DNA of 36,752 bases, from the IMG/VR virus record IMGVR_UViG_3300037462_000147, positions 1 to 36,752 of that record; one strand, written 5' to 3'. Positions 1-36,752 of this stretch are shown piece by piece. Position numbers and translations under genes: made by a program. This DNA comes from a virus. Taxonomy: Duplodnaviria > Caudoviricetes. The first letter of the stretch is position 1. Each line of letters begins with the position of its first letter. Below the pieces are notes generated by a model, which was given only the letters and a program-made list of their open reading frames with translations, searched no databases and had not been told where the DNA came from.

Positions 1-341
1 GGCGCGCAAAAACCGCGCTTGAGCGTCTTTAAGCTGTGGCGAGCAGCAGAATCACAGCCAAGGCATCCTCATCGTCTTGGTGCATCTGCTCAATGGCTGC
101 GGCTTGCAAGGCTTGTTCGGCCTGCGCTGCAACGATCTGCGCGGCAAGGAATGCGGACAGGCGCGCAGACTCTGCAGCACGTTCTGCGGCGCTCAGGGCG
201 CGATCAATCTGCGGGGCCTCAACCACAAGGCGCGGTGCGGGGGCCGATGCCTCTACAGGCGCGTCTAGCCCCAAGGCCTTGCGGGCCTCAATGCGCTTCT
301 TGTTGGAGACGCGAGGCACACCAAGCCAGTACAGCGGCTGG
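1..341. repeat. Direct repeat copy 1 (partner 35551-35891); closes the genome into a ~35,550-bp circle
   Basis: Manual alignment at offset 35550: identical over 1-127, then 15 substitutions (128,155,176,194,197,263,266,269,274,275,287,311,318,320,323); homology stops abruptly at 341. Confidence 0.97.
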
Positions 342-421
342 CTAGGAGGCGGAGGCGGAGGCGGGGCAACGCTCTGCCCTGCTCCGTCAATCAGCCCGGT
401 GGCGAGCAGAATTGAGATCAT
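29..421 (-). CDS. Putative virion-associated protein, allele A (poly-Pro linker, C-terminal DDEDALAVILLL)
   Basis: Lies between portal and scaffold on the circular map. Differences from the second copy are nearly all synonymous in this frame (only L/M and V/E change), which supports coding. Confidence 0.8.
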   Translation of the reverse strand: MISILLATGLIDGAGQSVAPPPPPPPSQPLYWLGVPRVSNKKRIEARKALGLDAPVEASAPAPRLVVEAPQIDRALSAAERAAESARLSAFLAAQIVAAQAEQALQAAAIEQMHQDDEDALAVILLLATA

Positions 422-423
422 GC

Positions 424-1578
424 TTAGACGGCCATCAACACAGAACCGATGCTGAAGCGGGTTTGTAGCGTCGCCCCGTTAGTGAAGCCCACGCGCACGT
501 AGCGCCAGCTCGGGCGATGCACGATCTCTGCATACTGGCCGCCACCTGTTACAGCGGCAGTTGCCACGCTCTTAGCGCGTCGCCAGTTCGTGTTATCCCG
601 GCTGACTTCAATCCACAGCGTGCCGGATTGGTCAGACTCAGCAGAAACGCGCACTTCTTTCGCGTAGGTCGCGGCGTTTGCAAATGCCGTTGCTGTCGCT
701 GTAACCGTCAGGTCGCGCGATGTGCCCGTAAACGTGGCGTTCGCCGCTAGGGCGGTAGCGCTGTCATCAAACCAGATGCCCGCGCCAGCAACAAAACCCA
801 CACGCGCCGTGCCTGCCACCAAAGCAGGCTGTGTAAAGCTGACCGGCTGCGTGCCGCTCACTTGTGCCGCAGGAATCGGCTCAGTGGCATACGGCGCGGG
901 CTGGACAATGAACGTTGCCGAGCCGGAAGTGATGGCGGTTGCGCGCACGCGGAACCAGTTCAGGCCGTTGACCGAGCATTCCCAGCCATACGCCGGGACG
1001 GCACTGAGTGCCCCGGTTGCGGTTTCCACCGTATTGGCGTTTGAGCGGATAGCCTGAAGCGTGAACCACACGCCGTCAGTGCCGTTGGTCGAGTTCAGCG
1101 AGCCCTCAAACGCGCAGTTGATGCCAGCCACCGCGCTCGGCACAGTCATCTGGATCATCACGTTGGACACGCGGGACACGTTCACAGCCACCTGGCCGTT
1201 GATGGCGGAGATTGCCCCGCTCGTGGACGCATAGCCCGCAGGCTGCGCAGCCACCTTCAGGCGGCCAAACTCGTCCATGTTGAGCGTTGTGTAGTCGCCA
1301 TCGTTGGACACGCTTGTGGTGTCGCTATCCCGCCGCTTTGCAAGCGCCAGAATGCCCAAATCCCCATTGGTGAATGGCGTGTCTGTGGCCTTGATCGACG
1401 TGCCCAGCGAAGTGAGTGCGGAATTGGCCACCGGCAACGGGTTGGCGTCGCTGACATCGTTGTAGACGCCATCTACGCCAAAACCGACCTTTGTGCGGGG
1501 GTGTTGGACGCCGCCGATGTCGTCGGACGCGAAGGTATCGCCGCCGCTGCCGGGGTTGGCTACGAAATTGTCAGCCAT
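424..1578 (-). CDS. Putative virion structural/decoration protein (Ala/Gly/Thr/Ser-rich, beta-rich)
   Basis: 384-aa ORF starting 3 nt after the portal stop; composition typical of head fibre/decoration proteins; function inferred. Confidence 0.6.
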   Translation of the reverse strand: MADNFVANPGSGGDTFASDDIGGVQHPRTKVGFGVDGVYNDVSDANPLPVANSALTSLGTSIKATDTPFTNGDLGILALAKRRDSDTTSVSNDGDYTTLNMDEFGRLKVAAQPAGYASTSGAISAINGQVAVNVSRVSNVMIQMTVPSAVAGINCAFEGSLNSTNGTDGVWFTLQAIRSNANTVETATGALSAVPAYGWECSVNGLNWFRVRATAITSGSATFIVQPAPYATEPIPAAQVSGTQPVSFTQPALVAGTARVGFVAGAGIWFDDSATALAANATFTGTSRDLTVTATATAFANAATYAKEVRVSAESDQSGTLWIEVSRDNTNWRRAKSVATAAVTGGGQYAEIVHRPSWRYVRVGFTNGATLQTRFSIGSVLMAV

Positions 1579-1581
1579 CGC

Positions 1582-3855
1582 TTACTCCGTTTGTGCGGCC
1601 ACGCCGCCGATTACTCGACCATCCGGGCCGCGCTGTAGACTGATCTGCACCGGGGGCTTGTTCTGCATGGATTGCGCGAGCATTGCCATGGCCTCGGCCT
1701 GCTGCTGCATCCCCAACTGAATGCGCTCACCCATGACAGCCAGCCCCTGGGCAAGAATTTCCTCTTCGCTCTGTCCTTGCTGCTCGGGCTCTTCAGCCTC
1801 GGGCATTTCCACGCCCTTAGACGCGGCCAGCGCAAGGATCATTGAGCGAATCTCGGCAATCTCTCCGCTGTTTTGCGGCATGGAGCGCTCCACAGCCTCG
1901 CGGCCCTCTTGAATTTGGGCCACTTGCACCTGTGCTTGTGCCTTGACGGCCTCTGCTTGCACCTTGGCCTCGGCATCAATCTGAGCTTTTTGCAGCTCTA
2001 CGGCTGCGCGGTCGGCTTCTTCCTGCAAACGTGCGATCTCGGCGTCTGCCTGCTGCATCATCTGCTGGGCTTGCATCAGGGCCTGCTCACGCTCCTGCAA
2101 TGCCTGCTGCATTTGGGTCATCATTACCCCGATTCCGCCGTCTTTGCCCTTTTCATCGGCCTGCAACTCAGGCGGCAGCAGCTTCTTGAGGCGGTCAGCC
2201 ATGGCTTGCGCGCCCGGCCAGTCCTGATTGCGCAGGTAGATGTCGCCAATCTGCGGGAACAGCGCCGGGTTAGCGCTCAGAATGTCGGTCATCGCCGCCA
2301 CAGATTCTTGGCGCTTGGTCGTGTAGCTTGCGCCTACAGTGATTGCCACGTCATAGCGGCCAAGATTCAGGTTCACCAGCTTGTTGCCCGCCGGGTCTTC
2401 GTACATTGGCGCGGGCATGTTGGGATCAATCTCCACGCTGTCAGCCGATCCGTCCTCCCCAAGAATGCGCAGCACGCGGGGCGTGTCGTAAATCTTGGGG
2501 ATCATGTCCACAATCACGCGCCCGGTCTGCCGGATGGCGCGGGCCATGTTGTCCAGGAAGTGATACGTCGCGGTGTCGCCTTCCTGTTGGCGTGCAAGGA
2601 TGGCGCGGCCGCTCTGCTCGTTGCTCTTGGCCCCGAATGAGGCTGCGTGCTGGCCGGTGACCCACTGCAAGTCCTCTGCGGCCTGCTGCATGGTCTGGAA
2701 TGCGCCGGTCGGGATCGTGGGCGGGCTCTGCCGCTGCGGCGGTGGCATGGGCGTGCCGTTTACGTCAATCGGCTCGTATTCGAGGTAAGCGTGGTTCTCG
2801 ACGTTGGCCGTGCCCCAGCGATCTTCCACGCCCTCAAACTGGCCCTTTGCGCCGATGTACGGGGCTTTGGGCTGCATGGTGACCTGCTCAACCACCGTGC
2901 TCAGAAAGTAGTTGTAGGTGCGCTGCGGGTCCATGGCGTCATGCGTCAGGCCGCGCCACTGCTGCACGCCGTCCACGTCCACTTGGTCGCCAATGACGCG
3001 CACGACGCCGAGCCACTTGGACGGCCACAAGCGGGCCTCCAGCACGTCGTCGCCGCCGATCTTGAACCACTGCACCTCTCGGCGCTTGCCGGGGCGCTCG
3101 TCAACCACCACCTCACCCGGCTGCACCTCGTCCTTGACCTTGACCGAGCCGTCAGCCATCAGGCACAGGGTTACGGATTTGTGAATGACGCGGTGATACT
3201 CCACCACGCGCACGGTGTCCTCGTCCCACCAGCCGCGTTTGTCCGGGCCAAGACTCCAGCCTGCCGTATCGGCCTTCGGGTATTCAGCCTCAAAATCCTC
3301 TTTGGGCATCCGGTCTTCGATGAACACATAGCGCGCATCGCTGCCGTCCATTTCTTTGGACATGGGGTCGAACCAGACCGACAGCGGGTTGAGCACCTGC
3401 TGCACCACAATGTCTTGCTCAAACGCGGTGTCATCGCAGTAGTCAGTCAGGATGCGCCAGTAGCCTTGATTGCCGGCCACAGCGGTAAAGCAGGCCGTCT
3501 CAAAGGCGGTGTCTGAGTTGGACGATTGCAGGATGTTGCGGATCAGGCCGTCATAGATTTCGGCCACTTCCTGCGTGCCTTCGCGTGCCGGGCGAACCTT
3601 GATGCTCGGCTTGTTCTGCCGGAAGTCGTTCACCACTTGGCGCACATGCGGGGCCGTGCGGTTGACAGTCAGGCAGGGGCGATTGCGGCGCGCAGCCTTG
3701 ATCTTGTCATCCCACTGCTCACCCTGCACGAACTTGATCGCGTCAAGGTAGGCTTGGCGGTTCTTGGAGTGCGCGTTCTCGCACTCCTCAAAGCGCTTCT
3801 TGGCCTCCTCAACCACCTTCTTTTCGTCGTACTCGAAATCTACGCGCTCATCCAT
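1582..3855 (-). CDS. Portal protein, P22 gp1-like
   Basis: 757 aa directly after TerL; motifs GEQW..RPCLTVN, DPQRTYNY, SGRAILARQ, GRYDV..G.SY.TKRQE; long Gln-rich C-terminal helical barrel. Confidence 0.92.
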   Translation of the reverse strand: MDERVDFEYDEKKVVEEAKKRFEECENAHSKNRQAYLDAIKFVQGEQWDDKIKAARRNRPCLTVNRTAPHVRQVVNDFRQNKPSIKVRPAREGTQEVAEIYDGLIRNILQSSNSDTAFETACFTAVAGNQGYWRILTDYCDDTAFEQDIVVQQVLNPLSVWFDPMSKEMDGSDARYVFIEDRMPKEDFEAEYPKADTAGWSLGPDKRGWWDEDTVRVVEYHRVIHKSVTLCLMADGSVKVKDEVQPGEVVVDERPGKRREVQWFKIGGDDVLEARLWPSKWLGVVRVIGDQVDVDGVQQWRGLTHDAMDPQRTYNYFLSTVVEQVTMQPKAPYIGAKGQFEGVEDRWGTANVENHAYLEYEPIDVNGTPMPPPQRQSPPTIPTGAFQTMQQAAEDLQWVTGQHAASFGAKSNEQSGRAILARQQEGDTATYHFLDNMARAIRQTGRVIVDMIPKIYDTPRVLRILGEDGSADSVEIDPNMPAPMYEDPAGNKLVNLNLGRYDVAITVGASYTTKRQESVAAMTDILSANPALFPQIGDIYLRNQDWPGAQAMADRLKKLLPPELQADEKGKDGGIGVMMTQMQQALQEREQALMQAQQMMQQADAEIARLQEEADRAAVELQKAQIDAEAKVQAEAVKAQAQVQVAQIQEGREAVERSMPQNSGEIAEIRSMILALAASKGVEMPEAEEPEQQGQSEEEILAQGLAVMGERIQLGMQQQAEAMAMLAQSMQNKPPVQISLQRGPDGRVIGGVAAQTE

Positions 3856-5186
3856 GACGTTGCACCTTGATAAACGGGCTGATAGGCCCGGACGGGCTTA
3901 GGTTCGGTTTGCGGCTTTGTGAGGCCGGGGAATAGTTCAGTCAGCGCCCACACCAGCGCATCAGCGCGGTTCGGTGAGCCTTTGCCGCTGTAGCCGTAGG
4001 TACTGAAGGCGGTCAGCTCATCCTCAAGCTCGCGGAAGTCGCCCACATGGCGCACCTTCCCGGTCTCGTACAGGCTGCTGCAGGGCTCGGCGCGAACCAC
4101 CTTGCCCCGGCTGGCTGTGACCTTCTTGAACGGCGTACGGGGGCGTGCGGTCTGCACCACATGGCGCACCATGTCGCCGCCGTAGTTCGTTTCACCCACG
4201 ACCACATCCGCTTGGTGCCGGTCATATGCGCTGGCAACTACTTGGCCCCAAGTCGAGGGGCCAGCCTTGACGGTGCAGTCTTCCAACACGTACGCATTTC
4301 CGTCCGTGCCAAGGCCAACAACCACAATGCCGATCGCGTCGTTGTCTTGGTTGTCCACATCGCCAGAGCCGGACGGGTCAACAGCCACGACTACACGCAC
4401 CATGTCAGGCACGCGGCCATCGATCACGCGCCATTTGTCCAGCGTTTCGTCTGCGAATAGCGCGTTCGGGTTGGCGTCGGCAAACTCGCCTTTGAGGAAT
4501 CGCTTCTGGAGCCGCGCCGACATGCTGCCGAGCATTGATAGATACTCAGGCGACAGGTTCTCTGCGTTGTCCTGCGGGTTGATCTGGAAATAGGCGTAAT
4601 CGCCGGGCTGAGGCAAAGCCACCTTCGTGTCCGGATCGATCTTCTGGACGAACCGCTTGTAGGTCCAGTGCGCTTTGCTTGGCGGGTTGCAGTCGTAATA
4701 GGCCCGCGTCTTCATCAGCACAGGTGCGCGGCCTTCGATGTGCTGATACGCACGCTGAGCCAGTCGAGTAAGCGCAGTGTCAACCGATGCAAGCGGAATC
4801 TGGCTGCACTCGTTGAAGTACAGCGTCACGAACTCTTGGCCGAGAATCTTTTCGGTGCGGTCTTTGTCATCCAGCCCGGCAAACCAGATTTGCGAGCCGT
4901 TGCCTAACTCTGCGTAGCCGTCCTGCGCGTGCATCTGATACTCGACCCCAGGGAACATGGCCCGCATCACCTTGGGGAAGGTGTCCAGAACGATTGACGC
5001 CTTCAGATGGTTGTATCGGAATCGGAAGATCGCGTGGCGAGACTCGGGAGACTTGAGCGCCCGAAACACCACATTGCGGGTCAGCAAGAAGGTTTTACCG
5101 CTACGCGAACCGCCAAAGAGCATGCAGTGCGTGGCGTCACCCGCCAGCACCGATTGGGCTTGCTGCTGCTTGGGCGTCAGGCTCAC
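3840..5186 (-). CDS. terL: Terminase large subunit
   Basis: Walker A GGSRSGKT, Walker B-like LYFNEC, coupling motif DCNP, RNase H-like nuclease VAVDPS...PNRADALVWA. Confidence 0.95.
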   Translation of the reverse strand: MSLTPKQQQAQSVLAGDATHCMLFGGSRSGKTFLLTRNVVFRALKSPESRHAIFRFRYNHLKASIVLDTFPKVMRAMFPGVEYQMHAQDGYAELGNGSQIWFAGLDDKDRTEKILGQEFVTLYFNECSQIPLASVDTALTRLAQRAYQHIEGRAPVLMKTRAYYDCNPPSKAHWTYKRFVQKIDPDTKVALPQPGDYAYFQINPQDNAENLSPEYLSMLGSMSARLQKRFLKGEFADANPNALFADETLDKWRVIDGRVPDMVRVVVAVDPSGSGDVDNQDNDAIGIVVVGLGTDGNAYVLEDCTVKAGPSTWGQVVASAYDRHQADVVVGETNYGGDMVRHVVQTARPRTPFKKVTASRGKVVRAEPCSSLYETGKVRHVGDFRELEDELTAFSTYGYSGKGSPNRADALVWALTELFPGLTKPQTEPKPVRAYQPVYQGATSWMSA

Positions 5187-5479
5187 AGGGCTTCATCCTG
5201 CGAGGTCGCCATGATCCGAACCGGGCCGCCGCCGTCGCCCACATGCTCAGTGCGCGCTAGCTTCGGGACGTGGTACTCGACTACATCCATGAAGCAACGA
5301 AACGCCGCCTCTGCACCCTTTTCCTGCGCAATCTCGTCCAGCCAACCTTCCAGTCGGTGAGCATTGCCATCTACAAAGCGTGCAATCGCCTCCCGAGCAA
5401 GCACTGTGGTCTTGTTCGGTCCGCGCTTTCCTTGGTTCGGCTTTTTCTGGCCTTTGACAAAACGTCCGCCGTTTGACAT
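5183..5479 (-). CDS. terS: Terminase small subunit
   Basis: 98 aa overlapping the TerL start; basic N-terminus with GPNKTT motif and C-terminal EHVGDGGGPV, typical of TerS. Confidence 0.8.
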   Translation of the reverse strand: MSNGGRFVKGQKKPNQGKRGPNKTTVLAREAIARFVDGNAHRLEGWLDEIAQEKGAEAAFRCFMDVVEYHVPKLARTEHVGDGGGPVRIMATSQDEAL

Positions 5480-5505
5480 AGGTTCCCACCCATGAACACA
5501 CCTCT

Positions 5506-5546
5506 ACTGTGCATTGGTTGGCTGCGCTAGAACCGCGCTCAAGCGT
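5506..5546 (-). promoter_or_regulatory. Candidate activator-dependent late promoter for terS
   Basis: Minus-strand ACGCTTGAGCGCG (5546-5534) with -10-like CACAGT (5511-5506) at the same spacing as at the other late sites. Confidence 0.7.
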
Positions 5547-5886
5547 TTTTATGCAGCCCGAGCGTGAGTTGTTCCCATGTCATGCCGCCTTGAATCACCC
5601 TGTGCGGCTTTCGATACTTGCGCCTGCTCCACTTGCCGAAGAATGCAATCTCTGCAACGCGCATCGGCGGTTCCCTGTCAAAAATGACTTTGTAGAACGC
5701 GCACAGGCGCTCACCGTCTGAGTGGTTCGGCTCTGCGCCGTGGTTGAACCATTTGCGGATCGTGCTCTCTCGCTTGTTCAGTGCTTCGGCAATCTGAGCG
5801 TGCGTTACCCCTGCCCGGCGAAAATCCATTGCCAGGCGGTGCCAGTCATGCAGGCGTTCAACGGGGCCGCGCTCGCTCTTGCGCAT
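5539..5886 (-). CDS. HTH DNA-binding protein; candidate late-gene activator
   Basis: HTH-like segment GVTHAQIAEALNKRESTIRKW; last early gene before terS (Q-like position); ATG overlaps the upstream TAA. Confidence 0.7.
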   Translation of the reverse strand: MRKSERGPVERLHDWHRLAMDFRRAGVTHAQIAEALNKRESTIRKWFNHGAEPNHSDGERLCAFYKVIFDREPPMRVAEIAFFGKWSRRKYRKPHRVIQGGMTWEQLTLGLHKNA

Positions 5887-6194
5887 TAGACACGCACCAT
5901 CAGCAGCGGTTCTGCCTGAATCTCCCGGAATCCGAGCCGGGCATACCAAGCGCGCAGGGCTTCCGGCGTCATATCACCCTCTGGCTTCACATGCACTAGT
6001 ACGGCCTTGCCCTTCTTGCGTGCCTTGTCCTGAATCCGCGCCATCAGGGCAGACCCGTAACCCTTGCGGCGGTCTTCTGGCGGCACATACAGGCCGGTCA
6101 CTTGCCAGACCTTGCCGTGCAGTGCTTCCGGCCAGTCGGGTGAATCCATGTCGTGGATGTTGGCTTCGGCGGTTGCGTAGGTTTCAGTTTTCAT
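5886..6194 (-). CDS. GNAT-family acetyltransferase
   Basis: Motif A LYVPPEDRRKGYGSALM and motif B WYARLGF; coupled ATG at 6194. Confidence 0.85.
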   Translation of the reverse strand: MKTETYATAEANIHDMDSPDWPEALHGKVWQVTGLYVPPEDRRKGYGSALMARIQDKARKKGKAVLVHVKPEGDMTPEALRAWYARLGFREIQAEPLLMVRV

Positions 6195-6424
6195 TGCTGC
6201 TCCTTCACCGGGAACCATGTCCGCGCTTTGCCCTGCATCGGGCCGATTCTGAGCAGGCCGCGCTTAACTAGGCGATCCATGACGCGCCTGATCGTGAACG
6301 CATCCTCTGCCATGGCGTAGCGGCCTGTTCCCTTGATCGTCTTTGCTGTGGGCATCACGCCCGCGCCTGCGAATCTGCGCACGCGGATCAGTACGCGGCG
6401 CTCTAGTGGGTTGTCAGTCATCAC
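6191..6424 (-). CDS. Small putative winged-helix protein
   Basis: Coupled start/stop overlaps; IRRVMDRLVKRGLLR resembles a wHTH recognition helix and wing. Confidence 0.55.
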   Translation of the reverse strand: MMTDNPLERRVLIRVRRFAGAGVMPTAKTIKGTGRYAMAEDAFTIRRVMDRLVKRGLLRIGPMQGKARTWFPVKEQQ

Positions 6425-6621
6425 TGCTTTGCAGGCTCTTCGCCTACCTGTTCAAGTTCCTTGATTGCCACCCGTAGCGCAGCCAGTGCGCCCGGTACAC
6501 CTGATTTGCACAGCGCGCGGATGGATACATCGCCCTCGTCGCTGAACGTAATCAATACGGCATTGTCACTTACGGCCATTTGGACTGCCATGCAGGTGAG
6601 TTGTTCGGTGTGGTCGGTCAT
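6421..6621 (-). CDS. Hypothetical protein
   Basis: ATGA overlap; GGAGG RBS upstream. Confidence 0.65.
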   Translation of the reverse strand: MTDHTEQLTCMAVQMAVSDNAVLITFSDEGDVSIRALCKSGVPGALAALRVAIKELEQVGEEPAKQ

Positions 6622-6977
6622 GCCTCCTCCATCGCTTTAAGTGCGTGCATCACCGTTGCCCGGTCTCTTGGTGCCGCAAGCGTGTCCAGATACAGCGCAA
6701 GCCATGCCTGCACCTGTCGGCTGTGCGCGGCCTCGAATGCCTGGCGCTTCTCGTCCCTGCTGGCTGGGCCTTGGTCTAGCCAATGGTGGCAGCTTGAACA
6801 CCCGCAGACCGCCCAGTAGTCGTGCGCCTTGATGCTGCGCCCTTTGCCGTGCTTCTGCTCGTTGCTGTGGCAGGCGACAGTCGTAGACCAGTCACCATTG
6901 CAGACACCGGGAATCCGCAGCAGGCAGGGTTTGCCTTGGGCCATGCGCAACAGGTGCGAATTGCGGTAGTTAGCCAC
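6618..6977 (-). CDS. DUF1364/YbcO-like Zn-binding putative nuclease (nin region)
   Basis: A.GKPCLLRIPGVC...TTVACH...GKGRSIKAHD...CSSCH signature; GTG start inferred. Confidence 0.85.
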   Translation of the reverse strand: MANYRNSHLLRMAQGKPCLLRIPGVCNGDWSTTVACHSNEQKHGKGRSIKAHDYWAVCGCSSCHHWLDQGPASRDEKRQAFEAAHSRQVQAWLALYLDTLAAPRDRATVMHALKAMEEA

Positions 6978-7167
6978 TCGGCCCATCCAGCGATGCAAAC
7001 AAGGCGTCTACGGCTTGATGCAGCGCGTCCTTGGCTTTGAGCACTTTTTCGTCCACCTCGCGCACGCCAGTAATCGACGCGTGCACTAGAACTTGGCTTG
7101 AAGCAATCAATATGCCCAGCGTCTTGCTGTTCATTACTGCACGATTAAATTCGTCCAAATCTTTCAC
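6970..7167 (-). CDS. Hypothetical protein
   Basis: Fills the gap with coupled overlaps; GGAGG RBS. Confidence 0.6.
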   Translation of the reverse strand: MKDLDEFNRAVMNSKTLGILIASSQVLVHASITGVREVDEKVLKAKDALHQAVDALFASLDGPSG

Positions 7168-7451
7168 TTCATCACCTCCCGCGCCTCTTCAATGCTGCGC
7201 ACGATCTCAACCCGCACGCCTTTGGCAATCAGCAAACGCGCCCATCTCGCCCACCACGCCTGCTGCTCCGGTGTCAGCACGTTGTTTCCGTCCTTCACTT
7301 CGAGATACGCCAGCACATCGGTTGCAGGGTTATGTACGAACAGGTCCGGTATGCCGTTGCCCACAGCGCTCAGGTCATCGACAGTGCAGCCGTCTGCGCG
7401 TAGGGCATCGCGAATGTCGGCGTGGTTGCGGTCGGTGCGTTTAGCTCTCAC
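7164..7451 (-). CDS. PD-(D/E)xK nuclease, VRR-NUC / Holliday-junction-resolvase-like
   Basis: D.NH..I..ALR..G..V.DL..VG.GIPDL...LEVK...LTPEQ. Confidence 0.85.
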   Translation of the reverse strand: MRAKRTDRNHADIRDALRADGCTVDDLSAVGNGIPDLFVHNPATDVLAYLEVKDGNNVLTPEQQAWWARWARLLIAKGVRVEIVRSIEEAREVMK

Positions 7452-7639
7452 TCCCGCTCCTCCACCACTTCAGCCGGTGGCCGCACGCCTTCAATCTGCG
7501 CGCAGCCACTGAAATGCAGTGCGATAGATTGGCCGCCTGAAATCTTGCGCAAGCTTTCAACGAATTCCACGCCATCATCCCAATCGGCTACGGCAGCGTG
7601 CACGATGGTGTCCGGGCCTATGTGCGCCTCAATCTTCAT
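7448..7639 (-). CDS. Hypothetical protein
   Basis: Coupled overlaps within the operon. Confidence 0.55.
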   Translation of the reverse strand: MKIEAHIGPDTIVHAAVADWDDGVEFVESLRKISGGQSIALHFSGCAQIEGVRPPAEVVEERE

Positions 7640-7833
7640 GTCCAGTCCACTTTCCTCTCAAAGCACTCAAACCGGGGCTTGAGCGGTGCCAGATCGGCAT
7701 CTTTCATGATCGAGTGCGATGCATTGGCTCTTCGGGCGTCTGCGTGGCACTCTGCAAGGGTCTTGTATGCAGCCACTGGGTGCGGGGCCATCTGCGGATC
7801 TGCGGTCAGTACAAGCATCAAGATGAAGTTCAT
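7636..7833 (-). CDS. Small protein with hydrophobic N-terminus and Cys pair (possibly exported)
   Basis: ATG overlaps the upstream TGA; MNFILMLVL...LAEC...FEC. Confidence 0.6.
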   Translation of the reverse strand: MNFILMLVLTADPQMAPHPVAAYKTLAECHADARRANASHSIMKDADLAPLKPRFECFERKVDWT

Positions 7834-8144
7834 GCCGCTTCCCACCCTTTCACGGTTAGCCCGTTGCTGCGATTACGCCATGTCGTGGGCTTTGCCACGC
7901 CGCTTGCCACTAAATCGGCCATGACTTGCGCGGCCAGAGCACTGCCTGTGCCTACGTGTTTCGTCAGCCAGTTTATGGTGATCTTGTCGCCGTTTGCCAG
8001 TCTCTCTGCGCATATTGAGTACAGCTCGCGCTTACGGATTACGGCATTGCGGGCGCGGGCTGCTGCGTAGGCGTTGCGTACATTTGGAGGCGCAGGGTTG
8101 AAGCCTTGGGCCTGCTGCATGAGGTGGGCTATGGCGAGGCTCAT
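7830..8144 (-). CDS. Hypothetical protein, possible C-terminal winged helix
   Basis: ATG at 8144 overlaps the upstream stop. Confidence 0.55.
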   Translation of the reverse strand: MSLAIAHLMQQAQGFNPAPPNVRNAYAAARARNAVIRKRELYSICAERLANGDKITINWLTKHVGTGSALAAQVMADLVASGVAKPTTWRNRSNGLTVKGWEAA

Positions 8145-8353
8145 TGCTGCTGCCCCAAAGCCATCAATGCCTGGACTCCGGTTACAACCGCCGCAAAGGC
8201 CACAGCCGCCGCAGTTATCAAAACGGTCCACACATACGGCACAAGTGCCCAGTGGTCACGGTCGGGCGCGTGCACTCCAATAGCCCAAAACGGGAACCAC
8301 AAGGCCCCGAAGAACACAGCCACGCTTGCGGCCAGCTTGATGTAGTGTTTCAT
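8141..8353 (-). CDS. Small two-TM membrane protein
   Basis: Two hydrophobic segments; GGAGGAG RBS. Confidence 0.65.
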   Translation of the reverse strand: MKHYIKLAASVAVFFGALWFPFWAIGVHAPDRDHWALVPYVWTVLITAAAVAFAAVVTGVQALMALGQQQ

Positions 8354-8454
8354 TGCTCCTCCGGCTCCGGCTTCGGCTCAGGCGTTGCCCATATCCAGCT
8401 CACATCAACCACGCGGTCTGCGAGTTCAATTTCGTCAATGTTGGGTGGGGTCAT
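8350..8454 (-). CDS. 34-aa hypothetical protein (MTPPNIDEIELADRVVDVSWIWATPEPKPEPEEQ)
   Basis: Read manually; fills the gap exactly with ATGA overlaps at both ends. Confidence 0.55.
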   Translation of the reverse strand: MTPPNIDEIELADRVVDVSWIWATPEPKPEPEEQ

Positions 8455-8684
8455 GCGCTTCCCTTTCGTCCATTTGCCCGCTCAAGTGCGCGCTTGATGA
8501 TCTGCTGCTTGACCTCCGGTTTTTTCAGGTACTCCACGATTCCCATCCAGTGGTCTGCGGCCTTGTCGTTGCGGTCGCGCATGTCTTCCATGAACCGAAT
8601 AGCGCGCACCCAAAGCCAAGCGAAACCGAGCAAGCCAACCCACGGAAATAAAACAGCCCATAAGGGCAAAGTGACTACGATCAC
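8451..8684 (-). CDS. Small protein with N-terminal TM helix
   Basis: Hydrophobic N-terminus; coupled overlaps; GGAGG RBS. Confidence 0.6.
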   Translation of the reverse strand: MIVVTLPLWAVLFPWVGLLGFAWLWVRAIRFMEDMRDRNDKAADHWMGIVEYLKKPEVKQQIIKRALERANGRKGSA

Positions 8685-9223
8685 ACCGCCTCCCGCCGTG
8701 CATTGCGCCGCTCAATTGCGGCCTTGATGGGTTCTACGTATTTGTGCCCGCGTTCAACAAGGCTGCGCCCAATCTCCACCAAGCGCGGGTCGCGTTTGTC
8801 GATCAGCTCGGCAACCGCATTCGCAGCAGCCCATCCCTTCGGCTCGCGCGCCCAGCGCAAGAAATCGTAGCCGGGCTGGGTGTGATCCATTGCGGCGGCC
8901 ATCTCGCGCACCTTGCCTGCTAGTTCTTGGGCCTTAGCACGGTCCATCGGAGGGGCTGGGAGTGCAGGCGGCTTCGGCGGTTTGTACTGTCGGCAGATTT
9001 CGCGGAACTGCAGCGCGGTCGGGGCGTGATCGATCGGCAGATTGGCCAGCCCGTACTTAATGGCCTCTGCGTTTTCGCAGAATCCGCCAAGCACCTCACT
9101 CCAGTCGTCCTCCAGCATCTGCGGATCGACGTTGGCGTAGAGGCGTGCAAACCGCTCGCCATAGGTCAGGTGCAGTTTTGCAAGGATTCGCTTTGTCCAG
9201 TCCGACGGCAGGCGCTTAAACAT
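8681..9223 (-). CDS. Replication protein P-like helicase loader
   Basis: RI..KL...YG.RF...W...LGGF...I.YGL.NLP...PTALQFREIC..PALP pattern, downstream of an O-like gene. Confidence 0.7.
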   Translation of the reverse strand: MFKRLPSDWTKRILAKLHLTYGERFARLYANVDPQMLEDDWSEVLGGFCENAEAIKYGLANLPIDHAPTALQFREICRQYKPPKPPALPAPPMDRAKAQELAGKVREMAAAMDHTQPGYDFLRWAREPKGWAAANAVAELIDKRDPRLVEIGRSLVERGHKYVEPIKAAIERRNARREAV

Positions 9224-9446
9224 CCTTCGCCTCCCACAGGCGCCCACGCATGCCGCAAGGCGTAAACCACTTCCGCCCGCGCTCATTGCGGCAGTCAGTG
9301 CTTGAATGAGGCTGCGGAGAAGACAACGCCCAATTGTCCCGAGCGTTCACCTTCGGGTGATAACACATCAACAACCAAGGGCTGTCAGGCGGTGAGCCTG
9401 AGTGCCGACAGTCTCGGCAAAAATTGGGCAGTTCCGTCTTAAACAT
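9216..9446 (-). CDS. Small Cys-rich (Zn-binding) protein inserted between O-like and P-like genes
   Basis: CRDCRH...C.HP...C..ER...CG..G.LWE; flanked by a 10-bp direct repeat. Confidence 0.65.
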   Translation of the reverse strand: MFKTELPNFCRDCRHSGSPPDSPWLLMCYHPKVNARDNWALSSPQPHSSTDCRNERGRKWFTPCGMRGRLWEAKDV

Positions 9447-9849
9447 CAATGATCTCCCGCGCGTTCAAATGCTCTTTGAGCCGTGCAATGAAGTTCGGGC
9501 GCTCAGAAACCCTGGGAGCAGCCCTCTCTGTGTAATACCCAGCCCATCCCTTCTCTGCACAGATCGCCACAGCCTCGGCGGGCGTTTTCCCGTCGTTTGC
9601 AGCATCTCGGCAGAACCGATCCCAGGCGGTTGGGGTCAGAGGCAGACGCTTGGCCTTGCGCGCGCGGAGCCAGTCAGCCCAAGCCTGCTCACTGACGCCC
9701 TCAGGGCGTGAAACCGTGGACGATTTTGACCGGCTGCGCTCTACAGCTACAGCGGCGTCCCAGCATCGGCGCAGCCTGCGATCCTCCGCGCTGTCATCCG
9801 ACGGATGGTACGTCGGGCGCTCTGTTTTCATCCACTCATCAAACGTCAT
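9439..9849 (-). CDS. Replication initiator (O-like) C-terminal domain only
   Basis: PEGVSEQAWADWL.ARKAK..PLT..A.....GW.G resembles C-terminal domains of lambdoid initiators; only 136 aa, with no N-terminal HTH. Confidence 0.65.
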   Translation of the reverse strand: MTFDEWMKTERPTYHPSDDSAEDRRLRRCWDAAVAVERSRSKSSTVSRPEGVSEQAWADWLRARKAKRLPLTPTAWDRFCRDAANDGKTPAEAVAICAEKGWAGYYTERAAPRVSERPNFIARLKEHLNAREIIDV

Positions 9850-9877
9850 TTTGACCCCGAGAAATCTGTTTGTTAGA

Positions 9878-10189
9878 TCAAGCCCTCTGCATCAACTTTT
9901 CACGACTTGCTTTGATTGCCGCCACAAGCTCGCTGTAGTCGCGCGGCTTGGGCTTCGGACGCCCCTGCAGCTCTAGGCGCAAATGTCTTGGGATCACCTT
10001 GTTGCCGCGAGCGCTGTTGCAGGGCTTGCAAGCCAAGCGGTAGTTGTCAACCCTGTCTTTGCCGCCCTTGCTTTTAGGCTGCAAATGATCAACAGAAGCC
10101 GTGCCTCGCGTTAGCAGGCAAGCGCACATCCAGCATTTTCTCGGCTTTTCTCCCGCAAACTTGCGATCCAAATACTCTTGGGGGCTCAT
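9878..10189 (-). CDS. HNH endonuclease
   Basis: CWMC...VDHLQPKSKGG.D..DNYRLAC.PCN..RGN; GGAG RBS before ATG 10189. Confidence 0.9.
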   Translation of the reverse strand: MSPQEYLDRKFAGEKPRKCWMCACLLTRGTASVDHLQPKSKGGKDRVDNYRLACKPCNSARGNKVIPRHLRLELQGRPKPKPRDYSELVAAIKASREKLMQRA

Positions 10190-10247
10190 GGTTTCTCCAA
10201 AACAAGATCCGCCACTTGTTTGCCCAGACTTCGGCGGCTGACCCTGC

Positions 10248-10598
10248 TCAACCGTCACTTGTACTGTCTGGCAATGGGTTCTCATCAAACCGCACCGCTT
10301 TTATGGTCGGCCTACCCTCAAGCATTGCCCTCATCAGTCGATGCCGCCCATCCATTAACTCGCCGTCCTCGTCTAAGATAATCGGCTTTTCAAGGTCGGC
10401 AGACTGGACGGCCTTCATGTGCATGACCATCTCACGCAGAGTGATTTTTTCGTATGTGTAGTACAGGCTCAGATGACTGAGCGGAACATCCATTACAGGC
10501 AAGTCTCGCGAAAGCTCAAATAAGCGGGCCACGCTCCAAGAATGACGCCCCAGCGAGCACATTTGTTGATGCGGAGAAAGCCAGTCTTTTATTTTCAT
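10248..10598 (-). CDS. ParB/Srx N-terminal-like domain protein
   Basis: ADLEKPIIL....LMDGRHRL..A..EG...I motif. Confidence 0.8.
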   Translation of the reverse strand: MKIKDWLSPHQQMCSLGRHSWSVARLFELSRDLPVMDVPLSHLSLYYTYEKITLREMVMHMKAVQSADLEKPIILDEDGELMDGRHRLMRAMLEGRPTIKAVRFDENPLPDSTSDG

Positions 10599-10687
10599 CT
10601 TTGCGTTAATCAATCTGTTTGTTAAGCCGCTGGGCACGTTCTTCCGAAATGGCAGCGCCGCACAGGGGCTTGCCGGTTAACTATGCG

Positions 10688-10933
10688 TTAGGCGCTAATC
10701 TGCTCGCGCACATCTTCAAGCTCGCGCTCTAGGCGGGCTACCTCAATCTCTAGGTCGGCCACTCTTTCCTCGGCATTCAACGCGCGGGCTATAGCATTCA
10801 CCAGCGAATCACGCAAAGCGCAGGTCTGAACCTTAATCGCATCGGCGGCAGCAGCCAGTGCCGCGTCAACATGAGGGCATGTCTCTTCGACCATTGCAAA
10901 CGCTTCTTTTTGTGCGTATCGGTTGTTCGCCAT
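10688..10933 (-). CDS. Hypothetical coiled-coil protein, cassette-like
   Basis: GAGG RBS; flanked on the minus strand by TTAGGC upstream and GCCTAAC overlapping its stop. Confidence 0.7.
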   Translation of the reverse strand: MANNRYAQKEAFAMVEETCPHVDAALAAAADAIKVQTCALRDSLVNAIARALNAEERVADLEIEVARLERELEDVREQISA

Positions 10934-10958
10934 TGTTTCCTCGCTTCTCGTTGCGCGC

Positions 10959-11012
10959 GCCTAAAATTCCGCTTAATCGGACCGAGTACGGCCAGTTATC
11001 TCAGACTTAAGA
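10959..11012 (-). other. Degenerate integron attC-like imperfect inverted repeat
   Basis: Minus strand TCTTAAG-tctgaga-TAACTGG-ccgtactcggt-CCGATTA-agcggaat-TTTAGGC, 54 bp, following the R''/L''/L'/R' layout with non-consensus cores. Confidence 0.45.
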
Positions 11013-11024
11013 CCCTTCACACGC

Positions 11025-11222
11025 TCACCGAATGAACGCCCTTCGGCGCAATACCTGCGCATCGTCTACTGGCTTGAAGTCCGCAGTGCGATGGCAAGCG
11101 TGATTGAACGGAAATGCGCGGGCACGGCCTACAGGCGTGTTGTCAGCCTTGCAAGTGCCCAAGCCGTAAATGGCCTCTTGGCGGTTGACGCTGGCCCATT
11201 GCTGGCACTCAACGCAGGTCAT
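11025..11222 (-). CDS. Small Cys-rich hypothetical protein
   Basis: GGAG RBS; CVECQQW...G.C...C. Confidence 0.65.
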   Translation of the reverse strand: MTCVECQQWASVNRQEAIYGLGTCKADNTPVGRARAFPFNHACHRTADFKPVDDAQVLRRRAFIR

Positions 11223-11237
11223 ATTTGCTCCATTGTG

Positions 11238-11332
11238 TCAGCCTGCTTACGCGCTGGTAAGCGCGGCTCGGGGAAGCTGCAAACAGGCTGAGAGAATGGT
11301 CCCGGCTGCCCGTGGTACGCGGGCCGGGGCAA
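11238..11332 (-). promoter_or_regulatory. Intergenic two-domain RNA structure in the early leftward transcript
   Basis: 13-bp stem UCAGCCUGUUUGC/GUAAGCAGGCUGA (two G-U pairs only on the minus strand) enclosing two hairpins, preceded by a GC-rich hairpin. Confidence 0.45.
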
Positions 11333-11374
11333 CGCGGAGACGCTGCACGGGCTACAGAGGAGGTCATTAAAAAA

Positions 11375-11614
11375 TTAAAGGCCGCCGGCATCAGCGCAAC
11401 GTCCACTAGAGCCGCTTCCAAAGCCGCAACCCTCACCCGAGCCACAGCCATCACCAAAGCCAGAGCCAGAGCCGAATCCGTAGCCCTCACCAGATGATTC
11501 ACCACAGCCAAAGCCAGAGCCGCAGCCCTCGCCCTCGCCAGACCCGCCGCCGTAGCCGTCGCCGTAGCCGGAGCCGAAGCCAAAGCCGTTAACAAACCGC
11601 TTACTTGTACTCAC
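11375..11614 (-). CDS. Gly-X dipeptide repeat protein (GFGFGSGYGDGYG...)
   Basis: Strict Gly-alternating frame; GTG start inferred, overlapping the end of the upstream gene. Confidence 0.55.
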   Translation of the reverse strand: MSTSKRFVNGFGFGSGYGDGYGGGSGEGEGCGSGFGCGESSGEGYGFGSGSGFGDGCGSGEGCGFGSGSSGRCADAGGL

Positions 11615-11963
11615 GGATTTGCGCCTCGACGCCGGGGCCAACGGGGATCAACTCACACACGCCGGTCAAGTAAATGAGCGGGTTCATCGAATCCACCTTG
11701 CATCCGGCCTGCATCCCGCTTTGCGCCACACCAGACAGCGCAATGCCGTTTTGGGCCTTCCAGCTCCAAAGGCGGCGGGAGTTTTCAAGGATCACATTCT
11801 CGCCGTCCACGGACACCACGCGGCCAGCATGGACGCCAGCAGCGTAGCAACGCGCAATGCAGAAAGTGCCGATAAACGGGTGCTTTTCGGTTGTCGGCTT
11901 GGCGGCCCCGAACATAGCCAAAATCTGCTTCAGGTCACCCAAGGTGATGTTGTCTGTACTCAT
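11601..11963 (-). CDS. DUF6948-like small beta-barrel phage protein
   Basis: IG.FCIARCY.AGVH.G.....GE.V.L..SRRLW.W....ALSGVA..G...ELIP pattern; GGAG RBS. Confidence 0.75.
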   Translation of the reverse strand: MSTDNITLGDLKQILAMFGAAKPTTEKHPFIGTFCIARCYAAGVHAGRVVSVDGENVILENSRRLWSWKAQNGIALSGVAQSGMQAGCKVDSMNPLIYLTGVCELIPVGPGVEAQIREYK

Positions 11964-11977
11964 GGTTTCTCCTGTCC

Positions 11978-12169
11978 TTACTTCACTCGAAAAGGCGCGC
12001 AGTCTTCATCGGCCTTCAGCTTGCCTTTGGTGATGCGCTCGATCTGCAGTTGCCGCAGCGCAGGCGGTCGGTCAGACCAGCTTCCGCTAATGGTGTGCTG
12101 CTTGATGCCGAGGGCTTCCGCCAGCTTCTGCTGGGTGCCGAAAAACTGAATCGCTTGTTGTTTCGTCAT
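11978..12169 (-). CDS. cro: Cro-family repressor (probably leaderless)
   Basis: MTKQQAIQFFGTQQKLAEALGI....IS.W....P..RQLQIE.IT.GKLKAD; ATG lies 7 nt after the -10 box. Confidence 0.9.
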   Translation of the reverse strand: MTKQQAIQFFGTQQKLAEALGIKQHTISGSWSDRPPALRQLQIERITKGKLKADEDCAPFRVK

Positions 12170-12175
12170 TGCGCT

Positions 12176-12219
12176 ATCGTACACACGACCGGCTGTTTGT
12201 GCAATTGATTGTCGCAATC
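12176..12219 (-). promoter_or_regulatory. Early sigma70 promoter for the cro operon with upstream palindromic operator
   Basis: TTGCAC (12204-12199), 17 bp, TACGAT (12181-12176); GATTG-N3-CAATC at 12207-12219. Confidence 0.8.
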
Positions 12220-12248
12220 GAAATATGCGCTTTGATAGAAAAAACTAC

Positions 12249-12277
12249 TTGACCGGGCCGCCGCACTGGGGTAACTT
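12249..12277 (+). promoter_or_regulatory. Sigma70 promoter in the PRM-like position driving the structured RNA
   Basis: TTGACC, 17 bp, TAACTT; A-tract UP-like element at 12236-12245. Confidence 0.75.
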
Positions 12278-12283
12278 ATGCGC

Positions 12284-12650
12284 GTCGATGCTGCCACGTC
12301 GGAGTCATAGAGCCCTCGCTCATGCGCTTACCCGAAAGGGGAATGGTGTGGCAGCACCAGAGCGCAGCAGCGAGGGCTTTTGCGTTTGAGCGTCAGGGCG
12401 CGCACGACAAAGCACATGGGCCTGCATGGGCCGCACCCACGAAACACACGCCAGCCGCTCACCACGGTCTAGGCGGAGCGGCCTGTCTGCGAGGGACCGC
12501 ACAAGACGCAGGTTCACGGGGTGGTAACCAAGCCTGCATCGATGAATCGCAGCCTCCGGGTTTGCTGGCCTTAGAGATACTAAGGTGGGCAGGGAATGGA
12601 GCATGGGCTCCACCCTTGGGGGATCTATTCTCTAAGCAATCCTAGGCTAT
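12284..12650 (+). ncRNA. Candidate highly structured ncRNA / RNA-based switch or origin element
   Basis: At least nine helices found by eye, a GAAA tetraloop, complementary loops CUGCCA/UGGCAG and G-U pairs favouring the plus strand; no credible ORF. Confidence 0.7.
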
Positions 12651-12665
12651 CGATTCTCAAGTGTT

Positions 12666-12708
12666 GATTGCAACAATCAATTGCAAGCATCGGAAGTGCG
12701 ATTACAAT
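12666..12708 (+). promoter_or_regulatory. Early rightward sigma70 promoter with the same operator
   Basis: TTGCAA (12681-86), 16 bp, TACAAT (12703-08); 12666-12685 is the reverse complement of 12200-12219 with one mismatch. Confidence 0.8.
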
Positions 12709-12740
12709 ACGGTCATTGCAGTAGCAACCACGGAGACGCA

Positions 12741-12917
12741 ATGACCCACCCTCAACTCTCACCCGCTGGACTGGCCATTGTGCGCGAAGCACAACGCCAG
12801 CACATCCAGCGCAATGCTGCCCGCCGTGCAGAACGACAGATACAGGAGCACTTCGGCCCGCGTGTGGTTTCGCTTGAGGTGCGCCGTTTCAACTCAGGCC
12901 GGAAGGTGACGGTATGA
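12741..12917 (+). CDS. Small basic protein, copy 1 of tandem duplication
   Basis: GGAG RBS; C-terminal [28 protein letters not shown] identical to copy 2. Confidence 0.75.
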   Translation: MTHPQLSPAGLAIVREAQRQHIQRNAARRAERQIQEHFGPRVVSLEVRRFNSGRKVTV

Positions 12918-13708
12918 GCAAGTGTCTTGTCGAGATCAAACACCGCTACACGGGTGCAGTGCTGTACGCGCACGAAACCACGGCAGAGCGGCAAGCAAGC
13001 GGCATGGCAATGCGCGACGCGCTGGAAGCGGCGTGTAAGGCGCGTGCCGACCTCGCGGATGCCAACCTCGCGCGTGCCAACCTCGCGGATGCCAACCTCG
13101 CGGATGCCAACCTCGCGCGTGCCAACCTCGCGGATGCCAACCTCGCGGATGCCGACCTCGTGGGTGCCGACCTCGCGGGTGCCAACCTCGCGCGTGCCGA
13201 CCTCGTGGGTGCCGACCTCGCGGGTGCCAACCTCGCGCGTGCCAACCTCGCGGATGCCAACCTCGCGGATGCCAACCTCGCGCGTGCCGACCTCGTGGGT
13301 GCCGACCTCGTGGGTGCCGACCTCGCGGGTGCCAACCTCGCGCGTGCCGACCTCGTGGGTGCCGACCTCGCGGGTGCCAAAAACGCCGATCTGGTCATTG
13401 CGCGCACGCGCATCCTGCCTGATGGTGACTTGATCGGCTGGAAAAAATGCCGCAATGACGTGATCGTCAAGCTGCGCATCCCGGCCGATGCCAAGCGCTC
13501 GCACGCTTTTGGCCGCAAGTGCCGTGCTGAGTTCGCCGATGTGCTGGAAATCATTGGCGCAAAAACCGCGATCAGCAAGCACGATGAATCGGTGATTTAC
13601 GCAGTCGGCCAGCGAGTGACCGCGCATGAATGGTGCGACAACTGGCAGGAAGAGTGTGCAGGCGGCATTCACTTCTTTATTACGCGCGCCGAAGCGGAGG
13701 CCTACTGA
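12914..13708 (+). CDS. Pentapeptide-repeat protein with C-terminal DUF5758-like domain, copy 1 (22 repeats)
   Basis: A(N/D)L(A/V)(D/G/R) x22, then [19 protein letters not shown]...RKCRA...[16 protein letters not shown]. Confidence 0.92.
13046..13375 (+). repeat. 15-bp tandem array, 22 units GCC-RAC-CTC-GYG-(GAT/GGT/CGT)
   Basis: Counted directly from the sequence. Confidence 0.95.
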
Positions 13709-13875
13709 TGACCCTCTCACCCCAAGGCACAGCAGCCATCAAGCAGGCCGTGCAGCAGCACATCGCACGGAACAACGCCCGCCGTACAGAGCGGCAGATA
13801 CAGGAGCACTTCGGCCCGCGTGTGGTTTCGCTTGAGGTGCGCCGTTTCAACTCAGGCCGGAAGGTGACGGTATGA
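13708..13875 (+). CDS. Small basic protein, copy 2
   Basis: TGATG coupling; paralogue of 12741-12917 with a diverged N-terminal half. Confidence 0.75.
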
Positions 13876-14789
13876 ACAAGTGCATTGTTGAGATCAAGAA
13901 CCGCTACACGGGTGCAGTGCTGTACACGCACGAAACCACGGCAGAGCGGCAAGCAAGCGGCATGGCAATGCGCGATGCGCTAGAGGCGGCGTGTAAGGCG
14001 GATGCCAACCTCGCGGGTGCCTACCTCGCGGATGCCAACCTCGCGGATGCCTACCTCGCGGGTGCCAACCTCGCGGGTGCCTACCTCGCGCGTGCCAACC
14101 TCGCGGATGCCTACCTCGCGGGTGCCTACCTCGCGCGTGCCAACCTCGCGGATGCCTACCTCGCGGGTGCCTACCTCGCGCGTGCCAACCTCGCGGATGC
14201 CAACCTCGCGGATGCCTACCTCGCGGGTGCCTACCTCGCGGATGCCTACCTCGCGGGTGCCTACCTCGCGGATGCCAACCTCGCGGATGCCTACCTCGCG
14301 GGTGCCAACCTCGCGGGTGCCAACCTCGCGGATGCCTACCTCGCGGGTGCCTACCTCGCGGATGCCAACCTCGCGGATGCCGACCTCGTGGGTGCCGACC
14401 TCGCGGGTGCCTACCTCGCGGGTGCCAACCTCGCGCGTGCCAACCTCGCGGGTGCCAAAGGCGCTGATCTGGTCATTGCCCGCACGCGCATCCTGCCGGA
14501 CGGCGATCTGATCGGCTGGAAGAAATGCCGCAATGAAGTGATCGTCAAACTGCGCATCCCGGCCGATGCCAAGCGCTCGCACGCTTTTGGCCGCAAGTGC
14601 CGCGCTGAGTTTGCCGATGTGCTGGAAATCATTGGCGCAGAAACCGCGATCAGCCATCACGATGAATCGGTGATTTACGCGGCTGGCCAGCGAGTGACCG
14701 CGCATGAATGGTCTGACGATTGGCAACAGGAATGCGCGGGTGGCATCCACTTTTTTATCACTCGCGCCGAAGCGGAGGCTTACCAATGA
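13872..14789 (+). CDS. Pentapeptide-repeat protein with C-terminal DUF5758-like domain, copy 2 (30 repeats)
   Basis: A(N/Y/D)L(A/V)(D/G/R) x30 with the same flanking domains as copy 1. Confidence 0.92.
14004..14453 (+). repeat. 15-bp tandem array, 30 units GCC-DAC-CTC-GYG-(GAT/GGT/CGT)
   Basis: Counted directly from the sequence. Confidence 0.95.
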
Positions 14790-15115
14790 CCCGCCTCTCC
14801 GACTTCGCCCATCGTTACACAGTAAGCGGGCATTTCTCGGTGGCTGAACGCATTGAAGAAGCTATCCAGCGCAGTTCTATTGATGCGATTGAGCTAGCGC
14901 TGGACGAGGAGGTCTTGCGCGTATGGGACTACCGCCTCGTCGCAAAGCTGCTCAAGGCGTGCGCTGGCGATGGGAATAGCCCCGCTGTTGTGCGCGCACT
15001 ACATGACCTGCTGAGCGAATCCAACACCGACAAGCTGGACCGGATCGTTGCTGACGAACTACTGAAAGCAGAGGCAGAGCGGGAGTATTCACGTTTTGAG
15101 GGGAGCATGCTGTGA
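14786..15115 (+). CDS. Hypothetical acidic helical protein
   Basis: ATGA coupling at 14786; fills the operon gap. Confidence 0.65.
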
Positions 15116-15309
15116 GCGGCCAAGACTTCAACAATCGAATCGACCGCGTGATTGCCCGTGTACCGCACGCATTCAAAGGCCCGCGCCTGCACACGGTCAA
15201 GGCCGGCCCGGCTGTCTCCCGCTGCGGTGGAGATCCTGACCGCATTGTGTGGCGCGGTGTGATCTTGGCTTGGGTGGCGTTTGCCGTCATTCTGTGGGCG
15301 ACAAAGTAA
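15112..15309 (+). CDS. Small protein with C-terminal TM helix
   Basis: GTGA coupling; IVWRGVILAWVAFAVILW. Confidence 0.6.
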   Translation: MSGQDFNNRIDRVIARVPHAFKGPRLHTVKAGPAVSRCGGDPDRIVWRGVILAWVAFAVILWATK

Positions 15310-15319
15310 CGGAGACAAC

Positions 15320-16342
15320 GTGAGCAATCTAGCGACCATTCAAGGCGATATCTACAGCGTTCGCCCTCGGTTTGAAGCTTTGGCCGGTAGCGGCCTAAGC
15401 TTTGACCGCGAAGCCGGGTTTGCAGTGCAACTGCTGCAATCCAATGATTACGCCCTGCGCGTTGCGACGGAGAACCGGCAAAGCGTCATCAATGCCGTGA
15501 CCAATATTGCAGCAATTGGCATCAGCCTGAACCCCGCCAAGCGGCAGGCCTACCTTGTACCTCGTGACGGCAAGATTTGCCTTGACATCAGCTACATGGG
15601 GTTGCTTGATCTGGCGATTCAGTCTGGTTCGATCCTTTGGGGGCAAGCGGAGCTTGTGTACGACGCGGACCAGTTTGAGCTAAACGGCTTTGATAAGCCG
15701 CCGCTGCACAAACGCGACCCATTCAGCGGCGCTCGTGGGGGCATCAAAGGCGCATACGTTGTGGTCAAGACGCACAGCGGCGACTACCTCACTACCTGCA
15801 TGAGCTTGGGCGAGATTCACGATATCCGCGACCGGACCAAGGCGTGGAAGGCGTACATCGAAAAGAAGAAGCTCTGCCCGTGGGTGACCGACGAAGGCGA
15901 GATGATGAAAAAAACCGTCATCAAGCGCGCCTACAAGCTTTGGCCCAAGACAGACAAGCTGGACAACGCCGTGCATTACCTGAACACAGACGGCGGCGAG
16001 GGCCTGCACTTGGAAGAACCCAAGAAGACAGAAGGCCCCAGCGGACCTATCGGGGCAACAACTGGCGCACTCGCAGAGCAGTCCATTGAGGTGCAAAACG
16101 TCCTGCGCGATTGGGCAGAGGAAATCGAAGCCGCGTTTCGTCGCACCGATGGCGGGATTGATGAGGCATTCCCCATCTATCAAGCGCGCAAGGCCTCTAT
16201 GGTGTTTGTGACCGAAGGCGGGCAGACCGAAATAGACGCGCAGCAAGTTGCCGCGCTTTGGAGCCTGCTCCCTTCGGACCTTCGCACCGCAATCAAGCAA
16301 GCAGGATCGGCAATCAAGGCCGCAGCAACTGAAACCGCGTAA
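15320..16342 (+). CDS. recT: RecT-family single-strand annealing recombinase
   Basis: A.IGISLNP..RQAYLVPR....CLDISYMGL...VY..D.F...PWVTD.GEM.KKTVIKRA.K.WP; GGAG RBS before GTG 15320. Confidence 0.92.
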   Translation: MSNLATIQGDIYSVRPRFEALAGSGLSFDREAGFAVQLLQSNDYALRVATENRQSVINAVTNIAAIGISLNPAKRQAYLVPRDGKICLDISYMGLLDLAIQSGSILWGQAELVYDADQFELNGFDKPPLHKRDPFSGARGGIKGAYVVVKTHSGDYLTTCMSLGEIHDIRDRTKAWKAYIEKKKLCPWVTDEGEMMKKTVIKRAYKLWPKTDKLDNAVHYLNTDGGEGLHLEEPKKTEGPSGPIGATTGALAEQSIEVQNVLRDWAEEIEAAFRRTDGGIDEAFPIYQARKASMVFVTEGGQTEIDAQQVAALWSLLPSDLRTAIKQAGSAIKAAATETA

Positions 16343-16351
16343 GGAGCAAGC

Positions 16352-16960
16352 ATGAAGTTCACCCCGTTCCCCAAATTGCCGCGCCTCTCGCGCGAGGTCT
16401 TCATTACCGAAAAGATTGACGGCACCAATGCGTCGGTTTACATCGAGCCTGACGACGGCAGTGTGCTTGATCCCACGTTGCCTTGGCTATTCGGTGTCGC
16501 CAACGGACCGTATCGAATGCTCGTCGGCAGCCGCACGCGCTGGATCAGACCAAGCGACGACAACCACGGCTTTGCAGCGTGGGCATGGGAAAACGCCGAC
16601 ACACTGGCACAACTTGGCCCCGGTCATCACTTTGGCGAGTGGTGGGGCAAGGGTATTCAGCGGGGCTATGGCCTCAACGAAAAGCGCTTTTCGCTGTTCA
16701 ACGTCTCACGCTGGACGGAAAACACCCTGCCACCCGGCCTGCATGTCGTGCCCACGCTGCTCCATGCAAGCACGTTCACCACGCCGGATATTGAGCGCGT
16801 GCTGGGCGTACTGGCCTCGCACGGCAGCGTTGCCGCGCCAGGATTCCCCCACCCCGAAGGCGTCGTGATCTACCACGTCGCCGCTAACCAATACTTCAAG
16901 AAAACGCTAGTCAAGGACGAAGAACCCAAGTCCAAGCATCAAAACAAGGAGCAAGCATGA
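16352..16960 (+). CDS. ATP-dependent RNA ligase, minimal Rnl2-like nucleotidyltransferase domain
   Basis: Motif I EKIDGTN, Ia GSRTRWI, III FGEWWG, IIIa FSLFN, IV EGVVI, V FKK. Confidence 0.85.
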   Translation: MKFTPFPKLPRLSREVFITEKIDGTNASVYIEPDDGSVLDPTLPWLFGVANGPYRMLVGSRTRWIRPSDDNHGFAAWAWENADTLAQLGPGHHFGEWWGKGIQRGYGLNEKRFSLFNVSRWTENTLPPGLHVVPTLLHASTFTTPDIERVLGVLASHGSVAAPGFPHPEGVVIYHVAANQYFKKTLVKDEEPKSKHQNKEQA

Positions 16961-17379
16961 ACGTCTGGACATTTGTAGGCCGCATCGGCAAGGACGCCGA
17001 AACCCGATACACCCCCAAGGGCGATGCAGTGTGCTCATTTAGCGTCGCAGTCGATAGCGGTTATGGCGAGAACAAGACCACTACCTGGGCGCGTGTAGCC
17101 TTGTTCGGCAAGCGTGCCGAGGCGCTGGCGCAATACCTCACCAAAGGCCAGCAGGTGGCCGTATCGGGTGAAGTGACCCTGCGCCAGTACAAGACCAAAG
17201 ACGGCACCGAGGGTTCGTCGCTGGAGGTGCGCGCGCAGGACATCACGCTGGTGGGCGGCAAGCAGGAGGCGAAGCAAGAAGCGCCGAAGCCTAAGAAGGA
17301 TGCGCCTAGCTTTTCGGATATGGACAGTGACATTCCTTTCGCCAATCCCTATCGCGGGAATCTTGCCTATGTTGTCTAA
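16957..17379 (+). CDS. ssb: Single-stranded DNA-binding protein
   Basis: GRIGKDAE.RYT..G.AV..FSVA...W....LFGKRAE.LAQYL.KG..V.VSG; acidic DMDSDIPF followed by a 12-aa extension. Confidence 0.95.
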   Translation: MNVWTFVGRIGKDAETRYTPKGDAVCSFSVAVDSGYGENKTTTWARVALFGKRAEALAQYLTKGQQVAVSGEVTLRQYKTKDGTEGSSLEVRAQDITLVGGKQEAKQEAPKPKKDAPSFSDMDSDIPFANPYRGNLAYVV

Positions 17380-17815
17380 GCGCTGCTCAAAGTGTGGCGC
17401 GGTTAAACCGCTGTTTGACTTTTACAAAGACCGGCAGAAGTCAGACGGTCACTCAAGAAGGTGCAAGCTTTGTATAAATGAATATTTTGAAGCCTACAGA
17501 AAAGAAAAGGCAGAGCAAATAAAAGCCTACCAAGCGGTTTACACAAAAACAGATCAAGGCAAAGCCGCCCACAAAAAAGCAACGCAACGCAGCAAACAAA
17601 AGCACCCGCATCGCATTGCGGCCCGAAGTGCGATTAACAACGCCATTATTAGCGGAGCCGTCAAGCGGCAGCCTTGCTTTTGCTGCGGGAGCGAAGATTC
17701 TCAGGCACATCATGCAGACTATGAAAATTATTTGGGCGTTACGTGGTTGTGCGCACAACACCACAGACAGGCACACAAAGAACATCGGCAATATCAAAAA
17801 GAGTGCGCCAAATGA
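17369..17815 (+). CDS. Zn-finger/HNH-type (homing-like) endonuclease
   Basis: CSKC..KPL.DFYK.....DG....CK.C N-terminus; CFCCG...AHHADY....V.WLC..HH; locally AT-rich. Confidence 0.75.
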   Translation: MLSKRCSKCGAVKPLFDFYKDRQKSDGHSRRCKLCINEYFEAYRKEKAEQIKAYQAVYTKTDQGKAAHKKATQRSKQKHPHRIAARSAINNAIISGAVKRQPCFCCGSEDSQAHHADYENYLGVTWLCAQHHRQAHKEHRQYQKECAK

Positions 17816-18195
17816 GAACGCCAAAGTGCTTTGTGTTGCTTGATGACTCTAGGCGGCAAAGAGCAATTGATTCTGTTCTTTCCGCCCCGGACGGGTGGAT
17901 TGTTTCCATCAACGAACGAGGCCGAACGGTCCCACAAAATTCAAAATTGCACGCGCTGCTGACCGACGTAGGCGAGGCCATCGGCTGGAAATTCAACGGG
18001 CAGACCGTGGACCTTGATGACATCAAGACCATTTTTGTGGCAGCCTATCGCAAAGCCCAACAAAAGGAGATGCGCATGCTAGTCGGAATTGACGGACAGC
18101 CCGTGCTGTGCAACTGGCGCTCGCGTGACTTGCTGAAGCACGAAATGAGCGAGCTGATTGAATACATCAACGCCTGGTATGCGGAGAACGTATGA
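17812..18195 (+). CDS. ninB: NinB/YbcN-like recombination protein
   Basis: RT..QN.KLHALL.D....W......KT.F...SRDL...EMSELIEYI.AW.AE. Confidence 0.85.
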   Translation: MRTPKCFVLLDDSRRQRAIDSVLSAPDGWIVSINERGRTVPQNSKLHALLTDVGEAIGWKFNGQTVDLDDIKTIFVAAYRKAQQKEMRMLVGIDGQPVLCNWRSRDLLKHEMSELIEYINAWYAENV

Positions 18196-19655
18196 CGGAC
18201 ATGGACAAGATTGTTCAGGCGCTGGAGATGGCGCGGCGCGTTGTTGAATATGACGCGGATTGCTATGCACCTGAAAAGCTTGACGCTGCCATCTGCGCCG
18301 CCCGCCGACTCGCGGAGCAGCAGCCGGTGGGCATGGCCGATCTACAGAAGCAGCTTGAAGACACCAAGCAATCGCTTGCGTTCTACAAGGGCCGCTGCGA
18401 TGCGCTCCAAGCCTGCCAAAGCACCATGCGCGACCCAGAGCGCACGATGGTCTGCGACATTCTCGCAAACGGCTCACTGCTGATGGACGGCAAAGGCTGG
18501 CTGGCTGCTGAGCGATACGCGGAGCGATACCCCCAGCCCGCAGCGCCGGTCGCGGAGGTGCCGGATGGGGTCTGGGAGGCGCTTCAGCGGATGATCGAAG
18601 ACGGCTTGGGGCGCGGGCAGGCCAGCCGAGAAGACGCCCTGACGGTCGCGCGCTACCGTGACCGTGTGCTGCTCCTTCGTGGGCTACCCGTCGCAGCCCC
18701 GCAGCCCGCAGCGCCGGTCGCGGAGGTGCCCGAGTTCATGATTCGAGAGGTCAAGAGAGCAATTGCTTCGGCTGAATTTCCGCAAGGAATGAGCGTGCAT
18801 GACGGCAAGGCGCGCATTGGAGCAGACATTCTGCGCCGCCTACTTGCGCTGGCCGCAGCCCCGCAGCCCGCGCAGGCGGTGGCGCTGTCGGATGCGAGCG
18901 AGGCCCGAAGCGAGTTGCGATGCTGGCTTGAAGCATTCAGGGCAATTCGAGAAGCAACTGGCACGCAGGGGCAGGACGTGTCGGCCACGGTTTCGGCGGT
19001 AACTGACGCGCTGAATAACGTCGTGCGTTTCATCGGCGTTGACCCGCTCGCGCCTACGAAGGGTGCGGCGTTGCCGATGATCCCCGATAGCTGGCGCTTT
19101 GGGTTCAGCAAAACGGATAGCGGGTTGCAGTTTTGCTTGGACGATAACGGCCCGTTTGTGGCCTGGGACTCGGTGAAAGACACGCTCGCCGCAGCCCCGC
19201 AGCCCGCGCAGGCGGTGGCGATGTCGGATCACGAGCTTGAACGTCTGACAGGAGAGCCGCACGTTGATGGATGGCCTCTGTATAGCGGGCTGCCGCCGCC
19301 CGCGCAGTCCGAGAAGCTGTCAGATGAAGAGCGCGCCGAACTGAACCGCCTGCGCGCACTGGTGAACACGCCAGAGCTTCACGACTTTGCCCGCGCCGTG
19401 GTGCTTGAAGCCGCCCACCAGCGCGAGCGATGGGGTTCTGAGCATGACGCAGGCAAAGAGCCGCAAGACTGGTTCTGGCTGCTTGGCTATTTGGGCGGCA
19501 AGGCGCTGGCTGCGCACGCGGCAGGGAACACCGAGAAGGCGCTGCACCACACAATCAGCAGCGCCGCCGCGCTGGCTAACTGGCATGCGGCAATCAGCGG
19601 TTCGCACACGGCAATGCGGCCGGGTATCGACCCAGAAGCACGCGGCATCACGTAG
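18192..19655 (+). CDS. Mosaic multidomain early protein (Ea22/Ead-like organisation) with repeated PQPA linkers; C-terminal domain possibly MazG-like
   Basis: 487 aa; linkers PQPAAPVAEVP x2 and AAAPQPAQAVAxSD x2 are repeated at DNA level. Confidence 0.75.
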   Translation: MTDMDKIVQALEMARRVVEYDADCYAPEKLDAAICAARRLAEQQPVGMADLQKQLEDTKQSLAFYKGRCDALQACQSTMRDPERTMVCDILANGSLLMDGKGWLAAERYAERYPQPAAPVAEVPDGVWEALQRMIEDGLGRGQASREDALTVARYRDRVLLLRGLPVAAPQPAAPVAEVPEFMIREVKRAIASAEFPQGMSVHDGKARIGADILRRLLALAAAPQPAQAVALSDASEARSELRCWLEAFRAIREATGTQGQDVSATVSAVTDALNNVVRFIGVDPLAPTKGAALPMIPDSWRFGFSKTDSGLQFCLDDNGPFVAWDSVKDTLAAAPQPAQAVAMSDHELERLTGEPHVDGWPLYSGLPPPAQSEKLSDEERAELNRLRALVNTPELHDFARAVVLEAAHQRERWGSEHDAGKEPQDWFWLLGYLGGKALAAHAAGNTEKALHHTISSAAALANWHAAISGSHTAMRPGIDPEARGIT

Positions 19656-19669
19656 AAGGGAGAGCAGCA

Positions 19670-19852
19670 ATGCGCCGCCTAATCACCCTGGCAGCTTACG
19701 CCGAACTCTACCCCGAATGGACCGAGCACATGTTGCACAAGCGCTCAGCAGAGCCGGGATTCCCCAAGCCGCACCCGCTGAGAAAGAGGCCGAAGATGTA
19801 CTGGCTGGATGAGTTGGAGTGCTGGTTTGGGTATGTGAGGGAGGCGGCGTAG
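19670..19852 (+). CDS. AlpA/excisionase-like winged-helix protein
   Basis: ...PGFPKP..L......YWLDELE.W pattern; RBS; last gene of the rightward early operon. Confidence 0.75.
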   Translation: MRRLITLAAYAELYPEWTEHMLHKRSAEPGFPKPHPLRKRPKMYWLDELECWFGYVREAA

Positions 19853-19894
19853 TTCTGCCCTAGCAGAAAATTTGTAACAGCGGCGGATGAGCCC

Positions 19895-19923
19895 TTGACG
19901 TTACCGGTAACGCGATCTATGAT
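19895..19923 (+). promoter_or_regulatory. Strong sigma70 promoter with palindromic operator in the spacer
   Basis: TTGACG, 17 bp, TATGAT; perfect 14-bp palindrome CGTTACCGGTAACG (19899-19912). Confidence 0.85.
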
Positions 19924-19954
19924 TCATCCATCAACAGCGTAACCGGAGAAACAA

Positions 19955-20089
19955 ATGCAAATCACCAAGCTCACAATGACGATTTTTGGTAAGCGCGGCT
20001 TTGTGTATCGCGTTGAAGACGCAAACGGCGAAGTTCTCAAGGTATGCGCTACGTTGTCTGAGGCCCAACAGTGGATGGCGCAGCAATGA
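19955..20089 (+). CDS. 44-aa hypothetical protein (MQITKLTMTIFGKRGFVYRVEDANGEVLKVCATLSEAQQWMAQQ)
   Basis: Read manually; GGAG RBS; first gene behind the strong promoter. Confidence 0.7.
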   Translation: MQITKLTMTIFGKRGFVYRVEDANGEVLKVCATLSEAQQWMAQQ

Positions 20090-20238
20090 ACCCGCAAAAG
20101 AATGCAGACAAAGAAGCGCGCCGCCTAGTGCGGCTTGCCTATAAAACAGGCGGGTCTGTGCCCTACAGCCTGCGTAGGCTGCTAGACCTTGGCTTTAGCC
20201 TAAAAGTCGTGCGAGCTGTTTATAGGGAGGTGACGTGA
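20086..20238 (+). CDS. 50-aa basic hypothetical protein (MNPQKNADKEARRLVRLAYKTGG...)
   Basis: Read manually; ATGA coupling. Confidence 0.6.
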   Translation: MNPQKNADKEARRLVRLAYKTGGSVPYSLRRLLDLGFSLKVVRAVYREVT

Positions 20239-20399
20239 CAACATCAGCCTTTAGAGTCGCAGCCCTGCGCCAGCGTCGGGCCGATGCGGGCCTTGTGCGG
20301 GTTGAACTGTGGGCCACACCCGAACACGCCGAGCGCATCAAGAAATACGCTCAGCGCTTGGCTAATCGCGCTGCCACCTGTGCCGCCGTCTCCCGGTAG
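20235..20399 (+). CDS. 54-aa ribbon-helix-helix-like regulator (MazE/DUF3018-like)
   Basis: GGAGG RBS and GTGA coupling; RVAALRQRRADAGLVRVELWATPEHAERIKKYA. Confidence 0.7.
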   Translation: MTTSAFRVAALRQRRADAGLVRVELWATPEHAERIKKYAQRLANRAATCAAVSR

Positions 20400-20479
20400 T
20401 ACCGCTGCTGAAGGATGCGGGTTTTTAGGCGATGAGCGGCTTTCGCGCGGCTTGACTTCTGGGGGATTATCGCTCATGC

Positions 20480-20830
20480 TGTGTGGGTCACGCCACTGAC
20501 AGCAGTATCCGTGGCGGGTTCCGCTACCGACCCACCCCCGTAAGGGGTGACCTCACGCATGGCGGTTGCAAGCAACGAGAGCGCTTGCCGCTGTCGCCCA
20601 TCTCGGGGCAACAAAGACGCAGGCTAGGCCCATCCGGGCCGAAACAGCCGCCAGTCGTGAGGGGAGCGCGCAGGCTGTGCGCGAACCTGCGGGCAATGCG
20701 CACCACCCCGCCCAAAATGCACACCAGCCTCCGACGAATACACACCGGCCCCCTCACCTTTACGGGCAGCAGTTCCAAAGCTACTGAGTGCGGTTCCATA
20801 AGCCGCCCCCGATTTTGTACAGTTTTTTGC
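20480..20830. ncRNA. Candidate second structured non-coding element (strand uncertain)
   Basis: Nested multibranch helices found by eye (listed in findings); no credible ORF. Confidence 0.55.
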
Positions 20831-20868
20831 CCTGTCCATTTTTAGTGAACACGGCGGAAAAATGAACG

Positions 20869-21918
20869 CTACTGCCGATTGCGCAGGAACGTCAGGTAGT
20901 CGGCTGCGGCTTCGTGGTCCCAGAATGGCTTCACGCGCTCAGCCTCAACTCTGGAATATGGGTCTAGCACCAAAGACACGCTTGGTGCGGCGCGCTGGGG
21001 CCGGAAATTCCGCTCTTTCGCAAAATCGTCAATGACCTTGTAGCCGCTGACTCGGAGCATCCAGTGGCAAACGCCATCAATGGACGGGACCATCCCAACT
21101 CCGTCCACGTGTTTGTGGCCTGCAATGAGTACATGGTCACGATGGCCCCACAGCGTCTCTTTTCTCAAGCCGTGCACGGGGTTAAATTGGCTGTCCCCTG
21201 GGAAATCATGGCGCGCATGAATGCGGATTTCTTCTCCGTTAGGCCAGCGCAGCGCCATGCGCACACCGTGGGCTTGCGTAACGCCGCCCAGATTGCGCGT
21301 CAGCAGGCCAAGAATGTCTGCACCGTTATTCCATAAGTCGTGGTTGCCCAGCACAAAGAAAAGCGTCGGGGCGGCCTCAAGCATCCATTCGGTGAGGCGC
21401 ACGCCTTCTGCAAACGTGGTGGACTGGTTTGCGTAAAGCTTTTGCAGACGACCCACCCACGAATTGGTAACGTCCCCCAGATGCCCCGCATACATGCCGG
21501 GCGTGCGTCGGATCACCTCTAGGTCAGCTTCTAGCTGCTCGATGTCGCAGTAGTTGTCATCGACGTGAGGATCGCCAATCGCCATCACACAGATGGGCTT
21601 TGTTTCTTTCACCTGCACCGGGATCAGGCCCGCCCATGCGTCGTGCTCTTTGGCCCTCCTCATGAACTGCTTTTTGCGGTCTAGGATGGCCTCGATGGGC
21701 TCGTCCGTGACGGGCGATGCGGTGACCTGTATCTCTTGGGCTACATCGCGCACCACTGGCACCCGGCTGCGTCCGTTTAACCAGTCGCTTAGGGTCCTGC
21801 GCGGCACCCCTATCTTTGCTGCGTAATCGCTCACTGTGCCGCCCGCTGCTCGGTGGGCGTCATAGTCAGCAATCAAATCGTTGATTTCTTGGGGCGTTCG
21901 GACGCGGGTTCGTGTCAT
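20869..21918 (-). CDS. Calcineurin-like metallophosphoesterase with N-terminal HTH
   Basis: GDPH, GDVTN, GNHD, RH and GHKH motifs; N-terminal YAAKIGVPRRTLSDWL HTH. Confidence 0.9.
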   Translation of the reverse strand: MTRTRVRTPQEINDLIADYDAHRAAGGTVSDYAAKIGVPRRTLSDWLNGRSRVPVVRDVAQEIQVTASPVTDEPIEAILDRKKQFMRRAKEHDAWAGLIPVQVKETKPICVMAIGDPHVDDNYCDIEQLEADLEVIRRTPGMYAGHLGDVTNSWVGRLQKLYANQSTTFAEGVRLTEWMLEAAPTLFFVLGNHDLWNNGADILGLLTRNLGGVTQAHGVRMALRWPNGEEIRIHARHDFPGDSQFNPVHGLRKETLWGHRDHVLIAGHKHVDGVGMVPSIDGVCHWMLRVSGYKVIDDFAKERNFRPQRAAPSVSLVLDPYSRVEAERVKPFWDHEAAADYLTFLRNRQ

Positions 21919-22202
21919 TTGGCGGTCACCATAAATTGATGAAGCAGGTTGCCGAACGCATCAACCTCGCGCTCGTCGTGCTGAGTTTCCCCGGCACTAA
22001 ATTTGATGGCGTGAATCAGTTCATGAAAGAACGTCGCCTCGCGCATCTGTCGGGGCAGGCCCTTGCGCAGCCGGATCGTTGCAGCCTCAAGGTCGCAGTG
22101 GCCGTATTCGGCAAGCCCCTCGGTGTCCACGACCCGCTAAGTTGTCCCGGCAAGTTGGAACGATTCAGGCACGCTTACCGCCTGTTTTGCTTTGCGGCAC
22201 AT
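21915..22202 (-). pseudogene. HExxH (zincin-like) small protein with in-frame TAG at 22139-22137; alternatively a shorter intact gene from GTG 22130
   Basis: Frame reads MCRKAKQAVSVPESFQLAGTT*RVVDTEGLAEYGHCD....I.L......EATFFHELIHAI. Confidence 0.55.
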
Positions 22203-22411
22203 TCGCCATACATCCCGATCACGGTTAGCGCCCACTGGCGCAGGTCGCCTGTCAGCTCAGGGAGCGGCGGGCACGGCTGGGTTAAAGCCTGCTGCGGCAT
22301 TGGCGGCTCGGACGGCTTCGTTAACGTCGAGCACCCCGTCACCGTTAAGACAAGCGCCCAAATTGCTGTCAACTGCACTATTTGCAGCGTTTTGTGAATG
22401 TGTAGATGCAT
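22175..22411 (-). CDS. Outer-membrane spanin (Rz1-like lipoprotein)
   Basis: Signal peptide with lipobox VTGC; Pro-rich, LTQPCPPLP...YGECA; overlaps the i-spanin in another frame. Confidence 0.85.
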   Translation of the reverse strand: MHLHIHKTLQIVQLTAIWALVLTVTGCSTLTKPSEPPMPQQALTQPCPPLPELTGDLRQWALTVIGMYGECAAKQNRR

Positions 22412-22643
22412 TAGGCTTCGATCGCAGTCTGTTGATGGTCTGCTGTAGGGTCTGCTGCGCGGCTAGGGCATCAGCGGCCTTTTGTGCTTCTGCTTTTGCT
22501 TGCATATTGAACGTCTCGCGTTCAGTTTGCAAGCGTGCCAGCTCTCGGCTATCGGTCACCTTCTTGTGCAGCCACACGCCGGAACCCATGCCGAACAGGA
22601 ACACGGCGGCGACGAGAGCAAGGCGAACTAGGATGCCGTGCAT
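22257..22643 (-). CDS. Inner-membrane spanin (Rz-like)
   Basis: N-terminal TM helix, coiled coil and C-terminal Cys; follows the endolysin. Confidence 0.85.
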   Translation of the reverse strand: MHGILVRLALVAAVFLFGMGSGVWLHKKVTDSRELARLQTERETFNMQAKAEAQKAADALAAQQTLQQTINRLRSKPNASTHSQNAANSAVDSNLGACLNGDGVLDVNEAVRAANAAAGFNPAVPAAP

Positions 22644-22713
22644 GTATCAAGAATCCCGTTTTGCTTTACAGGTCGCATTACTTGTGCATAAGTAATGTGA
22701 AAAATTAAGCACA

Positions 22714-23136
22714 TCACGCACCGTAGAGCTGTGCTTCGGCAGCACGCCTGCGCACCAGACCGGCCAGCACCTTGCCCCCGGCCTTGTTCCACAGAGCGAA
22801 GGCGTCTCGCGCCTGGTTGAAGTTGCCCGCGTTGTGGTGGCGCAAAACACTGGAGCGCCGGAAGGCACCTAAGCCGATGTTGAATGCAAGCGCCGTCATG
22901 GCGGCAAGCTGGTTGTCTGTCGGCTTGCGGGTGCAGAGCTTTGCCACGCCCTCGGCGAACTCGTTGACCTCTTTGGCAAGGCGCACATCGGCCTCGGCAC
23001 GGGTCATGGTGTCGCCGGGTTTCACGCCTTTGGTGAAGCCGTAGCCAATTGTCCATACGTCGGCAGGGCACTTGTAGGCGGTGTCGCGGAAGCCTTCAAA
23101 GTGCTTGATAAGCTCAAGCCCCGCGCGGTTAATCAC
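22714..23136 (-). CDS. Endolysin, GH24 lysozyme
   Basis: IK.FEG....AY.CPADVWTIGYG catalytic E-D-T; FNIG.GAF..S; W..AGGKVL.GLVRRR..E. Confidence 0.95.
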   Translation of the reverse strand: MINRAGLELIKHFEGFRDTAYKCPADVWTIGYGFTKGVKPGDTMTRAEADVRLAKEVNEFAEGVAKLCTRKPTDNQLAAMTALAFNIGLGAFRRSSVLRHHNAGNFNQARDAFALWNKAGGKVLAGLVRRRAAEAQLYGA

Positions 23137-23540
23137 TCTTCAACCCCAGCGGCCTTGGCAACCCGTGCCGCGCCCTTATCGTGGATGATCTTTCTCAGCT
23201 TGGCTAGCGCGCCAAACGCACCCCAAGACAGCGCGCCCACAAGGAAATAGACCGGGGCCGCCCACTCCCAATAGCCCACAGCATCAACCTTTGTGAGGTC
23301 TACCCAGGCGGCCCAAGCATCCAGCGCACGCACCGCCGCGCCGCCGAAGAATAGGGAACCGGTTGAGGCTGCGAGCGCTTGGAAGAACATTTCTTTGCGG
23401 CTAGCCGGTGGGTCAAACGCGGCCATAGCAAGCGCACCAATTGCGCCCGCGCCGATTGCAACAGCGGCTTTGGACAACAAGCCCGCCTTGTAGGCGGCAA
23501 TCCCGGCTGCTGCGCCGGTTGTGGGTTCGGACATGCTCAT
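23133..23540 (-). CDS. Putative holin
   Basis: About three hydrophobic helices, directly upstream of the lysozyme; possible dual start MSM. Confidence 0.7.
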   Translation of the reverse strand: MSMSEPTTGAAAGIAAYKAGLLSKAAVAIGAGAIGALAMAAFDPPASRKEMFFQALAASTGSLFFGGAAVRALDAWAAWVDLTKVDAVGYWEWAAPVYFLVGALSWGAFGALAKLRKIIHDKGAARVAKAAGVEE

Positions 23541-23545
23541 AGCCT

Positions 23546-25630
23546 TTAGGACGACCAGCGGTTGAAAACGACGCGCCCATTGATCGGGGCACTACGGCCT
23601 GCCGGGATTGCGGCAATGGTGAAGGTGTTGCCTGCAAGTGCAGAAACCGTGGTCCAGTGCGTGGTCTGGTTGTCAAGCAGGATGCCCACAATGTCACCGT
23701 TTGCCAAACCCGTGCCGCTTGCCACCGTGGCCGACGTTGCGCCCGCACTCAGGGCAGCCGTGAGCGTGGATTCCTGAGCGCGAGTGCAGAAGCGCATCAC
23801 CCTGGTCACGCGGTCATAGATCGCCGTCCCCTGCTGCACATAGCCACGGGTCGGTGCGCCGTCAATAGTCAGGAACTGATAGCGCCGGGCGGCTTCGCCC
23901 TCGGTGCGGCCTCGGTTCATCGCTTGGGAATAAACCGACGCGCTGAAGTAGCGCACGAATCCCGCAGAAGACAGGTATCCACCAATGCGCACAAACGCCA
24001 CTTCGCTGCGCCGGATCGAACCCGGCCGCATCTGCGCGGCACTTAGCGCACCCGCCGAGGTGTAGAAGCCGTAGGTAGCGTCCAGCGTCGTGAGGTCGGT
24101 TTGCTGGTAGTACGCGCCGCCCCCGCTTTCGCTGGTGAGCGGGCGCATTTGAGAATCCAGCACGTACACAGCCGGGCGCAGGATGCTGCCATCAAAGTCC
24201 ACATCCCACACAATCACATCGCCCAGCTGGACGGGAATCGGGTCACTCAGGGCGATGAACTCAAAGGTCGGTGGCGTGAAGCCCAGCAAGCTCGGCGTGA
24301 GCAATGCAGGCCCGCCGTTGACGAACAGGCCGTTCGTGGCCGGGGAGATGCGCGGGTCAGCAGCCGCCGAGCTGGTCGCTGTGCCCACAATGCCGGAGTT
24401 GGGTCCGACTGCAAACGCCTGCGTCTTGTGGAACTGCGTCGCGGCCTCGCTCGTGACCATGTTGCCGCGCCCGGAATCGCTTACGGGAATGGCAATGCGG
24501 AACTGATCCTCGGGCGATCCGGCACCGCTCCACGTAAACATCACCGTATTGCTGAAGCTCGTGCTGTTGAATGTGATGCCCGGCGATGCGCTGACTGTCT
24601 CAAAGCGCACACCGTAGATTTGGTTCATGGAAGTGTTGGTGAACGTCAGCGAGACATTCGATCCTTCCATGCAGGGGTGAAAAATCTTGTTGTGGTTGTG
24701 ACCGTAGCCCACGCCCACGATGGACAGCCGCTCGATGCGGTCGGCATAGATGAAGTTCTCGTTCACGTAGGACAAGGCCACGCCGCTGTCCGTCATGCCG
24801 AGCAGGGTGACGGCACCCGTAAGGCGGAATTGGTTGTAGCTGACGGCCCGGTTTTCGCTCACGCCCGCGTCTGCATAGAGCTGCAGGAAGTTGCAGGAGC
24901 CGACCGAGACGAAGGATTCAGACAGGCCCGTGACACGAAGCACAGGCTGCGCTGGGGGAGCCGCAAACAGGCTGCCGCCATTGGTCACATTGTCAAACTC
25001 GATGCGCCCGCCGCCAGAGTTGAAGAACCCGCCGACAGTCACCGTGCCCGTGGGGATCACAATGGGCGACTCGAACCGGATGTATTTGATACCGGTCAGG
25101 TCCGTGGATGCGCTCAGGCGTACCGTGAAGCCGCGTGGGCAGTAGAGCATCTTGCCGGTGGCGCGGGCCTCTGCGGCTGCGGCCAAGACGGCAGAACGAT
25201 CATCTGTAACGCCATTGCCAGTAAAGCCCGTGGCATCCGTCACGCTAATGGCTTCACGTAGCTTATCTTCAACATCCTGAGCCCGCATGCCCGCGCCAGA
25301 TTGAATAAAACCAACACGGGCCGAACCACCAGTAGCGGCGAGGTCAGTGCGCAGTGCAGAGCCATCGCCCTGCACGCCGTCCACCGTCCAGATTAAATTG
25401 TTGGCGGAGTCGCGCAGCGTAACCTTGTACGCGCCATCCCAGAAGATGGTGGCGCGGCCTGCGCTGTCCAGCGTGAGCGGATTGGCAAGCGGTACGGTGC
25501 CCGCTGCGTCGGCAAAGATCGCCTTGAGGGTGTTTGTGCCCGCTGCATCGGCGCGCAACGTACCCCCCGCAAGCGGGTTGCCTGCATTGTCAAAGAACTG
25601 GTTGGAGCCTTGCGGGAGTACGGTTGCCAT
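23546..25630 (-). CDS. Tailspike / receptor-binding protein
   Basis: N-terminal head-binding-type domain (QFFD.AG.PLAGG....AGT....PL.LDSAGR..IFW.G.YK..L.D), linker VEDKLRE.ISV.D...G.GVTDD..A, then a beta-helix-like body. Confidence 0.85.
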   Translation of the reverse strand: MATVLPQGSNQFFDNAGNPLAGGTLRADAAGTNTLKAIFADAAGTVPLANPLTLDSAGRATIFWDGAYKVTLRDSANNLIWTVDGVQGDGSALRTDLAATGGSARVGFIQSGAGMRAQDVEDKLREAISVTDATGFTGNGVTDDRSAVLAAAAEARATGKMLYCPRGFTVRLSASTDLTGIKYIRFESPIVIPTGTVTVGGFFNSGGGRIEFDNVTNGGSLFAAPPAQPVLRVTGLSESFVSVGSCNFLQLYADAGVSENRAVSYNQFRLTGAVTLLGMTDSGVALSYVNENFIYADRIERLSIVGVGYGHNHNKIFHPCMEGSNVSLTFTNTSMNQIYGVRFETVSASPGITFNSTSFSNTVMFTWSGAGSPEDQFRIAIPVSDSGRGNMVTSEAATQFHKTQAFAVGPNSGIVGTATSSAAADPRISPATNGLFVNGGPALLTPSLLGFTPPTFEFIALSDPIPVQLGDVIVWDVDFDGSILRPAVYVLDSQMRPLTSESGGGAYYQQTDLTTLDATYGFYTSAGALSAAQMRPGSIRRSEVAFVRIGGYLSSAGFVRYFSASVYSQAMNRGRTEGEAARRYQFLTIDGAPTRGYVQQGTAIYDRVTRVMRFCTRAQESTLTAALSAGATSATVASGTGLANGDIVGILLDNQTTHWTTVSALAGNTFTIAAIPAGRSAPINGRVVFNRWSS

Positions 25631-25654
25631 AAGCCTGCCTTTTAGACAGGTTGA

Positions 25655-25724
25655 ATGGTCACGCGACGAGGCCTAGCAAAGACGCGCTCAAGCGTCTAGC
25701 GTTTTTTCAAAAGGGGCTTAGGAT
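25655..25724. promoter_or_regulatory. Bidirectional candidate late promoter
   Basis: Palindrome GCGCTCAAGCGT (25684-25695) with -10-like GACCAT (minus, 25660-25655) and TAGGAT (plus, 25719-25724) placed symmetrically. Confidence 0.75.
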
Positions 25725-25730
25725 GACGGC

Positions 25731-25919
25731 ATGGATTCTGCATACGTCACCGCGCTGGCTATTGCTGTTGCGCCGATTATCTGGTTTGTGCTGCGCGTAA
25801 CTGCCCGGTGCGTCTATGTCACCGGGCTTTGGCTATCGGCCAATCTGCTGCGCCGTCAAAGCCCCCGCCGCTGGAAGGAATGTTTCCGCGACGTTCGGCA
25901 GACTTTGGATAAGCGGTGA
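25731..25919 (+). CDS. Small membrane protein antisense to the late operon (sieA/moron-like position)
   Basis: Hydrophobic N-terminus; ATG falls at the predicted +1; overlaps the 3' end of the last ejection gene. Confidence 0.55.
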   Translation: MDSAYVTALAIAVAPIIWFVLRVTARCVYVTGLWLSANLLRRQSPRRWKECFRDVRQTLDKR

Positions 25920-27497
25920 CTGGTTCATCAGCGCATTGCGTGTCGCTGCGGACGAAAGCAGCGCATTAGAGCCGCGCCCCACGGTCAGCCCCATGCCGCC
26001 CGCAGTCAGCGCAGTCATTGGATCAATTGCGCCACCGGCAAACAACCCGCCAAGCACCCCGGCGCGTTGAGCTGTGCCAGAATCTCCCACGCGGCCTTTC
26101 AGGAACTGTCCGGCAATATCAGATAGCTCCGATAGATCATCGCCACGAATGCGACCCTTGGCCTGTGCAAGCCGCGCTGCAGATAGATCGCCCTCGGCTC
26201 CAGCGGGCACCAGCTTTTGCAGCTCGCGCATGTTGCCCCATTGCTGGCGAGTTGTCGCAAACTTGGCCGCATCTTGCGGGCCTAGAGAGCGATTCAGCGC
26301 GGCCAGCAGGCTGTCGCGCATTTCGCGGGCAGACGCGGCCAGCGTGGTGTCGTTGCTGTTGCCCAAGCGGTCCAGCATTTTTTTGATGTTGTAGGCGGCT
26401 TGGCCGTCAATCTCGCCCGCTTGGTTGACTTTGGAAAGCAGGTTGTTTACTTGCTTACCGATCACGCCCGCTTGCGCGTCAGTCATCAGGCTTGCAGCGT
26501 CAGCCTGAATCCGCGTCAGGTCGGCCATCAGCGCGTTGTCTGCCTTAACTGGCGTCGTTGAAAGCACGCGGTCAAACTCGGAGCCAAGGCGCTTTTCAGC
26601 CTGCGCCACGGCCTGCACGACGTTATCGGTGTTCTCGCCGACGGTACGCGATACAGCCGTATTGAACGCCTTTTGCTGGGCCTCGCGGGTTGCGCCCTTG
26701 CCGCTGAACGGCACGTAGTCTAACGCAGCAGACAGCGCATTCAGTGGTTTGCTGTTCACCAGTTGATCGGCATAAACAGGGATGCCCTGCGCCTCTGCAC
26801 GCTGCGCAAGCCCCCGCACAGCCGGAGACACGGCATTGCTCAAGGCGTTGACGCCGCGTCCAATGCCAGAGGCCACAACTTGACCCGCCGCGCCACCTAG
26901 CGCGCCCAGCCCGGCCGCTTGCGCGCGGCTGTCTTCCGTCGCTACAGGTTGCAGCGAGGCAAACGCTGCGCCTTGTGCTGCGGGTACGGCCAACCGCCCT
27001 ACAACAGGCGCGGCACGCACGGTGTTACTCAGCGCGCCCAACGTAGACGCCACCTTCGGCGCAGCACCGGCCGCACCTACGCCGGTTGCAAACTGCGCGG
27101 CTTGTCCTACCACGTTGCCCACAATGCCGCCGCCCGTGCTCATTAGCGGAGCATCATCCACCTTGGCCTGATTGATTGCGGCTTGCGTCGCGGCTTGAGA
27201 TTCCGCCGCCGTGGGCATGCCCGCCGCTCGCGACAAGCTGCCGCTTGGGTTGAACGTGCGCTCAAGCGCGGCCGCCGGAATGTCTAATAGCTGCTTGATG
27301 CCGCGCCCAGTGTCCACAAACGCCTTGCCAAAACCGGCAACCGTGTTTTCTAGGAATGATCCGGTCGGGGCGTAAGTTTTGCGGTCGGCGTCTTGCTGGG
27401 CTTTCACCTTTTGCGCGCGGCCGTCATCCACCACCGGGGCAGACGCCCAAGCGGGAGAGCCACCCTGTACTGCTGGCGCATCTTGCCACTTAGCCAT
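25833..27497 (-). CDS. DNA ejection protein (P22 gp16-like position)
   Basis: 554 aa, Ala/Gly-rich with hydrophobic GxxxG segments; third gene of the ejection cluster. Confidence 0.7.
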   Translation of the reverse strand: MAKWQDAPAVQGGSPAWASAPVVDDGRAQKVKAQQDADRKTYAPTGSFLENTVAGFGKAFVDTGRGIKQLLDIPAAALERTFNPSGSLSRAAGMPTAAESQAATQAAINQAKVDDAPLMSTGGGIVGNVVGQAAQFATGVGAAGAAPKVASTLGALSNTVRAAPVVGRLAVPAAQGAAFASLQPVATEDSRAQAAGLGALGGAAGQVVASGIGRGVNALSNAVSPAVRGLAQRAEAQGIPVYADQLVNSKPLNALSAALDYVPFSGKGATREAQQKAFNTAVSRTVGENTDNVVQAVAQAEKRLGSEFDRVLSTTPVKADNALMADLTRIQADAASLMTDAQAGVIGKQVNNLLSKVNQAGEIDGQAAYNIKKMLDRLGNSNDTTLAASAREMRDSLLAALNRSLGPQDAAKFATTRQQWGNMRELQKLVPAGAEGDLSAARLAQAKGRIRGDDLSELSDIAGQFLKGRVGDSGTAQRAGVLGGLFAGGAIDPMTALTAGGMGLTVGRGSNALLSSAATRNALMNQSPLIQSLPNVAETFLPAAGALTAQQIGR

Positions 27498-28783
27498 TAC
27501 GGCTTCCTCCGCTGCACCCCGTCAGGGCCAACAAACACTGCGCCCGATGGCAGCCTGTCGTAGTCCGCATCGTTTGCGACCCGCGCCACATCCGCACGGG
27601 ACTTCTTCTCTGCTTCGCGGCCAACCGGCGTAAAGATGTTTTCGGGGTTGAGCCCACGACGCTGAGCAACGGTCTGGTAGGTCTGCTGAGCACCCGTGTA
27701 CTGCTGCTCAAACGACGCAATGCGCCCCTCGGCCTCGGTCAGGATTTGGCGCTTCGTTTCCGGCGTCAAACGCCCACCGCCCGCAAGGCGCTGCGCTTGG
27801 CTCTTCAGCCATTCAGGGATCGCTTGGCTGTTGGCAATCGTGGCGTACTCGCCTTCGCGTACAACGCTGGTCGGGTCGTACAGCTTGGCAAGGCCATAGA
27901 TCAGGTTGATGTCGGCCTGCGAGTTGTTGCGCGTCGCTGCGTCTCGAACGGCAGCAAAAGCCGGGAAGGCGGCTTTCAGGTTCTTGACTTCGGGTAGATC
28001 GGCAAACTCCTTGCGCAAAGCCGTTTCGTTCTCTGCCACCTTGCCGCCGCGCGCAATGGTGTTGGCTTCGCGAGCTCGCTCATTGGTCATGTTCTGCCCG
28101 CGCATTGTCACGTTGGCTTGCAGTTGCGCATCTGGGCTGACCGTGTTGCGCACGCTGCCCGTAACGCGCGGCTGCCCGGTCAGCGGGTCAATTGCCAGCG
28201 TGTCAGTTGTCGCGCCCGTGTTGCGGGTTTGAATCTGCGGCAGCAGCTTATCCGCCGTCAGCGCATGGCCTGCCGCCCAAGCCTTTACCTGCTCGGGGGT
28301 CGTGAGCTGTAGCAGCTTCTGCCGCTCTTCGGTCATAGGCGTGCCCGTCAAGCGCTCAAACGCGTCAATGGCGAGCGTGGCATTTTGCGGCGTCGGGTTT
28401 GCCATGACGCCCTGAGACAAAAACTTCATGGCGTCTAGCTGCTTGCCTAGCGTTTCGGCACGCTTGCTGCCAACTTCCGCTTCGGTCTTCTTGCGGTTCA
28501 GAATGCCAGTTTCCAGCTTGTCGGCTTCATCAAAGAACCCGCCCTGACGCAGCGCGCCGATGCGCTGATCGTCGGTCGCGTCGCCCGGCAGACCGGCAAT
28601 CGTGTTGCGCAGCCGGTTTTGCCGCTCCATCTGGCCTTGACGTTCTTGCATAGCCAAGGCGTTCATCTGGCCTTGCTGCCTCGCGCTTTGGAGCGCAAGC
28701 GCGTTGTTCATGATGCCGCCCAAGTCCACGGGCTGCACCCCGGCACCGGCGCGCAGGGGGATGCTTGCGTCAATTGTCGCCAT
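27497..28783 (-). CDS. DNA ejection protein (P22 gp20-like position)
   Basis: 428 aa, helical and Q/A-rich; RGQNMT..RARE and DP.SVVREGE motifs typical of podophage internal virion proteins. Confidence 0.7.
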   Translation of the reverse strand: MATIDASIPLRAGAGVQPVDLGGIMNNALALQSARQQGQMNALAMQERQGQMERQNRLRNTIAGLPGDATDDQRIGALRQGGFFDEADKLETGILNRKKTEAEVGSKRAETLGKQLDAMKFLSQGVMANPTPQNATLAIDAFERLTGTPMTEERQKLLQLTTPEQVKAWAAGHALTADKLLPQIQTRNTGATTDTLAIDPLTGQPRVTGSVRNTVSPDAQLQANVTMRGQNMTNERAREANTIARGGKVAENETALRKEFADLPEVKNLKAAFPAFAAVRDAATRNNSQADINLIYGLAKLYDPTSVVREGEYATIANSQAIPEWLKSQAQRLAGGGRLTPETKRQILTEAEGRIASFEQQYTGAQQTYQTVAQRRGLNPENIFTPVGREAEKKSRADVARVANDADYDRLPSGAVFVGPDGVQRRKP

Positions 28784-29595
28784 TAGCGGAAACCTCCGGA
28801 CAGGAAGGCCGTGAGCAGGTTGTTTTGCGCGTTATTGAAGGCGTTGCCCCAAGCGTTAGCAGAACCAATGCGGCCTGCGGCTTGTGCGTTACCTGCGCCG
28901 ATGATGTTGCCCGCCGTGGCGCTGCCAAGCTGAGAGCGGTCTGCGTTGACGCTCTGGGTGGCCGTTTGACCCACACCAGACAGCGAGGCCAGCCGGTTGA
29001 AGCGGTTGGTCTGGTCGTTGTTGAAGCGGTTGTAGGCGCTGCCGAACTCCTGCGACGCAAGGTCAGAATTGAACCGATGAAGCTCGCGCAGAGCCTGCCC
29101 GCTGTTGAAGCGACCACGGGCTAGGGCGTTGCGGTTGATAGCGGTTTCGCCTTGATTCAGGCGGAAATTCATACCCGGATCGGCCTGAAAATCCGACGCG
29201 CCAAAAGAGCGCATCAAATCGCCATAGCCGGTTGGCTGGCCGCCGGGTTGGGCGGCTTGGGGTGAGCCTTCCGGGCCGTTGGTCAGCATGTTGCGGGTCA
29301 TCCATGGGAAGCGACTATTGCGCACCTCCGATGAACCTCGCGCTTGTGCGTCTGCTGCGTTTAGCCCTGGCGAGTTTCCACCGCCCACCCCAAGCCCCCA
29401 AAGCAATGCATTGAGGCCCTGCACACCAGCGTTGCGCCACGGCTCCATGTCCGTGCGGTTCTGGTTGAACATCTCCAGCATGGCCGCATTAGCGTCTCGC
29501 GCGGACTGCGCCTGCGTGTTTGCGGCGCTGCGCGATGCGCGGCTGTTCAGGTAGCCACCGACAAGGCCGTCACCTACTGATCCGAAAATTGACAT
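28783..29595 (-). CDS. DNA ejection protein (P22 gp7-like)
   Basis: G..S..AA..QA.....A.....EMF.Q.R.D..PW..AG..GL; DPG.NFRL.QG..A...ALARG...SG; G.AQAAG.IG.ANAW. Confidence 0.8.
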   Translation of the reverse strand: MSIFGSVGDGLVGGYLNSRASRSAANTQAQSARDANAAMLEMFNQNRTDMEPWRNAGVQGLNALLWGLGVGGGNSPGLNAADAQARGSSEVRNSRFPWMTRNMLTNGPEGSPQAAQPGGQPTGYGDLMRSFGASDFQADPGMNFRLNQGETAINRNALARGRFNSGQALRELHRFNSDLASQEFGSAYNRFNNDQTNRFNRLASLSGVGQTATQSVNADRSQLGSATAGNIIGAGNAQAAGRIGSANAWGNAFNNAQNNLLTAFLSGGFR

Positions 29596-29951
29596 GCTGG
29601 CTCCATCGTGTAAACCGTCACTGCGCCGCGTTCAGCAACGGGCATAAACCCAAGCCGCTGCACAAAATCGTGGCTTTTGGTGTTGCCGCTTTCAACTACG
29701 GTCACAAGCCACCCGTGCTTGTCCAGCAGCCCCGCAAAAAGCTCGGTCAGCACCTTGCGCGAGGCCCATCGGCGCTGTTTGGCGGGATGCACTGCAATGT
29801 GCACCTCACGCCCGCGCTCAATCACCACGACACCCGGCCGAAACTCGTACAGCTCAAACCCGCTCAAGTGCTCGTCAAGGTCAACGCCAGCTTTAGCGAA
29901 CTGATCGCCTAGCGTGAGACGAATGACCTCTAAACACTTTTCACGGCTCAT
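29574..29951 (-). CDS. GNAT-like virion assembly protein (P22 gp14-like position)
   Basis: EVHIAV...RRW...N..S..FVQRLGF motif; located before the ejection genes. Confidence 0.65.
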   Translation of the reverse strand: MSREKCLEVIRLTLGDQFAKAGVDLDEHLSGFELYEFRPGVVVIERGREVHIAVHPAKQRRWASRKVLTELFAGLLDKHGWLVTVVESGNTKSHDFVQRLGFMPVAERGAVTVYTMEPACQFSDQ

Positions 29952-29956
29952 AGCCC

Positions 29957-29997
29957 ATCATCCAAGGGCTGCCGCGCTGCTTCACGCGCTCAAGCGT
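29957..29997 (-). promoter_or_regulatory. Candidate late promoter
   Basis: ACGCTTGAGCGCG (29997-29985) and -10-like GATGAT (29962-29957); the ATG at 29951 suggests a leaderless mRNA. Confidence 0.7.
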
Positions 29998-30480
29998 CTA
30001 CTGCACTAGCTGGTTCACTTCGGGGATGTTTTCGGCACCGGGCAGGCCCGCATCGATGGACACTTGACGGCTTGCGTTGATGGCCTGCGCGGCTGCGGCT
30101 GCGGTTTGGTTGGCCTGAGTGACGCTCACCGCAACCTGCTCCGTTGTCGCGGCGACGTTTTGGACATTGGTTGCCACGTCCACCACCGTAGGGCCGTTGA
30201 TGCCCCCTAATCGGCGGTTGCTGATCTCGTCCATGGCCCTGTACCACTGGTCATCAATCATGACGGGCAGTCGCTGGTCGCCCACCATGACATAGCCCAC
30301 CGGAACGCGCACCGGAGGCAGCCATGCTTGCGAGCGCGACGATTCATTGCCCGTGTTCGCGGTCTGATACGGGCCGAAGATGCCCGCCCCGCCCCGAAGG
30401 TTGGCCGTGGCGCGAGCAGATGCAGACGCGGACGATGTGACCCGCCCACCCCCGCGTACAGCGCCCGTGCCGTTTGCCAT
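29998..30480 (-). CDS. Putative tail needle/plug protein
   Basis: Position after the nozzle gene; PP.RVP...WYR..motif and C-terminal heptad-like Ala/Gln stretch. Confidence 0.5.
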   Translation of the reverse strand: MANGTGAVRGGGRVTSSASASARATANLRGGAGIFGPYQTANTGNESSRSQAWLPPVRVPVGYVMVGDQRLPVMIDDQWYRAMDEISNRRLGGINGPTVVDVATNVQNVAATTEQVAVSVTQANQTAAAAAQAINASRQVSIDAGLPGAENIPEVNQLVQ

Positions 30481-31059
30481 TTACAGCCTCAACTCAAAGG
30501 TAGCGGCGGTGAGGGTGTGCGTGCCTTGCGCGGCATACACCTGCTCGGTAATGCTGGAGACAAGGCACGTAGAAGTGCCTGCGCTGGTCAGGTCAATAGC
30601 CGCGCCGCCCGACGTTGCGGACACTTGGAAGTCATCCGTGTTCGCGTTAATCACAAAATAGACCGTACCCTCCACCAGCGGAGCCGGAAGGCCGCCGTTG
30701 TAGAACACGACTTTCTGCCCGTTGGCCCAGCCGTGTGCGGGGCATTGGATGCGGTCGGTGGACACGACAGCGACGAACTCTTTCGGGTTGCCGTCATTGG
30801 GCGTGCAGCCGAGAAACGTGGCTCCGTTCCAGAAGCCGAACCACCGCACAGTCGTGGCGGGGACGTCAAAGTTCACAGCCGCCGTCAGGGTTCGAACCTC
30901 ACCAGAAGCCGCCCCGACCGTGATTGCGCGGCGCGCATAGGCCGGAGCGCCGCCAGACACCTCAGAGGCCCCGGTCTGCCCCGGAAATGCGGTGTGCAGG
31001 CTGCATTGGCCGAACGTCAGTGCGTCCAGCATGGTGTTTTTGGCGTTAGTGGTGAACAT
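30481..31059 (-). CDS. Virion structural protein with inserted small beta domain (HG...G..V....LP..L..G.VYFV....DDFQVS)
   Basis: N..LD......SLHTA.PG.TGA.EVSGG..AYAR..I pattern seen in small tail-fibre/decoration proteins. Confidence 0.65.
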   Translation of the reverse strand: MFTTNAKNTMLDALTFGQCSLHTAFPGQTGASEVSGGAPAYARRAITVGAASGEVRTLTAAVNFDVPATTVRWFGFWNGATFLGCTPNDGNPKEFVAVVSTDRIQCPAHGWANGQKVVFYNGGLPAPLVEGTVYFVINANTDDFQVSATSGGAAIDLTSAGTSTCLVSSITEQVYAAQGTHTLTAATFELRL

Positions 31060-32459
31060 CAGGAAGTCCCTGTTTCAAAATCAATGCTTGCTCCGACAAT
31101 CGGGGCAAAAGTGTTGTCTGTCACTGTGACCTCAAACACGCCATCACGCATCTTGCCGTGTCGATGCCAATAGCAGCGGGTGCGGTATTGGCCGGTCAGG
31201 CCCAAAGACACGGTGCGCTGGTTGCCCCACGTCCTGCCGCCGTCTTTGGAGACTCGAAGACCCACCACAGGCGATACATTCAGCGGGGCGTTTCCAGTGT
31301 CAAAGTACGCCTCAAACCGCTGCACGTAGTTGTTCCGGTTCTGCGCGAACACATGGGGGGCCGAGCGGATGCGGACAATCTCCCGGCCCAAATCCGTGTA
31401 GAAGTCCAGCTTCCATGCGGCAAGCGTGGCGCGGTCACGCAGGCCGACGAAGTGCTGCCCGCTCAAAAGGGCATGGCAGCGAGCCAAATGGTGCTCAAGC
31501 TGGCCGGACGCATTCAAATAGGCGCGTTCATGCCATGCTTGGGTCGTGATGTCATAGACCCACGTCTTACCGGCACTGGGGAAGGTCACCACGTAGTAAG
31601 CGTGCCCGGCTTGCTGGTAGCAGAAGCCGTAGCTGTCATCAATGCGGGGGTAGGTCTCAATCTCCGCGCCAATGGCGGGCGTGCTGATGACTTGGGGTTG
31701 ATAGCCCTGAATGCGCCAGATCATCCCCTCGCCTTTGTCGTTGGACCCGACCATGTAGATTGAGCCGTCCATCTTGGCGACAGACGCGCGCGACGCGGTG
31801 CCGTGCTCAATGAATGCACCTTGAATGCGGTCAAACGGGCCATCTACGCCGCCCGTGTTCGTCCACACCTCTGTGGTTCGCTGGCCGATCAGGAAAAGTT
31901 CCCGGTAGTCAGCCAGAACGCACACCAGCGGGTCAGGCGCGCCTTCCTTGCTGTAGAAGTCCAGCGCGGCCCAGCTTGAGGGGTCAAAAGGCGCGGAGTA
32001 GTACCATCTTTGTGTACCGACCTCGCTAGCCACAAAATAGCCGTTCAGGCTCGTTACCGTGCCGGGCGTAAACGGCAGCGACGGGATAAACGCCGTCCAG
32101 TCCCCTAGGTTGATACCCAGCGCAGCGCCACCAGAAACCACTATCGCCCGGTCGCCAGCCACGGCAATGTATGCGTCGTCTCCGGGCGTGATGCTGCCGA
32201 TCTGCACTGCAGGGATGCCCAGCCGATAGCGCCACACCTTGCCGTTAGCCACAGCAATGATGCTGTCGCCATAGGTTTCCGTTGCAAGAACGCTGCCCGC
32301 AGTATCTAGCTGCGCCCACTCAATCAGGCCGGGCGTGGGATAGAGCACATTCCCCTTCTCGGGGTCTGCCTCAAGGTAGTAATTCACGCAGCGCTGCGCG
32401 CTCGCCTTGACGCTGCGAGCCTCATACGCCGGGCCACAGAAGCCGGGGAAGTCCATCAA
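31059..32459 (-). CDS. Packaged-DNA stabilisation / tail hub protein (P22 gp10-like)
   Basis: 466 aa; S.QRC.N.Y, PTPGL, AL.F.SKEG.PD, TTEVW..TG, IST.AI, TWVYD..T..WHER, SKDGG.TW. Confidence 0.9.
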   Translation of the reverse strand: MMDFPGFCGPAYEARSVKASAQRCVNYYLEADPEKGNVLYPTPGLIEWAQLDTAGSVLATETYGDSIIAVANGKVWRYRLGIPAVQIGSITPGDDAYIAVAGDRAIVVSGGAALGINLGDWTAFIPSLPFTPGTVTSLNGYFVASEVGTQRWYYSAPFDPSSWAALDFYSKEGAPDPLVCVLADYRELFLIGQRTTEVWTNTGGVDGPFDRIQGAFIEHGTASRASVAKMDGSIYMVGSNDKGEGMIWRIQGYQPQVISTPAIGAEIETYPRIDDSYGFCYQQAGHAYYVVTFPSAGKTWVYDITTQAWHERAYLNASGQLEHHLARCHALLSGQHFVGLRDRATLAAWKLDFYTDLGREIVRIRSAPHVFAQNRNNYVQRFEAYFDTGNAPLNVSPVVGLRVSKDGGRTWGNQRTVSLGLTGQYRTRCYWHRHGKMRDGVFEVTVTDNTFAPIVGASIDFETGTS

Positions 32460-33184
32460 TACCCTCGCAGGAAGTCAACAAGGGTCATCATTTCCGGCTT
32501 CACGCCGTACTCGAATTTCAGCTTCGGCTGCGCCAAGTTCGTGGACTTCATTGCGGCCCGCGCTTCTCGCGCCATGCGGGCAAGGTCCGGCGTGATCGGT
32601 CGGCCATACTCGGCGCAGATGCGCTCGGCTAGGCTGTAGACAATGGCATCGTCATAGCCGCTGGGGAAGCTGGCCGTCGTGTCCAGCGTGGCAAAGCTCG
32701 AAAACTCCGCCTTGTAGCCAATGACAAGCTGCGTATTGCCAATCGGCAGCGGCCACAGGTTCACGGTGCCCGCAATGGGGCCGTAGTTGTACCAGCTATA
32801 ACCCGGATAGGTGTTTCCAAGTTGCTTGAGCTGGATTTCTGCAAATTCAGGCGCGGTGATCTGCTTAATGGGCAAATCCAGCGGCTGTTGCGGGTTGGTG
32901 AGCACCCGCAAGAACATGTAGTTAAAAGAGATCGGCGGAGGCGAAACGTTGAAGTTCTGCCCCGCGCCAATCGTGTACACGCCCTGCCCTGCCGTCAGGT
33001 TGAACGCAAGCTGTTCCTGGTCGTGCAGGTTGATGTTGCTTGTTTCCCAGCTATCCAACATGCCGTTGAGCATGTCCAGCCCGGCCTGCGCGTCCTCCGC
33101 GCTCGGGGTTTCACCCGCAGCGGTGATCTGCGCAATGCGTAGGGCTCGCTCAATGAAGCGGCGTGCGGAGCTGGTAACAGACAT
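32456..33184 (-). CDS. Head-to-tail adaptor (P22 gp4-like)
   Basis: I..ALR......AGE.P..ED...GL..LN.MLD.W; P.GY.DAI.Y.LA..I..EYG. Confidence 0.85.
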   Translation of the reverse strand: MSVTSSARRFIERALRIAQITAAGETPSAEDAQAGLDMLNGMLDSWETSNINLHDQEQLAFNLTAGQGVYTIGAGQNFNVSPPPISFNYMFLRVLTNPQQPLDLPIKQITAPEFAEIQLKQLGNTYPGYSWYNYGPIAGTVNLWPLPIGNTQLVIGYKAEFSSFATLDTTASFPSGYDDAIVYSLAERICAEYGRPITPDLARMAREARAAMKSTNLAQPKLKFEYGVKPEMMTLVDFLRGY

Positions 33185-33345
33185 TATTCGGCCTTCGGCG
33201 GGCGTCCGCGACGCTTGGGAGCTTCCTCTGCGTCAGGGAACCATTCTTTGAGCTGTGCAAGCTCTTCTGCTTCGTCGTTGACGATGGCGTATTGCTTCGG
33301 GTCTGCGCTCGGCTCGCCCTTGTAAATCATCTTGGGGTAGTCCAT
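33184..33345 (-). CDS. 53-aa protein with C-terminal AT-hook-like KRRGRPPK
   Basis: Read manually: MDYPKMIYKGEPSADPKQYAIVNDEAEELAQLKEWFPDAEEAPKRRGRPPKAE; GAGG RBS; TAATG coupling. Confidence 0.8.
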   Translation of the reverse strand: MDYPKMIYKGEPSADPKQYAIVNDEAEELAQLKEWFPDAEEAPKRRGRPPKAE

Positions 33346-33354
33346 AGACACCTC

Positions 33355-33381
33355 AAAAAGCGGGGAGCCGAAGCCCCCCGC
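33355..33381 (-). terminator. Intrinsic terminator after the coat gene
   Basis: GCGGGGGGC-UUCG-GCUCCCCGC followed by UUUUU. Confidence 0.9.
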
Positions 33382-33388
33382 AGTTCAC

Positions 33389-34630
33389 TTAGGCCACCAG
33401 CTTGCAGGCCAGTTCGGGGTAGGTCGCAGCCCACCCGTACAGCACGTCAAGACGAGTGACGTTGCGGTCGTTCAGGCCGTCGTAGAAGGTCACAACCTTG
33501 ATGGTCATGCCCTTGTACGTTTCCTGAGCCTGGTCAATCACACCGTTGCCATTGGTGGACGGCAGAACCATCGGCACGCAAGCCAGCGTGAAGGCGTCCT
33601 TGTGATAGGCCACGTTCGCGCGGTAGCTGGCGTTGGCTGCACCCAGCACCGAGATGGCTGCCAAGTTGGCCGGGCTGGCGGTCACGTTCTGGAATGCACC
33701 AGAAGGCGTGATAGCCGGGCTGATCGGGATGGACGTTGCGCCGGCAAGTACGTCAGCGGTCACGACGAACTGTTGCAGACGGCCAGTGGACTGGCGCGAC
33801 TGCGGGTTCACCGAGAACACACCCGCGATGGTGATGATCGAACCACGGGTGATGGTGCCCGTGATCGATGCGCCGGTAACCGTCAGGTTGGAGCCGGTCT
33901 GGCCTGCGCCTGCAACGGTGCCGCCCGTGGTGGGCTGCGTGCCGTTGGTGTGCGTCTGCACGTTCTGATCCATGGCGAAGCTCAGGCCCAGCGGGTCAAC
34001 CAGCAGGCCCTTGTCGTACTGCTCGGAGAGCTTGCGCTGGTTGTTGAACAGACCCTGCAGACCAGACACCAGACCGGCGTTCATGAACGGCTCAGTGACT
34101 AGGAAGCGGTCTTGACGCGGTGCGCCTGCGTAGTCCAGCACAGCGTTGGCTTCCGTCATGGCACCCAGCGCGGCGGCTTGGGTGTTCGGCAGTGCGCCCA
34201 CGGTGCCAAGGCCAGTACCCGACACGTTGGCAGCATGGAACGTGGCAAAGCGAGCCAGCGCCAGGCCGTCAAGGTCGATCTGGTTGGCAATCGGAGCCAT
34301 CGCAGCCATCAGCTTCTGTTCGATCTGCTGCAGCGACAGGGTGCGGTCCAGCGTAGAAAAGCCGAGTTCCGTACCGCCTTGGTTGACGGTCAGCGGAACG
34401 GTCGTTTCGACGGTGGCCTGCGGGCCTGCAATGGCAGCGCCAGAGCGGTACGTGTAGCGCGGGGGGCGCTTGATCTGGATGGTCTGGCCGGACGAATAGC
34501 CGCGTGACTGGTTAGACGCGAACTCGCTCTCGTAAGCGCGGTTTGCGTTGCTGGCAAAGCCCAGCATGTTTTCTAGGATCGCGAGGGCTTCCTTCGCGAC
34601 AATCGAGCAAGTAACAAGAGTGTTTGACAT
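33389..34630 (-). CDS. Major capsid protein, P22 gp5-like
   Basis: MSN.L.T...VAKEAL.ILEN.L......R.Y...F....G.TI.I..P; YHKDAFTLA; RLDVLYGW....PE.AC. Confidence 0.93.
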   Translation of the reverse strand: MSNTLVTCSIVAKEALAILENMLGFASNANRAYESEFASNQSRGYSSGQTIQIKRPPRYTYRSGAAIAGPQATVETTVPLTVNQGGTELGFSTLDRTLSLQQIEQKLMAAMAPIANQIDLDGLALARFATFHAANVSGTGLGTVGALPNTQAAALGAMTEANAVLDYAGAPRQDRFLVTEPFMNAGLVSGLQGLFNNQRKLSEQYDKGLLVDPLGLSFAMDQNVQTHTNGTQPTTGGTVAGAGQTGSNLTVTGASITGTITRGSIITIAGVFSVNPQSRQSTGRLQQFVVTADVLAGATSIPISPAITPSGAFQNVTASPANLAAISVLGAANASYRANVAYHKDAFTLACVPMVLPSTNGNGVIDQAQETYKGMTIKVVTFYDGLNDRNVTRLDVLYGWAATYPELACKLVA

Positions 34631-34650
34631 GATGCAAGTTCCTCAGAGGA

Positions 34651-35484
34651 TTAACGTCTTGCCCATTTCGCACCCTGCTTTTCACGAAGCTTGATGAACT
34701 CTTCCATGCTCATTCGGCCGGGGTCTTGATTGGCCGTGCTGGATCGTCCACCTACTGGCGTGATCGGCTTCGGTGCGCTGCTTGCCTTGGCCCTAGGTGC
34801 GGACACCTGAGACTCAAGACGCGCAAGGGCACGGGTCTGAGCCGCGCCTGACAGCCCTGCAATGCGCTCTGCTTCGTCGGGGTTGCGCCCAAAGTGGTAG
34901 GCCAGCTCTGGCCCCACGTCGGATTCGCGGATGAAGTCAGCCATCGGATCGGTGATCTGTAGGCTGTCGTTCTCCAAAACCAACTCGACGAAATCAGGCG
35001 TCTGCTTGGCGAACTCTTGCGCTCGTTGCTCGAACGACTGTGCCAACGCTGCCTTCTGAGCACGCACGGCTTGTTCGGCCTGCTTCTGCTCAATCAGCCG
35101 CGCCTTTTCCTCGACTCGCCTTGCGACTTCGTATTCGGTTTTGGCTTCTAAATACGCTTCGTAGCTGTCGAATTGGGCACGTTGCGGGGGCTGCGCTGCT
35201 GGCTCGTTGCTTGCAGGCTGGTTGCCCAGTGCTGCACGCATCAAAACCGCTTCGGTCAGACGCCGCTGTTCGTTCAACTCACGGGTGAGCTTGTCAATAC
35301 GCTTCTGAACGCCACGCGGGACACGCTTTTCGGCCTCTTCGGCCTGTTGTGCTTCGCTAGTGGGTTCGCCGGGCGACTCTTGCCCGTCCGACGCTTGCGC
35401 GGCCTGCGTCTTGGCCTCTTCGGTTGCTGATTCCGGCGCGACTTCTTGACCCTCTGAGGGCGCAGCAGTCTGGTTTTCGGTCAT
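34651..35484 (-). CDS. Scaffolding protein (alternative start at 35529)
   Basis: Acidic N-terminus, VQKRIDKLT, GPELAY.....P.EA.RI, C-terminal P.PI.PVG...MSMEEF; directly upstream of the coat gene. Confidence 0.88.
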   Translation of the reverse strand: MTENQTAAPSEGQEVAPESATEEAKTQAAQASDGQESPGEPTSEAQQAEEAEKRVPRGVQKRIDKLTRELNEQRRLTEAVLMRAALGNQPASNEPAAQPPQRAQFDSYEAYLEAKTEYEVARRVEEKARLIEQKQAEQAVRAQKAALAQSFEQRAQEFAKQTPDFVELVLENDSLQITDPMADFIRESDVGPELAYHFGRNPDEAERIAGLSGAAQTRALARLESQVSAPRAKASSAPKPITPVGGRSSTANQDPGRMSMEEFIKLREKQGAKWARR

Positions 35485-35535
35485 GCTTTCTCGGTGAGAA
35501 AACGCCTGGTGAAGCGCACCAGTACGCATGACCGT

Positions 35536-35576
35536 ATGCTTGTCTTAGTGGGCGCGCAAAAACCGCGCTTGAGCGT
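35536..35576 (-). promoter_or_regulatory. Candidate late promoter for scaffold-coat (motif repeated at 14-26)
   Basis: ACGCTCAAGCGCG (35576-35564) and -10-like AAGCAT (35541-35536). Confidence 0.7.
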
Positions 35577-35891
35577 CTTTAAGCTGTGGCGAGCAGCAGA
35601 ATCACAGCCAAGGCATCCTCATCGTCTTGGTGCATCTGCTCAATGGCTGCGGCTTGCAAGGCTTGTTCGGCCTGCGCGGCAACGATCTGCGCGGCAAGGA
35701 ATGCAGACAGGCGCGCAGACTCTGCGGCACGTTCTGCGGCGCTGAGTGCGCGATCAATCTGCGGGGCCTCAACCACAAGGCGCGGTGCGGGGGCCGATGC
35801 CTCTACAGGCGCATCAAGTCCCATTGCCTTGCGGGCTTCAATGCGCTTCTTGTTGGAGACACGAGGCTCGCCTAGCCAGTACAGCGGCTGG
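35551..35891. repeat. Direct repeat copy 2 of 1-341
   Basis: See copy 1. Confidence 0.97.
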
Positions 35892-36376
35892 TTTTCACCT
35901 TGCGGCGCGATGATCTGCACCGGCTGGCCGTCAATCACGTAAGCGCCGGGGTCTGCGGTGATGCTGTACGCCGTTGGCCCTGCTGCGGGCGTGTAGGTCA
36001 GCGTGGCATCTTGACCGGTCAGGCTGTAGCTGCCTGCGGCTGCACCGAGTCGCCGCCCAAACCCGGCTGCCTGCCCGTTGATCGTGTAGCTGCCTGCCGT
36101 CGCGCCCATTGCGCGCCTAAAGCCCGCCGCCTGCCCTGTGAGGGTGTAGCTGCCCGCATCTGCCGTCAGCACGTAGCTCGTGCCGCCTGCCGGGGTGTAG
36201 GTCAGCGTCGCGTCTTGCCCCGCAATCGCATAGCTACCGGCGTCAGCGGTCAGCGTGTACGCAACAACGCCCGCGCCAAAGAACTCGTTTTGCAGCAGTA
36301 CAGATGCCGGACTGCGATCGGCCCATACGGCCGCGCCGCCCGCTGGCGTGCGGACATATTGGCTGCGCAGTTGCAT
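35579..36376 (-). CDS. Putative virion-associated protein, allele B (AGSY.I.GQ.A repeats plus the shared C-terminal module)
   Basis: About five A(D/T/A)(A/P)G(S/A)YxxxGQ repeats; the last 103 aa differ from 29-421 at only two residues. Confidence 0.8.
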   Translation of the reverse strand: MQLRSQYVRTPAGGAAVWADRSPASVLLQNEFFGAGVVAYTLTADAGSYAIAGQDATLTYTPAGGTSYVLTADAGSYTLTGQAAGFRRAMGATAGSYTINGQAAGFGRRLGAAAGSYSLTGQDATLTYTPAAGPTAYSITADPGAYVIDGQPVQIIAPQGENQPLYWLGEPRVSNKKRIEARKAMGLDAPVEASAPAPRLVVEAPQIDRALSAAERAAESARLSAFLAAQIVAAQAEQALQAAAIEQMHQDDEDALAVILLLATA

Positions 36377-36379
36377 CTC

Positions 36380-36752
36380 TTACCCGTGCGCGATCTTGCC
36401 GCCGCCGCGAACCGTGCCTGTGCTTGTCGTGCTGGTCACGACAACAAGGAACAGGCACGACGAGTTGAATATCTCAGGAAGGCCAAGCGCAGCCCAATCG
36501 AACACCTCGCCCTTGTTTGCGAGCGGCGCAGGCATGGTCATACGGGGTCGCGTTGCAGTGACACCGAAGCTGCCCGCCGCACCAGTGCTTGCCGAGAGCT
36601 GCACGCTGTCAACGGAGCGAATGAACTTGCCAGATGCGGACGCCGGAATAAGGCCATTTAGCGGGATCTTGCGGCCTGCGCGCACGGTGCCGCCTACGGC
36701 AACAAGGGTAAGCGTGCCCGTGGTGCCATCGTTGTAGGTCACATTCACGCTC
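36380..36752 (-). CDS. Partial (5'-truncated) putative virion protein of allele B
   Basis: Open to the window edge; IRSVDSVQLSASTG.AGSFGVTATR...DWAALGLP.I..SSCLF; no similarity by eye to 424-1578. Confidence 0.65.
   Translation of the reverse strand, partial: SVNVTYNDGTTGTLTLVAVGGTVRAGRKIPLNGLIPASASGKFIRSVDSVQLSASTGAAGSFGVTATRPRMTMPAPLANKGEVFDWAALGLPEIFNSSCLFLVVVTSTTSTGTVRGGGKIAHG

Follow-up and report, generated by a model that had tools for sequence, protein, structure and literature searches.

What occupies the gap between the cro gene and the next operon of this phage, where a lambdoid phage would have its cI gene? The window, by which we mean the whole stretch of 36,752 nucleotides analyzed here, is a virus record of 96% completeness, whose genes include P22-like head and tail genes along with those for RecT, SSB, NinB and a Cro-like protein; a PHROGs scan of 60 ORFs found neither integrase nor cI in it, and phrog_4 gave just one weak HTH match (5698-5838). 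The gap itself is gene-free. On its left lies the gene of a Cro-like repressor (11978-12169, minus strand; PF14549, E 1.4e-17), divergent from the element, with a predicted rightward-type promoter (-35 at 12199-204, -10 at 12176-81) and an operator-like repeat at 12176-12238 of the minus strand. On its right, a second operator-like repeat and the separate predicted promoter (12681-12708) of a pentapeptide/RecT operon take up 12647-12708 of the plus strand. Lying between cro and that promoter, and flanked by the two inverted repeats, the element holds the lambdoid cI position in the window. The original prediction had placed here a structured RNA with a two-part layout, an RNA switch or primer replacing CI and/or the O-iteron origin, and every string that it quoted is present in the window where it was said to be. 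The putative sigma-70 promoter of this RNA (12249-12277, plus strand; TTGACC-17-TAACTT) is oriented like PRM and recurs in relatives, as 44/80 members have, at the equivalent position, a -35/-10 pair with a score of 8/12 or better (counted without a shuffled control); the window's own copy matches at 8/12 only and went unlisted by the scan, which listed no minus-strand promoter or terminator. A search for RNA sequencing runs that contain the stretch returned none.

In the flanks, the -10 of the cro promoter (12170-12204, minus strand) stands only 6 nt ahead of the ATG, which suggests a leaderless message. At 12740-14789 (plus strand), a short ORF and a pentapeptide-repeat/DUF5758 gene (264 and 305 aa) are tandemly duplicated, and this duplication is composed of near-identical 15-bp repeats. 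A short low-complexity Gly/Tyr/Asp ORF (11375-11641, minus strand), whose repeat is matched by many unrelated contigs, lies behind a DUF6948 gene (11601-11963).

The element folded more stably than its shuffles, both over 12280-12650 (z -3.89; 0/100 shuffles equally stable) and over 12280-12390 (z -3.66; 1/200 equally stable). A search with a 17-nt motif gave one relative, and widened patterns on viral, genome and metagenome contigs gave 140 matches. Of these, 34 had fewer than five outer pairs and were left out, except for five retained for their clear box complement; once duplicates and one further locus (L226) had also been removed, 86 distinct members remained, the window among them. The 5′ module (12285-12387) therefore recurs in 85 other distinct sequences. 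Alignment A1 holds 62 of the 86 members and alignment A6 holds 19 hand-picked 3′ cores of the window's type, called type X below. A loose pattern built on the window's own loops was discarded, as it returned about 14,000 stretches and no homologue among 120 loci fetched. Neither the window nor three relatives had a match among cultured phages and plasmids, apart from 25-35 nt pieces within Erwinia phage genes. With a covariance model, one copy per genome was found in 9/9 genomes, and 2/151 genomes of a betaproteobacterial order were matched, one of them being the search center. True members on cellular assemblies lie on contigs titled Xenophilus, Thiobacillus, Janthinobacterium, Lysobacterales, a gammaproteobacterium and Opitutaceae, and these titles suggest that the hosts are probably mostly betaproteobacteria. 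In one run (X1) part of the core is present in divergent form on a second contig, corresponding to 12478-12557 of the window.

Codon-level conservation of the ORFs overlapping the RNA would have refuted the original prediction, and it was not found. Across homologues, the plus-strand ORF attains 100 codons in just 4/80 and any minus-strand frame is open in 14/80, the length of the module falls in all three phases (35/28/23), and the overlapping ORFs have no Pfam or PHROG match. The compensatory changes described below bear out the predicted two-part structure, and we regard the existence of the RNA family as almost certain. It may resemble phi29 pRNA, T-loops and RNase P.

The 5′ module begins with a hairpin (12285-12302, plus strand) bearing a variable box a (12289-12297), of which 61 different versions exist among 78 members. 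It is followed by a three-way junction (12311-12378) made up of the long stem P1 (12311-28/12361-78), the GAAA-loop hairpin P2 (12331-40), which is a variable hairpin in members, and P3 (12344-59), which carries the segment a′ (12348-56). A U-run and GCGUU (12379-12387) form a terminator-like tail of P1 and can alternatively pair with 12360-66 as an antiterminator; this U-run/GCGUU motif belonged to the search pattern. In the 62 aligned sequences, 97.7% of the cells of P1 and P3 are paired, 11/19 pairs show two-sided changes and 144 cells are altered on both sides, whereas slid controls were 35-57% paired, and both the long stem and the P3 hairpin of the original prediction are thereby supported. 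Because the search pattern itself fixed the invariant CUCAUGCG, CGCAGCAG and UUUUGCGU columns, their constancy is no evidence; the pattern imposed neither the outer stem nor the box complement.

Box a is complementary to the P3 arm, in the P2-P3 segment, over at least 9 nt in 78/86 members, compared with 2.7% of mismatched pairs. The 6-nt kissing loop originally described is thus a real and covarying complement of greater length, namely 9 nt in the window (12289-97/12348-56), and the pairing is better termed a strand exchange of 9-16 nt. One member (L161) has a P3 arm in the same sense as its box a and no complement. On that contig, which also bears L145 and L148 (L145 at 1975-1995), P3 looks as if it had been inverted in the DNA, which is either a natural test case or an assembly artifact.

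When pairing of a with a′ was forced, the fold lay a median of 2.8 kcal/mol above the minimum (n=78; 6.1 in the window), and in 62/78 members the 3′ strand of P1 was left free to pair with the UUUGCGUU tail as an antiterminator. The read-through fold is also predicted to contain an alternative hairpin, CAU(A)GAG/CUCAUG (12306-12324), a loose motif for which is present in 66/86 members (counted without a control). The forced folds point to two states, a terminator-like P1 with its U-run and a read-through fold. The scan did not list the U-run as a terminator. We consider that the 5′ module probably switches termination and that its short form acts in trans; by analogy with P4 CI and C4, as treated in parts of PMC4825925 and PMC5320573, the short RNA would drive termination in trans.

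A second, unrelated type of switch, with a 5′ hairpin bearing a GUGGCA loop, a long stem and a U-run, takes the place of the window's type on the same cores about 430-550 nt upstream of the initiator (L350, L356, L357, L378, L384, L391 and L398), and had no Rfam match in the 11 loci examined.

An RNA of this kind could be all that there is, that is, RNA-only immunity that replaces CI, with the structured core behind the switch as an accessory. The window itself invites such a reading, as the element lies between two operator-like repeats at the place of cI, the pairing code is hypervariable, and strong CI-type matches and integrases were each found in just 2/24 records (13 of the 24 being one clade). 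Nevertheless, we judge it very unlikely. A divergent cro gene stands upstream in only 4/75 loci, so that replacement of cI, as put forward in the original prediction, is a local accident and not the rule; cI-like genes coexist with the RNA, as in L161 and G010; and the early promoters of the window lie outside the transcript of the RNA. Nor was a second target of box a found within 400 nt downstream, where the longest complement was 6.44 nt against 6.47 nt in the control; a few members have partial box copies of 7-9 nt there.

In most members the switch is followed by a structured core of about 250 nt, of which several types exist. In that of the window (type X; 12390-12630, plus strand), 94.1% of cells are paired and 17/24 pairs show two-sided changes in the 19 chosen sequences. 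Homologues support the originally predicted helices at 12420-32 and about 12508-37, but not those at 12454-60/12476-82 and 12488-501: relatives instead pair 12478-84 with 12493-500 (4/7 pairs with two-sided changes) in a hairpin with an invariant bulged A (12478-12500; 100% paired), which also displaces the proposed pseudoknot CGGUCU/GGACCG. The hairpin predicted at 12569-85 falls in a length-variable insert. By contrast, the proposed GGGGUGG/CCACCCU pseudoknot was borne out as a long-range pairing of GGUGG (12520-24) with CCACC (12610-14), present in 49/49 distinct parsed cores as 44 GGUGG/CCACC, 4 GGUGA/UCACC and 1 GUUGA/UCAAC, which amounts to few independent changes.

The window had no Rfam match at gathering score and no meaningful one at E up to 10; nor did the C4 model or its clan match the element in four loci or, at gathering score, the module in 51 loci. 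Directly 3′ of the module, however, the motif Betaproteobacteria-1 (RF02932) scored above its gathering score in 5/40 homologous loci (L158, L198, L256, L257 and L283). By these matches, Betaproteobacteria-1 makes up the leading 120 nt of one of the core types in this RNA system. The Rfam model covers neither promoter nor switch nor the 3′ half found here, and the window's own core does not match it; Rfam thus already holds the core of one subfamily, but nothing of the window. A Betaproteobacteria-1 core without a switch follows the end of a primase-like gene (toprim, by eye) in L330. True RNAs of other families occur as separate units on two contigs, a C4 RNA in L271 (2125-2210) and an int-alpA RNA in L152 (1305-1370).

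The core ends in a conserved G-run followed by CTATT in the window (12615-12629) and by CTATG in most relatives, which is a candidate RNA-to-DNA junction or a relic of a ribosome site and start codon. An alternative function is that of a cis-acting leader, with attenuation by the switch and with a core that either antiterminates processively or controls translation of the genes behind it; P1 c4-icd-ant and HK022 put are precedents for such logic. Many cores close with a GGAG-like site and an ATG, from which a frame of 60 codons or more runs in 31/53 loci, an antirepressor lies downstream in L307, and three loci (L264, L237 and L299) seem to have kept the switch without a full core. Still, a leader is unlikely in our view: the motif is retained in 6 loci where the frame is at most 14 codons, the window has ATT in place of ATG and then a separate promoter, and the genes downstream, which include those for a small terminase, Erf, NinB, HNH, RNase H and an initiator, are unrelated to each other. 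The orientation of downstream ORFs (28 same, 17 opposite, 2 none) was discarded, being confounded by shadow ORFs. In L224 an RNase H gene (phrog_531, E 4e-40) lies directly behind the RNA, 284 nt past the switch.

The window also encodes, on the minus strand at 9439-9849, an O-like initiator of 136 aa that corresponds to the C-terminal part of its family only (phrog_678 positions 215-290 of 346), and an in-frame stop lies 14 codons upstream of its ATG; a search for relatives of this protein found none. We call such proteins headless. The C-terminal part of O probably serves helicase loading. Headless initiators of the phrog_678 type are encoded in the window, at a distance from the RNA, and directly behind it in four loci (L161, L198, L239 and L260) that span three different core types, while those of the phrog_270/9474 type accompany it in G009, G011, L269 and L288. 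For the latter family we compared the best 80 loci for a headless query with the best 80 for a full-length query. Core profiles, which included close relatives of part of the headless set, matched 76/80 headless loci against 0/80 controls with the same C-terminal domain and 0/23 cro-matched loci; in the four coreless loci of the headless set the gene lies at most 1.4 kb from the contig start. By length of the initiator ORF, a core was found in 76/82 short and 0/60 long cases, a further 18 cases being unclear. The switch model at E <0.01 was matched in 23/80 headless and 0/80 full-length loci. In a quick tree on few columns the 76/80 set is one clade, so that it counts as about one event. Ahead of the headless initiators, at least two types of switch have been exchanged over two types of core; the window's type or a near variant accounts for 30 loci and another type for 30, with 8 other and 8 cut off.

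Among the RNA-bearing records (87), 24 initiators were found, of which 12 are short, 10 full-length and 2 intermediate, whereas the 13 initiators found in the 23 cro-matched control loci are all long. A full initiator and a DnaB-type helicase are encoded in 4/8 annotated near-complete genomes, which, like the ten full-length initiators, counts against a replication role of the RNA. In many loci the RNA occupies the gap between the cro-like and headless genes (by eye), and MW202484.1 provides a public example in which it lies just behind the headless gene, with promoter and RNA at about 33480-33880. As the RNA may precede or follow the initiator gene (L269, L288 and L494) or lie on the opposite strand (window), it is not the leader of that gene. 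These associations give the claim that the RNA replaces the O-iteron origin real, if indirect, support, and they fit the gain of a second origin followed, in some lines, by loss of the origin-binding half of the initiator.

Iteron counts were uninformative, full-length controls likewise having just 2-3 copies. The predicted fold of a headless phrog_270-type protein (pLDDT 85) had no Foldseek match at E 0.001 and its sequence no match in PDB; the SPP1 helicase loader G39P, the top match of a wider search (Z 4.7, rmsd 2.5, 59 residues), was rejected, as it was tied with unrelated rows. Short initiators of a distant clade (L480, L488 and L489) had no core detected. A CPCCG motif stands at the N-terminus of the short initiator in these three loci and in L490, likewise without a detected core, and may mark another route to a headless initiator.

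The link to initiators could instead be one of shared ancestry, if the RNA were a stand-alone, trans-acting molecule with the same switch and an unrelated job as a protein sponge, in counter-defense or in connection with tRNAs, like GOLLD and ROOL. It has its own predicted promoter and is often followed by a separate one, as in the window; contexts are highly varied (99 downstream and 101 upstream ORFs scanned), full initiators can adjoin it, the headless set forms one clade, and two tRNA-Ser genes lie inside a stem of L306. What such a molecule leaves unexplained is why two unrelated families of headless initiators should stand beside three or four core types, and why 12/24 initiators should be short against 0/13 in the controls, and we consider it fairly unlikely. 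The tRNA-Ser genes of L306 (1195-1379) lie in sense within a long stem immediately 3′ of the switch. A similar stem has variable inserts in L254, L264, L275, L279, L289 and L293, and ARAGORN found tRNAs in 1/15 loci picked for stem inserts.

It is highly improbable that the structure acts as single-stranded DNA, as a lagging-strand or primosome signal, and not as RNA. The link to replication genes would suit such a signal, and comparative data alone cannot show which molecule is the active one; yet a promoter stands at the equivalent position in many members, pairs of the G-U type are retained on the plus strand, which folds better than its complement, the loops include GNRA and UUCG, and the tRNA genes are inserted in sense.

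Our best reading, to which we assign a probability of about 0.5, is an RNA that serves, in the manner of ColE1, as a primer or origin and is controlled by a CI-like switch. It would account for a promoter-preceded, structured non-coding sequence, common to many uncultured phages, that joins a predicted two-state 5′ switch to a pseudoknotted core, and the core would likely be an RNA primer or R-loop that opens the replication origin of the phage; whether the core starts replication we regard as evenly balanced. In a fresh infection, box a would be made first and would capture a′ on its emergence, so that P1 stays open, the antiterminator can pair and transcription runs on to yield the 350-nt RNA. 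The folded core would then hold its 3′ terminus in a lasting hybrid with the template, like ColE1 RNA II, and the headless initiator, having lost its origin-DNA-binding half, would aid loading of the host helicase on the displaced strand. The short terminated RNA, probably trimmed at its 5′ side like C4, would bind box a of new transcripts in trans and force termination. Such a step would both control copy number and shut out phages that carry an identical box, and the existence of 61 different codes would thereby be explained. More tentatively, and at somewhat short of even odds, we propose that a mobile RNA-primed origin has been swapped for the iteron origin across a widespread class of tailed phages, with interchangeable CI-like switches of hypervariable code and interchangeable pseudoknotted primer cores, one of which is Betaproteobacteria-1, and that O-type initiators have been pared down, on more than one occasion, to the half that loads the helicase.

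Even if read cautiously, the data reveal an RNA system of about 350 nt that is abundant in phages of fresh water and soil and, one fragment excepted, uncatalogued. It covaries strongly and offers 61 pairing codes as a natural library, and the orphan Betaproteobacteria-1 motif is placed within a larger unit and given a testable job. The available text of the literature, including PMC5737381 (which mentions c4-2 once), PMC2864571, PMC8683028 and PMC10690425, gives no account of the system; supplements may hold parts. Should it be an origin, it would unite priming of the ColE1 type with RNA immunity of the P4 type in lambdoid-like phages, explain the half-length initiators and offer compact, code-programmable replicons for betaproteobacteria; and if that origin is mobile and RNA-primed, replication control and superinfection exclusion would be one RNA device.

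Compared with known systems, the module shares the three-stem junction of the P4 CI, P1-P7 C4 and IsrK RNAs (RF01695). As in the parts of PMC5320573 and PMC4825925 that treat P4 CI and C4, a variable segment is complementary to an upstream site on its own transcript, and short and long isoforms are plausible here too. The module differs in that it matches neither C4 nor any other Rfam family, its a′ sits in the P3 hairpin, no a2/seqC target was found downstream and a 250-nt core replaces icd-ant; in the absence of a model match and of a downstream target, the switch would operate like CI/C4 but is not a member of that family. As regards the core, the relevant passages of PMC5043065 describe for ColE1 a promoter-driven RNA that forms a persistent hybrid, is cut by RNase H and is extended by Pol I, and place the replication origin of lambda within O, while those of PMC3035462 present the Vibrio MRB plasmids as a second RNA-only origin. 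With ColE1 RNA II/RNA I and the Vibrionaceae MRB plasmids, to the extent covered by these passages, the phage element shares a structured non-coding stretch behind a promoter (a predicted one here), presumed control by its first 100 nt, and a 3′ end with a G-run and a CTATG-like motif. The ColE1 3′ motif is comparable (L495, 685-695), the shared motif being only about 6 nt and, in many loci, a possible start codon. The phage RNA differs in that its sequence resembles no plasmid, of the ColE1 type or otherwise, and has no Rfam match to RNA I or RNA II, in being shorter (350 versus 550 nt), in that its presumed inhibitor derives from the sense strand and is not a counter-transcript, and in being found in tailed phages, next to a headless initiator protein. 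With the O/iteron origin of lambda it shares, in many loci, the map position after cro, as well as the C-terminal domains of the initiator; it departs from lambda in that about half of the RNA carriers examined have an initiator without its N-terminal half.
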